Shown here: positions 1 through 38,103 of the stretch, piece after piece
Layout: the number at the start of each line of letters is the position of its first letter
How positions within the stretch are numbered: the first letter of the stretch is position 1
UHGV virus genome: UHGV-0235457
Origin: a virus
Reading direction: 5' to 3' (one strand)
Length of the DNA stretch: 38,103 nt
Program-made: the position numbers and the translations under genes
Notes under the pieces: generated by a model
Database searches by the model: none
Told to the model about the DNA's origin: nothing
What the model saw: only the letters and a program-made list of their open reading frames with translations

Positions 1-46
1 CCTCGGCGTTCGCGCTGTGCGGGTTCAAGTCCCGCTCCGGGTACCA
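1..46 (+). tRNA. leuZ: 3' 46 nt of a tRNA-Leu gene (UAA-type); 5' part lies upstream of the window
   Basis: T-arm GCGGG/TTCAAGT/CCCGC, acceptor 3' strand TCCGGGT, discriminator A and CCA; matches my recollection of the E. coli leuZ 3' end. Confidence 0.7.
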
Positions 47-91
47 TGGGAAAGATAAGAATAAAATCAAAGCAATAAGCAGTGTCGTGAA

Positions 92-113
92 ACCACCTTC
101 GGGTGGTTTTTTT
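92..113 (+). terminator. Rho-independent terminator downstream of the tRNA
   Basis: ACCACC-TTCG-GGTGGT hairpin followed by a T7 run; second copy at 36952-36973. Confidence 0.6.
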
Positions 114-586
114 GTATTTGTATTTTGTTAAATGGCGGTAAAGTGGCGATGGTGTGGCGATATGCAGAAATAATGATAGTACACGTCTGTTTAAACTCTA
201 AGGGTGAAGCAAAACTCTCCTGCAACTCATCTGCATTTCGCATATTGAACTAGGGCCTTGGTTAAACCAAAGTTTTTTCTGGGATCTTCCCACTCAACTT
301 CATTTTTCCTCCTACCATCCACCAAAAGGTGTCTGCGCTACTCTATCTTTTTTAATCTGACAACATCCTGAGAAAAAGACAAATTCGTTAGATTTACTGT
401 CTTTCTGCTGCCTCGAATGCTGATGTCTGCAGCACTGATAATAACTCTATCTCTTTGATATAGATCTTTTTTTTGATGAATTGCACGGCATATTATCGTG
501 ATGGCACCTTCTTGTTAAAGGTGTTGTACTCCTCATCTCGATTTTATGATGTGGGCTATGATTGGTTAGTAATAGAGTGTATCGGT

Positions 587-868
587 ATGCGATGTGGTTT
601 ATTAATGGCAATCTGCCTTTGTTTGGTATCTTTTAGTGGGTATGCAGCAACAGGAAAGTCAGATGCTCAGATCAAGAAAGAAATAATTAAAGAATCCATT
701 GAATCTTATCCAGGCAATTGTGCGTGTCCGTATAATCATGCAAGGAATGGTAGTAGATGTGGTGGACGCAGTGCATATAGCCGTACTGGAGGGTATGACG
801 TGGTATGTTATGAAAGTGATGTTACCGATGAAATGATCCGGCAATGGAAGCAGGAGAATGCTGAGTAA
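587..868 (+). CDS. Small secreted Cys-containing protein of unknown function (cargo); start may be 473
   Basis: ORF 473-868; internal ATG at 587 gives MRCGLLMAICLCLVSFSGYAA signal-peptide-like N-terminus, 4 Cys in mature part; AT-rich surroundings. Confidence 0.45.
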   Translation: MRCGLLMAICLCLVSFSGYAATGKSDAQIKKEIIKESIESYPGNCACPYNHARNGSRCGGRSAYSRTGGYDVVCYESDVTDEMIRQWKQENAE

Positions 869-936
869 TCTCTTTTAACTGATTTGTTGTGCGAGCATTA
901 TGTGCAGTTAACGGCTCACTAGCTAGTGAGAGTTCC

Positions 937-969
937 AAAAAGAAACCCCGCAGTTTTTACGCTGCGGGG
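937..969 (-). terminator. Rho-independent terminator downstream of the hok-like gene
   Basis: CCCCGCAG / CTGCGGGG stem with 8-nt loop, followed on the minus strand by TTTCTTTTT. Confidence 0.45.
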
Positions 970-1057
970 GTGTCATTCATGCCTATGAGATAGGGTGCCT
1001 TATCGGCCTTACCCTAACAACCGATTGACGGGGAGTTGCCTCCCCGTCGCGGTTTCC

Positions 1058-1198
1058 TTACTGCTTACACTGTAAGAACGCCGCAAACTCCGCTCCCCAG
1101 AAGCTCATCCGTATTTCACACAGCGAACCGTGCAGCATCCAGATGATGAGGATTACCGTCACGCAGAACGTGATGGCCGTAAGCGATTTTTGCGACAT
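1058..1198 (-). CDS. Hok/Gef-family type I toxin, 46 aa (below the ORF-track length cut-off)
   Basis: Hand translation MSQKSLTAITFCVTVILIIWMLHGSLCEIRMSFWGAEFAAFLQCKQ: N-terminal TM helix, conserved SLCE and AAFL-C motifs as I recall them from HokA; AAGGAG 7 nt upstream of ATG. Confidence 0.6.
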   Translation of the reverse strand: MSQKSLTAITFCVTVILIIWMLHGSLCEIRMSFWGAEFAAFLQCKQ

Positions 1199-1387
1199 AG
1201 CGCTTGCTCCTTTGTTGGAGAGGCGCTAACCTATCACTTGCTAGGTTGACGGGTTAGGGCCTCGGTTAAACAGAAATGTTTTCCGGGGCCTTTCCACATC
1301 CGGTCTTCGGGTATTCCCTCCGACCATCAGCCGAAAGGCACCCGCACGTAATCTATCGCTTTTTTGTTACTCCGGCAATTCTGCCTG

Positions 1388-1648
1388 TTAATTCTGAGGT
1401 AAAGGCAAACTCATCTGATTGTTTCCCCTGTGTGAAGCTGGCAGCTCATGCCACGGGATACCTTCTGATGAGTGAACGCCGGAGGCGTGTTTCGATGTGA
1501 ATTTATGGAAAGCTTCCAGTGTTGAGAAGCATACGCCGCATTCTAGGTTGTTACACTGGTAATACTTTTGCCGCACGGTGTTTGAATCATTTTCCGGACG
1601 ACTGGTGCGGATACGGGCAGATGCGCCACAAAGCGGACAACGGAACAT
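1388..1648 (-). CDS. ogr: Ogr/Delta-family zinc-finger late transcription activator
   Basis: MFRCPLCGASARIRTSR...YYQCNNLEC resembles P2 Ogr as recalled; AAAGGAGG RBS; sits next to gene D as in P2. Confidence 0.85.
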   Translation of the reverse strand: MFRCPLCGASARIRTSRPENDSNTVRQKYYQCNNLECGVCFSTLEAFHKFTSKHASGVHSSEGIPWHELPASHRGNNQMSLPLPQN

Positions 1649-1690
1649 AGCGACCTCCTTTAACGTGGTGCTGCCGCTATTCTAAGTTGC

Positions 1691-2800
1691 TCACTCTGTT
1701 TCCGCTATCCATTCCGGGATTTTTGCCTCAAGCTCAAGCTGCGTGGTAAAGCCGCTGTTATCAATGGTGTGCTCGGCTTTTGCAATAATCCAGTCCTGAT
1801 TATCAATCTCGCTTTTAAATCCTGTTACCGTGCCATGCATTTCGGGGTAGAGTTCTGCTCGTCCACGTGCCAGCGTGATGGAGAATGATGCGGCTCCGCG
1901 TTGTAGTTGTTGCCACTTTGCCGCCGCTGCGCGTCTTGCTGCCTGCTCGTTCTGATAAGTCTTGCGTAACACAAACACATTGCCTTCCGCGCCTTCCATA
2001 TAATCACCTTCACGGCTGCTGCTTTTCTCTTTTTTCGGTTTTGGCGGTTTGCGGCGTTTCACGCTGACTTTTTTCTTTTTCCCGTAATTAAGATCAAGCC
2101 AGTAAGCGCGTACCCCCGTATACGCCTCGCGGTCAGCAATGCGGAACTGATGGCGATCGCCGCTACTGCGTGTGATGGCGAACGATGGCAACGGCTGGCC
2201 CTGTGCGTTCACGCCACCGCCGGGCATGATGAATAACAGATTACCGCTTTTTACCGTGGTGATTGCGCCCAGCATTTCCGCCATGCGCGTAAGGAAGGAC
2301 ATGTCACTTTCTTCGGTCTGGTCGGCGTGGTCGATTTCGATATCCATCAGCATTTCGCTGATTTGCGGTTTCAGACCGTACCGATGAGCGATGGCGGATA
2401 CCACACGCTCAACGGTCACATCATGCCAGGACACCTCACGTTTAACGTTAAATTCATCCCGAAAATCTGCGCTTCTGGCTGAAACAGTCAGCCTGTCCGG
2501 CGGTCCTTCGTGAGCGATTTCATCAACAATGTAAGTGCCTTTTTCTGTCAGCGGTTCTCCTTTCCAGCCAATGAGAACCGTCAGGCGCGCGCCCCGTGGC
2601 GGTAGCTGCAACTGACCATCCGCATCATCCAGCGTGATGGTGAGCTGGTCCGCCTCAAATCCCCGGTTGTCGGTCAGCGACAGGCTCATCAGGCGCTCTG
2701 CCACGCCGGACAGCGTTTTACCCTCCGCGAGAATATCAAAATCCGGCATTTTCACGGGGTCTGTGCCCTGACTGAGCAATTGCATGGTGGTGTCGGTCAT
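1691..2800 (-). CDS. Phage late control gene D tail protein (P2 gpD-like)
   Basis: ORF 1691-2932; N-terminal 44 codons are low-complexity, so start set at ATG 2800 preceded by GGGAGGG; C-terminal region resembles gpD family as recalled. Confidence 0.8.
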   Translation of the reverse strand: MTDTTMQLLSQGTDPVKMPDFDILAEGKTLSGVAERLMSLSLTDNRGFEADQLTITLDDADGQLQLPPRGARLTVLIGWKGEPLTEKGTYIVDEIAHEGPPDRLTVSARSADFRDEFNVKREVSWHDVTVERVVSAIAHRYGLKPQISEMLMDIEIDHADQTEESDMSFLTRMAEMLGAITTVKSGNLLFIMPGGGVNAQGQPLPSFAITRSSGDRHQFRIADREAYTGVRAYWLDLNYGKKKKVSVKRRKPPKPKKEKSSSREGDYMEGAEGNVFVLRKTYQNEQAARRAAAAKWQQLQRGAASFSITLARGRAELYPEMHGTVTGFKSEIDNQDWIIAKAEHTIDNSGFTTQLELEAKIPEWIAETE

Positions 2801-2957
2801 CTGTTCCCTCCCTGTGCGGCATGGTCGCATGTGCGTGCGGAGTGGGTTACTGCTTTTTGTTGTCGCCGTGGCGGGAGAATAGCGCAGGGGTGAGATTACG
2901 CGCGTGGTGGGTGATGATTGTTGCTGAATCATTTAACGGATACAAGGGGCTGAAGCT
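2801..2957. promoter_or_regulatory. Divergent intergenic region between D and the sheath gene; presumed late promoters
   Basis: 157 bp non-coding between divergent starts; no promoter elements identified with confidence. Confidence 0.3.
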
Positions 2958-4142
2958 ATGAGTGAAACTCGTTTTCATGGTGCCCGTGTTACGGAAAGTA
3001 CCGACCTGGTAACAGCGATTAATGATGTTGATTCCAGTGTTATCGGTATCGTGGCAACGGCGGATGATGCGGATGCGGAGCTGTTCCCGCTGAACAAGCC
3101 CACACTGCTGACCCGCGTCAATGACGTGCTGGGAAAATGCGGAACAACGGGGACGCTTTATCGTGCGCTTAAGGCCATCGCAGACCAGGTGAGCACAAAG
3201 GTGATCGTCGTTCGCGTGGCTGAACACAAAGAAGAAGACGGAAAAACGCAGGATCAACTGGTTATCGGTGGTTCTGAATCTGACGGCAGCTATACGGGGA
3301 TGTATGCGCTGCTTGTTGCAGAGCAGGATGAAAGCATCGGATACCGTCCGCGTATTCTGGCCGCGCCGGAGCTGGACACGGAGGCGGTAACAAAATCCCT
3401 GTGCGTGATTGCGGGTAAACTGCGCGCGTTTGTGTATGCCTCATGTCACGGCTGTAACACGATGGCTGAGGCGATGACCTACCGCCAGAAATTCAACGAA
3501 CGTGAGGTGATGCTCTTATGGCCGGACTTCATCGCCTACAACCCGAAAAGTGGCAAAAACGAAACGTTCCCCGCGCCTGCTTATGCGTGCGGCCTTCGTG
3601 CGTACATTGACCATGAGCAGGGATGGCACAAATCACTGTCCAACGTTCCGGTTAAAAATGTGCTGGGGATGTCGAGGCATGTGTTCTGGTCGTTGCAGGC
3701 CGAAGACAGTGATGCCAACAGCCTCAACAACAAAGAAATCACGACCATTATTCGTCGCAACGGGTTCCGCTTCTGGGGCAACCGCACACCGGAAACGAAC
3801 GCCTACATCTTTGAGGTGTACACCCGAACCGCACAGGTGCTGGCTGATTCAATTGCGGAAGCGCAGTTTGAAACCATCGACAGTCCACTGACGCCTGCGA
3901 ACGTGAAGGATGTTATCAGTGCCATCAGGGCAAAACTGGATTCACTGGTTACTGCCGGGAAACTGATTGGTGCGGAGTGCTGGTATGACGTGGTGGATAA
4001 CGGCACCACGAATTTACGTCAGGGGCGTGTGCGTATTCGCTACAAATATACGCCTGTTCCCCCGCTGGAAGACATGGAGCTTTACCAGTCGTTTACTGAT
4101 GAATTCTTTGGTCCCGCATTTGCGGTGCTGGGAGGTGCCTGA
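2958..4142 (+). CDS. Contractile tail sheath protein (P2 gpFI-like)
   Basis: 394 aa; DADAELFPLNKP and AIADQ motifs as recalled for P2 FI; AAGGGG RBS. Confidence 0.9.
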   Translation: MSETRFHGARVTESTDLVTAINDVDSSVIGIVATADDADAELFPLNKPTLLTRVNDVLGKCGTTGTLYRALKAIADQVSTKVIVVRVAEHKEEDGKTQDQLVIGGSESDGSYTGMYALLVAEQDESIGYRPRILAAPELDTEAVTKSLCVIAGKLRAFVYASCHGCNTMAEAMTYRQKFNEREVMLLWPDFIAYNPKSGKNETFPAPAYACGLRAYIDHEQGWHKSLSNVPVKNVLGMSRHVFWSLQAEDSDANSLNNKEITTIIRRNGFRFWGNRTPETNAYIFEVYTRTAQVLADSIAEAQFETIDSPLTPANVKDVISAIRAKLDSLVTAGKLIGAECWYDVVDNGTTNLRQGRVRIRYKYTPVPPLEDMELYQSFTDEFFGPAFAVLGGA

Positions 4143-4654
4143 TGGCTGTACCAAAACATCTTCGCTTTTTTACGCTGTTTGTGGATGGTGAAAACGAAGT
4201 GGGTAAAGTGACATCCGTCACGCCGCCCAAACTGACGCGCAAAACCGACAGCTATCGTGGTGGTGGCATGATGGGGGCAGTAAGTATTGATCTCGGTCTG
4301 GACGACTCCGCACTTGATGCGAGTTTTGTCATGGGGGGAGCTGTTCGTGCGCTGTTCCTTAAATATGGCGGCACGATTGACGGCACGCTGCTGCGTTTTG
4401 CGGGTGAATACTACACCGATGCAGAAAGCGATCTGTATGAAATCGAGATGCGCGGGCGTGTGACGGAAATTGATATGGGGGAAGCCAAACAGGGCGAAGC
4501 CACATCACACACTTACGCTGTCAAAAACACCTACTACAAGCTGAGCGTTAACGATCGCCCGCTGTGGGAAATCGACCTGTTGAACCACATCTACCGGAAG
4601 GACGGCAAGGACATTGTGCCTGACCGCATCCGTTCCGCGCTTGGGCTTGGCTGA
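4142..4654 (+). CDS. Tail tube protein (P2 gpFII-like)
   Basis: 170 aa; start overlaps sheath stop (TGATG); position after sheath. Confidence 0.85.
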   Translation: MAVPKHLRFFTLFVDGENEVGKVTSVTPPKLTRKTDSYRGGGMMGAVSIDLGLDDSALDASFVMGGAVRALFLKYGGTIDGTLLRFAGEYYTDAESDLYEIEMRGRVTEIDMGEAKQGEATSHTYAVKNTYYKLSVNDRPLWEIDLLNHIYRKDGKDIVPDRIRSALGLG

Positions 4655-4708
4655 TAAGTAATATGCAGGCGGCGCAGTGCGTTGCCTCTGACTGAAAGGA
4701 GTTTCCTG

Positions 4709-5074
4709 ATGAAAGAGACGAAAAACATCGATACCGAAAACACGGTAGTTGCTGACACTGTGAAAGAAACCAGTGAGCGTGGCGTAAAACTTACCCAACC
4801 AATTGAGCGAGGCGGCGAAAAAATCACGTATGTGGAGATCACCGGGGCTATTGAGCAGGCTGGATCTCTGCGAGATTTGTCGCTGTCTGATGTGCTGAAT
4901 CTGAAAGCGGAATCCATGTTTACGCTGCTGTCACGCGTGACATCACCGCGACTGGATGAAGTGACGATCAAAAAAATGGCATCCCGTGACTTTATTCAGT
5001 TATGTGTGGTTGCCGTAAATTTTTTGAGCGGTGCGGACTCTGGCGGGAAGAACGAACAGGCGACGGAAGCCTGA
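4709..5074 (+). CDS. Tail assembly chaperone (P2 gpE-like), zero-frame product
   Basis: ATG 4709 with AAAGGAG 8 nt upstream; lies between tube and tape-measure genes. Confidence 0.75.
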   Translation: MKETKNIDTENTVVADTVKETSERGVKLTQPIERGGEKITYVEITGAIEQAGSLRDLSLSDVLNLKAESMFTLLSRVTSPRLDEVTIKKMASRDFIQLCVVAVNFLSGADSGGKNEQATEA

Positions 5075-5238
5075 TCACGGTTGTGTGCTTTGAGTACATA
5101 GAAGACTTTGTGGCGGATATTGCCGCCATTTTTAACTGGTCGCCCGCCGAAATCTTCATGATGACGCCCGGCGAAGTGGTTAGCTGGCGTGAGCGGGCGG
5201 CACTTCGCAGCGGGAATGCAGACAATGAAGACTCTTGA
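4709..5238 (+). CDS. Tail assembly chaperone frameshift fusion product (gpE+E'-like); -1 shift at T_TTT_TTG 5020-5026
   Basis: Slippery heptamer in correct phase in the E frame; -1 frame stays open to 5238. Confidence 0.65.
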
Positions 5239-8032
5239 TATCCGGGTCGCTTTCAGCGCCGTTGACAGGCTGACCCGGCCTGCCGAAAACGCCCGCCGCC
5301 TGATGGGGCAGTTTGGTGACTCCATCCAGCGAACGCAGGGGGCGATCAAAAATCTCGAGCGTCAGGCGCGTTCATTTGAGCGCGCCCGCGACGCTGTCAG
5401 TAAAGCGGATGCGGGTATCGTGAAAGCACGACGCCAGCTTAACGCCCTTAATCAGTTACAACGCACGGGTACAGTGCTCAGCGAAAAACAACAAAAGCTG
5501 ATGCAGCAGTTAAGCACCCGGCTTGAACGCCTGAATGAATCGCGCACACGGGAAATTCAGAAAATGCGGGAACTTGGCGGAGAGCTGAAACGCCACGGCA
5601 TTTCCCTGACAGGCAGCGATAACACCATCCAGCAGGCCATCAGACGCACCGAACAGTACAACAACCAGCTTGAACGCGAACGGCAGGCGCTTGCGCGTGT
5701 AACGCGGGCGCGTGAGCGGTATTCGCGCGTGCAGGAAACAGCGGGAAAACTGAAAACAGGTGGTGCGCTGGCAATTGGTGCGGCAGCGGCTGGCGGCTAT
5801 GCTGCCGGGCGTTTTTTGCAGCCTGCGATCGGGTTCGGGAAAGAGATGTCCCGCGTTCAGGCACTGACGCGAATCGACAAAAACAGCCCGCAGTTTAAGG
5901 CGCTGCGTGAGCAGGCGTTAAAACTTGGCTCTGAAACGCAGTTCACCGCAGGCGATGCCGCCAGTGGGCAGGCATTTCTTGCAATGGCTGGCTTCACTCC
6001 GCAGGCCATTCAGGCTGCGCTTCCGGGCGTGCTGAGCATGGCAACGGCTGGCGGCATGGATCTCGGCGAGACGGCGGATATTGGCTCAAATATCCTGACG
6101 CAGTTCGGCCTTTCTGCTGACCAGATGGACCGGGTTGGCGACACGCTCACCGCAGCATTTACCCGTACCAACACTGACCTTCGCGCACTGGGCGAAACCA
6201 TGAAATATGCAGGTCCGGTGGCGGGTAAGCTGGGAATATCGCTGGAGCAGGCCGCAGCGATGGCGGGCGTGCTGGCGAATATGGGTATCAGGGGGAGTGA
6301 TGCCGGGACGGCAATGCGTGCCAGCCTGGCTCGTCTGGCATCACCGCCAAAGGCAGCAGCAGAGGCGCTGAAAGAGCTTGGTGTGGCAGTCTCTGACGCG
6401 AACGGCAAAATGCGCCCGATGGAGGATGTGCTGGCCGACCTTTATAAAGCCACCCGCAAATACGGGGAAGTTGACCGGGTATCGTTCTTTAAGGACATTG
6501 CCGGAGAAGAGGCTTTCACATCGTTTATGGCGCTCGTTGATGCAGCGGGTGACGGTTCCTTACCTAAACTGAGAAAAGAACTTGAAGGTGCGCGCGGTGA
6601 GGCTGAACGCACAGCAAAGGTTATGGCCAACAACCTTGACGGCGATCTGAAATCACTCGGCAGTGCATGGGAAGGGTTGCGCATCCGCATTGCAGATCTG
6701 ATTGACGGTCCGCTGCGTTCTGTCACGCAGTGGCTCACGCGGGTGGTATCAAGGGTGACGGCGCTGGCGCAGGCCCATCCAACACTGACGCGCCAGCTAC
6801 TGATAGCAGGCGGTGCGTTGCTGGCAATGACTGCAACGGTTGGCTCGTTGTCGCTGGCTATTGGTGTGCTTGCTGGCCCGCTGGCAAAACTGCGTCTTGG
6901 TTTTTCTCTCCTGACCGGATCAATGAATGCTGTCAGGGTCCTGCCAGCACTATGGGGAATGGTGACGGGTTCCGTTTCTTTGCTGGGAGGTGCTATCGGG
7001 GCGCTGTTCAGTCCGGTTGGTCTTATCGTGGCTGCGCTTGCCGGAGCTGCCGTTCTTATCTGGAAATACTGGGATCCCATCAGGGCATTTTTTGCCGGGG
7101 TGTTCAGTGGGATTATGGAGCGGCTGGCCCCGTTGCGTGAAACCTTTGAACGGTTTGGCCCTGTTTTTGACGCAATCGGAAGCGGGATCAGCCAGGTGTT
7201 TAACTGGTTTAAATCGCTGCTGTCACCGATGGAGTCCAGCAAGGAAACGTTGGATAAATGTACCAGTGCTGGCGAGATATTCGGTAACGTTCTTGGTGGC
7301 GCGTTACAGCTTGTTCTGACGCCTGCAAAAATGTTGCTGGATACGCTGGCGTGGATACTTGAAAAACTCGGTGTTCTTCCGGATGAAGCGGAAAGGGCGA
7401 GAAAGAAAATCGAAGACGCACAGCGTGCGGCCATTCTTCAGGACAAGGTTGCCTTGCTTCAGGGGGACCTGGCGAAAATCAATCCGCCGAAGCCTGTAGA
7501 AAATGGCAATGGCACCGGAGGTGATAACCCCAAAGACAATAAACCGCTCACAGACAGCAATACCGGTACGCTGCGCAGACTCAGCAAAATTGCTGATAAC
7601 ACAGGTAAGCTGGTTGAGGAGACGAAAAAACGCATTGGCCCCGGCGATATTGTCTTTAAAAACCTGCCCCGAGCACTTGCTGTTCGTGGGGAGTGGCAGG
7701 AGCGGAAGATTGCGCAGGTCAGTAAGCCTGCCCCCGCAATTAATATCACACCCGTGGTCCCGGCTCCGCTGCCTCCGGCGCTGGTCCCTGTTGTTGCGGC
7801 CAGCTCCCGTCCGGTGGCGGAGGCCATACGATCTCCAGTGGCATCAGTTCCTGTAACTTCCCGTAACCGGGAGCCTGTTGCCTCCGGATTTGGTGGTGAA
7901 ATTCATGTTCATCTGCATAACGTTGTTACGCAGAATCCCCGCGAACTGGCGAAACTGGTCGGTGAAATGGTCAGGGCAGAAATGGAACGGCGCGCCCGTG
8001 CCGGGCGTGGCAGTTTTTACGATAAAGATTGA
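5216..8032 (+). CDS. Tail tape measure protein (P2 gpT-like); start ambiguous (GTG 5189, ATG 5216 or 5225)
   Basis: 947-codon ORF, coiled-coil N-terminus, hydrophobic glycine-rich central segment; follows chaperone genes. Confidence 0.85.
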   Translation: MQTMKTLDIRVAFSAVDRLTRPAENARRLMGQFGDSIQRTQGAIKNLERQARSFERARDAVSKADAGIVKARRQLNALNQLQRTGTVLSEKQQKLMQQLSTRLERLNESRTREIQKMRELGGELKRHGISLTGSDNTIQQAIRRTEQYNNQLERERQALARVTRARERYSRVQETAGKLKTGGALAIGAAAAGGYAAGRFLQPAIGFGKEMSRVQALTRIDKNSPQFKALREQALKLGSETQFTAGDAASGQAFLAMAGFTPQAIQAALPGVLSMATAGGMDLGETADIGSNILTQFGLSADQMDRVGDTLTAAFTRTNTDLRALGETMKYAGPVAGKLGISLEQAAAMAGVLANMGIRGSDAGTAMRASLARLASPPKAAAEALKELGVAVSDANGKMRPMEDVLADLYKATRKYGEVDRVSFFKDIAGEEAFTSFMALVDAAGDGSLPKLRKELEGARGEAERTAKVMANNLDGDLKSLGSAWEGLRIRIADLIDGPLRSVTQWLTRVVSRVTALAQAHPTLTRQLLIAGGALLAMTATVGSLSLAIGVLAGPLAKLRLGFSLLTGSMNAVRVLPALWGMVTGSVSLLGGAIGALFSPVGLIVAALAGAAVLIWKYWDPIRAFFAGVFSGIMERLAPLRETFERFGPVFDAIGSGISQVFNWFKSLLSPMESSKETLDKCTSAGEIFGNVLGGALQLVLTPAKMLLDTLAWILEKLGVLPDEAERARKKIEDAQRAAILQDKVALLQGDLAKINPPKPVENGNGTGGDNPKDNKPLTDSNTGTLRRLSKIADNTGKLVEETKKRIGPGDIVFKNLPRALAVRGEWQERKIAQVSKPAPAINITPVVPAPLPPALVPVVAASSRPVAEAIRSPVASVPVTSRNREPVASGFGGEIHVHLHNVVTQNPRELAKLVGEMVRAEMERRARAGRGSFYDKD

Positions 8033-8038
8033 GGAGTC

Positions 8039-8533
8039 ATGGCCATGATGATGATCTACGGCATGTTTGTTTTTGAGCTGCGCACGCTGCCGCATCAGCA
8101 GTTACAGCAAAACAAAAGCTGGCGGCATGTGAAAAATGAACGCGTTAACCGTTCAGCAAGCTGGCAGTATATCGGTGCAGGTGATGATCGCATCGTTCTT
8201 TCTGGTGTGCTTTATCCTGAAATTACAGGTGGCGAAGTGTCGCTGTCGCTGCTGACCACGCAGGCGTATACAGGACGACCCTGGCCTCTGATTGATGGCG
8301 TCGGGCAGATTTACGGCATGTATGTCCTGACCGGAACGAATACGACCCGTTCCGAGTTTGATCGCTACGGTAAGGCGAAAAAGATAGAATTTTCACTGAC
8401 CCTTGAACGCTGTGATGAGGATTTGCGGGAGCGCCTGCAATCCTCATCGTTCAGCGATATGCTGTCCGGCTTCAAAGATAAGGTGACATCATCTCTTAAC
8501 AGCGCGGCCAGTTCAGTTAAAGGGCTGTTCTGA
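8039..8533 (+). CDS. Tail protein gpU-like
   Basis: 164 aa; MMMIYGMFVFELRTLP start resembles P2 U as recalled; follows tape measure. Confidence 0.8.
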   Translation: MAMMMIYGMFVFELRTLPHQQLQQNKSWRHVKNERVNRSASWQYIGAGDDRIVLSGVLYPEITGGEVSLSLLTTQAYTGRPWPLIDGVGQIYGMYVLTGTNTTRSEFDRYGKAKKIEFSLTLERCDEDLRERLQSSSFSDMLSGFKDKVTSSLNSAASSVKGLF

Positions 8534-8544
8534 TTTAACACAAA

Positions 8545-8580
8545 AACCGCTAATGGTCAGATTAGCGGTTATTTTGTTTT
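8545..8580. terminator. Bidirectional rho-independent terminator between convergent U and invertase genes
   Basis: ACCGCTAAT-GGTCAG-ATTAGCGGT hairpin; T-rich run on both sides; the plus-strand T-tract overlaps the last invertase codons. Confidence 0.55.
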
Positions 8581-9156
8581 CTGACTCTTCTCTATTGTTC
8601 CGCTTGATTCTCCTGCGGGGTGGTAACGATAAATCGTCGATGTACCAATGCCGTAAATTATTGCCAGTTGTTTTCTGTCGTGACCGTTTTTAATCAGCCT
8701 TGCTATTTGCTCATGCTGTTCTTTTGTCAGCTTCGGTCGACGTCCGCCTGTGCGCCCCCGTGCGCGCGCTGCCGCCAGTCCGGCCAGTGTACGTTCAACA
8801 ATTAATTCACGTTCCATTTCAGCCAGGGCACCCATCACGTGGAAGAAGAAACGCCCCATTGGAGAAGATGTATCTATGCTGTCGGTCAGACTGCGAAAAT
8901 TAATCCCTCGTTCCCGTAGTTCCCCGACGAGAGAAATCAGATGTTTCATGCTTCGCCCGAGGCGATCCAGTTTCCAGACAACCAGCGTGTCACCTTTTTG
9001 AAGGCGCTTTAAAGCGCGTTTTAATCCCGGTCGGTCTGTCTTTGTCCCGCTTAATTTATCTTCAAATATTTGTTCACATCCTGCACAAACAAGAGCGTTT
9101 CGTTGCAGGTCTGTATTCTGGTCATTTGTTGATACCCTTACATAGCCAATCAGCAC
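8569..9156 (-). CDS. Serine-recombinase DNA invertase (Gin/Hin/Cin/Pin family)
   Basis: LIGYVRVSTNDQ N-terminus with catalytic Ser, C-terminal HTH; likely GTG start at 9156 with GGGAGA RBS (ORF track begins at 9174). Confidence 0.9.
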   Translation of the reverse strand: MLIGYVRVSTNDQNTDLQRNALVCAGCEQIFEDKLSGTKTDRPGLKRALKRLQKGDTLVVWKLDRLGRSMKHLISLVGELRERGINFRSLTDSIDTSSPMGRFFFHVMGALAEMERELIVERTLAGLAAARARGRTGGRRPKLTKEQHEQIARLIKNGHDRKQLAIIYGIGTSTIYRYHPAGESSGTIEKSQKTK

Positions 9157-9210
9157 GCTGAATCTCCCGTCCAAAAGCGTAAATCATGCCATGCAGGTCA
9201 GAAACGGCCA

Positions 9211-9236
9211 TTATCTAAAACCTCGGTTTACAGGAA
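9211..9236. other. Invertase crossover site (gix/hix-like), invertase-proximal
   Basis: TTATCTAAAACCTCGGTTTACAGGAA; inverted copy at 12275-12300; close to the Mu gix sequence as I recall it. Confidence 0.8.
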
Positions 9237-10172
9237 ACGGTAAATCAGGCTTCTGGCGCATTACAGAAAAACCAGAACGGCGCAGATATTCCAGGAAAAG
9301 ATACCTTCACAAAAAATATTGGTGCATGTCGCGCTTTTCACAGTGCTATTAGTACAGGGGCAGGGAACTGGACAACGGCACAATTGATTGAATGGCTGGA
9401 TTCTCAAGGGGCATTCAATCACCCATACTGGATGTGCAAATGTTCATGGTCATACGGCAATAATAAAATTATTACCGATACTGGCTGTGGAACTATTCAT
9501 CTTGCAGGTTGCGTTATTGAGGTTATGGGTAATAAAGGTGCCATGACCATCCGTGTAACCACCCCGAGCACTTCCAGCGGTGGCGGAACTACTAATGCAC
9601 AATTTACTTATATAAACCACGGTGGAGATTATGCGCCAGGCTGGCGGCGTGACTACAGTACCAAAAATCAGCAGCCTGCATTTGCTTTAGGGCAGACAGG
9701 AAGCACTGTTGGAAATGACAAAGCTGTTGGATGGAACTCAAATAGCGGCGTTTATAATGCGACTATTAGTGGAGCGTCAACATTGATTCTTCACTTTAAT
9801 ATGAATGCGGGGAGTTGCCCGGCGGTTCAGTTCCGTGTGAATTATAAGAACGGCGGTATTTATTATCGTTCAGCGCGAGATGGTTATGGATTTGAGGCTG
9901 ACTGGTCAGAGTTTTATACCACAACCCGCAAACCCTCTGCGGGAGATGTTGGTGCATATACCAAAGCTGAATCGGATTCTCGCTATGTACGAGATATTCG
10001 CCTGGGCACTCGTGTTGTTCAGACCATGCAAAAAGGCGTGATGTATGAGAAATCAGGTCATGTAATTACAGGGCTTGGCATTGTCGGCGAAGTTGATGGC
10101 GATGATCCGGCAGTATTCAGACCAATACAAAAATACATTAATGGCACATGGTATAACGTGGCGCAGGTGTAA
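9222..10172 (+). CDS. Alternative tail-fibre C-terminal domain cassette, silent in this orientation
   Basis: Frame open from the crossover site; ...LGLQETVNQ... continues in phase with the H constant region after inversion; C-terminus [14 protein letters not shown] parallels the current fibre end. Confidence 0.75.
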   Translation, partial: LGLQETVNQASGALQKNQNGADIPGKDTFTKNIGACRAFHSAISTGAGNWTTAQLIEWLDSQGAFNHPYWMCKCSWSYGNNKIITDTGCGTIHLAGCVIEVMGNKGAMTIRVTTPSTSSGGGTTNAQFTYINHGGDYAPGWRRDYSTKNQQPAFALGQTGSTVGNDKAVGWNSNSGVYNATISGASTLILHFNMNAGSCPAVQFRVNYKNGGIYYRSARDGYGFEADWSEFYTTTRKPSAGDVGAYTKAESDSRYVRDIRLGTRVVQTMQKGVMYEKSGHVITGLGIVGEVDGDDPAVFRPIQKYINGTWYNVAQV

Positions 10173-10175
10173 CTT

Positions 10176-10709
10176 ATGCAGCATTTAAAAAACATTAAGT
10201 CAGGTAATCCAAAAACAAAAGAGCAATATCAGCTAGCAAAGAATTTTGATGTTATCTGGTTATGGTCAGAAGATGGAAAAAATTGGTATGAGGAATTAAA
10301 AAACTTTCAGGAAGATACAATAAAACTGGCTTACACAGTTGAGGGAATAATTGTTGCTATGGACAAGGATGTATCGGCAATTAATCCAGAAGGTTTAAGT
10401 GTCGTTGAGTTGCCTGATATTACAGCAAATCGCCGGGCTGATATTTCGGGTAAATGGATGTTCAAAGATGGCGTAGTGATAAAGCGAACTTATACCGAGG
10501 AGGAACAGAGGCAGCAGGCAGAGAATGAAAAGCAAAGCCTGTTGCAACTTGTCAGGGATAAAACCCAGCTATGGGGCTCACAGCTACGGCTGGGCATCAT
10601 TTCCGACGAGAATAAACAAAAATTAACCGAGTGGATGCTCTATGCGCAGAAAGTCGAATCTACAGACACCTCCAGCCTGCCAGTAACATTTCCCGAACAA
10701 CCTGAATGA
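10176..10709 (+). CDS. Tail fibre assembly chaperone, partner of the alternative cassette
   Basis: 177 aa; N-terminus [11 protein letters not shown] and central DITANRRAD motif parallel the paralog at 10738-11265. Confidence 0.8.
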
Positions 10710-10712
10710 GAC

Positions 10713-10737
10713 AAGGCCCGATAGCGGGCCTTAATTT
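10713..10737. terminator. Bidirectional terminator between the two convergent assembly-chaperone genes
   Basis: AAGGCCCG-ATAG-CGGGCCTT hairpin flanked by A/T runs. Confidence 0.55.
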
Positions 10738-11265
10738 TTATTCAGGCTTTTGTGGCCATTCAGGATTTGCCGTATCCACACGGCTGACCAGAACACTGTA
10801 GCGTTCCCATGCTTCCAGTCGTGTGCGTTCCTCGTCTGTTGCCATATTCAGCCTGACAGCGCGTTCCAGCGGCTGGATGACTGATTCAGCTTCGGAAAGC
10901 AATGCGGCCTTTTGTGATTCGGCTTGTTGTTGCTGTTCGTCTGCCGTATAAATCCGTTTAACCACAGCTCCATCCTTAAACATCCACTTTCCTGAATCAT
11001 CAGCGCGGCGGTTGGCTGTAATATCTGGAACCTCAACGACGCTAAAACCTTCAGGGTTAAGCGTGGAGGCATCTTTAGTGATGGCGACAATAATATTATT
11101 TGCATCGTAAACAATCTTTATTGTGTCTGGCTGAAAGTTTTTCACTTCCTCATACCAGTTTTTTCCGTCCTCAGAGTAAAGCCAGATAACTCCGTGTTTC
11201 TTTGTTAACTCATACTGTTCCAGTGTTTTAGCGTTACCCGCTTTTATGTTCTTTAAGTGCATCAT
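10738..11265 (-). CDS. Tail fibre assembly chaperone (P2 gpG-like), expressed orientation
   Basis: 175 aa directly downstream of the fibre gene. Confidence 0.85.
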
Positions 11266-11266
11266 A

Positions 11267-13564
11267 TTAAACGCTCGCTACATTATACCAGGTGCCATTT
11301 ATATACTTTTGAACGGGTCTGTAATAAACGCCCGCTATATTATCGGCAGAGTTGGCCCCTGTATCCTGAACATTAATACCAGACAATACATGACCTGACG
11401 GGCACTGGAAATTCCATGTTTGCCAGTTGTTCACTCCATAATATTGCTGTGAACCAAGTCGAACATCTTTCACATATCTGGAATCAAAATTGCCATAGTT
11501 GCCGGGAATAACTTGCGAGCCGCAAAGCCAGTTCCCGTTATTATCCATGTACGCCTGACCATCGGTACCATTGGCTGTCCTTGAGTTATTAATCATGTAG
11601 ATGCCAAATTGCTTATTCCCCAGTCCACCAATCATAAATTTGCGATCAGCGTGGTCCTGACGAAGTAATGCCTGCGCACCATCGGTGGATACCGCATTGC
11701 GTCCCAAAATAACATTCTGGTCACGCATATGAATCCACATGCCGGTACTACTGTTAATTGCAAAACGGTTTGCAAATATATCCCCTGTAACATCAAGACC
11801 ATGCCCCATGCTTATCCGACCAGTTCTAAGGTTAATCGTAAAGGGGCGTAATGGCCCTATATCACCATTTTCTCCCTCATTCTCTCGTGTAGGGATGATA
11901 TGCAGGCATTCTTCAGAACGGCGAAAAATGGCACCAAAAGATGAATTAAATATCCTCAGTGCATTGACTGTCGATATTTTTACTTCACTGCTGAAAAGGG
12001 CTTTAACAAGAACAGACAAAGCATCCCATTTAAGATTCATCAGGTCTTTTGTTGTGGTGCTTTGTTTGCTTCTCCATTTGAAATATTCATTGCCGTTGTC
12101 GCCTGTTTCAAACCACATGTATGAATCAGTGTCACCATCGGCATCATTTTTAAATCCAATCTTCGCCCAGTCAGTATTTCGAATCCAGGCAAGGATTGAG
12201 TCATTTTCAAAAGTAAGCCCACCGGACAAGGTATCGCCATTTTTTTGCACGGCGTTACCAGCCCTGTTTACCGTTTCCTGTAAACCGAGGTATTCGATAA
12301 CGGCAGCAACGGTCGATTTCGCAAGAATATCCCGCCCGACTTTTGTCAGGGTTGCCAGGCTGGCGACATCATTCCCCGTAAAATACGGAAACTTGTCTGC
12401 AGCAGTAGCAAGCCCGGCCAGCGCCGTCAGGGTGGCATCTTTCGGTTGCTTACCCGCAAGCGCGTTAGTCATGGTGGTCGCAAAATTCGGGTCGTTTCCC
12501 AGCGCCGCCGCTAACTCGTTCAGCGTATTCAGTGCGTCAGGTGACGAATCTACAAGGGCGGCAATCGCAGCCATAACGAAAGCCGTGCTTGCGATTTGGG
12601 TATTATTCGTTCCCTGTCGCGCAGTTGGCGTTGTTGGCGTTCCGGTCAACGCAGGACTGTTTAAGGGCGCTTTCTTGTTCGTTTCATCCATTACCGCCTT
12701 GACCGCTTTCGATGTCGCGGCCAGTGTTTCAGACGTGCTGTTGGTGGCACTACTGAGCTGGACTATCCCTTTTTGTGCCGTCGTGGCGTCCTGAGCGGTA
12801 TATTTTGCGTTAGCAAGGTCATACGCGGCCTTTACTGCTTTCGGCGTTGCAGCCTGCGTTTCAGACGTGCTGTTGGTTGCACTGCTGAGCTGGACTATCC
12901 CTTTTCGTGCCGTCGTGGCGTCCTGAGCGGTATATTTTCCGTTAGCCAGGTCATACGCGGCCTTAACCGCTTTCGGCGTTGCAGCCTGCGTTTCAGACAC
13001 GCTGTTAGTGGCGCTACTGAGTTGAACAAAGCCTTTTGCGTTCAGCGAGGCGTCCGGGTGACGTCGTGACTGTTCATGCTCTTTCAGTTTGTCATCCACG
13101 TAATCCACTGTGGCCATCACCATGGTGTTATCCACGGTAAGTGCCACGGTGGCAGTGCTGGATACGGTCAGAATGGTGCGAAATGTTTGTGCACGACCGG
13201 ACCCTTCGGCAACGGCTGGCTTGTAACTTTCGGCAGTATTGCCCACCGCGATTAAATCGCCGTGCTCATCAAATACACCAATTTCCCGGATCCAGAATCC
13301 GCCCGTTTCTGGAGGAATAACCAGCTCTGCAATAATGCGGTTCTGATGTGTTGCGTCCAGGATGACGCGATTAACAGTATGTCGCCACACCTCATGCACC
13401 AGACGGGTCTGCTTACTGTCTGGCGTGGGCAATGTACCGCCACCGTCGCCCACGGCCATATGAGTCAGGCGGACAGGCTTACCATCTGGCGCGGCTGCCT
13501 GAGCTAATTTTTTGGCACCCGTATCGGTGATAACGGTTTTAAATTTACGTGTTGTGGTACTCAT
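11267..13564 (-). CDS. Tail fibre protein (P2 gpH-like); constant N-terminal ~426 codons, variable C-terminus inside the invertible segment
   Basis: 765 aa; internal fibre repeats; crossover site at codons encoding [10 protein letters not shown]. Confidence 0.9.
12275..12300. other. Invertase crossover site (gix/hix-like) inside the fibre gene
   Basis: TTCCTGTAAACCGAGGTATTCGATAA, inverted relative to 9211-9236. Confidence 0.8.
12680..13030. repeat. Three tandem ~129-bp coding repeats in the fibre shaft (phage tail fibre repeat)
   Basis: Units encode [41 protein letters not shown]; near-identical DNA copies visible. Confidence 0.8.
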
Positions 13565-13566
13565 GC

Positions 13567-14097
13567 TTAATCGTCCGGATAAATGGTAATGACTTCACCG
13601 TCGTAAGTTGCTGCCGCCGCGAAAATATCTCCCGGGATCTCCTGAATGATATTCAGCCCTGTCATGTGGCGGCTGACCGGGCGGGCATCAGCAATCAACC
13701 GCTCCATTTCCAGATACATTTCCTCCGTCACGCCACTGTCCAGCGTGCCGACTTCAACGGTAAATGTTCCCGGTTCTCCGCCGAACTCCCACCACTCAGA
13801 CACGCGAATGAGGTACCCCAGCGGCTCAATGGCCCGGCGCAGTGCGCTGATGGTTCCCTTGTGTCGGTGTATCAGCCATGCATCACGAATCACCTGTCGC
13901 TTTGTCTCTTCCGGCCAGTTGCGATCCCAGCGGTCAACGGAAAATGCCCAGGCGAGATAAGGCAGCAGATGCACCGGGCAGGTGTCCGGCGACCACAGCG
14001 TGTTGAGGTCTACCGGAATGTCTGTAATGCGCGCTCCGACAGCTTCGGCGCAACGCATGAAACTGCTGGCTGATGGCGGTAACAGTGAATTACTCAT
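13567..14097 (-). CDS. Baseplate/tail protein gpI-like
   Basis: Internal ATG at 14097 gives 8-bp overlap with upstream J; 176 aa. Confidence 0.8.
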   Translation of the reverse strand: MSNSLLPPSASSFMRCAEAVGARITDIPVDLNTLWSPDTCPVHLLPYLAWAFSVDRWDRNWPEETKRQVIRDAWLIHRHKGTISALRRAIEPLGYLIRVSEWWEFGGEPGTFTVEVGTLDSGVTEEMYLEMERLIADARPVSRHMTGLNIIQEIPGDIFAAAATYDGEVITIYPDD

Positions 14098-14986
14098 TAC
14101 GCCCACCTTCGCTGATGGTGAATGACTCACAGCGCGCCGCCTGTATGTCGCTGATGGCCATATTCTGTGTGGGTTCGATTATCTCCACGCGTTGCACACC
14201 GTGCACATGCAGTGCGGCAGCAATGGCGGACAACGCCACGTCCTGACCGATAAGCCCCTGCTCAGCCAGCCACTTCCTGAACGACGATTCAGCCGCAGCC
14301 AGAATAGGTTCGGATTCCGGGCCGGGATAAAAGTACAGTTTTGCATTCAGCCGCCATGTCACGATTCTTGCACTCTGTACGGTCAGGCGGTCGGCCACCG
14401 GGCGGGTATCCTCTGCATTCAGAACGGCGCGAACGGTATTAAGCAACGCCTCCGTTGCTGTGCCGTCGCCTTCAGTGGACAGGATGGAAACCGTCACATT
14501 TGCCGGAGACGGACTGATAGCCCGCGCATCACGCACCAGACCGCTGGCGCTGCGGGCAAAATACTCGTATGCACCTGACGGGCCAGCAACACTCAGGCCG
14601 TCATACGCCCGCTGCGCCCGCAGTCTCAGCGAGGTGTCGCTCTCCATCACCGCGTCGGTGGTATCCGTTGCCGGAGTGATAACCAGGCGCTTTGTGTTCA
14701 TATTGCCCGCGAGGTTGTCCAGGTTTGTCCCTGAACCGTGGCTTAACATACAGGCGCGTGCGCCCTCGTTAACCCGCTGGCGTAACAGCATTTCACGAAA
14801 CGACATGGTTTGAGCGATAACGTTAAGGGGTTCCGACTCCAGCTCCAGCGCGGCGGAAACGGCTTCACGCTGTTCGGCGGGATAGGACGCAATCATCATG
14901 GCCTTTGTGTCAGCCAGAATTGCCTCAAAGTCAGGCTCCGCGATGATGGCGGGTTCCGGTAACTGTGAAAGGTCAACGGCGGGCAT
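14090..14986 (-). CDS. Baseplate assembly protein gpJ-like
   Basis: 298 aa; synteny W-J-I-H. Confidence 0.85.
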   Translation of the reverse strand: MPAVDLSQLPEPAIIAEPDFEAILADTKAMMIASYPAEQREAVSAALELESEPLNVIAQTMSFREMLLRQRVNEGARACMLSHGSGTNLDNLAGNMNTKRLVITPATDTTDAVMESDTSLRLRAQRAYDGLSVAGPSGAYEYFARSASGLVRDARAISPSPANVTVSILSTEGDGTATEALLNTVRAVLNAEDTRPVADRLTVQSARIVTWRLNAKLYFYPGPESEPILAAAESSFRKWLAEQGLIGQDVALSAIAAALHVHGVQRVEIIEPTQNMAISDIQAARCESFTISEGGRNE

Positions 14987-14989
14987 GAT

Positions 14990-15340
14990 TTACTCCCTCA
15001 GCGTGATGGTTAATTCAACATTCTGCATGGTCTGCATGACAGTGCCCGACAGCGTCACCCCGGCGCGGCCTCCCGCTTTCCAGACAACGTCGATGGCATC
15101 CAGGGCAATGCGGGGTTCCCATCGTGTCAGCGCAATCACGGCAGCACTCATGCATTGCAGACGCGTGGTGTTATTCATGGGTTCGTCAATCAAATCAGGC
15201 ACAAGGCTGCCATATTCCCGTCGCATAACCCGGCTTGCCAGCGGGGTGGTCAGGATGTCCCTGACTGACTGTTTCAGGTGCTCCGTATCGTTCAGGTTTC
15301 CCGTTCCGTCCGGGTTCATTCCTGTGTAGCGGGTTGTCAC
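14990..15340 (-). CDS. Baseplate protein gpW-like
   Basis: 116 aa; synteny. Confidence 0.8.
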   Translation of the reverse strand: MTTRYTGMNPDGTGNLNDTEHLKQSVRDILTTPLASRVMRREYGSLVPDLIDEPMNNTTRLQCMSAAVIALTRWEPRIALDAIDVVWKAGGRAGVTLSGTVMQTMQNVELTITLRE

Positions 15341-15918
15341 TGCGGGCCTCCTGTCGAATCGCTGCCACCTTTAACGCCACCGTGTTTATGCGTATGCACA
15401 GTGATGCCGTTTGAGGTGAAGTCGCCGCCGCTGTGCGTGATATTGCCGCTCATCTTTCCCCCTTTTGTGACGTCAATCTCGGCTGTTTTCAGAAGGTTTG
15501 TGCATTCCACGACAGGCGTGTCCAGTGTCACACTGACGGATGCCTGCAGGGTGGCTGTTTTCATGCCGCTGGCGCTCAGTGCGCCTGCGTCTGCGTCGTA
15601 GCGGAACACCGCGCCATCCGGCGCGCTGACCACGATTTCTTTCAGGCTTTTGCCGGGGGCAGGAATGGCATCACTCCACAGGCTGCCGATTATCATGGCG
15701 GTTTCCGGATTGCCGCCGATGCAGGCAATTACCACCTGTTCGCCAGGTGATGGCGGCAGCCATACATTGAAGGCTCCCGCGCGCGTGGTGCTCCAGCGCA
15801 GCCAGCCTGTTTCCAGTTCGCCACTGCGAACGCGAACGCGCCAGGACTTCTCATCAACTTCAGAGATGATCCCGGTGCGGATGATATTGCTCAGCAGTCG
15901 CATGAGTTCTGCGCTCAC
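15337..15918 (-). CDS. Baseplate spike/assembly protein gpV-like
   Basis: 193 aa; Gly-rich C-terminus; 4-bp overlaps with neighbours. Confidence 0.8.
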   Translation of the reverse strand: MSAELMRLLSNIIRTGIISEVDEKSWRVRVRSGELETGWLRWSTTRAGAFNVWLPPSPGEQVVIACIGGNPETAMIIGSLWSDAIPAPGKSLKEIVVSAPDGAVFRYDADAGALSASGMKTATLQASVSVTLDTPVVECTNLLKTAEIDVTKGGKMSGNITHSGGDFTSNGITVHTHKHGGVKGGSDSTGGPQ

Positions 15919-16559
15919 CGTACAGCCTCCGCAATCCGGCCCAGCACCGTGTTATAAATCAGGCGTTCATCTGCCTGACTGATACCCAGCAGCTCACGTA
16001 CCGGGTAATCGGTGAAAATGCCCGGCGCAACCTGATCGCGCTCGCCGAACTGATGAACGCGTGCAATACGTGCGGCCACGCCGCTGTAACCCACCGTCAC
16101 ACCGGAAGCATCTGCACGGGCTTTCAGGTAGCGGGCGGTGCGCAGTTTTACGAACATGGGGACGCGCTTTGTGCTGTCCTGGTTGATGCGCCGGGTGCGT
16201 ATTTCCAGAAAACGGTCGATGTCATCCCGGTAAAACGTGCGGATATTGTTTTTATCCTCATCCCACCCGGTAATGGTTCGCCCGTATTTCCCCGTGTCGT
16301 GATGCCAGTTTTTCAGCGTGCGTGCTTCGTTATTCCAGATAAAGCGAATGCGCTCCTGTATCCGGGTTACGCGGCGTCTGCGTGGTGTCCATGCAGTCCC
16401 GTCCGGCGCTTTCTGTGACCGGATACGTGCCTGCTGGGCGCGACGTAAATCCTGTGCCAGCTTTCTGGCGATGTTATTGATGGCCTGCTGATTCAGGCTG
16501 TCGCGGATAGCCTCAAAGGTTTCATCCACGCGGGTGAATGCCTTATCCATCGCTTTCAC
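15915..16559 (-). CDS. Virion morphogenesis/tail completion protein gpS-like
   Basis: 214 aa; position between R and V. Confidence 0.7.
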   Translation of the reverse strand: MKAMDKAFTRVDETFEAIRDSLNQQAINNIARKLAQDLRRAQQARIRSQKAPDGTAWTPRRRRVTRIQERIRFIWNNEARTLKNWHHDTGKYGRTITGWDEDKNNIRTFYRDDIDRFLEIRTRRINQDSTKRVPMFVKLRTARYLKARADASGVTVGYSGVAARIARVHQFGERDQVAPGIFTDYPVRELLGISQADERLIYNTVLGRIAEAVR

Positions 16560-17010
16560 CCCACGTCACATCCTGGAATACATGCGACCAGTCGCCTTCG
16601 GAAGATGGCAGGCGGGGTTTTGGCTCCGACAGGTGTTCTGCTTGCGGTGTGCCCTGACTGCTGCGCGTGATGCGAACGCGTTCCCGCAGGGGGAGCGTAA
16701 ACAGGAGATCGGCGCTGTCATCGTCATTGATAACGGCGGAGAATTTGATGTCCTGATTACGCTCAGGGTTGAGCAACAACTGTGGCTGATTTTCGGATAA
16801 CCACGCCAGCAGCGGCAGCGTGAGGTCGTCCAGCTCCCCGGCGTAATCCATGACAAACATCACCATCTGATAGCGGTAAACAAACGAGGGAGTTTCTCCG
16901 GTCGTTTCAATGTTGCCGCTCTCCACGAAAATGGTGAATTTTTCCGGGTTGGCCTGACACCATCGGCATGAACGGGTCATGGCTTCACGCAGGGAATCAG
17001 TTTTCAGCAT
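16543..17010 (-). CDS. Tail completion protein gpR-like
   Basis: 155 aa; follows lysis cassette as in P2. Confidence 0.75.
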   Translation of the reverse strand: MLKTDSLREAMTRSCRWCQANPEKFTIFVESGNIETTGETPSFVYRYQMVMFVMDYAGELDDLTLPLLAWLSENQPQLLLNPERNQDIKFSAVINDDDSADLLFTLPLRERVRITRSSQGTPQAEHLSEPKPRLPSSEGDWSHVFQDVTWGESDG

Positions 17011-17287
17011 GGTTGTTGTCCTCGTTGTTCAGTCGTTGCAGCCTGCGCTGTTCCAGTAATTCAATGGCCCGTTTATCTGCGTTACAGGTTTCCAGTGCAT
17101 CCAGAAGGCGGTCGCCCCATATACCGAGATTTCCCCATGTGGGAGTGTCAGGGAAGGGGGGAGGCGTTACCGGTATGGTCAGCGTCTGCGGTATAAGCCG
17201 GACTGACGGCGCTGGCCGTGGCGCGTTCTGCGTGCCTGCGCAACCTGTCAGTAAAACGAGCATCAGGCAAAGCGTGGGCGCATTCAT
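16997..17287 (-). CDS. Outer-membrane spanin lipoprotein (Rz1/LysC-like)
   Basis: Internal ATG gives MNAPTLCLMLVLLTGC with lipobox LLTGC, Pro-rich body; overlaps the 3' end of the i-spanin gene in another frame. Confidence 0.7.
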   Translation of the reverse strand: MNAPTLCLMLVLLTGCAGTQNAPRPAPSVRLIPQTLTIPVTPPPFPDTPTWGNLGIWGDRLLDALETCNADKRAIELLEQRRLQRLNNEDNNHAEN

Positions 17288-17555
17288 CTTTTGCAATATC
17301 GTTGCGTAGCTGTTCACGTCTGGCTTCTCCGTCCTGATTGCGTTGCTGATTTTCCACGCGGAGTTGCGCCAGCACCTGCTGCATATCCTGTACCCCGGTG
17401 CTGATGATATTCAGGGTGTCGACGGTACTTTTCAGGGTGCTGGCCTGCGCTTCGTTTCTGGCGTTCTCCCGGCCCAGCGACCACGACAGACGCATGGATG
17501 TTCCCCATGCGGCAATCAGAAGAAAAGCGACGCCCAGAGAAGCCCATAACTTCAT
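17148..17555 (-). CDS. Inner-membrane spanin (Rz/LysB-like)
   Basis: N-terminal TM segment, coiled-coil Q/R-rich body; start overlaps endolysin stop. Confidence 0.7.
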   Translation of the reverse strand: MKLWASLGVAFLLIAAWGTSMRLSWSLGRENARNEAQASTLKSTVDTLNIISTGVQDMQQVLAQLRVENQQRNQDGEARREQLRNDIAKDECAHALPDARFTDRLRRHAERATASAVSPAYTADADHTGNASPLP

Positions 17556-18097
17556 GCTGCCACGCGTTCCTTTATCCAGCCGTAGACAAACGATTCGTTG
17601 GCTTCGCGTTTTTCCGCCAGCTCCAGATAGCGTTCACCCTGTGTACAGTTCAGTGCTGTTAACATCACCATCTCGCCGTCCCGACCGCGTTTTTCCAGAT
17701 ATGCACGCAATGCGTTAATCGTGCGTGGGCCAGTGCGTCCGTCCGTGTCCATATCGGGATACAGTTTCCCGCCCTGATTGAATGCGTTCAGCCAGCGCTG
17801 AAGCATTCTGGTTGCCACAGACGGTCCCATATTTACTCCGGTGTCACACAGTTCTGCGGCAATATCCGGGGACAGCTTCGCTATCTGATCAAAACGCGGT
17901 CCGTACCAGTAATCAGCTTCAAGGATTTCCAGTGCCTGTCCGCGCGTTAAATCACGCATATCGCCACGGTATCCGTGCGCCCGTGCCACCTTTTCAGTGA
18001 TGCCCCATTTTGTCGGACCGCCTCTGTCATCCGGGTGATTGACGTAGCCGCCTTCTTTGCCCAGAACGGCATCAAAAATTTCGTCTTTCGATTTCAT
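17552..18097 (-). CDS. Endolysin, GH108-type muramidase with C-terminal peptidoglycan-binding domain
   Basis: 181 aa; N-terminal region resembles glycoside hydrolase family 108 as recalled; position in lysis cassette. Confidence 0.8.
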   Translation of the reverse strand: MKSKDEIFDAVLGKEGGYVNHPDDRGGPTKWGITEKVARAHGYRGDMRDLTRGQALEILEADYWYGPRFDQIAKLSPDIAAELCDTGVNMGPSVATRMLQRWLNAFNQGGKLYPDMDTDGRTGPRTINALRAYLEKRGRDGEMVMLTALNCTQGERYLELAEKREANESFVYGWIKERVAA

Positions 18098-18151
18098 TTC
18101 GTCACCCCTGTGAACAATTTTTATGGTGATAGTCAGCGTTAAGTCTGTGAC

Positions 18152-18475
18152 TTATTCATCCTCGCTTTTGGTTCTGCGATTAAAGGCCGCAATAACCTTG
18201 TCGCGTGCTTTCTCTGCGCCCATAAAACCGATTGATGCGCCGATAAACGTCACGGCATCTTCAGGAAAACCGAAGAAGCGCAACGACCCGGCCACGGCCA
18301 TGGCAAGAACGCCGCACGCCAGCGATCCCGTTACGGTCTGAACCAGTGTTCGTCCGTCATAAAGACTCATCAGCGCGGAAATGCTGACCGCCGCGCCTGC
18401 TGCATACACCGTTGGCAGGTGGTCAAAGAGCCACGCAATAACCTGCTCTGTGATCCCTGTTTGAATGGTGCTCAC
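18152..18475 (-). CDS. Holin (probable GTG start)
   Basis: GTG at 18475 preceded by GGGGGGAG; 107 aa with three hydrophobic segments and charged C-terminus; sits between X and endolysin. Confidence 0.6.
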   Translation of the reverse strand: MSTIQTGITEQVIAWLFDHLPTVYAAGAAVSISALMSLYDGRTLVQTVTGSLACGVLAMAVAGSLRFFGFPEDAVTFIGASIGFMGAEKARDKVIAAFNRRTKSEDE

Positions 18476-18477
18476 TG

Positions 18478-18678
18478 CTACTCCCCCCACAACTGAATCA
18501 TTTCTCGTTTCTTCTTCTCCGGCTCCGGCATCTCCACTTCCTGCCCGGCGTCCAGAAATACCTGCTGACAGAGTCCGGGGTTGGCATCCAGCACCTTTTC
18601 GGTGACGCCCTGCGTCGTGCCGTAGTACCGGAAACAGAGCGAATCCACGGTGTCGCCTTCCAGTGCCTTCACTTTCAT
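18478..18678 (-). CDS. Tail protein gpX-like
   Basis: Internal ATG 18678 overlapping the L stop; MKVKALEGDTVDSLCFRYYG resembles P2 X as recalled. Confidence 0.75.
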   Translation of the reverse strand: MKVKALEGDTVDSLCFRYYGTTQGVTEKVLDANPGLCQQVFLDAGQEVEMPEPEKKKREMIQLWGE

Positions 18679-19181
18679 CAGCACAACTCCGCAAAGATTC
18701 GCGGGCGGCACAGAATGTCAGAGATGGCCCTGCTCACATCACGCCACAAATCCGATGTCTGTATATCCAGAGCGTCCGCCCGGCGGTCGCCCTTGTCCGT
18801 TGTGTCTGCATCACGATAACGCTCCAGAATCAGGGCGCGCGTGGTGGTATAAACAGCATTGCGCCAGTGCCAGAGATTGACGCTTTCTCCGTTAATTACG
18901 GGTGCCGGAACATCGGCCAGCGTCTGATGGCCAGCCGCCTGCTGTTCCTGCTGCCATGTTTCCAGCTCGCGGGTAACGTGTGCCACAGCTCCGGTGGCGG
19001 TATGCAGCAGGCGGGAGGTGGTCACGCGCCCCGGCAGTCGTACCGCCAGACGCAGCTCGCGCAACACAATATCCGGCCAGAATGCACCCGCTGAAATGCG
19101 GGTATCGCCATCATCGGTATCGGTGATGTCGTCCTCTGCGGGTCTGGGTTCAGTTCTGGCAACCATACTCATGGGGTTCAC
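18678..19181 (-). CDS. Head completion/stabilisation protein gpL-like
   Basis: 167 aa; synteny M-L-X. Confidence 0.8.
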   Translation of the reverse strand: MNPMSMVARTEPRPAEDDITDTDDGDTRISAGAFWPDIVLRELRLAVRLPGRVTTSRLLHTATGAVAHVTRELETWQQEQQAAGHQTLADVPAPVINGESVNLWHWRNAVYTTTRALILERYRDADTTDKGDRRADALDIQTSDLWRDVSRAISDILCRPRIFAELC

Positions 19182-19274
19182 TCCTGAAAAAAATCGGGCG
19201 GTGGGTGCGCGGTGTAAACGGTCACGGAGTCAAACCGGAACACCACGCACGCCGCCCGCTGACGGGGTCAGTCG

Positions 19275-20075
19275 TTAACCGCGCTTCGCCTTCTGCGTCG
19301 CGGTGGTTTTTCGTGTTGCAGGCTTCCGCGTTGTCTTTTTACTTTTGCTGCTTTCGTCCTGCGCCTGCTGTGCGCTGGCGTCTTCTGGTCCGGCTGCGGA
19401 ATCGGCTTTTTTCAGGGCGCGGGAAAGGGTTGCAATCTCGCGTTTCACACCTGCGTTCGGGTTCAGGTGCATCGCTTCGCGCAGCAGCTTCAGTGATGAG
19501 GCCATGTTGTCTGCATCGGTCAGACCACGACGGGCAAAGGCGCACGCCTTGCATAATTTGGCGCGCACTTCGTCCGGCATGTCCTGGTCGGTGACAATCT
19601 CCCGGAGGGTATCCAGTGGTTCGATAAAGGCGGACAAATCCGCGTCGGCATCCGTCCCGGCCTGCGTCAGTACCGGGTTGCAGATTTCTTCGGTCAGCAC
19701 TGTGGCAGCCGTACGGCCAAAGTTATCCGGCATAATGAGGTTATGACGGACCACATACGCACCAATACGCAACGCCAACGGAAGATTGCCGCAGTCAATC
19801 GCCCACACCATCAGCGTGGCAATCACTTCGTCCTGCTGCCCGCCGTCAGCCTCCAGCGTTCCCTCAATCCAGCCGGAAAAGTCCGGCAACAACTCTTTTT
19901 TGATGGCGGCTTTCGCGCTTCTGGCCTGTACGCCCTTAAGCCGGGCCTGTACCAGACGCAGACGATACAGCACCTCTTCATGCGCGGTACGCGCGGCATG
20001 GTCCACGCCTTCATTCGCCCGGCCTGCGCGCTGTGCCATCACGTTCTGCCAGTGTTGCTGTGCAGGAGTAATCAT
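19275..20075 (-). CDS. Terminase small (endonuclease) subunit gpM-like
   Basis: 266 aa; synteny N-M-L. Confidence 0.8.
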   Translation of the reverse strand: MITPAQQHWQNVMAQRAGRANEGVDHAARTAHEEVLYRLRLVQARLKGVQARSAKAAIKKELLPDFSGWIEGTLEADGGQQDEVIATLMVWAIDCGNLPLALRIGAYVVRHNLIMPDNFGRTAATVLTEEICNPVLTQAGTDADADLSAFIEPLDTLREIVTDQDMPDEVRAKLCKACAFARRGLTDADNMASSLKLLREAMHLNPNAGVKREIATLSRALKKADSAAGPEDASAQQAQDESSKSKKTTRKPATRKTTATQKAKRG

Positions 20076-20120
20076 TTTTTCTCTCCGTTACAGGCGGGCA
20101 TGATGCCCGCCGTGAGTTGA

Positions 20121-21173
20121 TTAGCTGTCGGCGAACTTCAGGCCAGTGACCATCGCGCACTTGCCATAGTCTTCAACGACATAAGCGTCATTGATGGACT
20201 GGTAGGTGGCGATGCGGTTGTATTCCGGCTCGTCTTTCATCAGGCGACGCATTGAACCTTTCTGCCAGTAAATCGACAGGTTGTTGAACGAGGTGATAAG
20301 CATCGTTGCATCCGGGAAGAACGGCGCAAGGAACACGCCCAGCCCGCCAATGGTGCGCGATGACAGGATGAGCTGCCCGGCGAGTAATTCCGCATTGGGA
20401 TTCTGGCCGCTGATGCTGTTCAGCACGGGCAGACGCAGCGAGTTAAACAGGTTGCGCCCCATAATCACCACGAGGTCGTCAGCTTCCTTGTGCCATTCAT
20501 CCAGCAGGGATGAACGCGCGTCCTGTACCAGTGCATCAGCATTCGCATACTTACCCGCGTGCGCCACGGTGTTGTCCATGTTGCGGGAGGTCAGCGTCAC
20601 GTCATTCATAACGCGTTCGCTGGCGTCGGTTCTGATGTGCTCCAGCCAGCCCACGTTAACGTCCTGAAGCAGCTTGTTGGTGCTGAAGTTGGACTCATCC
20701 GCGTGAGACGTGCCGTTGAAACCGATCATGATGCGGTCAAGCGCCACCTGTCGGGCAATCTGTGCGCTGATGCGGGACTGAAAATCAGGGTGTGCCGACC
20801 AGGCATCAAGCTGCGGATACGAAATAAACGTGTCGTAGTTCACCTGTTCACACTGATATTTGCGGTTTTTCAGATCAACCACGTTATTCGGGTTACGGCG
20901 TTTTGTGCCGTCATAACTGGTATTCGTGCGTGCAATTGGCCCGGTGGTGTCCAGGAGGATTTTTTCGCCTTTCTGGTCGGTCACGCCGATCACGTTAATT
21001 CTTTTTGTAAATTCGGTGCTTTCCTTTGAGGCGTTTTCAAAACGCTGCTGCACCGAGGGTTCCACGGTAAATCGCGATACCAGTGCGGAAACCGGGATAT
21101 TATTAAGCGACGCCTGCTGCGCCATATAGCAACCCAGCTTGTTGCGGGTAATATCTGACATCACCAGATTCAT
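20121..21173 (-). CDS. Major capsid protein gpN-like
   Basis: 350 aa; FTVEPS and LSIY motifs as recalled for P2 N; AAAGGAG RBS. Confidence 0.9.
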   Translation of the reverse strand: MNLVMSDITRNKLGCYMAQQASLNNIPVSALVSRFTVEPSVQQRFENASKESTEFTKRINVIGVTDQKGEKILLDTTGPIARTNTSYDGTKRRNPNNVVDLKNRKYQCEQVNYDTFISYPQLDAWSAHPDFQSRISAQIARQVALDRIMIGFNGTSHADESNFSTNKLLQDVNVGWLEHIRTDASERVMNDVTLTSRNMDNTVAHAGKYANADALVQDARSSLLDEWHKEADDLVVIMGRNLFNSLRLPVLNSISGQNPNAELLAGQLILSSRTIGGLGVFLAPFFPDATMLITSFNNLSIYWQKGSMRRLMKDEPEYNRIATYQSINDAYVVEDYGKCAMVTGLKFADS

Positions 21174-21196
21174 AAAAAATTTGCTCCTTTGTCTTA

Positions 21197-22033
21197 TCAG
21201 AAGTCAGCCAGCTGGTCGGAGGCTGCGCCCGTTGCGGTGAACCGGTTCTGCGGATCGCCGTCCTGCGTGCGCAGTTTTTCCTTCAGTGCTGCCAGCTCTG
21301 TGGTCAGTGACGTAATTTTCTGGCGGTCCTGCTGATGGCGGGTTTCCAGCACATTAAAACGGTCGATAATGTCGGCCTGTGACGTTGCGACGCCTTCCAC
21401 CGCTTCCTGAATACGGGAAAAACTGGCGTCATCCGCTTTGCGGCCACGGCCAATAATTCCCATTACGCGGTTAAACCACTGGGTGCCTTCTTCCTGGCGT
21501 TGTTCTGCCATTTCGATGATTTCAGACTCGATGGCTTCGGAGATAAGCGGTGCTTCACCCTGGATACTGTTGAACGTCATCACTGCCTGACGTTGCTGTG
21601 CCGTGAATTTCAGGCGCTCAGTGCCCAGGCTTGCCGGGGTGTCGGTCATCGCCAGCCCGACCAGATAGGCGCGCCCGTTAACGGAGAACTGCGGGTGCAG
21701 TTCGATACTGGAATAGATTTTCTTGCCGTCAGCGACAAGCTGCTTCATGCGCTCGGTCGGTTCGATTTCTGCATACAGCGCAGTACGTCCGGCCAGCGGG
21801 CCTTCCGTAATATCTTCCGTACTCAGCGCGGTGACATCGCCCATTGCGGAAAATTCGCTTGACGGGCATGGCGAGAGATAGTGCTCAACGTTCACGCGGG
21901 CAGCGTAAACATCCGGGTTGAAGTTCTCGGCAGCTTCACGCAGATGTACCGGACTGATTTCGCGTCCATCAACAGTTGATCCGGAGACAGCCACGCGAAA
22001 CTTTTTGCGGGATGTCTTTTTTTCATTAGCCAT
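21197..22033 (-). CDS. Capsid scaffolding protein gpO-like
   Basis: Start set at ATG 22033 (GAGGGG RBS) rather than 22066; KKFRVAVSGSTVDGREIS resembles P2 O N-terminus as recalled. Confidence 0.8.
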   Translation of the reverse strand: MANEKKTSRKKFRVAVSGSTVDGREISPVHLREAAENFNPDVYAARVNVEHYLSPCPSSEFSAMGDVTALSTEDITEGPLAGRTALYAEIEPTERMKQLVADGKKIYSSIELHPQFSVNGRAYLVGLAMTDTPASLGTERLKFTAQQRQAVMTFNSIQGEAPLISEAIESEIIEMAEQRQEEGTQWFNRVMGIIGRGRKADDASFSRIQEAVEGVATSQADIIDRFNVLETRHQQDRQKITSLTTELAALKEKLRTQDGDPQNRFTATGAASDQLADF

Positions 22034-22187
22034 AGTTTTTGCCCCTCTGACTGGTTCTTCAGTCATGATGGCAAAGCGTAACAGGCTGATACAAAGGGCT
22101 TTTGTTGTAAGAAAACGGCCAGAACAGGGGGTTAAGGAGAACGGTTTCGCGCGCGGGTAATCTTCCTGTAATTACTCAGGGGGAGCA
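22034..22187. promoter_or_regulatory. Divergent late promoter region between scaffold and terminase operons
   Basis: 154 bp non-coding between divergent starts; by synteny with P2 PP/PO; no motif asserted. Confidence 0.35.
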
Positions 22188-23939
22188 ATGATTCAGGACG
22201 CTTTTGTGCGCCAGCGTGCGCGTCAACTTTACTGGCAGGGTTATCCGCCCGCAGAAATATCACGTCTGATGGGAATAAACCCGAACACGATTTATGCGTG
22301 GAAAAAACGCGACCAGTGGGATGAAACGCCACCCGTGCAGCGTGTCACGCAGTCCATCGATGCGCGCCTCATCCAGCTCACTGAAAAACAGAATAAAACA
22401 GGTGGTGACTTCAAGGAAATAGACCTGCTGACCCGGCAGCTTAAAAAACTGCATGATGGCCAGCCGGATGCGGCGGCCACAGGAAAGAAAGGCCGGGCGA
22501 AAAAACTCAAAAATCATTTCACGCCGGAACAGATTGCCGCACTGCGGGAAAAAATCATCAGCAGGCTGGAGTGGCATCAGCGGGGCTGGTTTGACTCCCT
22601 GACCCTTTGCAGGGAAGCCGGGATACGTAACAGGATGATCCTGAAATCCCGACAGATTGGGGCGACCTGGTATTTTGCACAGGAAGCTCTGCTGATGGCG
22701 CTGCGTGACGATGTGGCGCAACCTTACCAGCGTAACCAGATTTTTTTGTCTGCTTCGCGTCGTCAGGCGTTCCAGTTTAAAAGCATTATTCAGAAGGCTG
22801 CGGCTGAAGTTGATGTGGAGCTGAAAGGGGGCGATAAAATCATCCTCTCCAACGGCGCAGAGCTGCATTTTCTCGGCACTTCTGCTGCGTCGGCACAGTC
22901 CTATACGGGCAATTTTTATTTTGATGAATTTTTCTGGGTCAGTCGCTTTGCTGAACTGCGCAAGGTGGCTGGCGCTATGGCAACCCTCAGCGGACTGCGG
23001 CGCACCTACTTCTCCACGCCATCCACCGAAACGCACGAGGCATACGCCTACTGGAACGGCGACCGCTGGAACGAGAAAAAGGCCTCGCATAAACGCCAGC
23101 GTTTTTCTGTTGACTGGAAAACGCTGCATAACGGGCTTATCTGCCCTGACCGGACGTGGCGGCAAATTGTCACGCTGGAAGATGTGGTTAATCACGGCTG
23201 GAAACACACCGATATTGACGAAATCCGTGATGAAAACACCGAAGACGAGTTCCTCAATCTCTATATGTGTGAGTTTGTCCGCGAAGGGGAATCGGCATTT
23301 AACCTGAATATCCTGATTGGCTGCGGTGTTGACGGATACGACGACTGGAAAGACTGGAAACCTTTTGCTCCCCGCCCGATGGGGAATCGGGCGGTATGGA
23401 TTGGGTATGACGCAAACGGCAGCAGTGGCAACGGCGACAGCGGCGCTGTGTCCGTGGTGGTTCCTCCGGCTGTTCCTGGTGGCCGTTTTCGAACGGTGGA
23501 GACGCGACGCGTTCAGGGGCTGGAGTTTGAAGAACAGGCCAGAGTCATTGAAGAGTTCACGTGTCGCTACAACGTGGAACACATCGGCATTGATGTGACG
23601 GGCGGGAACGGGGAGGCTGTTTATCAGATAGTGAAACGGTTTTTCCCTGCTGCTATTCCGTACACCTTCACGCTGTCATCAAAACGGTCGCTGGTACTGA
23701 AAATGCTGCAAATAATGCGTGCCGGGCGGTGGGAATACGATCGCGCCGAACGCGAGCTGGTCGCGGCCTTTAACGCCGTGCGTAAGGTGAAAACACCGGG
23801 CGGCTTTATCACTTACGAAACGGACCGCGCGAGGGGGATCAGCCACGGCGACCTTGCGTGGGCAACCATGCTTGCTGTCATTAACGAACCGATTGGCGGC
23901 GAAGGAGAAAACGAGCGTTTCACGGTTATGGAGTTCTGA
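22188..23939 (+). CDS. Terminase large (ATPase) subunit gpP-like
   Basis: 583 aa; GGGGGAG RBS. Confidence 0.9.
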   Translation: MIQDAFVRQRARQLYWQGYPPAEISRLMGINPNTIYAWKKRDQWDETPPVQRVTQSIDARLIQLTEKQNKTGGDFKEIDLLTRQLKKLHDGQPDAAATGKKGRAKKLKNHFTPEQIAALREKIISRLEWHQRGWFDSLTLCREAGIRNRMILKSRQIGATWYFAQEALLMALRDDVAQPYQRNQIFLSASRRQAFQFKSIIQKAAAEVDVELKGGDKIILSNGAELHFLGTSAASAQSYTGNFYFDEFFWVSRFAELRKVAGAMATLSGLRRTYFSTPSTETHEAYAYWNGDRWNEKKASHKRQRFSVDWKTLHNGLICPDRTWRQIVTLEDVVNHGWKHTDIDEIRDENTEDEFLNLYMCEFVREGESAFNLNILIGCGVDGYDDWKDWKPFAPRPMGNRAVWIGYDANGSSGNGDSGAVSVVVPPAVPGGRFRTVETRRVQGLEFEEQARVIEEFTCRYNVEHIGIDVTGGNGEAVYQIVKRFFPAAIPYTFTLSSKRSLVLKMLQIMRAGRWEYDRAERELVAAFNAVRKVKTPGGFITYETDRARGISHGDLAWATMLAVINEPIGGEGENERFTVMEF

Positions 23940-24985
23940 TGAGCAGAAAAAATAAAAAAGTGCGAATGAGTTCACGCATTGATCTCGCTGATGCGCTCAG
24001 GAAAGAATCATCGCTCAGTGCATTCACATTTGATGGTCCTTATCGCCTGACCGGGCATGACCTGCTGGACAATATGTACTGTGCTGATAACGGGCGGTGG
24101 TATGAAACCCCGGTGGACTGGTACGGTCTGGCAAGAGCAGCCCGGCAAACGTCCTGGCATCAGTCTGCGCTTTACTTTAAGCGCAATGTATTACTCGGTT
24201 GCTACATCCCGCACCCGCTGCTTTCCCGGCAGGATTTCTCGGCGCTGGCGCTGGACTGGTTTGTGTTCGGTAACGCATTCCTTGAGCTTAGAAGCAATAT
24301 GCTCGGCGAACCGCTTAAATTACGGCACGCACTGGCGAAATACATGCGACGCGGAAGCGATCTTGAATCATGGTGGTATGTGCAGGATGGCAAGGACGCG
24401 TTCCAGTTTCGCCCTGGCAAAGTGTGCCACCTGATAAATCCGGATATTAACCAGGAAATTTACGGCATGCCGGAATATCTTGGCGCATTACTCTCGGCCA
24501 GCCTGTCTCATTCGGCGGACATGTTCAGAAAACTGTATTACGACAATGGATCCCACGCCGGGTGCATCATCTACATCGGAGCAGCGCAGGTAAACCGCGA
24601 AAGCATGGACTCCCTGAAAGAAACGTTACAGGGTGCGCGTGGTGGTGGCGCGTTTAAAAACGTGCTCATCCATGCGCCCAACGGGGGCAAAGAGGGGGTG
24701 CAAATTTTGCCGTTCCAGCAGATCACCGCAAAGGATGAGTTCATGAATGTTAAGGCGGCATCCCGTGATGATGTGCTGGCTGCGCACCGCGTTCCGCCGC
24801 AACTGATGGGGGCGATGCCGGGCGAAAAAAGTGCGTTTGGTGATGTGGAGAAGGCCGCGCGGGTTTACGCAATTAACGAGCTGATGCCCGTCATGGAGGC
24901 CATGAAGCACATCAATGACTGGCTTGGCGAAGAGGTGATCCGCTTTAACCCTTACGCACTGTTAGACACCCAGCCCACATCCTGA
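23939..24985 (+). CDS. Portal protein gpQ-like
   Basis: 348 aa; start overlaps terminase stop (TGATG). Confidence 0.85.
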   Translation: MSRKNKKVRMSSRIDLADALRKESSLSAFTFDGPYRLTGHDLLDNMYCADNGRWYETPVDWYGLARAARQTSWHQSALYFKRNVLLGCYIPHPLLSRQDFSALALDWFVFGNAFLELRSNMLGEPLKLRHALAKYMRRGSDLESWWYVQDGKDAFQFRPGKVCHLINPDINQEIYGMPEYLGALLSASLSHSADMFRKLYYDNGSHAGCIIYIGAAQVNRESMDSLKETLQGARGGGAFKNVLIHAPNGGKEGVQILPFQQITAKDEFMNVKAASRDDVLAAHRVPPQLMGAMPGEKSAFGDVEKAARVYAINELMPVMEAMKHINDWLGEEVIRFNPYALLDTQPTS

Positions 24986-25476
24986 CGCGCTTCGCTTGTC
25001 TGCTGCTTCGCCGGGGCATAAAAAATTTATGCCCCGACTCTCCAGCTCCTGTATCAGTCAGATAATTTCACGACGCCTTCCGGTTTATCGCCACCATCGA
25101 CGGTCAGACTCTTACGCAATCCCACCGCGTTGACTGCATGTTCTCGCCGCCTCAGTGCGATTTTGACGGCCTTACCTTTCACCCCATCAAATCAGAATCC
25201 CTCACGTCTTTTTCACGCTCAGCGTGAGAAATACGGCCATTCTGTCGTGTCGCTGCGACATCGTTAAGGGAACGCTATTTACCCCCTGAAACGCGGGCTG
25301 TTCCCCCGTCACCTGCGCGCAGAAAAAACGCGTTTTTTTGTGCACGCACGGATCCTTGACGGATCCAGCCGCCACGCGGGCTGGAAGGGTAAAAAGTCGT
25401 TCAAAAAAATTGTGCAAATTTGTGCACTATTGTGCATTGAAATAAACGCCCTGGAAGAGGGCGTTTTGGCTCATTT
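24986..25476. other. Non-coding region expected to contain cos, between portal gene and end of the early/accessory operon
   Basis: Position equivalent to cos in the P2 prophage map; palindromes present (GGGGCATAAA-N3-TTTATGCCCC at 25017-25039); exact cos ends not identified. Confidence 0.3.
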
Positions 25477-25818
25477 CTATAGCTTTGATGCAGGCTGGGC
25501 TAGATGTAAGGGTTGGACATACCAGCCTTTTGATAACCAACTCTCTGCAACATCTTTACTCCTTGTTATTGCTGGTATTCCGATGCCGTTATTTACATGC
25601 ATCCATGCTACTGGCTCTGCTTCCAGCGATGCCAGCACAATTCGTGCCAGCTCACGCACTACTTCCGGGGGCGCGTAACGGTCATTCAGGTCATCCCACA
25701 GGCGTAGCATGTTATCGCTACCAGGGTGAACATCCTCGTTAGTTCCGGCAAGCGCACTAATAACCTCATCGGCTGCCTCAATAATTTTCAGAGCTTGTTC
25801 TCTGGTAATAGTGGTCAT
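25477..25818 (-). CDS. Hypothetical protein, last gene of accessory operon
   Basis: 113 aa; 4-bp overlap with upstream gene. Confidence 0.55.
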   Translation of the reverse strand: MTTITREQALKIIEAADEVISALAGTNEDVHPGSDNMLRLWDDLNDRYAPPEVVRELARIVLASLEAEPVAWMHVNNGIGIPAITRSKDVAESWLSKGWYVQPLHLAQPASKL

Positions 25819-26024
25819 TTGTTAATCCTCAAAACTTTATGCCCGGGCGCAAAAGCACGCGTTTTGTCTTGACTTATTCGCCACCCGTCTTTACGGGCCT
25901 CTTTTGCACAGCCAGCCCATGACGTACCGATATATTCACCAAAGTCTGGCGTTTGATATTTACCATTTGTACACTGGCGACAATCACAATAGAGATGCAT
26001 GGTGTAACTTGCGGCAATAGCCAT
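25815..26024 (-). CDS. Hypothetical small Cys-containing protein (CxCxxC)
   Basis: 69 aa; translationally coupled to neighbours. Confidence 0.5.
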   Translation of the reverse strand: MAIAASYTMHLYCDCRQCTNGKYQTPDFGEYIGTSWAGCAKEARKDGWRISQDKTRAFAPGHKVLRINK

Positions 26025-26025
26025 A

Positions 26026-26340
26026 TCAGTCTCCTTTGATGCCAGTGTTTACAACCTGACAAGCCTCTTTGAGCACCCAGTCAACAGCGTCTTTCCATGC
26101 TCCGGTTTCGGCTGGCGGATTCTCACGCTTTACCAGTTCATAGAAATGTACTGCTCTAACCAGTCCATCTGACGGTTTTGCCTGTAGTGCAGCCTGAGCT
26201 ATGCGGTATGCCTGGAGCATACGGGCGTCGTTGATATCCATTCCGAACGGAATTTCTGATGATTGTGACTCTGCATCTTCAAGCCTGGCAATTTCTTTAC
26301 GTAAGAAGTATTTCAACTCTTGTTTCTGTTTTCTGTTCAT
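26026..26340 (-). CDS. Hypothetical protein
   Basis: 104 aa; overlaps upstream gene stop. Confidence 0.5.
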
Positions 26341-26669
26341 GCGTTTTTTTCCTTTTTGTCTGTCACTTCTTTCCTGATAATTTCATTGCACAAATCCACG
26401 CACTCATTGCAGATGTAAACAGACGGTCCGGCAATCACCTTTGTGACTTCGTACTGGGATTTATTGCAGAAACTGCAATAAACCGTCTTCTCGCCTGAAG
26501 TCCATGTTTTGCTGGTTTCGCCAGACATCAGTTGTTTGAGGTCTTTTTCACGACGAAGAACTATCTGGCCACATTCAGCTATTTTTTGGATGTTGACATT
26601 TTCTTCTTTCGCCAGCGCTTCCATCCGCTCAATCAGTCGCTGCGCTTTTTCTCTGTCAATGTGTTGCAT
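26337..26669 (-). CDS. Protein with C-terminal ClpX-type zinc-binding domain
   Basis: [38 protein letters not shown] closely parallels the ClpX N-domain C4 motif as recalled; AAGGGGGA RBS. Confidence 0.75.
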
Positions 26670-26732
26670 TGTGTCCCCCTTGTTTATGCTCCCGGGTTAA
26701 AGTCATCAGGGCGGATGCGCCCTGATGTTGTG

Positions 26733-27044
26733 TTATTCGGGAAATAACGCCCGGATATTTCCGGCCATCTGACTGGTTATCTGTGCGGCTGATACTGGCT
26801 GTGACGCGGGGCGTTCTGTCCTGGTTTGTGTCATTGATAACGCCTCATCATCAGCCCATGCAGCCAGTCGGTAAGCCTCTGCCGGATTCATTTTCAGTAG
26901 TGCCAGCCCGGCCAGAAAAGCCACGCGTTGACCACTTTTGCGGGCTTCTGGTGTAAGGCTGTCCAGCCAGGCGCATGCTTCGCCTTCGTTCTTGACGGCG
27001 GCGGGCTTCAGATAGAAACTTATCCGTCTGGTTGGTGTCGTCAT
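26733..27044 (-). CDS. ParR-like centromere-binding adaptor
   Basis: Internal ATG 27044 with AAGGAG; RRISFYLKP, LDSLTPEARK, FLAGLAL and C-terminal IRALFPE parallel plasmid R1 ParR as recalled. Confidence 0.6.
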   Translation of the reverse strand: MTTPTRRISFYLKPAAVKNEGEACAWLDSLTPEARKSGQRVAFLAGLALLKMNPAEAYRLAAWADDEALSMTQTRTERPASQPVSAAQITSQMAGNIRALFPE

Positions 27045-27048
27045 TGGT

Positions 27049-28008
27049 TTACTCCTTGTCCATTGCGTACAGCCCATTAACCAGAGCAAACTGTGGCACC
27101 CCGTCCGCGATGAAAGTCGCATTAACTCCGCAGGCTTCGCGGATAGCGGGTGCCACAATCTCTGCCCCGCCACCGACAACCATCACCCGCCCGTAACCCG
27201 AAAAACCCGCCAGCGCGCGGATCACGCGTTGTTTCAGTGTTTCTTCCTTTTCACGAATAACCGCCATCAGGCTGGCGTAATGCGCGTCATTGTGGATGTG
27301 CTGGCGCAGCCAGGCTTCATCATGGCGATGTTCGATAATGGTATTGGCGATGTGGTGACTGGTACGCATACCGTTAGTGGCCATCACCGACAGTACGGCA
27401 TCGGCCATCAGGGAAACGCCTACGTGTGGATCGCAAAACACCTGGCTGATACCTGCCAGTTGTCCCTGAACCTTTGCCACATCCAGCGTGGTTCCGCCTA
27501 AATCCACAATCAGCAGGGATTCAAACGGACTCATGTCAGCCAGTGCTTTAAAACCAGCCGGTATGGATTCAGGCATAACCCGTACGTTACGGATAGTGAA
27601 TGCTTTTCCGTTCTGGTACGCCACCGGGCGCATGACGTTTGCTTTTTTGCGGTTGATGTTGGCTATGTCCGGCTGTGCGTTTGTGTCGAAATACTCGCTC
27701 AGTGGCAGGGTGACAACCACATCCACCTCCTGTGGCGTGATGCCTGATTTGACCAGCGCGTGATGAATGGCAATGACATTCACATCGCTGTACTGGTATT
27801 GCGTATCGGTCGTCTGGACAAAGCGATCGCTGACCGGATCAAAACCATAGCGCACGCCATCAAGCATGTAGTTCGCGGGCTGCGTGCCACCGAACGGCGC
27901 AGACCATTCCGACTTGAAGCTGTTCGGGCTGATGGCGTTGCGGCGTTCGCCGTTCTCAGTCCATGCCAGCTTGATGTTGGTGGAGCCGTCGTCGATACAA
28001 ATTTTCAT
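27049..28008 (-). CDS. ParM/StbA-like actin-family ATPase
   Basis: IDDGSTNIKL (phosphate 1), DLGGTTLD (phosphate 2), VVGGGA (adenosine) motifs; 319 aa; N-terminus parallels R1 ParM as recalled. Confidence 0.75.
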   Translation of the reverse strand: MKICIDDGSTNIKLAWTENGERRNAISPNSFKSEWSAPFGGTQPANYMLDGVRYGFDPVSDRFVQTTDTQYQYSDVNVIAIHHALVKSGITPQEVDVVVTLPLSEYFDTNAQPDIANINRKKANVMRPVAYQNGKAFTIRNVRVMPESIPAGFKALADMSPFESLLIVDLGGTTLDVAKVQGQLAGISQVFCDPHVGVSLMADAVLSVMATNGMRTSHHIANTIIEHRHDEAWLRQHIHNDAHYASLMAVIREKEETLKQRVIRALAGFSGYGRVMVVGGGAEIVAPAIREACGVNATFIADGVPQFALVNGLYAMDKE

Positions 28009-28032
28009 GTCGCTTTTCCTTATGTTGAATAA

Positions 28033-30924
28033 TTAATCGGTTACAGGATTTTTAAATCCCGCTTTTGCCTGTTTTGTGCGCGCTTCATATATCGCGGCAC
28101 GTTTTTGCTCATTTACGGGATTTGTGAGTCCCGTTTCTGTCTGTTTTTTGTTTCCACTGGTCAGGCTACCCCGCAGCAGGTCTGCTTTGCGGCGGGCGCG
28201 TTCAGTGGTTTCACTGATTCTCTGTGCGTGCTCTGCGTCACGGATGGCGCGCAGCATGTCAGAAAGCATGGTAACGGGGGTTTTCATGGTGTTCTGGCCC
28301 TGCTGAAGTGTGGATGCCAGGCGTGCGGTGGCTTCGGGGTCTGATGCCCCCAGCTGTTCCAGATAGCTGGCGACCGGGTTATGGCGGATCTCCGTGCTGC
28401 TTACGCCGTGGTTACGGCTCAGACGCTGCCAGAGCTGCGTGATCCGGCTGTCCGGTCGGGTATCCGGTTTGCGTACAATTTCAAATCCCTGAGGTGCAAT
28501 GATGCTGCCGTCAACGTACAGACTGCCGCCCCGTAACAGGTGCTGCATCTGCTGTTCACCGATATGCAGGCCGAGAGATTCAGCAGACTCCCGCCATTCT
28601 TTAGCGAGTAATTCGTGGTTATCAGGCAAAGGCCGCTGCTGTTTGCGGCTCTGTGTCCAGCTCTGCATTTCATCACTGCTGTTTTTTGCCTGTTTGTCAC
28701 GAAGCGAACGCATCAGCGCCCGGCGTTCGTGCCGTTTCAGTGAGCGCATCCATTCGTTCACTTCAACGCCGTCAAGGAGCTGCGGCCATGGTGCTGGCCG
28801 TTCTTCCGGCTGTTCTGTCCCGTTGTTGTCCGTTTCCTGTACACGGGGACAGTTATTGCCACGAGTCCAAGGGGCGGCAGGGCCGCCCTGAAGGTCAAAA
28901 CCATTTTCGCGGGCACTGTCTTCCGCTTCCGGTTTGCGTCTTACCAGCTTCCAGTTATCCGGATGCGTGCACACACGGGAGGATTCCCCGATGAGTGGTG
29001 ACCAGATCCCGTAAATCTGTACGCTCTGTTCGCCGTAATCGTTTAGCTCATCGGCGAGGTCGTAGGCGGTGCGAATCAGGTAGTCTTTGCGTGGAACAAG
29101 TACGCCGCCCTGTTTCTCTATGTAGGTGGCAAAACATCCGGCATCAGCGGCGGCAAGAACCGCATCCATTGCGTCATCCTTTAGCCGTTGCGGGCCTTCC
29201 GGGTTGCGTGCCATCTGGCTGGCAAGGCGGCGCAGTTCACGCCATACCTGGCGGGAGGGGATGCCAAAGAACTGGAACTGGCGGACCCGGTGAAGGCGCG
29301 CCCAGCCGATGGCGCGTTCCACGCTCTCGGCCATTGATTTTCCGGTTTCGTGGTCAACGCGTGGCTTGCCCGTTTTCGGGTCGATGCCATCCACGGCACG
29401 GCTGTCCAGGTTTTTCCCGATGTAGGTGGCGATGTAGCTGGTCGGTGTGCCTTTTGAGCCGTCGACGTACTCCGCCTTAAAGCGTGGGGTAATATCATCA
29501 CCCAGCTCGTGACGATCTTCCTGAATGGCAATATCGCGGGTGTGGGACACAATAGTGTCGATTTCTTCCGGATGAGCAAAGACCATCATATGCCAGTGCA
29601 CGGTGCCGTCATGGTGAGGCTCCACCGTGCGGATGCCATACCAGCGCAGGCCGTCGCGGTTCAGTTTCTTGCGGACCGCCGCAAAAAACGTGTTAACCAG
29701 GTAATCGCTGGAGTCGCGCATGGTGGCCCCGTTCCATTTGGGATTCGGATGACCGTTCTCTGTTGTGGCGTGGTATTTTGACGGGCAGGTGACAGTCAGA
29801 AACACCGCTTTGTCGCCACGGGCTTCGGCCAGAAGTTCCAGCCCCTTCATGGTGGCCATCATTTCTGCCTTACGGTGAACCGGGTTACTTACTCCCGCGT
29901 AATACACTGTCTCGAGATCAATCGTGAACCCATCTTCGTTTTCCAGCATGAAACTTTTCAGGAAATCGCGTGTTTTCTCGCGCTGTGCGCGAAACTCGCT
30001 TAATGCGTCCTGGCTCAGATAGGGCGATGTTTTTCTGGAAACCAGACAGGCGGCGCGGAGTTGTTCTTCTCTCCACTCGCAACGTAACAGCCACAGTTTG
30101 CGTTTCCACCATTCCGCACAGGTCAGGCGAAGGATTGCGCCCGGCAGCAGCTCCGTGTCCGGTCCGTTCCTCCGGTCTTTATCTGTTGTCAGTGCGTCAT
30201 AATGTGGAGGCATGATGTGCAGGTGTAACGCCATGCGGGCCAGCATCTGATACGCCTTCAGCGTTACATCCATGGTCAGTTCGCCATCGGTCGCGCCAAA
30301 GCCATCGCAGAGTTTTTCGAAGGTGCTGCTGAACATCGCCGCCGTCATGGTGGCCAGCGTCTGTATCTGGTGTTTGTTGAGCTGCGGCAGGTAAAGCAAA
30401 TCGTCCAGGCGTTCGCGTCCGGCAAGGGAGCGATAACCCGGTGTCAGCCAGCGCCCGTCAGTGCGATCCAGACGTTCGAATATTTTGCGCAGGGTTCCGC
30501 GTGTATAGCGTTCCGCCTGCCAGCTCTTTTTGCCTTTCTGACGATCGGCTTCCTGCTTCTTGCGCAGGAAAGAGAGGTGGCGGCTCAGAGGTTCTCGCAG
30601 ATAAACGGGAAGCACCTTCAGTGTGGCAAAGGCACGGGCTACCGGGTCTTGTTCTGTTGCCCGGCGCTTACTGATGATGCTCTGTGCCAGCTTTTCACGC
30701 TGTCCGGCTTCCTCAAGGGATGCCATGAGTTTTTTACCCATGGCGGATTGTGCGAAAAAGGCTTCTTCCTTCGCTTCCTGTTCTTCCTGTGCCCTTTTGT
30801 CCGCCTCAAGGTAGTAACGGATGGCGCGTTGCAGGTCGGTTTCAGTTTCCTGCCTGCGCTCCGTAAATCTGGCCGGATCAATAGCTGGTCGTGGTTCATT
30901 CCAGCTCCATGCAAACGCACTCAT
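28033..30924 (-). CDS. Rolling-circle replication initiator (P2 gpA-like); alternative GTG start at 30951
   Basis: HWHMMVF (HUH-like) and YIATYIGK motifs; ATG 30924 overlaps upstream stop (ATGA). Confidence 0.85.
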   Translation of the reverse strand: MSAFAWSWNEPRPAIDPARFTERRQETETDLQRAIRYYLEADKRAQEEQEAKEEAFFAQSAMGKKLMASLEEAGQREKLAQSIISKRRATEQDPVARAFATLKVLPVYLREPLSRHLSFLRKKQEADRQKGKKSWQAERYTRGTLRKIFERLDRTDGRWLTPGYRSLAGRERLDDLLYLPQLNKHQIQTLATMTAAMFSSTFEKLCDGFGATDGELTMDVTLKAYQMLARMALHLHIMPPHYDALTTDKDRRNGPDTELLPGAILRLTCAEWWKRKLWLLRCEWREEQLRAACLVSRKTSPYLSQDALSEFRAQREKTRDFLKSFMLENEDGFTIDLETVYYAGVSNPVHRKAEMMATMKGLELLAEARGDKAVFLTVTCPSKYHATTENGHPNPKWNGATMRDSSDYLVNTFFAAVRKKLNRDGLRWYGIRTVEPHHDGTVHWHMMVFAHPEEIDTIVSHTRDIAIQEDRHELGDDITPRFKAEYVDGSKGTPTSYIATYIGKNLDSRAVDGIDPKTGKPRVDHETGKSMAESVERAIGWARLHRVRQFQFFGIPSRQVWRELRRLASQMARNPEGPQRLKDDAMDAVLAAADAGCFATYIEKQGGVLVPRKDYLIRTAYDLADELNDYGEQSVQIYGIWSPLIGESSRVCTHPDNWKLVRRKPEAEDSARENGFDLQGGPAAPWTRGNNCPRVQETDNNGTEQPEERPAPWPQLLDGVEVNEWMRSLKRHERRALMRSLRDKQAKNSSDEMQSWTQSRKQQRPLPDNHELLAKEWRESAESLGLHIGEQQMQHLLRGGSLYVDGSIIAPQGFEIVRKPDTRPDSRITQLWQRLSRNHGVSSTEIRHNPVASYLEQLGASDPEATARLASTLQQGQNTMKTPVTMLSDMLRAIRDAEHAQRISETTERARRKADLLRGSLTSGNKKQTETGLTNPVNEQKRAAIYEARTKQAKAGFKNPVTD
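28041..28138. repeat. Two imperfect ~38-bp direct repeats, each with an internal near-palindrome, in the 3' end of the replication gene just upstream of the ParM-like gene
   Basis: TTACAGGATTTTTAAATCCCGCTTTTGCCTGTTTTGTG vs TTACGGGATTTGTGAGTCCCGTTTCTGTCTGTTTTTTG. Confidence 0.45.
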
Positions 30925-31310
30925 GGCTGGTATCCCGTCACGCGCTGCCACTCCTGCGAGAAGAGGGCGGAAAGGCGGTTAAATTCAGCGGTGTATTCAC
31001 TCAGCGAGGCACACCCGCCAGCAGTGCGATGCGCCAGCATTGCTGCAAATACGGAGGCCGGGGAGTCGTAATACGCCAGCAGTGATTCGCCGTGCGGTGT
31101 CAGGCAGTGCAACGCCAGTCCGTGTGGTGTGAAATCCACGCGGTAGCAGTCGTCTACTGTGAAATAAAGGGTGTCTGCATTCTCCGGTTTTGTGGTGCGT
31201 GCTCTGTTGTCACGACCACGGATGTAGAGATCAAATAACCCCTGAAGAACGGGAGCCAGACGGGTGTCCTGTGTGCGCACCCATCTTGTGAAGTCATGAG
31301 CGTCAATCAT
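30921..31310 (-). CDS. Hypothetical early protein
   Basis: 129 aa; translationally coupled to the replication gene. Confidence 0.55.
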   Translation of the reverse strand: MIDAHDFTRWVRTQDTRLAPVLQGLFDLYIRGRDNRARTTKPENADTLYFTVDDCYRVDFTPHGLALHCLTPHGESLLAYYDSPASVFAAMLAHRTAGGCASLSEYTAEFNRLSALFSQEWQRVTGYQP

Positions 31311-31382
31311 GCTGCAATTCTCTTTACTACAGATGTGCGAAGGCCTCCCGCCGCAAGGTGCAGGAAAGGCCCGGAACAGGAA

Positions 31383-31613
31383 TTAATGGAGTTTGTTTTG
31401 CTGCTGGATGAGCTGTTGAAGCTCGTGCAGATCATCCGCCAGATAGCTGAAAACAGAGGCGGAATAAATGTTTGATAGTGCGTGGCTGCGCTCATGCAGC
31501 ATATTGATGTGCATGATTTGCGCGACGCGTGATGCGCGGGAAAGTCTGCGGTTGATTTCAGTCTGGATGTGACGACGCTCCGCGATAGCGCGGTGCTGTT
31601 TGCGGTCTGCCAT
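31383..31613 (-). CDS. Hypothetical small early protein
   Basis: 76 aa. Confidence 0.5.
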   Translation of the reverse strand: MADRKQHRAIAERRHIQTEINRRLSRASRVAQIMHINMLHERSHALSNIYSASVFSYLADDLHELQQLIQQQNKLH

Positions 31614-31790
31614 GGTGTGGCCTCTTTGCTCGGTGATAGAAATAACTCACCATCCAGAGTTGAGAATCTCGGGGTGGCGAGACGTACAGGGTTCTCAACA
31701 CCGGAGAGCAAAGAATCCGGCCCGACCGAAGTCGGCCCCGTACGCCCCGCCATAATTCTGACGCGAAAAAGACGTGGCAATACAGTACGC

Positions 31791-31816
31791 ACAAAAAAAC
31801 CGCTTGCGCGGTTATG
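31791..31816 (-). terminator. Rho-independent terminator-like hairpin within the early-region non-coding stretch
   Basis: AACCGCGCAAGCGGTT stem followed by T7 on the minus strand. Confidence 0.5.
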
Positions 31817-31935
31817 CGCTTTGCTCTGTATCGGGTTGAGAATCCCGGCACCCGTTTTATGAGGTGCAGCGGAAATGTAACCTGACCGATTGAGGCATGG
31901 CAAGCGGTTTTTTTGTGTGTGCATGTTCTGGTTTC

Positions 31936-32235
31936 TTACTGGTTCAGAAAAAAATCAAAAACGTTATCGATGCGTTGCAGCAGCTCTTGCTGCATTGCTT
32001 CCGGCGTTTCCGGTTCGCCAGGTGCCCCCAGCGTTGCGCAGAAATCAGCGATTTCATGATGGAGCGTGAGGCGAATGGCAGGAGCCGTGGTTCTGGCGTG
32101 CTCCAGCTGATCCAGCAGTGCCAGCACAGCAGACGGCGAGAGCATTGCGCGAAATGCCAGTAATTTTTGAGGCGTTGCCATTCGTTGCAGGGCAAATGCC
32201 AGTTCGCGTAGCTTCTGGTGGTTGATGGTGCTCAT
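31936..32235 (-). CDS. Hypothetical early protein
   Basis: 99 aa; 4-bp overlap with upstream gene. Confidence 0.5.
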   Translation of the reverse strand: MSTINHQKLRELAFALQRMATPQKLLAFRAMLSPSAVLALLDQLEHARTTAPAIRLTLHHEIADFCATLGAPGEPETPEAMQQELLQRIDNVFDFFLNQ

Positions 32236-32477
32236 GCTCTGGCTTCCTTCAGTAGCTGGTTAAACATGTTGGTAAGTGGATTGCCGCACCCGAACGGCAT
32301 CGGGTTTATCTGGTAAGAAAAGCGACCGCCTGTTTTGCGCTCTTTTCTTATGACTGAACCGCTGCGCCAGAGTCGGCGTAACTCCGCATTAATGGCTGTG
32401 GTTGGGGTATTCAGTGCTGCGGCGATTTCTCCACCGCTACACCCCGGATTGGCAGCGATATAATCCAGAATGGTCAT
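32232..32477 (-). CDS. Hypothetical early protein, possible DNA-binding
   Basis: 81 aa; translationally coupled. Confidence 0.5.
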   Translation of the reverse strand: MTILDYIAANPGCSGGEIAAALNTPTTAINAELRRLWRSGSVIRKERKTGGRFSYQINPMPFGCGNPLTNMFNQLLKEARA

Positions 32478-32677
32478 CTGCGTGACTCCTGTACCTGTCG
32501 GATAAGGTTCACCTGCACCACATTCGTGGCGCAGAAGTAAGTGCCGTCAGTGAGATAGATGTGATGTGCATCCTTTTCTGAACGGTGTTTGTCGATTGTG
32601 GTAATCAGGCGTTCGTCGACTTCGTATTCACGTCCTCTGGAGGTAAAACGAACGACAGGAAAATGCTTAATTGCCAT
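32474..32677 (-). CDS. Hypothetical small early protein
   Basis: 67 aa. Confidence 0.45.
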   Translation of the reverse strand: MAIKHFPVVRFTSRGREYEVDERLITTIDKHRSEKDAHHIYLTDGTYFCATNVVQVNLIRQVQESRR

Positions 32678-32763
32678 TACGCCTCCTTGGCGTATGCGAA
32701 TACCTCCGCGAATGCGGATTGTTTTTACATTTTCTTATTTAACCTGTGGTTTTATTTGCTCTG

Positions 32764-32877
32764 TTATTCGCCAGTGAAAAAGCGTTCAATCTTTTTTACT
32801 GAATGAATAATTCGCATAATCCCAATGGCGCAGGCCACAGAAATAATCAGAACAAGCCATGAGATAAATATACTCAT
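32764..32877 (-). CDS. Putative 37-aa hydrophobic peptide (not in ORF track)
   Basis: MSIFISWLVLIISVACAIGIMRIIHSVKKIERFFTGE; ATG overlaps stop of upstream gene (ATGA). Confidence 0.35.
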   Translation of the reverse strand: MSIFISWLVLIISVACAIGIMRIIHSVKKIERFFTGE

Positions 32878-33116
32878 GCGATATTCCCCAGCTTATACGG
32901 TTCAATATGTTCCCCGCATTCTGCGGCACAGATTAGCTCGGAAAGTTCGTTAAGTGCATCCAGATCATCAGCGTAAAAAGCCACGTCATACAGACTCCGG
33001 ATTGCCCTGGTCAATGAGTCACGGGCTGCATGTTCAGCATGAGCGCCTGATGCACTTAAGCGAAAATAAAATCGTTCAAGTGCTTTGTTAATGAGAGTTT
33101 TATATTCTTTGCCCAT
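32874..33116 (-). CDS. Hypothetical early protein
   Basis: 80 aa. Confidence 0.45.
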   Translation of the reverse strand: MGKEYKTLINKALERFYFRLSASGAHAEHAARDSLTRAIRSLYDVAFYADDLDALNELSELICAAECGEHIEPYKLGNIA

Positions 33117-33127
33117 CGCAACGCCCT

Positions 33128-33406
33128 TTAATCTGCTTTCTGAATTTCAGCTTCTGAATCCATACAAATAATTTCGATATAGGGTTCATCGCCATTAACC
33201 TGACGTGCCTTTTCAGCTTCGCTAATGATTTCTCGTACGGTCTGGTACGGAAGCTCCACAGTCAGGCGCGTACCGTTCAGATAAACGTAAGTAGCTGCGT
33301 TTTTTTCGGATGGAACAACTCCGTCAATGGCTGATGCGCGTAATAACAGTTCACCGCGAAAATCAATAAAACGGATAAATACACCTTGTGCATGCTCTTT
33401 GGTCAT
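33128..33406 (-). CDS. Hypothetical early protein
   Basis: ATG 33406 with AGGTG RBS; ORF track extends to 33466. Confidence 0.45.
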   Translation of the reverse strand: MTKEHAQGVFIRFIDFRGELLLRASAIDGVVPSEKNAATYVYLNGTRLTVELPYQTVREIISEAEKARQVNGDEPYIEIICMDSEAEIQKAD

Positions 33407-33416
33407 AAAGCACCTG

Positions 33417-33767
33417 TTATAAATCAGCCTGTTTAATAAAACTTTGCCCGCGAAGCAGACGATCAACCGTGCGAAGTGCTTCGTATAATGTGAAATCCTG
33501 CCCGAAGTGATTGTCGCCGCAGTTCAATGTAAAAATGCGGTTTCCGGTAAACGGATTGCGTGGGCATTTGTGGACCACGATTCCAGCTTTCTCAATCAGC
33601 CAGGCATGCTCGCCGATTTGTTTTACAGCGTGGCCATCCGGTGTTGCGTGCGTCTCGTTCAGGTTATAGCGACTGTTACTACGTGATGCACTGGTAGCGA
33701 CGTGGTGTACATGGCGTTCTACGCCATTACGAAATTTGGAGTATGGATTATTAGCGTTTTTTTTCAT
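33417..33767 (-). CDS. Hypothetical early protein
   Basis: 116 aa. Confidence 0.45.
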   Translation of the reverse strand: MKKNANNPYSKFRNGVERHVHHVATSASRSNSRYNLNETHATPDGHAVKQIGEHAWLIEKAGIVVHKCPRNPFTGNRIFTLNCGDNHFGQDFTLYEALRTVDRLLRGQSFIKQADL

Positions 33768-33788
33768 GATGGTGCTCTGTTCATTGTT

Positions 33789-33992
33789 TTAGCTGTTAGC
33801 CAAAGCGTCTTTTAACATCGCCACAAGGTTTACTTCAGGCTTTTCCATTTTGGCGCGTTTGGGGCGGATAATAATTCGACCGTCAGCCAACATCTTTTTG
33901 CATGTATTAAGAGGGATACCTGTTATCTCTGCATATTTCTGCAGGGATACATAGGGGGCATTCACATTGATATTGATGGTTATACCTGACAT
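33789..33992 (-). CDS. Small HTH DNA-binding protein, excisionase/Cox-like candidate
   Basis: 67 aa; LQKYAEITGIPLNTCKKMLADGRI looks like an HTH; second gene of the early operon. Confidence 0.5.
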   Translation of the reverse strand: MSGITININVNAPYVSLQKYAEITGIPLNTCKKMLADGRIIIRPKRAKMEKPEVNLVAMLKDALANS

Positions 33993-34008
33993 CCCACTAG
34001 CCTCCTGA

Positions 34009-34215
34009 TCAGGAAGATTTGTTTTGTTCTTTCTGGGTTAGCTCTAGGCCGCGAAGGAAGATCATGCGCGCCATGTTAGAGGATGAGCGTTGTTCTTTAG
34101 CTGCCATTTCATCAATGACGGCTCGCTCCTCGAGGGACAGCCGAAGTGCCAGTCTTGGACCTGTGGCGGTGTTACGCGGAATGCGTGATCTGGTATCGTG
34201 AAGAACTTGTTTCAT
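34009..34215 (-). CDS. Ribbon-helix-helix regulator, first gene of the early lytic operon (Cro/Cox-like role)
   Basis: 68 aa; LALRLSLEERAVIDEMA is RHH-like; divergent from repressor. Confidence 0.55.
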   Translation of the reverse strand: MKQVLHDTRSRIPRNTATGPRLALRLSLEERAVIDEMAAKEQRSSSNMARMIFLRGLELTQKEQNKSS

Positions 34216-34290
34216 AGTGGTATATTGTGATCATCTAATAGCTCGTGAAATCATTTTGGTATCAAAAAAGATACCTGTCAAGGTTTTTGT
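34216..34290. promoter_or_regulatory. Immunity switch region with divergent promoters and operator-like palindrome
   Basis: GGTATC-N6-GATACC at 34258-34275 lies in the 17-bp spacer of a minus-strand TTGACA ... CAAAAT promoter candidate. Confidence 0.45.
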
Positions 34291-34695
34291 ATGAAAAATG
34301 ATATTGGTCAGCGGTTGCGTGAGGAAAGGGAAAGATTGGGACTTAGTCAAGTTGCCATGAGCGACATTGGTGGAGTCAAAAAGCTAACTCAGCTTAGATA
34401 TGAGAAAGGAGATAGCTTTCCTGATGCTGCGTATTTGGCAGCGCTGTCTCGTTTTGGCCTTGATGTTCAGTATGTTGTGTTGGGAATTCACTCACCTGAA
34501 ACTTATAACGATGATGAGCAGGAGTTGATTACTCGCTTTCGAGCAGCTTCGTTAGATGTGAAAAACGCGGTGATTGGGGCTTTAAAAGGTGCGATCAGTG
34601 AAAAGGAAACTCAGCCATCAGGACGTGAGTTAAATATTTCTGGTGGTAATAACCGTATCGCTGGTCGTGACTATAACGAAACTAAGGGTAGGTGA
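34291..34695 (+). CDS. XRE-family HTH repressor (immunity repressor candidate)
   Basis: 134 aa; N-terminal HTH (LGLSQVAMSDIGGVKKLTQLRYEKG); divergent from early operon, upstream of integrase. Confidence 0.75.
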   Translation: MKNDIGQRLREERERLGLSQVAMSDIGGVKKLTQLRYEKGDSFPDAAYLAALSRFGLDVQYVVLGIHSPETYNDDEQELITRFRAASLDVKNAVIGALKGAISEKETQPSGRELNISGGNNRIAGRDYNETKGR

Positions 34696-34710
34696 TAGTA
34701 GGGAGGTGAC

Positions 34711-35361
34711 ATGGCCGTCAACTCAAACGGTTCAAACAATCGCGTTGCTGGGCGTGATTTTCACGAAAAGAATATTCAGATAGAGCGATATGATGGTTCT
34801 CATACCGTCAATATCGCAATCCCTTCGAATAATGATGATGACGATCGCCCTTTGCTTAAGGCTCAGCGTAAGGAGCTAAATAGCTTGGTTGCTGCTATTG
34901 CAGAAGCTAGCAATACTGAAGCGTTTATTATTTGGCAAAAAGTACATGCGGAGATTGGTGTAGCTGGTATTGATGATATGACAGTAAATCAATATAAAAC
35001 AGCGGAGAGTTTTCTGCATGCAATGCTTGAGCGATGTAAAGATCATGATGCCTGTAAGGCTCTTGTAAGTTTATTACTGCGTAACAGTGAAGACTGTGGA
35101 CTTCGACAAAAACTTCTGCGGTATTGCCATATCAATTTCGGTACAGGACGTTTAAACGATCTTACTCGTTCTCAGTTACAGTCTGCATTGTCGTGGTTAG
35201 AGCAACAATCGGCATCAAGCCACACAGAGAGTTCGACCTTACCAGAAGTCCGACTTCGTGCTTCAGAATTAATCCGACTTTATCCAAAAGAAATAATATT
35301 CTTTATCTGCGTAGGGGTTTTGGTAGGCGGTGTCATTTCTAGGGCGTTTTTTAATTTGTAA
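34711..35361 (+). CDS. Hypothetical protein with C-terminal transmembrane anchor (lysogeny-operon cargo)
   Basis: 216 aa; GGAGGTGAC RBS; C-terminal IIFFICVGVLVGGVISRAFF; N-terminus shares a 13-aa motif with the repressor C-terminus. Confidence 0.6.
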   Translation: MAVNSNGSNNRVAGRDFHEKNIQIERYDGSHTVNIAIPSNNDDDDRPLLKAQRKELNSLVAAIAEASNTEAFIIWQKVHAEIGVAGIDDMTVNQYKTAESFLHAMLERCKDHDACKALVSLLLRNSEDCGLRQKLLRYCHINFGTGRLNDLTRSQLQSALSWLEQQSASSHTESSTLPEVRLRASELIRLYPKEIIFFICVGVLVGGVISRAFFNL

Positions 35362-35390
35362 TCTTACTTGAGCTAAATTGAGGTAATGAT

Positions 35391-35738
35391 ATGAAAGTAA
35401 AAAAGGTTCAACTATTAGTTACTTTTTTATCTATGTTTTCTTTTTCCGCCGTCGCAATGCCTTTTAAAACTATTGAACGTGAGAGTTTCAATGGGGTATG
35501 GCCATTTAATACTGATGAGGTTCAATTACAGTGTCTTGATGGTAATCCTTATGTGATGAATTTTGACGATAATAAGTTATATGCACTTACAGGTTTGGCT
35601 CGAATAAAAGGTAAAACATTTGGTGCGTTACCGTTAGATAACAATAATCCATTTTGGCTAGATAATGATGCCGCCCCAGGGTTAAAAAAGAGTCTGGGGG
35701 ATGTCACTAAGGCTGCATTTGATTTATGTGATAAGTAA
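35391..35738 (+). CDS. Hypothetical secreted protein (lysogeny-operon cargo)
   Basis: 115 aa; signal-peptide-like MKVKKVQLLVTFLSMFSFSAVA; AT-rich. Confidence 0.6.
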   Translation: MKVKKVQLLVTFLSMFSFSAVAMPFKTIERESFNGVWPFNTDEVQLQCLDGNPYVMNFDDNKLYALTGLARIKGKTFGALPLDNNNPFWLDNDAAPGLKKSLGDVTKAAFDLCDK

Positions 35739-35743
35739 CTAAA

Positions 35744-36745
35744 ATGTCGGTTCGTAAGATTCCATCAGGTAAATGGCTTTGCGAATGTTATCCCTACGGG
35801 GCATCGGGAAAACGCATTCGTAAACAGTTTGCGACAAAAAGTGAGGCGCTCTCTTATGAGCGCCGTTTAATGAATAGTAGAGTTGGAGACGAGTTTCAAG
35901 ATGGTTCTGGTCCTCGTCTTTCTGAGTTGATTGCTCGTTGGTTTGAGATGTACGGTAAAACCTTGTCCTCTGGTGCAGAGCGCAAAGTCAAACTTGAGGC
36001 GATTTGTTCCAGGCTGGGAGATCCATTTGCTTCTCAGTTTGACAAAAATATGTTTGCCACTTATCGGGAAAGAAGGCTATCAGGAGAATGGAATCCCAAG
36101 GGGAAGAAAAAACTTAGTGAAGCAACCGTTAATCGCGAGCAGTCATATCTACATGCTGTTTTTGCCGAACTGAAGCGCCTTGGGGAGTGGTCTGGTGAAA
36201 ACCCCCTGACTGGTATTCGCAAGTTTCGTGAGGAAGAAAAGGAACTGGCGTTTCTGTATGTAGATGAGATTGAACGCCTTCTGATTGCGTGTGATGAGTC
36301 ACGGAATAAAGATTTGGGGGTTGTTGTCCGTATTGGGCTTGCGACTGGTGCTCGGTGGAGTGAAGCAGAAGGATTAAAGCAATCTCAAGTACTGCCCGGT
36401 CGAATCACATTTGTTAAAACTAAAGGAAAGAAGAACCGCACTGTACCGATTTCACCTCAATTGCAGGCTATGCTTCCCAAAAAACGAGGAGCGCTATTTT
36501 CACCATGTTATGAGGCTTTTGACGCTGCAATTAAGAGAGCGAAGATCGAGCTTCCTGATGGGCAATTAACTCATGTGCTACGTCACACGTTTGCCAGTCA
36601 TTTTATGATGCGGGGCGGAAATATTCTTGTGTTGCAAAAAATACTGGGGCATAGCGATATAAAAATGACTATGCGTTATGCGCATTTTGCTCCAGGTCAT
36701 TTAGAGGCTGCTGTTGAATTGAACCCTTTTGACAATAGAGGGTAA
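35744..36745 (+). CDS. int: Tyrosine recombinase integrase, P2-like
   Basis: 333 aa; GKRIRKQF...SEA N-terminus, HVLRHTFASHF and MRYAHF motifs; adjacent to right att repeat. Confidence 0.9.
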   Translation: MSVRKIPSGKWLCECYPYGASGKRIRKQFATKSEALSYERRLMNSRVGDEFQDGSGPRLSELIARWFEMYGKTLSSGAERKVKLEAICSRLGDPFASQFDKNMFATYRERRLSGEWNPKGKKKLSEATVNREQSYLHAVFAELKRLGEWSGENPLTGIRKFREEEKELAFLYVDEIERLLIACDESRNKDLGVVVRIGLATGARWSEAEGLKQSQVLPGRITFVKTKGKKNRTVPISPQLQAMLPKKRGALFSPCYEAFDAAIKRAKIELPDGQLTHVLRHTFASHFMMRGGNILVLQKILGHSDIKMTMRYAHFAPGHLEAAVELNPFDNRG

Positions 36746-36860
36746 AAAGTGGCGATAAAAAGTGACAATAGATTCAAATGGCGTTGTATAGAGCCATTTT
36801 CAAAGTTAATAAAATCATAATGTTATGATTTATAAATGGTGGTTGATAGTTTTTAAAATC

Positions 36861-36906
36861 CCTCGGCGTTCGCGCTGTGCGGGTTCAAGTCCCGCTCCGG
36901 GTACCA
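36861..36906 (+). tRNA. Duplicated 3' fragment of tRNA-Leu at the right junction (partial, not a complete gene)
   Basis: Same 46 nt as 1-46 but preceded by phage sequence with only patchy tRNA similarity. Confidence 0.6.
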
Positions 36907-36979
36907 TGGGAAAGATAAGAATAAAATCAAAGCAATAAGCAGTGTCGTGAAACCACCTTCGGGTGGTTTTTTTGTATTT
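36861..36979. repeat. Right att direct repeat
   Basis: Identical to 1-119; similarity to the tRNA extends 9 bp further left (TTTAAAATC at 36852-36860). Confidence 0.85.
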
Positions 36980-37036
36980 TATTTTTCATTTCCGAAGATG
37001 CGTCCGAAGATGATTTTTCTCTGGACGCATCATCAT

Positions 37037-38083
37037 TCATTTTCTCTGGCCACCAACTACGGGCACTACTTTAACTTTTCGGTCATAGGCAGCTGTCTGT
37101 CGTGGGTTCTTATGCCCGGAAATTGCTTGCTTCTCTTCCAGGCTGCCTTCCAGATCAGAGATACCTTTTGCTTTCAGATCATGAAATGTGAAGTCTATTT
37201 GCAGATGAGGATATTTTTCCTGTGCTGCCGCTTTGACATCACGCCAACGAGAGTTAAAACCATCACGGGTATACTTGCCACCGGTAGTTTGATGAATCAC
37301 AAACAGGCTACTGATTCCCGTTTTTAATGGCAGAGAACGAGCCAGAGCTATCGCTTTCTGCAGACGAGGCGACCAGGCTTTGATTTGCTTAACGCCGGTT
37401 TTTCCCTGACGAATGTAGATCCCGGAATCGAACAGCTGGTCTTTCTGCAATGAAAGTACATCACTCTGTCTGGCCACGCATAAGTAGGCAATCTCCATTG
37501 CTACGCGAACAACATCAGGAGACACTTCATAAACGGCCTGATATTCTTCATCCGTAATATAGCGTTCGCGAGCTTTCTCTTTAAACTGTTTAACTCCCTG
37601 ACAAGGATTCCTCTGAACATAACCTCGTTCATAACCCCAACGGAATACCCGGGACATAAAGCTTTTTTCCCTGTTTGCCTGAGTTCGGCTTGATAAACCG
37701 CGTTGATCCATATAGCGCCGAATATGTTCAGGTTTGATTTTATCCGGGTCGATCTTCCCGAAGACAGGTAGAACTTTTCCGGAATATTTTGTGTAGTCTT
37801 TCCTGGTTTCGACTGCCAAATCCATAAAATCAGGGGAGGTCATGAATTGTTCCGTGAGCGCCTGAAAAGTATTTCTTTCTTTTTCGTCACCGACCGCTTT
37901 TTCATATGCCAGCCATACGGCTGATCGTGGCGCATCCAATGCGCACAGGCGTATCGCTTTGTTATCTTTATTCCTGAATTCGTAGGCCGCTTTGCCCTGG
38001 TAAACACGAGGCGGCATCCAGTTATCTGCTGGGTTCTTTCTCTTTCCGGCCATTAAATATTGCTCCAAAATCAGGTTCATCAT
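37037..38083 (-). CDS. Tyrosine recombinase integrase of a second integrative element
   Basis: 348 aa; HDLKAKG and AAYDR catalytic-region motifs; lies outside the right att repeat, 3' end facing the tRNA fragment. Confidence 0.8.
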   Translation of the reverse strand: MMNLILEQYLMAGKRKNPADNWMPPRVYQGKAAYEFRNKDNKAIRLCALDAPRSAVWLAYEKAVGDEKERNTFQALTEQFMTSPDFMDLAVETRKDYTKYSGKVLPVFGKIDPDKIKPEHIRRYMDQRGLSSRTQANREKSFMSRVFRWGYERGYVQRNPCQGVKQFKEKARERYITDEEYQAVYEVSPDVVRVAMEIAYLCVARQSDVLSLQKDQLFDSGIYIRQGKTGVKQIKAWSPRLQKAIALARSLPLKTGISSLFVIHQTTGGKYTRDGFNSRWRDVKAAAQEKYPHLQIDFTFHDLKAKGISDLEGSLEEKQAISGHKNPRQTAAYDRKVKVVPVVGGQRK

Positions 38084-38103
38084 CTTTTCGCGTCGTCACC
38101 TCC

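Follow-up and report, generated by a model that had tools for sequence, protein, structure and literature searches.

Why do a prophage repressor and a membrane protein from the adjacent gene carry similar peptides, one at its C terminus and the other at its N terminus? The question arises at a junction of two genes in the window, by which we mean the whole 38,103-nt stretch of viral DNA that was analyzed. The features at this junction are as follows:

34291 to 34695, plus strand: prophage repressor of 134 aa, with a probable XRE/Cro-CI-type HTH at residues 1 to 64
34630 to 34680, plus strand: tail copy of the motif, repressor residues 114 to 130, LNISGGNNRIAGRDYNE (BLASTP; in a segment predicted to be disordered by AF2)
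34693 to 34710, plus strand: intergenic junction, read from the sequence as TGA TAG TAG, GGAGG at 34702 to 34706, a 4-nt spacer, and then ATG at 34711
34711 to 35361, plus strand: ORF216, a tail-anchored membrane protein of the phage-type Flk_N family (phrog_5825, E 4e-103)
34717 to 34767, plus strand: N-terminal copy of the motif, ORF216 residues 3 to 19, VNSNGSNNRVAGRDFHE (BLASTP; AF2 pLDDT <50 at residues 1 to 27)
34843 to 35226, plus strand: cytoplasmic helical Flk_N domain of ORF216, about residues 45 to 172 (AF2 helical domain)
35284 to 35355, plus strand: C-terminal transmembrane anchor of ORF216, residues 192 to 215 (AF2 helix over the hydrophobic IIFFICVGVLVGGVI)

The repressor reads ...LNISGGNNRIAGRDYNETKGR at its C-terminal end (CDS 34291-34695), where the tail copy is followed by the short basic end TKGR, and ORF216 starts with MAVNSNGSNNRVAGRDFHEKN. 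The initial annotation had pointed out a 13-residue motif duplicated across the stop codons between the two genes. Formal alignment reproduced the duplication but gave a longer similar stretch of 17 residues: repressor residues 114 to 130 and ORF216 residues 3 to 19 aligned without gaps in BLASTP, with 10/17 residues identical and 15/17 positive (E = 2e-5 for the pair). The Smith-Waterman score of the two copies was 62, as compared with 21.8 ± 4.4 (maximum, 39) when the partner N terminus was shuffled 500 times. The three consecutive stops (TGA at 34693-34695, TAG at 34696-34698, and TAG at 34699-34701) and the strong ribosome binding site that had been noted at the junction are present, the latter as a GGAGG Shine-Dalgarno sequence upstream of the ATG at 34711. 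The motif is not a common low-complexity feature, a reading that the annotation had considered. Only two sites in all six frames of the 38-kb window have its core, N[RKQ]x[AS]G[RQK]D, and 162 of 164 exact DNA-pattern matches in the viral IMG/VR collection were terminal: 116 lay no more than 25 residues from an ORF start and 46 among the final ~20 residues of an ORF, with the other 2 elsewhere.

The AF2 model of the repressor has a five-helix HTH domain at residues 1 to 64 (pLDDT of ~90), followed by helices at residues 74 to 85 and 88 to 102 and a flexible tail at residues 105 to 134 with a pLDDT below 50. The protein matched the PHROG_8 transcriptional regulator family (E 2.5e-14), and its matches to Pfam HTH_31/HTH_19/HTH_3 were under the gathering score (23.2 versus 27 bits). 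Similarity to the RstR family NF041951 was weak and far under the cutoff (E 4e-6), and RmrA (PADLOC) gave only weak, HTH-level matches. The repressor gene points away from the Arc-like and Cox-like genes of the P2-like (Xuanwuvirus) prophage, a divergent arrangement that fits an immunity repressor. No S24 peptidase domain was found in the repressor by Pfam, and the protein stops after the two helices and the 30-residue tail. The protein thus does not fit a self-cleaving repressor of the LexA/lambda CI type. SOS control of the prophage was also rejected, because the 38-kb window has no credible LexA box; the single match is at chance level (27 of 100 shuffles yield at least one). A LexA-controlled antirepressor was not found in this prophage, and no terminator-like site was found from the repressor to the end of int.

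ORF216 has the tail-anchored layout of Flk_N proteins, with a helical domain (PF27202) and a single C-terminal transmembrane helix. The PF27202 assignment is that recorded on ORF216 homologs, in which the hydrophobic C terminus is conserved. ORF216 shares its helical Flk_N domain and its lone C-terminal membrane anchor with Flk (RflH), which regulates flagella in Salmonella and E. coli and is itself tail anchored. However, the chromosomal Flk proteins are 320 to 420 aa long, start with MQPxSGP..., and lack the N-terminal motif. Against the NCBIfam Flk model NF007987, ORF216 scored 58.1 bits over residues 37 to 166, where the curated cutoff is 353 bits. ORF216 is a phage-type paralog and not Flk itself. 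PADLOC returned no defense matches for ORF216 and its neighbor.

Both copies of the motif are conserved. Repressor homologs in many Enterobacterales have the tail consensus ..[IV]N[IV]SGxGNR[IV]AGRD[YF][NH]E..KK, and their last residues are basic (KK, KKNK, or RRRKTK). In ORF216, residues S5, G7, N10, R11, G14, D16, and E19 are invariant among 17 homologs at 60 to 85% identity. The core lies within the first 55 residues in 50 of 66 phage-type Flk_N cluster representatives, as compared with 2 of 66 for residues 56 to 110. Some partners carry two core copies, 15 residues apart. The composition of the motif is raised in N (3.9-fold) and G (2.3-fold) and lowered in L (0.13-fold), P (0.19-fold), and K (0.41-fold), with Q at 0.89-fold, V at 1.2-fold, and I at 1.1-fold. 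D and R are frequent in the enteric motif class.

Temperate phages of the P2-like and Mu-like kinds repeatedly pair a motif-tailed repressor with a motif-bearing membrane protein, and their hosts are Enterobacterales, Pseudomonas, Burkholderia, Ralstonia, and Gilliamella. Nine genome loci, ranging from Rosenbergiella to Arsenophonus, showed the pairing, as did Mu-like prophages found in Brenneria, Gilliamella, and P. aeruginosa, Ralstonia phages, and phages B3, BcepMu, and KS10. The gene pairs are collinear, and the aligned stretches between paired copies span 14 to 24 residues. For nearly every N-terminal copy among the IMG/VR matches, we found an upstream ORF that ends with a tail copy. As a control, we took a tail-less relative of the repressor, and the genes that follow it have no motif in common with it. 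A metagenome scan with the DNA pattern gave mostly chance matches in short GC-rich ORFs, and its statistics were unusable; it did provide a third repressor architecture. The exact locus studied here is present in 521 of 5426 complete E. coli genomes (~10%).

The motif differs between phages and matches within pairs. The tail and N-terminal copies read, respectively, NNRIAGRDYNE and NNRVAGRDFHE in the E. coli pair, NGQFAGNKIVNN and QGQFSSRDIINI in Brenneria, EGQIAGGNIY and AEQIAGRDIYNI in Gilliamella, QQFNGPVGTVTSGDVVNH and QQFHDRVHQVAAGDIKNF in Pseudomonas, SGSGITQVGS and SGFGIIQVAG in KS10, and GGVAARDIINN and GGVAGRDIVNQ in the pair L082. Over 16 motif classes, the cognate scores summed to 626. 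Permuted pairings gave 403 ± 33, and none of 200,000 permutations reached 626. The cognate score was no better than that of shuffles in 3 of the 16 classes (L061, L083, and L085), and fine-scale covariation was weak in the enteric class, in which the x of NRxAG is equal in some pairs and unequal in others. P. aeruginosa hosts phages of two motif classes (B3 versus L017), as does B. cenocepacia (BcepMu versus KS10). Because two classes coexist in one host species, the motif class tracks the phage and not the host.

The proteins that carry the motif are diverse, with at least three repressor architectures and at least five membrane-partner architectures, and the motif is always on predicted disordered termini. 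The tail-bearing repressors are of the XRE type, the Phage_CI_repr type (PF07022), and a type of 222 to 239 aa with an HTH and a helical domain. The partners comprise Flk_N with a C-terminal transmembrane helix; partial Flk_N with a coiled coil, a transmembrane helix, and a periplasmic Cys domain; a multispanning type; a Zn-ribbon with a transmembrane helix; and another type with two transmembrane helices. The motif is kept where the DNA-binding domain or the membrane partner has been swapped for an unrelated one, and the motif pair persists despite a moron inserted between the genes in two loci (L150 and L159). The motif pair is under protein-level selection, strictly terminal, covarying by lineage, and portable between unrelated domains.

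How did the two copies arise? The initial annotation proposed either a local duplication or an ancestral fusion that was later split, and it raised the prospect of read-through or frameshift products. The two copies in the window use the same codon at 4 of their 10 identical residues, and across 46 distinct pairs the codons agreed at 190 of 439 identical residues, where 195 were expected from codon usage. Because codon identity equals the expectation from codon usage, the likeness of the copies is maintained at the protein level. The duplication was thus not borne out as a recent event, and the lack of excess codon identity ruled out recent duplication and gene conversion alike. The repressor and ORF216 share a frame in this phage but are in different frames in most relatives: among the 46 pairs, the offset was 0 in 21, +2 in 17, and +1 in 8. 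The gene spacing ranges mostly from a 4-bp overlap to +34 nt, with a maximum of +88. By eye, none of 135 partner-family cluster representatives had a repressor-type HTH start (RLREERERLG-type) at its N terminus. Because frames and spacing vary and no such start was seen, we rejected a split fusion as well as read-through and frameshift products, for which the three stops in a row are a further obstacle. In the window, the shared frame and the short distance of 87 nt between the copies do favor a relic of duplication or of a split fusion without present function, or else a read-through or frameshift fusion product. However, given the three in-frame stops, the variable frames and spacing, the codon identity without excess, and motif positions that are invariant across genera, we regard such an origin as extremely improbable.

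On balance, and with moderate confidence, we interpret the mirrored peptide as a modular docking element through which the repressor and the neighboring membrane protein are coupled, like with like. In this scenario, the flexible C-terminal tail of the repressor and the flexible cytoplasmic N terminus of the partner would associate, most probably as paired or stacked β-strands, and the docking would tie a share of the repressor to the membrane-anchored partner. By analogy with amyloid-signaling pairs, sensing or nucleation would fall to the membrane protein, and control would be exerted on the repressor. A clustered or activated partner may capture or coassemble repressor tails and alter the availability of the repressor, with prophage derepression as the likely outcome. 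A gating step must be assumed, because the repressor and its partner are coexpressed from one operon. The repeated, co-changing copies suggest a physical link between the membrane protein and the switch that silences the prophage. An interaction between the two proteins, as the initial annotation had proposed, is supported indirectly by the conservation, joint occurrence, and covariation of the copies and by the retention of the motif after exchange of either domain. From the same sequence comparisons, we infer direct contact between the motifs, the direction of signaling, its outcome (sequestration or induction), and any cross-β character.

Other explanations assign the motif a different chemistry or a different binding partner. 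It may be a true, prion-like amyloid, with a clustered membrane protein that nucleates cross-β polymerization of the tails and causes an all-or-none shut-off of the repressor. We consider this possible but doubtful. If correct, a transcription factor and the lysis-lysogeny decision of a prophage would for the first time be seen under the control of amyloid templating, and the motif classes would be private channels that prevent cross-talk among coresident prophages. The core is short (~13 to 20 residues), and the enteric class is highly charged (R, D, and E) and so less typical of amyloid cores, which counts against cross-β stacking, as does the lack of a clear excess of Q, V, and I. The two copies may also never touch, if each terminus serves as its own binding site or degron for a common third party and the membrane protein acts as a decoy or competitor that sets the stability of the repressor. 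Such a factor could be, for example, a phage antirepressor, a chaperone, or one of the proteases ClpXP, Lon, and FtsH. Like degrons and short linear motifs, the two copies lie on termini that are exposed and disordered, and the basic ends of the repressor tails (KK, KKNK, and RRRKTK) presumably recall C-terminal protease recognition tags. We nevertheless judge a third party unlikely, because the copies resemble each other and not a fixed consensus, and because no third gene is common to the P2-like and Mu-like contexts. A host factor as the common reader is disfavored in particular, since the motif class differs among phages of one host species. The Flk_N domain as a receptor for both peptides was likewise weakened as a candidate, as partners without Flk_N retain the motif.

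The motif could instead be a generic oligomerization element that each protein uses independently, forming homo-oligomers only and without cross-talk; the copies would then be alike because the module travels together. The roles proposed for it are repressor cooperativity and membrane-protein clustering. Small HTH repressors do require a dimerization or cooperativity element, and the two core copies found 15 residues apart in some partners suggest intramolecular or homotypic packing. However, independent use would permit drift, yet the copies covary by lineage, and the pair survives the exchange of either domain and the insertion of a moron (L150 and L159). Moreover, a like-with-like element on two coexpressed proteins would be expected to cross-associate anyway. 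We therefore consider purely independent self-association quite improbable.

Like-with-like docking between the two proteins would matter for phages whose exit from lysogeny is poorly explained. The repressors of P2-like and Mu-like phages, among them B3, BcepMu, and KS10, lack a self-cleavage domain. A covarying motif on the repressor and a membrane protein offers a concrete path, open to testing, by which the cell envelope could act on the genetic switch, and some of the partners have periplasmic domains. The module is common and occurs in cultivable model phages. Its motif classes could explain the specificity of immunity or induction among coresident prophages and could serve as protein-protein tags that are orthogonal and portable. 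We found no description of a repressor/membrane-protein motif pairing in the literature, in which a search for AGRD led only to Staphylococcus AgrD.

The closest functional precedents among temperate phages are the antirepressors, such as Tum of phage 186, Ant of P22, and RstC of RS1, which aggregates the CTXφ repressor RstR. The pair described here would resemble them in that a second phage protein binds or aggregates, and so inactivates, a non-cleavable repressor. To our knowledge, however, known antirepressors are soluble, are usually induced transcriptionally, and have no mirrored terminal motif in common with their target, whereas the present candidate is membrane anchored and cotranscribed with the repressor.

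The same logic is found in fungal HET-S/NWD2 and in the animal RHIM proteins RIPK1/RIPK3, in which sensor and effector are encoded side by side and a short motif of the sensor serves as the template for its counterpart on the effector. The RHIM core is I/V-Q-I/V-G. The variants in KS10 (ITQVG/IIQVA) and in Ralstonia phages (NVQIG in both proteins) resemble it, by eye only. The HET-s domain has two pseudorepeats, as do some partners here. However, HET-S/NWD2 and RHIM belong to other kingdoms and to other domains.

Bacterial gene pairs provide the nearest parallel in gene order. BASS1 to BASS10 were described in Bell/NLR pairs (Dyrka et al. 2020, bioRxiv 10.1101/2020.01.06.895854), and BASS11 was described in the E. 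coli Bab/Agp abortive-infection pair (Ibarlosa et al. 2024, bioRxiv 10.1101/2024.11.07.622273), which likewise lies in prophage regions. Neither Dyrka et al. 2020 nor Ibarlosa et al. 2024 mentions HTH proteins or repressors. As in Bell/NLR and Bab/Agp, the genes are collinear, and one motif is carried by the C terminus of the upstream (effector) protein and the N terminus of the downstream (sensor) protein. The motif is again ~15 to 25 residues long and on flexible termini, the genes are separated by tiny gaps or overlap by 4 bp, and the motif family differs from system to system while the two copies of a pair agree. BASS motifs are biased toward Q, N, G, V, and I and against K, P, and L; the present motif fits in N, G, L, P, and K, while Q, V, and I are not clearly enriched. 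The differences lie in the domains. We found no matches to NACHT, NB-ARC, Bell, TIR, or PADLOC defense domains in the pair, which thus does not combine an NLR-type sensor with a cell-death or immune effector. Instead, a DNA-binding repressor stands upstream, where the known systems have a pore-forming or cell-death domain, and a small membrane protein takes the downstream place of the NLR/STAND or TPR-GreA/B-C-PIN sensor. In addition, the motif of the enteric class is shorter and more charged than BASS motifs. If the association is nevertheless of the cross-β type, amyloid signaling would reach beyond cell-death effectors and into transcriptional control.

The mirrored peptides that the initial annotation described at the repressor-ORF216 junction were confirmed by direct reading of the window, and a formal alignment reproduces their likeness. 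BLASTP pairs repressor residues 114-130 (LNISGGNNRIAGRDYNE) with ORF216 residues 3-19 (VNSNGSNNRVAGRDFHE), with 10/17 identical and 15/17 positive (E value, 2e-5). The local alignment score of the two termini is 62, compared with 21.8 ± 4.4 in shuffles, and the six frames of the window hold no further copy of the motif core. Between the genes lie three in-frame stops (TGA TAG TAG) and a GGAGG site. In the AF2 model of the repressor (22-sequence alignment), a confident five-helix HTH domain (1-64) leads into two more helices, at 74-85 and 88-102, and the motif lies in a low-confidence tail (105-134). In the ORF216 model (17 sequences), the motif again lies in a low-confidence terminus, here the N terminus (1-41); residues 45-172 form a confident helical domain, and a helix at 192-215 covers the hydrophobic C-terminal end.

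The prophage that makes up the window is P2-like, belongs to the genus Xuanwuvirus in the family Peduoviridae, and has an integration site that adjoins yecA. It is 97.8% identical to Escherichia phage 520873 across the motif region, and the 1.6 kb surrounding the pair is found at a coverage of at least 80% in 504 of 5426 complete E. coli genomes (any match in 521). The local gene order is as follows.

Genes surrounding the motif pair
33789-33992, minus strand, Cox-like gene
34009-34215, minus strand, Arc-like gene
34291-34695, plus strand, repressor, divergent from the Cox-like and Arc-like genes
34711-35361, plus strand, ORF216, after the repressor
35391-35738, DUF2511/YebY-like secreted protein, after ORF216
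35744-36745, integrase, after the DUF2511/YebY-like gene

There is no terminator-like site 3' of the repressor ahead of 36949-36970; therefore, a single transcript very likely covers both the repressor and ORF216 in the lysogen. The gene for the DUF2511/YebY-family protein, which has a signal peptide, is part of this lysogenic operon and is possibly a lysogenic-conversion gene. Its slot, between ORF216 and the integrase, is taken by unrelated genes in relatives. In the deposited genome of phage 520873 (locus L002, NC_049344, 4500-6540), the ORF216 homologue is not annotated and matches in three pieces, and the integrase is split into two annotated CDS, which points to frameshifts or sequencing errors in the deposited sequence.

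At ORF216-homologue loci in nine genomes (Rosenbergiella, Mixta, Izhakiella, Enterobacter, Erwinia, Symbiopectobacterium, Hafnia, and Arsenophonus), the upstream gene is always a repressor ending in ..SGxGNR[IV]AGRD[FY]NE..KK. Across the repressor family, the HTH and helix region is constant and is followed by a variable tail of about 25 residues with basic residues at its end. Repressors with other tails occur in Mu-like prophages, and there the following gene starts with a mirror of that other tail. Mirrored pairs were also found in Ralstonia phages, in 80 viral contigs, and in the cultivated phages B3 (ORF18/ORF20), BcepMu (gp17/gp18), and KS10 (gp13/gp12).

Repressor tails and following gene starts in Mu-like prophages
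Brenneria: tail ..QVFHGDINGQFAGNKIVNN.., start MRQEFNGTAQGQFSSRDIINI
Gilliamella: tail ..IRGEGQIAGGNIYTT.., start ..DNTAEQIAGRDIYNI
P. aeruginosa: tail ..QQFNGPVGTVTSGDVVNH.., start MANQQFHDRVHQVAAGDIKNF

The two copies co-vary between lineages. We scored tail against N terminus with an ungapped-biased score, with each of 16 motif classes represented by a single locus. The cognate pairings summed to 626, compared with 403 ± 33 for permuted pairings (maximum, 567), and none of 200,000 permutations reached the cognate value. Three of the 16 classes (loci L061, L083, and L085) scored no better than shuffles. The motif class goes with the phage and not the host, because two classes occur in phages of one species, both in P. 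aeruginosa (B3 and locus L017) and in B. cenocepacia (BcepMu and KS10).

Ralstonia phage YO107_2 (locus L014, 1656-3708) has the motif on three consecutive genes: the repressor tail (..TGDIFGRDLVKKKGK), the start of a 285-aa Flk_N/TM protein (..FSGPVGDVAGRDIINHNY), and the start of a multi-TM ORF (MNRQDFHGPVGQVAGRDIINI). Therefore, one repressor may serve more than one membrane partner. Among insect-symbiont loci (L010, 3069-3966; L008, 4001-4631; and L011), Arsenophonus has two tandem repressor copies that both end in the tail motif, the second copy being disrupted. Symbiopectobacterium and an Arsenophonus MAG each have a broken partner gene together with a drifted repressor tail (AGNNF), as would be expected if both decay together.

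The initial annotation had allowed that the motif might be a common feature of unrelated proteins. In an IMG/VR scan with the DNA pattern of N-R-x-A-G-R-D-[FY]-x-E, it proved not to be one, because 162 of 164 matches were terminal: 116 began no more than 25 residues from an ORF start, 46 lay in the last ~20 residues of an ORF, and the other 2 lay elsewhere. For nearly all N-terminal copies, the upstream ORF ends with a tail copy. In two IMG/VR contigs (L150, 8403-10100; L159, 4486-6022), a gene of 114-135 aa is inserted between repressor and partner, yet both motif copies are kept. A metagenome scan with the same pattern gave mostly chance matches in short GC-rich ORFs and was excluded from the counts.

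The motif tail is found on XRE repressors and other divergent HTH types, on Phage_CI_repr repressors (PF07022, above gathering score), and on a 222-239 aa protein with an HTH and a helical domain. Every partner is a membrane protein that carries the motif at its cytoplasmic N terminus; in other respects, the partners are unrelated.

Partner types
Flk_N with C-terminal anchor (this window)
Partial Flk_N, coiled coil, TM, and small periplasmic Cys-containing domain (BcepMu gp18 and others)
Multi-TM protein (B3 ORF20)
Zn-ribbon with two TM segments
A further 2-TM type

As a negative control, we used a 186-like E. coli prophage (L098, 2501-3632), whose repressor is tail-less and has an HTH closely related to that of the window repressor. 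Its downstream genes, which encode a cytosolic CxxC protein and then a 140-aa coiled-coil protein with a C-terminal TM, share no motif with the repressor. Chromosomal Flk proteins are 320-420 aa long, start with MQPxSGP..., and do not have the motif; nearly all short phage-type Flk_N members start with some version of it. Among 66 phage-type representatives, the core lies in residues 1-55 in 50, compared with 2 in residues 56-110. ORF216 is a member of the Flk_N domain family but is not Flk. In a partner subgroup (proteins P0243, P0245, P0248, P0253, and P0282), the GRD core is doubled, 15 residues apart (e.g., NRAAGRDFNE...LIGRDIVNISLP). The second unit is degenerate in ORF216 (IQIERYDGSHTVNIAIPS), where AF2 gives a weak hairpin at 22-36.

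A local duplication or an ancestral fusion had initially been offered as the origin of the two copies, and our results do not support either. In the window, 4/10 identical residues share codons, and across 46 distinct pairs codons are shared at 190 of 439 identical residues, with 195 expected from the codon usage of both genes. The frame offset between the genes in these pairs is 0 in 21, +2 in 17, and +1 in 8, and most have a spacing between a 4-bp overlap and +34 nt. By eye, no repressor-type HTH start was seen at the N termini of 135 partner-family cluster representatives. Therefore, we reject a duplication relic and gene conversion (codon sharing), as well as read-through and a split fusion (variable frame and spacing, N termini). 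On sequence grounds, the likeness of the copies is due to selection on the peptide, not to DNA history.

The proposal that the motif mediates an interaction between repressor and membrane protein has strong comparative support, and we infer the contact itself. In the simplest account, the peptide would serve as an adaptor: its two copies would pair like with like and so tie the repressor to the membrane protein of the next cistron. This would explain why the copies lie on disordered termini, are kept alike by selection, are phage-specific, and are independent of the attached domains. Two other readings remain: a common third party may read both termini, or each protein may self-associate purely separately. 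In searches of the available literature, we found no account of a membrane protein that mirrors the tail of a repressor encoded next to it, and neither of the two key amyloid-signaling papers mentions HTH proteins or repressors. Mirrored pairs are widespread and occur in model phages, and they have a direct bearing on the control of non-SOS prophage repressors.

The gene layout is the one through which amyloid signaling motifs were discovered, in which collinear genes, often with a 4-bp overlap, carry a motif of 15-25 residues at the C terminus of the upstream effector and the N terminus of the downstream sensor. By analogy, nucleation would fall to the membrane protein, and the repressor would be the side under control, which could provide an envelope-to-switch route for prophage induction; this direction and outcome, like any cross-beta nature, we infer. 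The motif partially fits the published amyloid-motif bias, with N and G enriched and L, P, and K depleted. Several points speak against the amyloid version: the core is short, its charge is high in the enteric class, covariation within a class is weak, and the domain types differ from those of known systems. Variants with an I/V-Q-I/V-G core occur in Ralstonia phages YO027_3 and YO077_2 (L012 and L013; tail NNVQIGSV, partner start GNVQIGKV) and in Burkholderia phage KS10 (L102; SGITQVGS and FGIIQVAG), and by eye they look similar to the RHIM/PP/BASS3 core. In the two Ralstonia phages, the genes are convergent, not collinear, and no TM is obvious in the Flk_N partner. We suggest that the window pair may work like BASS/FASS gene pairs, with a putative cross-beta contact, but it does not have the partner domains that mark such pairs.

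What the first reader, a model, noticed from the sequence alone, without database searches (positions are those of the whole stretch)
34711..35738. Two cargo genes between repressor and integrase: membrane-anchored protein plus secreted protein
In P2 the repressor gene is directly followed by int. Here two extra genes sit between them, co-directional and therefore expected to be expressed in the lysogen. One is a 216-aa protein with a single C-terminal transmembrane helix; the other is a 115-aa AT-rich protein with a signal peptide. Lysogen-expressed envelope proteins at this position are typical of superinfection exclusion, abortive infection or lysogenic conversion functions. I do not recognise either protein.
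Basis: inference. Interest (0 to 1): 0.65.

Follow-up and report, generated by a model that had tools for sequence, protein, structure and literature searches.

The report
Repressor's membrane partner plus YebY moron
Of the two extra genes between repressor and integrase in this P2-like E. coli prophage, only the small periplasmic YebY-type gene is swappable cargo; the other encodes a membrane-anchored Flk-like protein that always accompanies this repressor family and shares a co-evolving end peptide with it, which suggests an undescribed membrane-linked control of lysogeny.

Summary
Both ORFs are real and sit where stated, in one operon: repressor, 216-aa gene, 115-aa gene, integrase.

The 115-aa protein is a secreted YebY/DUF2511 protein with the family's two cysteines. 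It lies in a truly variable slot: relatives carry at least eight unrelated gene families there, some defence-flavoured.

The 216-aa protein is not cargo. It has one Flk_N domain and a C-terminal tail anchor ("mini-Flk"), so its bulk faces the cytoplasm. It follows this repressor family in P2-like and Mu-like prophages of Enterobacterales, Pseudomonas and Gilliamella; in a Ralstonia phage the two genes are neighbours but convergent.

The last ~17 residues of the repressor and the first ~17 of mini-Flk are the same motif, and the motif changes in step across 13 lineages (0 of 50,000 permutations reach the observed score). In 28 loci where the repressor homologue lacks the tail, there is no mini-Flk.

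Best reading: a two-protein immunity module in which a membrane-tethered partner is coupled to the repressor through matched terminal peptides. That step is inferred. No known defence family matched, and no paper describing the pairing was found.

The parts
34291..34695 (+). Prophage repressor (134 aa): XRE-type HTH, a conserved helix (ELITRFRAASLDVKNAVIGAL) and a C-terminal tail
   Evidence: Weak HTH_31/HTH_3 hits and PHROG repressor families. It occupies the P2 C position, divergent from the Arc-like and Cox-like genes annotated in phage 520873. Homologues with and without the tail are listed.
34627..34680 (+). Repressor C-terminal tail motif ELNISGGNNRIAGRDYNE (residues 113-130)
   Evidence: Local alignment to residues 2-19 of the next protein scores 62, against 28.7 +/- 4.6 for shuffles (0 of 2,000 reach it). 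Of the 10 identical residues only 4 use the same codon. The tail is conserved in relatives.
34711..35361 (+). Mini-Flk: 216-aa tail-anchored inner-membrane protein with one Flk_N domain
   Evidence: phrog_5825 at 4e-103. N-terminal part of the NCBIfam Flk model at 8.6e-16. PF27202 Flk_N in the precomputed annotation. 28% identity over 124 aa to E. coli K-12 Flk, E 2e-10.
34714..34767 (+). Mini-Flk N-terminal head motif AVNSNGSNNRVAGRDFHE (residues 2-19), matching the repressor tail
   Evidence: It is invariant or nearly so in the family (N10 R11 G14 D16 E19). AlphaFold2 pLDDT is about 43, so it is not folded in the monomer model.
34843..35226 (+). Flk_N helical domain (residues 45-172)
   Evidence: AlphaFold2 models helices 50-67, 71-82, 92-125, 129-143 and 153-172 with block pLDDT 76-90 (about 85 on average). 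This region aligns to Flk residues 26-146.
35284..35352 (+). C-terminal transmembrane tail anchor (residues 192-214 of 216)
   Evidence: Hydropathy maximum 2.42 at residues 194-210. Modelled helix 192-214. The YPKE-hydrophobic-G-x3-G pattern is conserved at the extreme C-terminus of the family.
35391..35738 (+). YebY/DUF2511-family periplasmic protein (115 aa) in the variable moron slot
   Evidence: Pfam DUF2511 at 28.4 bits against a cut-off of 21. phrog_2950 at 8.7e-40. PDB 7n0j YebY at E 0.0027. Cys48 and Cys113 are invariant. RefSeq names it YebY family / DUF2511. The model's best PDB matches are MlbQ.
35391..35456 (+). Signal peptide of the YebY-like protein (residues 1-22, AVA|M cleavage motif)
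   Evidence: Read from the sequence. The hydrophobic core is at residues 6-22. Family members are periplasmic (PMC8689200).
35744..36745 (+). P2-type tyrosine integrase, last gene of the operon
   Evidence: Int_N at 5.2e-32 and Phage_integrase at 2.5e-22.

Best explanation
The interval carries two different kinds of gene.

Gene 1 (34711-35361) encodes a "mini-Flk". It has an N-terminal ~17-residue head peptide, one helical Flk_N domain facing the cytoplasm, and a C-terminal tail anchor in the inner membrane. It is a conserved second component of the immunity region rather than cargo. It is co-transcribed with the repressor, and its head peptide is the same motif as the repressor's C-terminal tail. 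The most likely mechanism is that head and tail pair with each other, as short beta-strand-forming peptides, or possibly both engage one common partner. That would couple part of the repressor pool to the inner membrane. Mini-Flk could then set or modulate how much active repressor is available, and so affect stability of lysogeny, immunity or induction.

Gene 2 (35391-35738) is a true moron. It is an AT-rich, Sec-exported, disulfide-bonded YebY/DUF2511 protein made in the lysogen's periplasm. By analogy with YebY and MlbQ it probably binds a periplasmic ligand or protein.

Shown here: gene identities, topology features, operon layout, strict co-occurrence and adjacency of mini-Flk with tailed repressors, and co-variation of the two peptides.

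Inferred: expression in the lysogen, physical pairing, and any effect on the lysogenic switch.
For: Identity:
- Mini-Flk is identified.
- YebY is identified.

Mini-Flk accompanies the repressor:
- It lies immediately after the repressor homologue in P2-like prophages of Klebsiella, E. coli, Serratia, Rosenbergiella, Mixta, Izhakiella, Enterobacter and Hafnia. In the partly degraded Symbiopectobacterium and Arsenophonus prophages it is still next to the repressor but with gaps or fragments.
- It also lies there in Mu-like prophages with an rve transposase or Mu Gp27, in Pseudomonas japonica, Pectobacterium, Gilliamella and metagenomes.
- In the Ralstonia phage YO077_2 the two genes are convergent and the motif-coding segments are ~850 bp apart, yet the motif still matches.

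The peptides match and co-vary:
- In the window the shared-motif alignment scores 62 against 28.7 +/- 4.6 for shuffles.
- Across 13 lineages the cognate tail/head scores sum to 593, against 357 +/- 42 for permuted pairings (0 of 50,000 reach it).
- With one class-A representative plus 8 other lineages the sum is 371 against 236 +/- 28 (1 of 50,000).
- Synonymous codons differ at 6 of the 10 identical residues, which argues against recent gene conversion.

Presence and absence agree:
- All 80 IMG/VR mini-Flk loci have a tailed repressor upstream.
- All 3 tailed repressors fetched independently have a Flk_N ORF ~22 nt downstream.
- None of 28 tail-less homologues has one within 2.5 kb.

Other points:
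- The head peptide is unstructured in the monomer model (pLDDT ~43), as expected for a segment that folds on binding.
- The slot after mini-Flk varies between at least 8 families.
- For Flk itself, the tail-anchor topology was established experimentally (PMC6794478), and a two-hybrid assay indicated that it interacts with the cytoplasmic domain of the export-gate protein FlhA (PMC13344023).
Against: - No experiment or complex model supports binding.
- Lineages are related and the two genes are inherited together. The permutation statistic therefore partly reflects shared ancestry, and cognate pairs are not top-ranked in every row (L024 and L027 rank 5 of 9).
- Co-variation could equally arise if both peptides bind one host or phage factor.
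- Making a repressor-sequestering protein from the same transcript as the repressor is not obviously useful.
- The Ralstonia Flk_N protein appears to lack a C-terminal anchor.
- The YebY model has low confidence (mean pLDDT 60), and its ligand is unknown.
Confidence: 0.55

Rival explanations
1. Both proteins are independent lysogen-expressed cargo that protect the lysogen, by superinfection exclusion or abortive infection, or that convert its phenotype. Mini-Flk would act on its own at the cytoplasmic face of the inner membrane, for example on the DNA-entry or export machinery. The YebY-like protein would act in the periplasm.
For: - The position in the lysogenic operon fits.
- The neighbouring slot carries defence-type domains in relatives: BRCT+WYL-like proteins, a TIR_2 protein and an Imm63-domain protein.
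- The YebY-like gene is AT-rich and patchily distributed.
- PHROGs files one related family (phrog_6521) under morons.
Against: - Mini-Flk is invariably linked to tailed repressors across two phage families, and is absent when the tail is absent.
- Its head peptide co-varies with the repressor tail.
- It has essentially no periplasmic part.
- Neither protein gave a PADLOC hit.

For the YebY-like protein alone this model is not contradicted.
Confidence: 0.2
2. The two matching peptides do not bind each other. Both are recognised by one third factor, such as a membrane or cytoplasmic protease (FtsH, ClpXP or Lon), a chaperone, or a phage antirepressor. Mini-Flk would then act as a decoy or competitor that protects or exposes the repressor. 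Lambda CIII, a competitive inhibitor of FtsH that protects CII, works in this way (own knowledge).
For: - The same co-occurrence and co-variation data apply.
- Motif classes track host groups: the NRxAGRD[YF] class is mainly in Enterobacterales, and the F-x-G-x-V-G-Q type is in Pseudomonas-like Mu-like prophages. This is what a host-factor target would predict.
- The same prophage encodes a small protein with a ClpX-type zinc finger at 26337-26669.
Against: - No such factor has been identified.
- Very different motif variants occur within one host order: Pectobacterium and Gilliamella differ from E. coli.
- The terminal peptides do not resemble degrons known to me (own knowledge).
Confidence: 0.15
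3. Mini-Flk works like host Flk. It binds the flagellar export gate (FlhA) and alters the timing of the secretion-specificity switch, so the prophage modulates motility or flagellin display. That would be lysogenic conversion, for example against flagellotropic phages or host immunity.
For: - It has a homologous Flk_N domain and the same tail-anchored topology.
Against: - Identity to Flk is only 28%, and there is one repeat rather than two.
- The NCBIfam Flk equivalog score is 58, against a cut-off of 353.
- The family is abundant in Klebsiella prophages (P0095 is indexed in 1,158 blocks of the contig collection), and Klebsiella pneumoniae is normally non-flagellated (own knowledge).
- This model does not explain the repressor-matched head peptide, which Flk lacks.
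Confidence: 0.07

Closest known systems
[quoted passage not shown]
   Same: It has the Flk_N helical domain (28% identity over 124 aa, E 2e-10). It has a single C-terminal transmembrane tail anchor with the bulk of the protein in the cytoplasm. It is likely to be a protein-protein interaction module at the cytoplasmic face of the inner membrane.
   Different: Flk has two tandem Flk_N repeats and is 331-333 aa long. It starts with a proline-rich MQPxSGP segment and has no repressor-matched head peptide. The window protein fails the Flk equivalog cut-off (58 against 353 bits). It is encoded in a prophage immunity operon and occurs in hosts without flagella.
YebY (E. coli yobA-yebZ-yebY copper operon, PDB 7N0J) and MlbQ (lantibiotic self-resistance lipoprotein), Pfam DUF2511
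   Same: The domain is above the Pfam threshold. It has a signal peptide. Cysteines at positions 48 and 113 match the experimentally shown YebY disulfide. The model's best PDB matches are MlbQ.
   Different: It is only distantly related in sequence to chromosomal YebY (E 0.0027) and is not next to copC/copD-type genes. It forms a small prophage-borne clade: only 18 clusters matched the query at E <= 0.001. Whether it binds copper, or modulates copper import as YebY is reported to (PMC11923076), is unknown. The prophage context of some YebY homologues was already noted in PMC8689200.
Amyloid-signalling gene pairs: Bab/Agp in E. coli prophage hotspots, Bell/NLR pairs with BASS motifs, fungal HET-S/NWD2
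   Same: The same short motif sits at the C-terminus of one protein and the N-terminus of the protein encoded by the neighbouring gene, and it varies between lineages while staying matched within a pair. One partner is membrane-directed. The setting is a prophage. The Ralstonia pair carries a VQIG core like RHIM/BASS3.
   Different: There is no NLR/STAND, Bell, TPR or PIN partner. The partners are a transcriptional repressor and a tail-anchored Flk_N protein. The commonest variant is rich in charged residues (NRxAGRDYNE). There is no evidence of fibril formation or templating, and no Pfam amyloid or RHIM model matched.
Phage proteins that act on their own repressor: 186 Tum, P22 Ant, CTXphi RstC, lambda CIII as a protease competitor (own knowledge)
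   Same: It is a small phage-encoded protein genetically tied to the repressor. The first half of Flk_N also gives weak matches to PHROG families annotated as anti-repressor Ant (phrog_245 and phrog_2127) and occurs in a Rha-domain protein (P0233).
   Different: Those factors are made from lytic or SOS-controlled promoters and are soluble. This protein is co-transcribed with the repressor in the lysogenic operon, is membrane-anchored, and carries a copy of the repressor's own terminal peptide.
P2-type moron and defence hotspots (old, tin, Z/fun) (own knowledge; Rousset et al. 2022 recalled, not read here)
   Same: It is a fixed position in a conserved prophage backbone that holds alternative, often AT-rich, accessory genes. 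That describes the slot occupied here by the YebY-like gene.
   Different: The location differs: it lies between the immunity module and int. None of its occupants tested matched a named defence system, apart from weak WYL and PDC-S48 hits for the 288-aa alternative.

Membership tests
Flk (NCBIfam NF007987 equivalog, flagella biosynthesis regulator) | Whole-protein score above the curated cut-off (353 bits) | tested here: not met
   The score is 58.1 bits, and only residues 37-166 match profile positions 20-149 of 339.
Flk (NCBIfam NF007987 equivalog, flagella biosynthesis regulator) | Two tandem Flk_N-type repeats before the anchor (~330 aa) | tested here: not met
   BLASTP aligns the single domain of the window protein to both Flk 26-146 and Flk 151-202. 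The window protein has one repeat and is 216 aa long.
Flk (NCBIfam NF007987 equivalog, flagella biosynthesis regulator) | Controls FlgM secretion and the flagellar substrate switch | not testable with these tools
   This needs genetics in ring-mutant backgrounds (PMC13344023).
Flk_N domain superfamily (Pfam PF27202) / phrog_5825 | Significant match to the domain model | tested here: met
   PF27202 is precomputed for the 98%-identical cluster representative P0001 and for its relatives. phrog_5825 matches at 4e-103 over the full length. A profile search finds 138 representative clusters, including Flk-length proteins.
Tail-anchored inner-membrane proteins | A single transmembrane helix at the extreme C-terminus and no N-terminal signal sequence | tested here: met
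   The only hydrophobic segment is at 190-214 of 216. AlphaFold2 models a helix at 192-214. This is conserved in the family. Actual insertion and topology were not tested.
YebY / DUF2511 (Pfam PF10709) | Score above the Pfam gathering threshold | tested here: met
   The score is 28.4 bits against a cut-off of 21, covering residues 28-113 and profile positions 2-87 of 87.
YebY / DUF2511 (Pfam PF10709) | Export signal and the two conserved disulfide cysteines (YebY Cys48-Cys113) | tested here: met
   The signal peptide spans residues 1-22. C48 and C113 are invariant in 15 homologues. The disulfide was shown for YebY in PMC8689200.
YebY / DUF2511 (Pfam PF10709) | YebY/MlbQ fold | tested here: inconclusive
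   The model's mean pLDDT is only 60. Even so, its top two PDB matches are MlbQ 6qfp and 2mvo (probability 1.00 and 0.99, TM 0.37-0.57; E 0.01 and 0.048).
YebY / DUF2511 (Pfam PF10709) | Encoded in a yobA-yebZ-yebY copper operon | tested here: not met
   Here it lies between mini-Flk and int. This feature is not required for family membership (PMC8689200).
Known anti-phage defence systems (PADLOC-DB 2.0.0) | Match of either protein to a defence-system model | tested here: not met
   There were 0 families at E <= 1 for both proteins.
Amyloid-signalling motif pairs (BASS/FASS type) | The same short motif at the C-terminus of one product and the N-terminus of the neighbouring gene's product, matched within pairs and varying between pairs | tested here: met
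   Of 50,000 permutations, 0 reach the observed cognate score across the 13 lineages.
Amyloid-signalling motif pairs (BASS/FASS type) | Association with an NLR/STAND or other sensor and a Bell/HeLo-type executioner | tested here: not met
   The partners are an XRE-type HTH repressor and a Flk_N tail-anchored protein.
Amyloid-signalling motif pairs (BASS/FASS type) | The motif forms cross-beta fibrils and templates its partner | not testable with these tools
   This needs peptide fibrillation, ThT and foci assays as in bioRxiv 10.1101/2024.11.07.622273.
Superinfection exclusion / abortive infection morons | Protects the lysogen against other phages | not testable with these tools
   This needs plating assays.

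The most novel reading that the evidence does not exclude
The repressor tail and the mini-Flk head form a matched self-assembling (beta-zipper or amyloid-like, RHIM/BASS-style) peptide pair. Through it, a membrane-anchored sensor switches the prophage repressor between soluble-active and assembled-inactive states, or the repressor activates the membrane protein. This would wire the state of the inner membrane directly to the lysis-lysogeny decision in both P2-like and Mu-like phages. On the same reading, host Flk would be a domesticated, duplicated descendant of this phage protein.
Probability: 0.12. Interest if true: 0.85.

Novelty: new variant of a known kind. Interest (0 to 1): 0.62.

Why it matters
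About one complete E. coli genome in ten carries this exact locus, and close relatives are common in Klebsiella, Serratia and Enterobacter.

If the membrane-anchored Flk_N protein really is coupled to the repressor, a whole group of P2-like and Mu-like prophages would have a second, undescribed component in their immunity switch. How P2-type phages with uncleavable repressors sense conditions is poorly understood (own knowledge). This component could link envelope state to prophage stability or induction. The hypothesis can be tested directly with tail-swap and deletion experiments.

It would also give a phage context, and a possible phage origin, for Flk, a regulator whose mechanism is still being worked out (PMC13344023).

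Separately, the position between mini-Flk and int is a clean variable slot that could be mined for lysogen-expressed accessory and defence genes. The YebY-like occupant might link prophage carriage to periplasmic copper handling or peptide resistance.

Tried and rejected
- PADLOC scan of both proteins and the repressor found nothing for the two genes.
- Searching PDB sequences with the 216-aa protein gave only chance transmembrane matches.
- The search for related loci with the diverse alignment A2 failed for lack of a conserved stretch.
- In the deposited phage collection only phage 520873 carries these genes. There they match in three pieces, suggesting frameshifts in that record, and they are unannotated. 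Three Ralstonia phages gave distant Flk_N hits.
- Literature searches (DUF2511 + prophage; prophage + repressor + tail-anchored; Xuanwuvirus; Flk + prophage + flagella) found no description of the repressor/Flk_N pairing.
- A DNA-level duplication or gene conversion as the source of the shared motif was rejected. Nucleotide identity is 31 of 54, and 6 of the 10 identical residues use different codons. In Ralstonia the two segments are ~850 bp apart and in opposite orientation.
- Direct-repeat search of the region found only short chance repeats.
- The motif occurs in no other real ORF of the window.
- The AlphaFold2 model of the YebY-like protein was of low confidence because the alignment was shallow.
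Full report
**Observation.** The two ORFs are present exactly as described: 34711-35361 (216 aa) and 35391-35738 (115 aa), both on the + strand. They lie between a 134-aa HTH repressor (34291-34695) and a P2-type tyrosine integrase (35744-36745). The gaps between the four genes are 15, 29 and 5 nt. Both ORFs have good Shine-Dalgarno sequences. The consensus scan finds no terminator-like site on the + strand inside the block. One lysogenic transcript, as for P2 C-int (own knowledge), is therefore the natural reading, but it is an inference.

The 216-aa protein has a single hydrophobic stretch at its extreme C-terminus (residues ~190-214). The 115-aa protein has a classical signal peptide ending AVA|M, and its gene is AT-rich (GC 0.32-0.38).

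The locus belongs to a Peduoviridae (Xuanwuvirus-like) prophage that is 97.8% identical to Escherichia phage 520873 over this stretch. The same 1.6 kb is found in 521 of 5,426 complete E. coli genomes. In strain TUM9812 the prophage sits next to yecA.

**The 115-aa protein.** It is a YebY/DUF2511 protein:
- Pfam scores it at 28.4 bits against a gathering cut-off of 21.
- phrog_2950 matches at 8.7e-40.
- The crystal-structure sequence of E. coli YebY (7n0j) matches at E 0.0027.
- RefSeq calls it "YebY family" or "DUF2511 domain-containing".
- Cys48 and Cys113, the disulfide pair shown experimentally in YebY (PMC8689200), are invariant in 15 homologues.
- An AlphaFold2 model from a shallow alignment is of low confidence (mean pLDDT 60). 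Even so, its two best PDB matches are MlbQ, a structurally characterised DUF2511 protein.

The authors of the YebY structure paper had already noted YebY homologues lying between a recombinase and a CI-type repressor in Enterobacteriaceae. The prophage-borne clade is small: only 18 clusters matched the query at E <= 0.001.

**The 216-aa protein.** It is recognisable too. It matches phrog_5825 over its full length (4e-103) and the N-terminal part of the NCBIfam Flk model (8.6e-16, far below the equivalog cut-off). Its cluster carries the Pfam domain PF27202 Flk_N.

Against E. coli K-12 Flk it shows 28% identity over 124 residues (E 2e-10). The same query region also aligns to a second segment of Flk. 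Flk therefore has two tandem Flk_N repeats before its anchor, and the window protein has one.

Flk is an experimentally established tail-anchored inner-membrane protein (PMC6794478). It helps hold the flagellar export apparatus in early mode and is reported to interact with the cytoplasmic domain of FlhA in a two-hybrid assay (PMC13344023).

I call the protein "mini-Flk". It consists of a head peptide, one Flk_N domain and a tail anchor, with nearly all of it in the cytoplasm.

**Context shows that the two genes differ in kind.** In relatives from Klebsiella, a second E. coli prophage type, Serratia, Rosenbergiella, Mixta, Izhakiella, Enterobacter and Hafnia, the order is always repressor, mini-Flk, something, integrase. 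Only the "something" changes. In the partly degraded Symbiopectobacterium and Arsenophonus prophages mini-Flk still lies next to the repressor, but with gaps or fragments.

In 80 IMG/VR loci the interval between mini-Flk and int ranges from 323 to 1,241 bp. It contains at least eight unrelated families:
- YebY-like proteins.
- A 288-295-aa BRCT protein with weak WYL matches.
- An acidic 96-108-aa DUF8087 protein.
- A 292-298-aa protein whose C-terminal end looks BRCT-like by eye (not tested).
- A pair made of a zinc-ribbon protein and a coiled-coil tail-anchored protein.
- Two kinds of secreted protein.
- A 244-aa membrane protein.

Mini-Flk is part of the conserved backbone.

**The repressor link.** The repressor's C-terminus (LNISGGNNRIAGRDYNE, residues 114-130) and mini-Flk's N-terminus (VNSNGSNNRVAGRDFHE, residues 3-19) are the same motif. 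The local alignment scores 62 against 28.7 +/- 4.6 for shuffled sequences, and 0 of 2,000 shuffles reach it. At the DNA level only 31 of 54 bases agree, and 6 of the 10 identical residues use different codons. The similarity is thus maintained at the protein level and is not a recent duplication or conversion. The motif occurs in no other real ORF of the window.

A profile search of 1.84 billion representative proteins found only 138 related clusters. About half are mini-Flk-like proteins of 180-225 aa with a head motif and a C-terminal anchor. About 35 are Flk-length proteins, which start differently (MQPxSGP...) and lack the head motif.

Distant mini-Flk genes also lie directly after an HTH repressor homologue. 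These are in Mu-like prophages, identified by an rve transposase, Mu Gp27 or DUF2730, from Pseudomonas japonica, Pectobacterium, Gilliamella and metagenomes. In each lineage the motif is different but matched within the pair:
- TFNAPISGGEFAARDIVNH with EFNNQIHDGQFAGRDIVNN.
- QIFNGDISGQFAGNQIIN with QEFNGTAQGQFSSRDIIN.
- QQFNGPVGTVTTGDVVN with QQFHGAVEQVAAGDIKN.

In Ralstonia phage YO077_2 (Aresaunavirus) the two genes are convergent and the motif-coding segments are about 850 bp apart. Even so, QVINGGSNNVQIGSV matches QSITDGNGNVQIGKV.

Over 13 lineages the summed cognate score is 593 against 357 +/- 42 for permuted pairings (0 of 50,000). With a single representative of the commonest class plus the eight others it is 371 against 236 +/- 28 (1 of 50,000). 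The test does not remove shared ancestry, and two pairs (L024, L027) are not top-ranked, so the number should not be read as a probability.

Presence and absence agree with the co-variation:
- All 80 IMG/VR mini-Flk loci have a tailed repressor upstream.
- Three tailed repressors fetched independently each have a Flk_N ORF about 22 nt downstream.
- Twenty-eight loci with tail-less repressor homologues, from at least four lineages, have none within 2.5 kb.

**Mechanism.** The following are shown:
- Mini-Flk and the tailed repressor form a conserved two-gene module, found in two otherwise different temperate phage families.
- Their terminal peptides are alike and change together.

The following are inferred:
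- The peptides pair with each other, or both engage one partner.
- This ties part of the repressor pool, or its turnover, to the cytoplasmic face of the inner membrane, modulating the lysogenic switch.

I prefer direct pairing for three reasons. The motif varies widely even within one host order. It is matched even when gene order changes. The head is unstructured in the monomer model, as expected for a segment that folds on binding.

The main rival is a decoy or competitor model, in which a protease or antirepressor recognises both peptides. Lambda CIII and FtsH are the analogue (own knowledge).

A Flk-like action on flagellar export is unlikely as the primary role. The family is abundant in prophages of Klebsiella, which normally lacks flagella (own knowledge), and that model leaves the head peptide unexplained.

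An independent exclusion function for mini-Flk is not excluded, but it does not explain the strict linkage either.

For the YebY-like protein, the most that can be said is that it is a periplasmic, disulfide-stabilised binder made in lysogens. Chromosomal YebY damps YebZ-mediated copper import (PMC11923076), and MlbQ is proposed to bind a lantibiotic. Either kind of activity, or interference with an incoming phage in the periplasm, is possible.

**Comparison with known systems.** The gene-pair logic is a short motif at the C-terminus of one product and the N-terminus of its neighbour, matched within pairs. This is the signature used to discover amyloid-signalling pairs (Bell/NLR BASS motifs, bioRxiv 10.1101/2020.01.06.895854). 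It was shown experimentally for Bab/Agp in an E. coli prophage hotspot (bioRxiv 10.1101/2024.11.07.622273). The Ralstonia variant even has a VQIG core like RHIM/BASS3.

The partners here are quite different, however: a repressor and a tail-anchored Flk_N protein. The commonest variant is highly charged, and nothing shows fibril formation. I therefore treat this only as the most novel reading not excluded (probability about 0.12).

The window protein is a member of the Flk_N domain family but not an Flk equivalog. The 115-aa protein is a member of DUF2511. Neither belongs to a known defence system in PADLOC. No paper describing the repressor/Flk_N pairing was found in the searchable library.

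**Verdict.** The YebY part is an ordinary new member of a known family. The repressor-mini-Flk module with co-varying terminal peptides appears to be undescribed and is testable. Its mechanism rests on comparative sequence evidence only.

Noticed in passing
window 8569-10709: A serine invertase (Resolvase + HTH_7; 8569-9174, - strand) lies next to an alternative tail-fibre C-terminal ORF (gp37_C; 9384-10172) and a tail-fibre assembly gene (10176-10709). These face the main fibre genes at 10738-13564. It looks like a Mu G / P1 C-type invertible host-range segment.
   Followed up: partly
window 26733-28008 (- strand): There is a plasmid-type actin-like partition pair: ParM/StbA (27049-28008; 9.7e-81) and a StbB-type Plasmid_stab_B protein (26733-27179). 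It sits inside an integrating P2-like prophage, near the replication gene, which is unusual for this phage type.
   Followed up: partly
window 26337-26669 (- strand): A 110-aa protein carries a ClpX-type C4 zinc finger (6.6e-18). It could be a decoy or adaptor for ClpX-dependent proteolysis and might bear on repressor turnover. This was not examined.
   Followed up: no
window 36746-38103: A second, unrelated integrase (37037-38083, - strand; Phage_int_M + Phage_integrase) follows the P2-type int, where strain TUM9812 has yecA. The stretch matches the region beside a tRNA-Leu and a DUF4224 gene in nearly all E. coli genomes, so two integrative elements abut here. ARAGORN finds no complete tRNA in the window.
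   Followed up: partly
L030 3357-4132; also L084, L099, L104, L107: Tail-less repressor homologues in another E. coli P2-like prophage are followed by a pair made of a 117-aa zinc-ribbon-like protein and a 140-aa coiled-coil tail-anchored protein. The same pair also occurs downstream of mini-Flk in four IMG/VR loci. It may be a second membrane-anchored module at this position.
   Followed up: partly
L023 707-1003: In one metagenomic locus the gene after mini-Flk encodes a 98-aa protein with two hydrophobic segments. Its N-terminus (VTVVGDNNITASGDLNIG) resembles the head/tail motif class, so there may be a third motif-bearing partner.
   Followed up: no
L013 3951-4946 (E. coli K-12 flk) against window 34711-35361: Host Flk looks like a tandem duplication of the single Flk_N unit found in phage mini-Flk proteins, and it lacks their head peptide. 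Roughly half of the 138 representative clusters are short mini-Flk-like proteins, and every one whose locus was examined lies in a prophage or phage. Flk may therefore be a domesticated phage gene.
   Followed up: partly
L025 3990-4862; L027 3989-4399; L003 4647-5513: The slot just after mini-Flk carries a 290-aa TIR_2 protein in one Mu-like prophage, an Imm63-domain protein in another, and a BRCT protein with weak WYL/PDC-S48 matches in Klebsiella and Enterobacter P2-like prophages. This position may be an unrecognised defence hotspot.
   Followed up: partly
NC_049344.1 / CP025923.1 (Escherichia phage 520873), L002 3496-4536: In the only deposited phage genome carrying this locus, both genes are unannotated, their translated matches come in three pieces, and int is split into two CDSs. 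This suggests frameshift errors in that record.
   Followed up: no
P0233 (270 aa); PHROG hits of window 34711-35361: The first half of the Flk_N domain also occurs after a Rha domain in P0233, which has a weak GemA match. It gives weak hits to PHROG families annotated as anti-repressor Ant. This hints at a wider phage regulatory helical module.
   Followed up: no

Follow-up and report, generated by a model that had tools for sequence, protein, structure and literature searches.

The right-hand end of the window (the entire 38,103-nt stretch of the virus genome UHGV-0235457 that was analysed) is best read, at a probability of about 0.88, as the boundary of two different temperate phages that lie head to tail at the 3′ half of leuZ, the Escherichia coli tRNA-Leu(UAA) gene. 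This agrees with the preliminary description, which had proposed tandem integrative elements at a single tRNA-Leu; the site is leuZ, and arrays with three copies of the shared core are found in E. coli strains 1439 and CEA601S. The neighbour of the P2-like prophage, which had been taken for an older island, is indeed a second element at the same tRNA but appears, from related genomes, to be a complete temperate phage genome and not an island. Tandem arrays at tRNA genes, both prophages, the integrase protein and the leuZ site are already known; the arrangement is an ordinary one and the structure itself, a textbook tandem array, matters little. For annotation it means that the boundary of the P2-like prophage is 36975 and not the end of the tRNA fragment, and that the right edge of the window falls inside a second prophage.

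The core repeat and the layout of the leuZ site

The window starts within leuZ, at the 3′ strand of the anticodon stem. ARAGORN therefore found no tRNA in the window, and this blank was rejected as an argument against a tRNA site since leuZ is cut by the window start. The 27-nt 3′ end of the tRNA is present in two exact copies, at 20-46 and 36880-36906 (none expected). A repeat finder paired 1-126 with 36861-36986 at 98%; the right repeat of the preliminary description thus exists, but its extent had to be revised, as exact identity to the empty site of E. coli K-12 covers 36852-36975 (124 nt). This block opens with 55 nt of leuZ (TTTAAAA of the anticodon loop through CCA), continues with the 67-nt spacer RNA annotated in K-12 as 3′ETS-leuZ (b4759), terminator hairpin included, and ends in GT. 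The spacer is 100% identical at 47-113 and 36907-36973. A search of Rfam with 36700-37100 gave nothing close to gathering scores, and no model matched the 3′ETS-leuZ spacer. The features of the window are as follows.

1-115, plus strand: core copy 1, attL of the P2-like prophage (repeats, K-12 comparison), made up of the last 46 nt of leuZ (1-46), 3′ETS-leuZ (47-113) and GT
116-36851, no strand: P2-like prophage of about 36.7 kb (a near-identical locus of strain 1439 is annotated as P2-family)
35744-36745, plus strand: P2-like integrase, 333 aa (Pfam; WP_001300279.1)
36852-36975, plus strand: core copy 2, a hybrid of the P2-like attR and the attL of the second prophage (124 nt identical to K-12), made up of a leuZ 3′ fragment (36852-36906), a complete 3′ETS-leuZ copy (36907-36973) and GT
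36949-36970, plus strand: intrinsic terminator hairpin of the glyW-cysT-leuZ operon and of 3′ETS-leuZ (terminator scan and RNA fold)
36976-37036, no strand: attP arm of the second prophage beside int, the P′ arm (sequence comparison with EC28)
36991-37000 and 37003-37012: tandem 10-mers TCCGAAGATG, candidate arm-type integrase sites
37037-38053, minus strand: integrase of the second, probably resident, prophage, most likely 338 aa from Met11 (ORF, Pfam, homologue alignment)
38022-38103, minus strand: 3′ end of a DUF4224/excisionase-like gene that overlaps the start of int (open frame, stop at 38022)
Third core copy, expected beyond the window: TTTAAAATCCC...TTTTTTTGT, with GCCTGCAACTTG and yecA to follow

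Core copy 2 is flanked on its left by P2-like DNA and on its right by sequence 100% identical to the second prophage of strain EC28. The window holds two core copies, both integrases and, of the second element, the left boundary only; it stops at 38103, 20 bp past the longest integrase ORF, and the third core and the phage modules were seen in relatives. Three complete genomes contain the second element flanked on both sides by the 124-125 nt core.

1439: pgsA-glyW-cysT-leuZ (intact), P2-like prophage, core copy 2, 42.6-kb prophage, core copy 3, yecA-tyrP
CEA601S: three-copy array as in 1439, with 20.5 kb left of the second element and 111 nt left of its integrase
EC28: second prophage alone, about 45 kb, between intact leuZ and yecA

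Strain 1439 is 99% identical to the window across the junction and both integrases, and the position there that is equivalent to core copy 1 is the 3′ part of an annotated intact tRNA-Leu after glyW-cysT. Its core copy 3 (124 nt) is 100% identical to copy 2. The further copy of the tRNA 3′ end for which the preliminary description had suggested looking is thus found downstream in both 1439 and CEA601S, behind the 42.6-kb and the 20.5-kb element, respectively. The second prophage of 1439 starts with this integrase, DUF4224, repressor/Cro-like genes, a helicase and Q, and continues with holins, endolysin, terminase, portal, protease, decoration and capsid genes, with a lambda-like head and a contractile tail; one tail gene is split into 453 nt and a 282-nt hypothetical ORF, compared with 1044 nt in EC28. 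In EC28 the only gene of the second prophage flagged as a pseudogene is that for the portal. The modules annotated in 1439 and EC28 together are regulation, replication, Q, lysis, terminase, portal, capsid, baseplate, sheath and tube. EC28 is 100% identical to the window over 36852-38103 (1252 nt; core, arm and int). In CEA601S the P2-like int beside the decayed element is full-length.

The empty site, a comparison also suggested earlier, is that of K-12, in which leuZ, 3′ETS and yecA are contiguous and leuZ thus stands directly beside yecA. Counts were made in 5426 complete E. coli genomes, and in an evenly spaced sample of 60 rows the site was empty, as in K-12, in 42 and occupied in 17 (about 70% and 28%). 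The second integrase adjoins the core in 429 of the 5426 genomes and the P2-like integrase in 506; in most of the genomes of either set the respective phage is alone at leuZ. The hybrid junction between the P2-like and the second phage occurs in two of the 5426, namely 1439 and CEA601S, each with three core copies, and a synthetic junction of the reverse order (second phage, core, P2-like arm) in none. An exact search with the 171-nt hybrid junction gave no matches in metagenome contigs or in species-representative genomes. A third element, found at leuZ in 532 genomes, is an island that encodes a 'site-specific integrase' of roughly 400 aa together with restriction and other defence genes; it too forms tandem arrays with a P2-like element on the tRNA side, as in FORC_031. 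leuZ is thus a crowded E. coli integration site used by at least three integrase lineages that are mutually unrelated (P2-like, mEp390-like and that of the leuZ island).

Arrays of this kind are well documented. Islander lists 125 arrays of two or more elements and 2083 anticodon-centred attP sites (PMC4383910), and leuZ is among the conserved sites of prophages and other elements in STEC O121:H19 and O145:H28 (PMC8767318, PMC7067040); the relevant passages of the latter two papers give leuZ as the site and leave the pairing of a P2-like with the second phage unmentioned. The leuZ array does not differ in kind from the tRNA/tmRNA arrays of Islander/TIGER or from the sublocation classes of Williams 2002: the tRNA gene is intact at one end, each element contributes a single displaced 3′ fragment and a single integrase, the fragments all point the same way and the start of the identity block is anticodon-centred. 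Particular to leuZ are the length of the identity block, which extends 69 nt beyond the tRNA and takes in a regulatory RNA that has been characterised, and the presence of three unrelated integrase lineages at one site.

The two integrases and their relatives

The preliminary description had placed a P2-like integrase inside the right repeat. The gene at 35744-36745 bears this out, as its product matches Int_N (PF24624; 111 bits, E 5e-32) and Phage_integrase (PF00589; 79.9 bits), and it is the closing gene of a repressor-int operon directed at core copy 2, inside the right repeat. The first consensus terminator downstream of it is the spacer hairpin at 36949-36970. The int/att end of the prophage is 97.8% identical to Escherichia phage 520873, while int and core together are 99.9% identical to copies in O103, O45 and O121 STEC and 99.7% identical to those in O145. 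The near-identical locus of 1439 carries P2-family annotations for capsid, GpO, GpM, Ogr and replication endonuclease, and an Ogr_Delta match is present in the window at 1388-1648. By homology, therefore, the first integrase is assigned to the P2 family, at the end of the prophage beside att and together with P2-type structural genes. Candidate arm-type repeats GTGGCGAT are located at 143, 154 and 36749; the motif has 8 matches in the window (1.7 expected), 3 of which lie within about 110 nt of the core. As for those integrases of the HP1/P2 family that have long attP-attB identity at tRNA genes, the attP of the P2-like phage duplicates a long stretch of host tRNA-operon sequence. HP1 shares about 180 bp between attP and attB at a tRNA-Leu operon, whereas the core of P2 itself is short and not in a tRNA gene.

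The second integrase was originally described as a different tyrosine integrase of 348 aa on the minus strand, encoded about 60 bp beyond the repeat with its 3′ end facing the tRNA fragment. Family, strand and position stand, the stop codon being 61 bp past the identity block, but the length probably does not. The longest ORF (37037-38083, minus strand) does encode 348 aa, but the product is probably one of 338 aa (37037-38053), because every phage homologue, and also the RefSeq protein WP_001531780.1 (1017 nt), begins at the residue equivalent to Met11, and a GGAG read from the sequence lies nine bases upstream of Met11. The protein matches PF00589 (34.9 bits against a cut-off of 27.1; residues 175-335) and Phage_int_M (PF22022; 31.4 bits), its residues 1-70 have no Pfam match, and it aligns to lambda Int structures (E 1.5e-9). 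It shares 27% identity with the P2-like integrase over 123 residues, which indicates that the two belong to distinct lineages. The second integrase is a full-length tyrosine integrase and not a fragment, a possibility that had been raised earlier.

In the alignment with lambda Int (348-aa numbering) H301 falls on His308, K304 on Arg311 and H324 on His333, R205 was put on Arg212 by eye, and Y333, which lies past the end of the printed alignment, is equated with Tyr342 on the basis of its invariance among the aligned phage integrases and of the lambda sequence. R205, H301, H324 and Y333 are present and invariant, while the Arg-II position is occupied by a lysine (K304, in the motif HDLK). This looks like a family trait and not damage, because HDLK is invariant in all four phage integrases aligned, with the lysine kept in ZF40, mEp390 and ST64B.

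The second integrase is 63% identical over its full length to the integrases of phages ZF40 (Pectobacterium), mEp390 and Fostie (both of E. coli), and 48% identical to that of Salmonella phage ST64B. The first three were found by protein search; megablast of the integrase gene against the phage collection gave no match. Phage ZF40 is recorded as coming from an induced lysogen. The annotated attP of mEp390 is a diverged leuZ 3′ half plus spacer, which starts from ATTTAAAA of the anticodon loop and lies immediately past the int 3′ end, oriented as in the window. Fostie has a diverged copy of the same core and ZF40 the tRNA part only. These sequences lend independent support to the assignment of leuZ as the target of the second integrase lineage.

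The likeness extends to the surroundings of the gene. In mEp390, ZF40 and Fostie, as here, the excisionase gene overlaps the start of int and HDLK is invariant. In the window the DUF4224 frame on the minus strand is open as far as the end, i.e. for the last 82 bases; a DUF4224 gene is annotated at the same place in 1439 and EC28, and its homologue in ZF40, mEp390 and ST64B is an excisionase. Direct repeats stand between int and core in mEp390 too, with four copies of ATGGCGAA compared with the two of TCCGAAGATG in the window, but the arm repeats are unlike those of the window in sequence. The GTGGCGAT and TCCGAAGATG repeats presumably bind the respective integrases. The cores of mEp390 and Fostie share no more than about 87% identity with their E. 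coli counterpart, and that of mEp390 has a compensatory T-stem change and an altered spacer. mEp390 belongs to the Hendrixvirinae and has an HK022-like tail fiber gene, whereas the second prophage has lambda-like head and contractile tail genes.

Integration at leuZ and the order of arrival

We propose that the attP of each phage holds a 124-125 nt copy of host sequence that runs from the leuZ anticodon loop through CCA to 3′ETS-leuZ and its terminator, so that integration by a tyrosine integrase would rebuild leuZ, the spacer and the operon terminator and leave the displaced copy at the far end. Two successive integrations would give three direct copies of the core. The middle one (36852-36975) would then have the P2-like arm on its left and the int-proximal arm of the second phage on its right, followed by int and the excisionase gene. 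Each phage should be able to excise by means of its own pair of core copies.

Strand exchange would take place near the anticodon loop. The identity block starts within this loop for both phages, at TTTAAAA for the P2-like phage and at ATTTAAAA for the second, and an anticodon-centred start is a common class in the Islander catalogue (PMC4383910). Since all core copies of the window are identical, they reveal neither where the crossover took place nor which phage came first; bounds on the crossover come from other strains with variant cores. In the element-bearing strains XD35 and FORC_031 the tRNA-proximal copy has the element's own sequence variants. The intact leuZ of XD35 bears the 3′ half of its island, with a compensatory T-stem change and a variant spacer, which places the exchange 5′ of about position 30 of the block. 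A comparison of ETEC strains with and without the P2-like element revealed a P2-like-type spacer in the tRNA-proximal copy and an island-type spacer in the next, which places the P2-like crossover 5′ of about position 64.

The preliminary description had left it open whether the prophage inserted between the tRNA and a resident element or the reverse. One order is now probable, though not proven: the second phage was probably the resident and the P2-like phage integrated later, into the regenerated leuZ. This order is favoured on four grounds. It is the second phage that has decayed in CEA601S and that has a split tail gene in 1439. Genomes identical to the window over the second integrase carry the second phage alone. 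Every array seen has its P2-like element on the side of the tRNA, and no example of the opposite arrangement was found. Finally, only the regenerated tRNA retains the left half-site in the anticodon stem. The strict rule that the tRNA-proximal element is the youngest was dropped, as a newcomer may use either regenerated core (PMC7192596) and position alone therefore does not date the elements. The chronology is thus based on the state of decay and on relatives with a single prophage, and it is not settled, since either core can be used and the arrays are few.

The opposite history, in which the P2-like phage came first and the second phage entered the displaced core at the P2-like attR, is possible, if appreciably less probable. 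It would end in the same structure, a second element is free to enter either regenerated core (PMC7192596), and the P2-like phage is slightly the commoner of the two at leuZ (506 compared with 429 genomes). The displaced core, however, is without the 5′ strand of the anticodon stem, so that the core would be missing its half-site left of the loop. It is also the second phage that is decayed in CEA601S and, in part, in 1439, and EC28, A42 and ECO20/21, all identical to the window over the second integrase, carry this phage alone.

The reading as a junction of two prophages would need amending if the second integrase in the source genome were an orphan or belonged to a short remnant of the resident element. 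The window sequence does end at 38103 and the resident element of CEA601S has decayed to 20.5 kb, but we consider this unlikely, as the integrase ORF is intact, the excisionase frame is open to the end of the window and the window matches EC28 at 100% over 36852-38103, behind which EC28 has a 45-kb prophage.

Very unlikely is the arrival of both elements as one block, whether the leuZ-yecA region was imported whole (homologous recombination, transduction) or a composite circle, released by way of the outer cores, was integrated. Three identical cores would permit composite excision and the flanking core genes homologous import. The window, however, combines a second phage of the EC28 type (100%) with a P2-like phage closest to those of STEC (99.9%), and 1439 and CEA601S pair other variants, an indication that the arrays were assembled independently. 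At about 80 kb, a composite would also be too large for the capsid of either phage. That the integrase targets another site, e.g. the leuZ-yecA intergenic region, and adjoins the tRNA fragment by chance is extremely improbable, as it has nothing in its favour beyond the 61-bp gap between core and gene, while in three genomes the 124-125 nt core stands at either end of the element, mEp390 has the leuZ 3′ half as its annotated attP, and the core sequence is present, in part or in full, in the genomes of ZF40 and Fostie.

The 3′ETS-leuZ sponge in the shared core

The shared core of the leuZ elements contains the complete 3′ETS-leuZ RNA, which is described as a sponge for the small RNAs RyhB and RybB (Lalaouna et al. 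2015). Raised levels of the spacer deplete RyhB (PMC6191717). The shared core thus duplicates a dosage-sensitive sponge, and the elements would exchange the expressed copy. A literature search linking 3′ETS-leuZ to prophage att sites yielded incidental co-mentions only, and no published description of the whole RyhB/RybB sponge within the shared core was found.

It is conceivable, although unlikely, that the leuZ elements replace the expressed sponge with a copy of their own and leave extra copies behind, and that P2-like lysogens make more of the sponge. The P2-like repressor-int operon has the copy at 36907-36973 at its 3′ end, in sense orientation. Were the repressor-int transcript processed like a tRNA precursor, more sponge would be released and the thresholds for RyhB and RybB would shift; this would amount to lysogenic conversion through a host regulatory RNA.

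Variant copies of the spacer are found in the leuZ island and in the mEp390 attP. The RyhB/spacer duplex given by RNAduplex was over-extended, as intramolecular structure is ignored, and only the central pairing stretch was used. This predicted RyhB-pairing stretch (about nt 24-43 of the spacer) is unchanged in the K-12-type core of both prophages and in the island variants, and altered in the mEp390 attP.

A third element type at leuZ

The leuZ core, comprising the 3′ part of the tRNA gene and the adjoining spacer that encodes 3′ETS-leuZ, is also used by a third type of element, an island with a site-specific integrase of roughly 400 amino acid residues. The island was found in 532 of the 5426 complete E. 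coli genomes searched and its cargo includes type I restriction, DUF262 and Hhe anti-phage genes. Two examples are listed below.

Regions showing the leuZ island in two E. coli strains
24714-49901 of locus L010: leuZ island of strain FORC_031
2979-5330 of locus L011: leuZ island of strain XD35

The leuZ 3′ half and spacer carried by the island are sequence variants, with the copy in XD35 including a compensatory change in the T-stem. As the island core copy differs in sequence, carriers are predicted to express an element-derived tRNA 3′ half together with a variant of the sponge RNA.

The 3′ETS-leuZ spacer in the att core

The 67-nt 3′ETS-leuZ, a sponge RNA for RyhB and RybB (K-12 locus b4759), lies entirely within the att core, with copies at 47-113 and 36907-36973 that are 100% identical to the K-12 sequence. 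The latter is in the sense orientation, 3′ of the repressor-int operon of the P2-like prophage, and the first consensus terminator after this operon is the hairpin of 3′ETS-leuZ itself (36949-36970). In strain EC28 the displaced core, which adjoins yecA (about position 47127 of locus L004), has a C-to-T change within the part of the spacer predicted to pair with RyhB; the expressed spacer copy, beside leuZ, is of the K-12 type.

Putative integrase-binding sites and the second integrase

Short direct repeats flank the core. Three copies of GTGGCGAT, which occurs 8 times across the window compared with 1.7 expected, are divided between the two P2-like att arms (143-161 and 36749-36756). TCCGAAGATG is found twice in the stretch that separates the core from the second integrase gene (36991-37012). 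Each repeat is a candidate arm-type site for integrase binding. Where tyrosine recombinases usually have H-x-x-R, the second integrase reads HDLK (H301-K304 of the 348-residue ORF; 37172-37183, minus strand), with lysine in place of the second catalytic arginine. Phages ZF40, mEp390 and ST64B all have this motif unchanged in their integrases.

Other genes of the P2-like prophage

The plasmid-type partition genes (26733-28008, minus strand) encode Plasmid_stab_B and a ParM-like ATPase, the latter label being taken from the annotation of strain 1439, which has in addition an S8 peptidase and AAA ATPase pair just past these genes, adjoining the portal gene. This region is a variable cargo hotspot. 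A 110-residue ORF in the variable region (26337-26669, minus strand) has a ClpX-type C4 zinc finger (Pfam E-value 7e-18) as its only recognisable feature, and its product may be a ClpX decoy or adaptor. Near the tRNA-proximal end, a 46-residue Hok/Gef-family toxin ORF (1058-1198, minus strand) adjoins the Ogr/Delta activator gene (1388-1648). The 765-residue tail-fibre-like ORF (11267-13564, minus strand) contains a 132-nt tandem duplication (12696-12959), the two copies of which are 90% identical.
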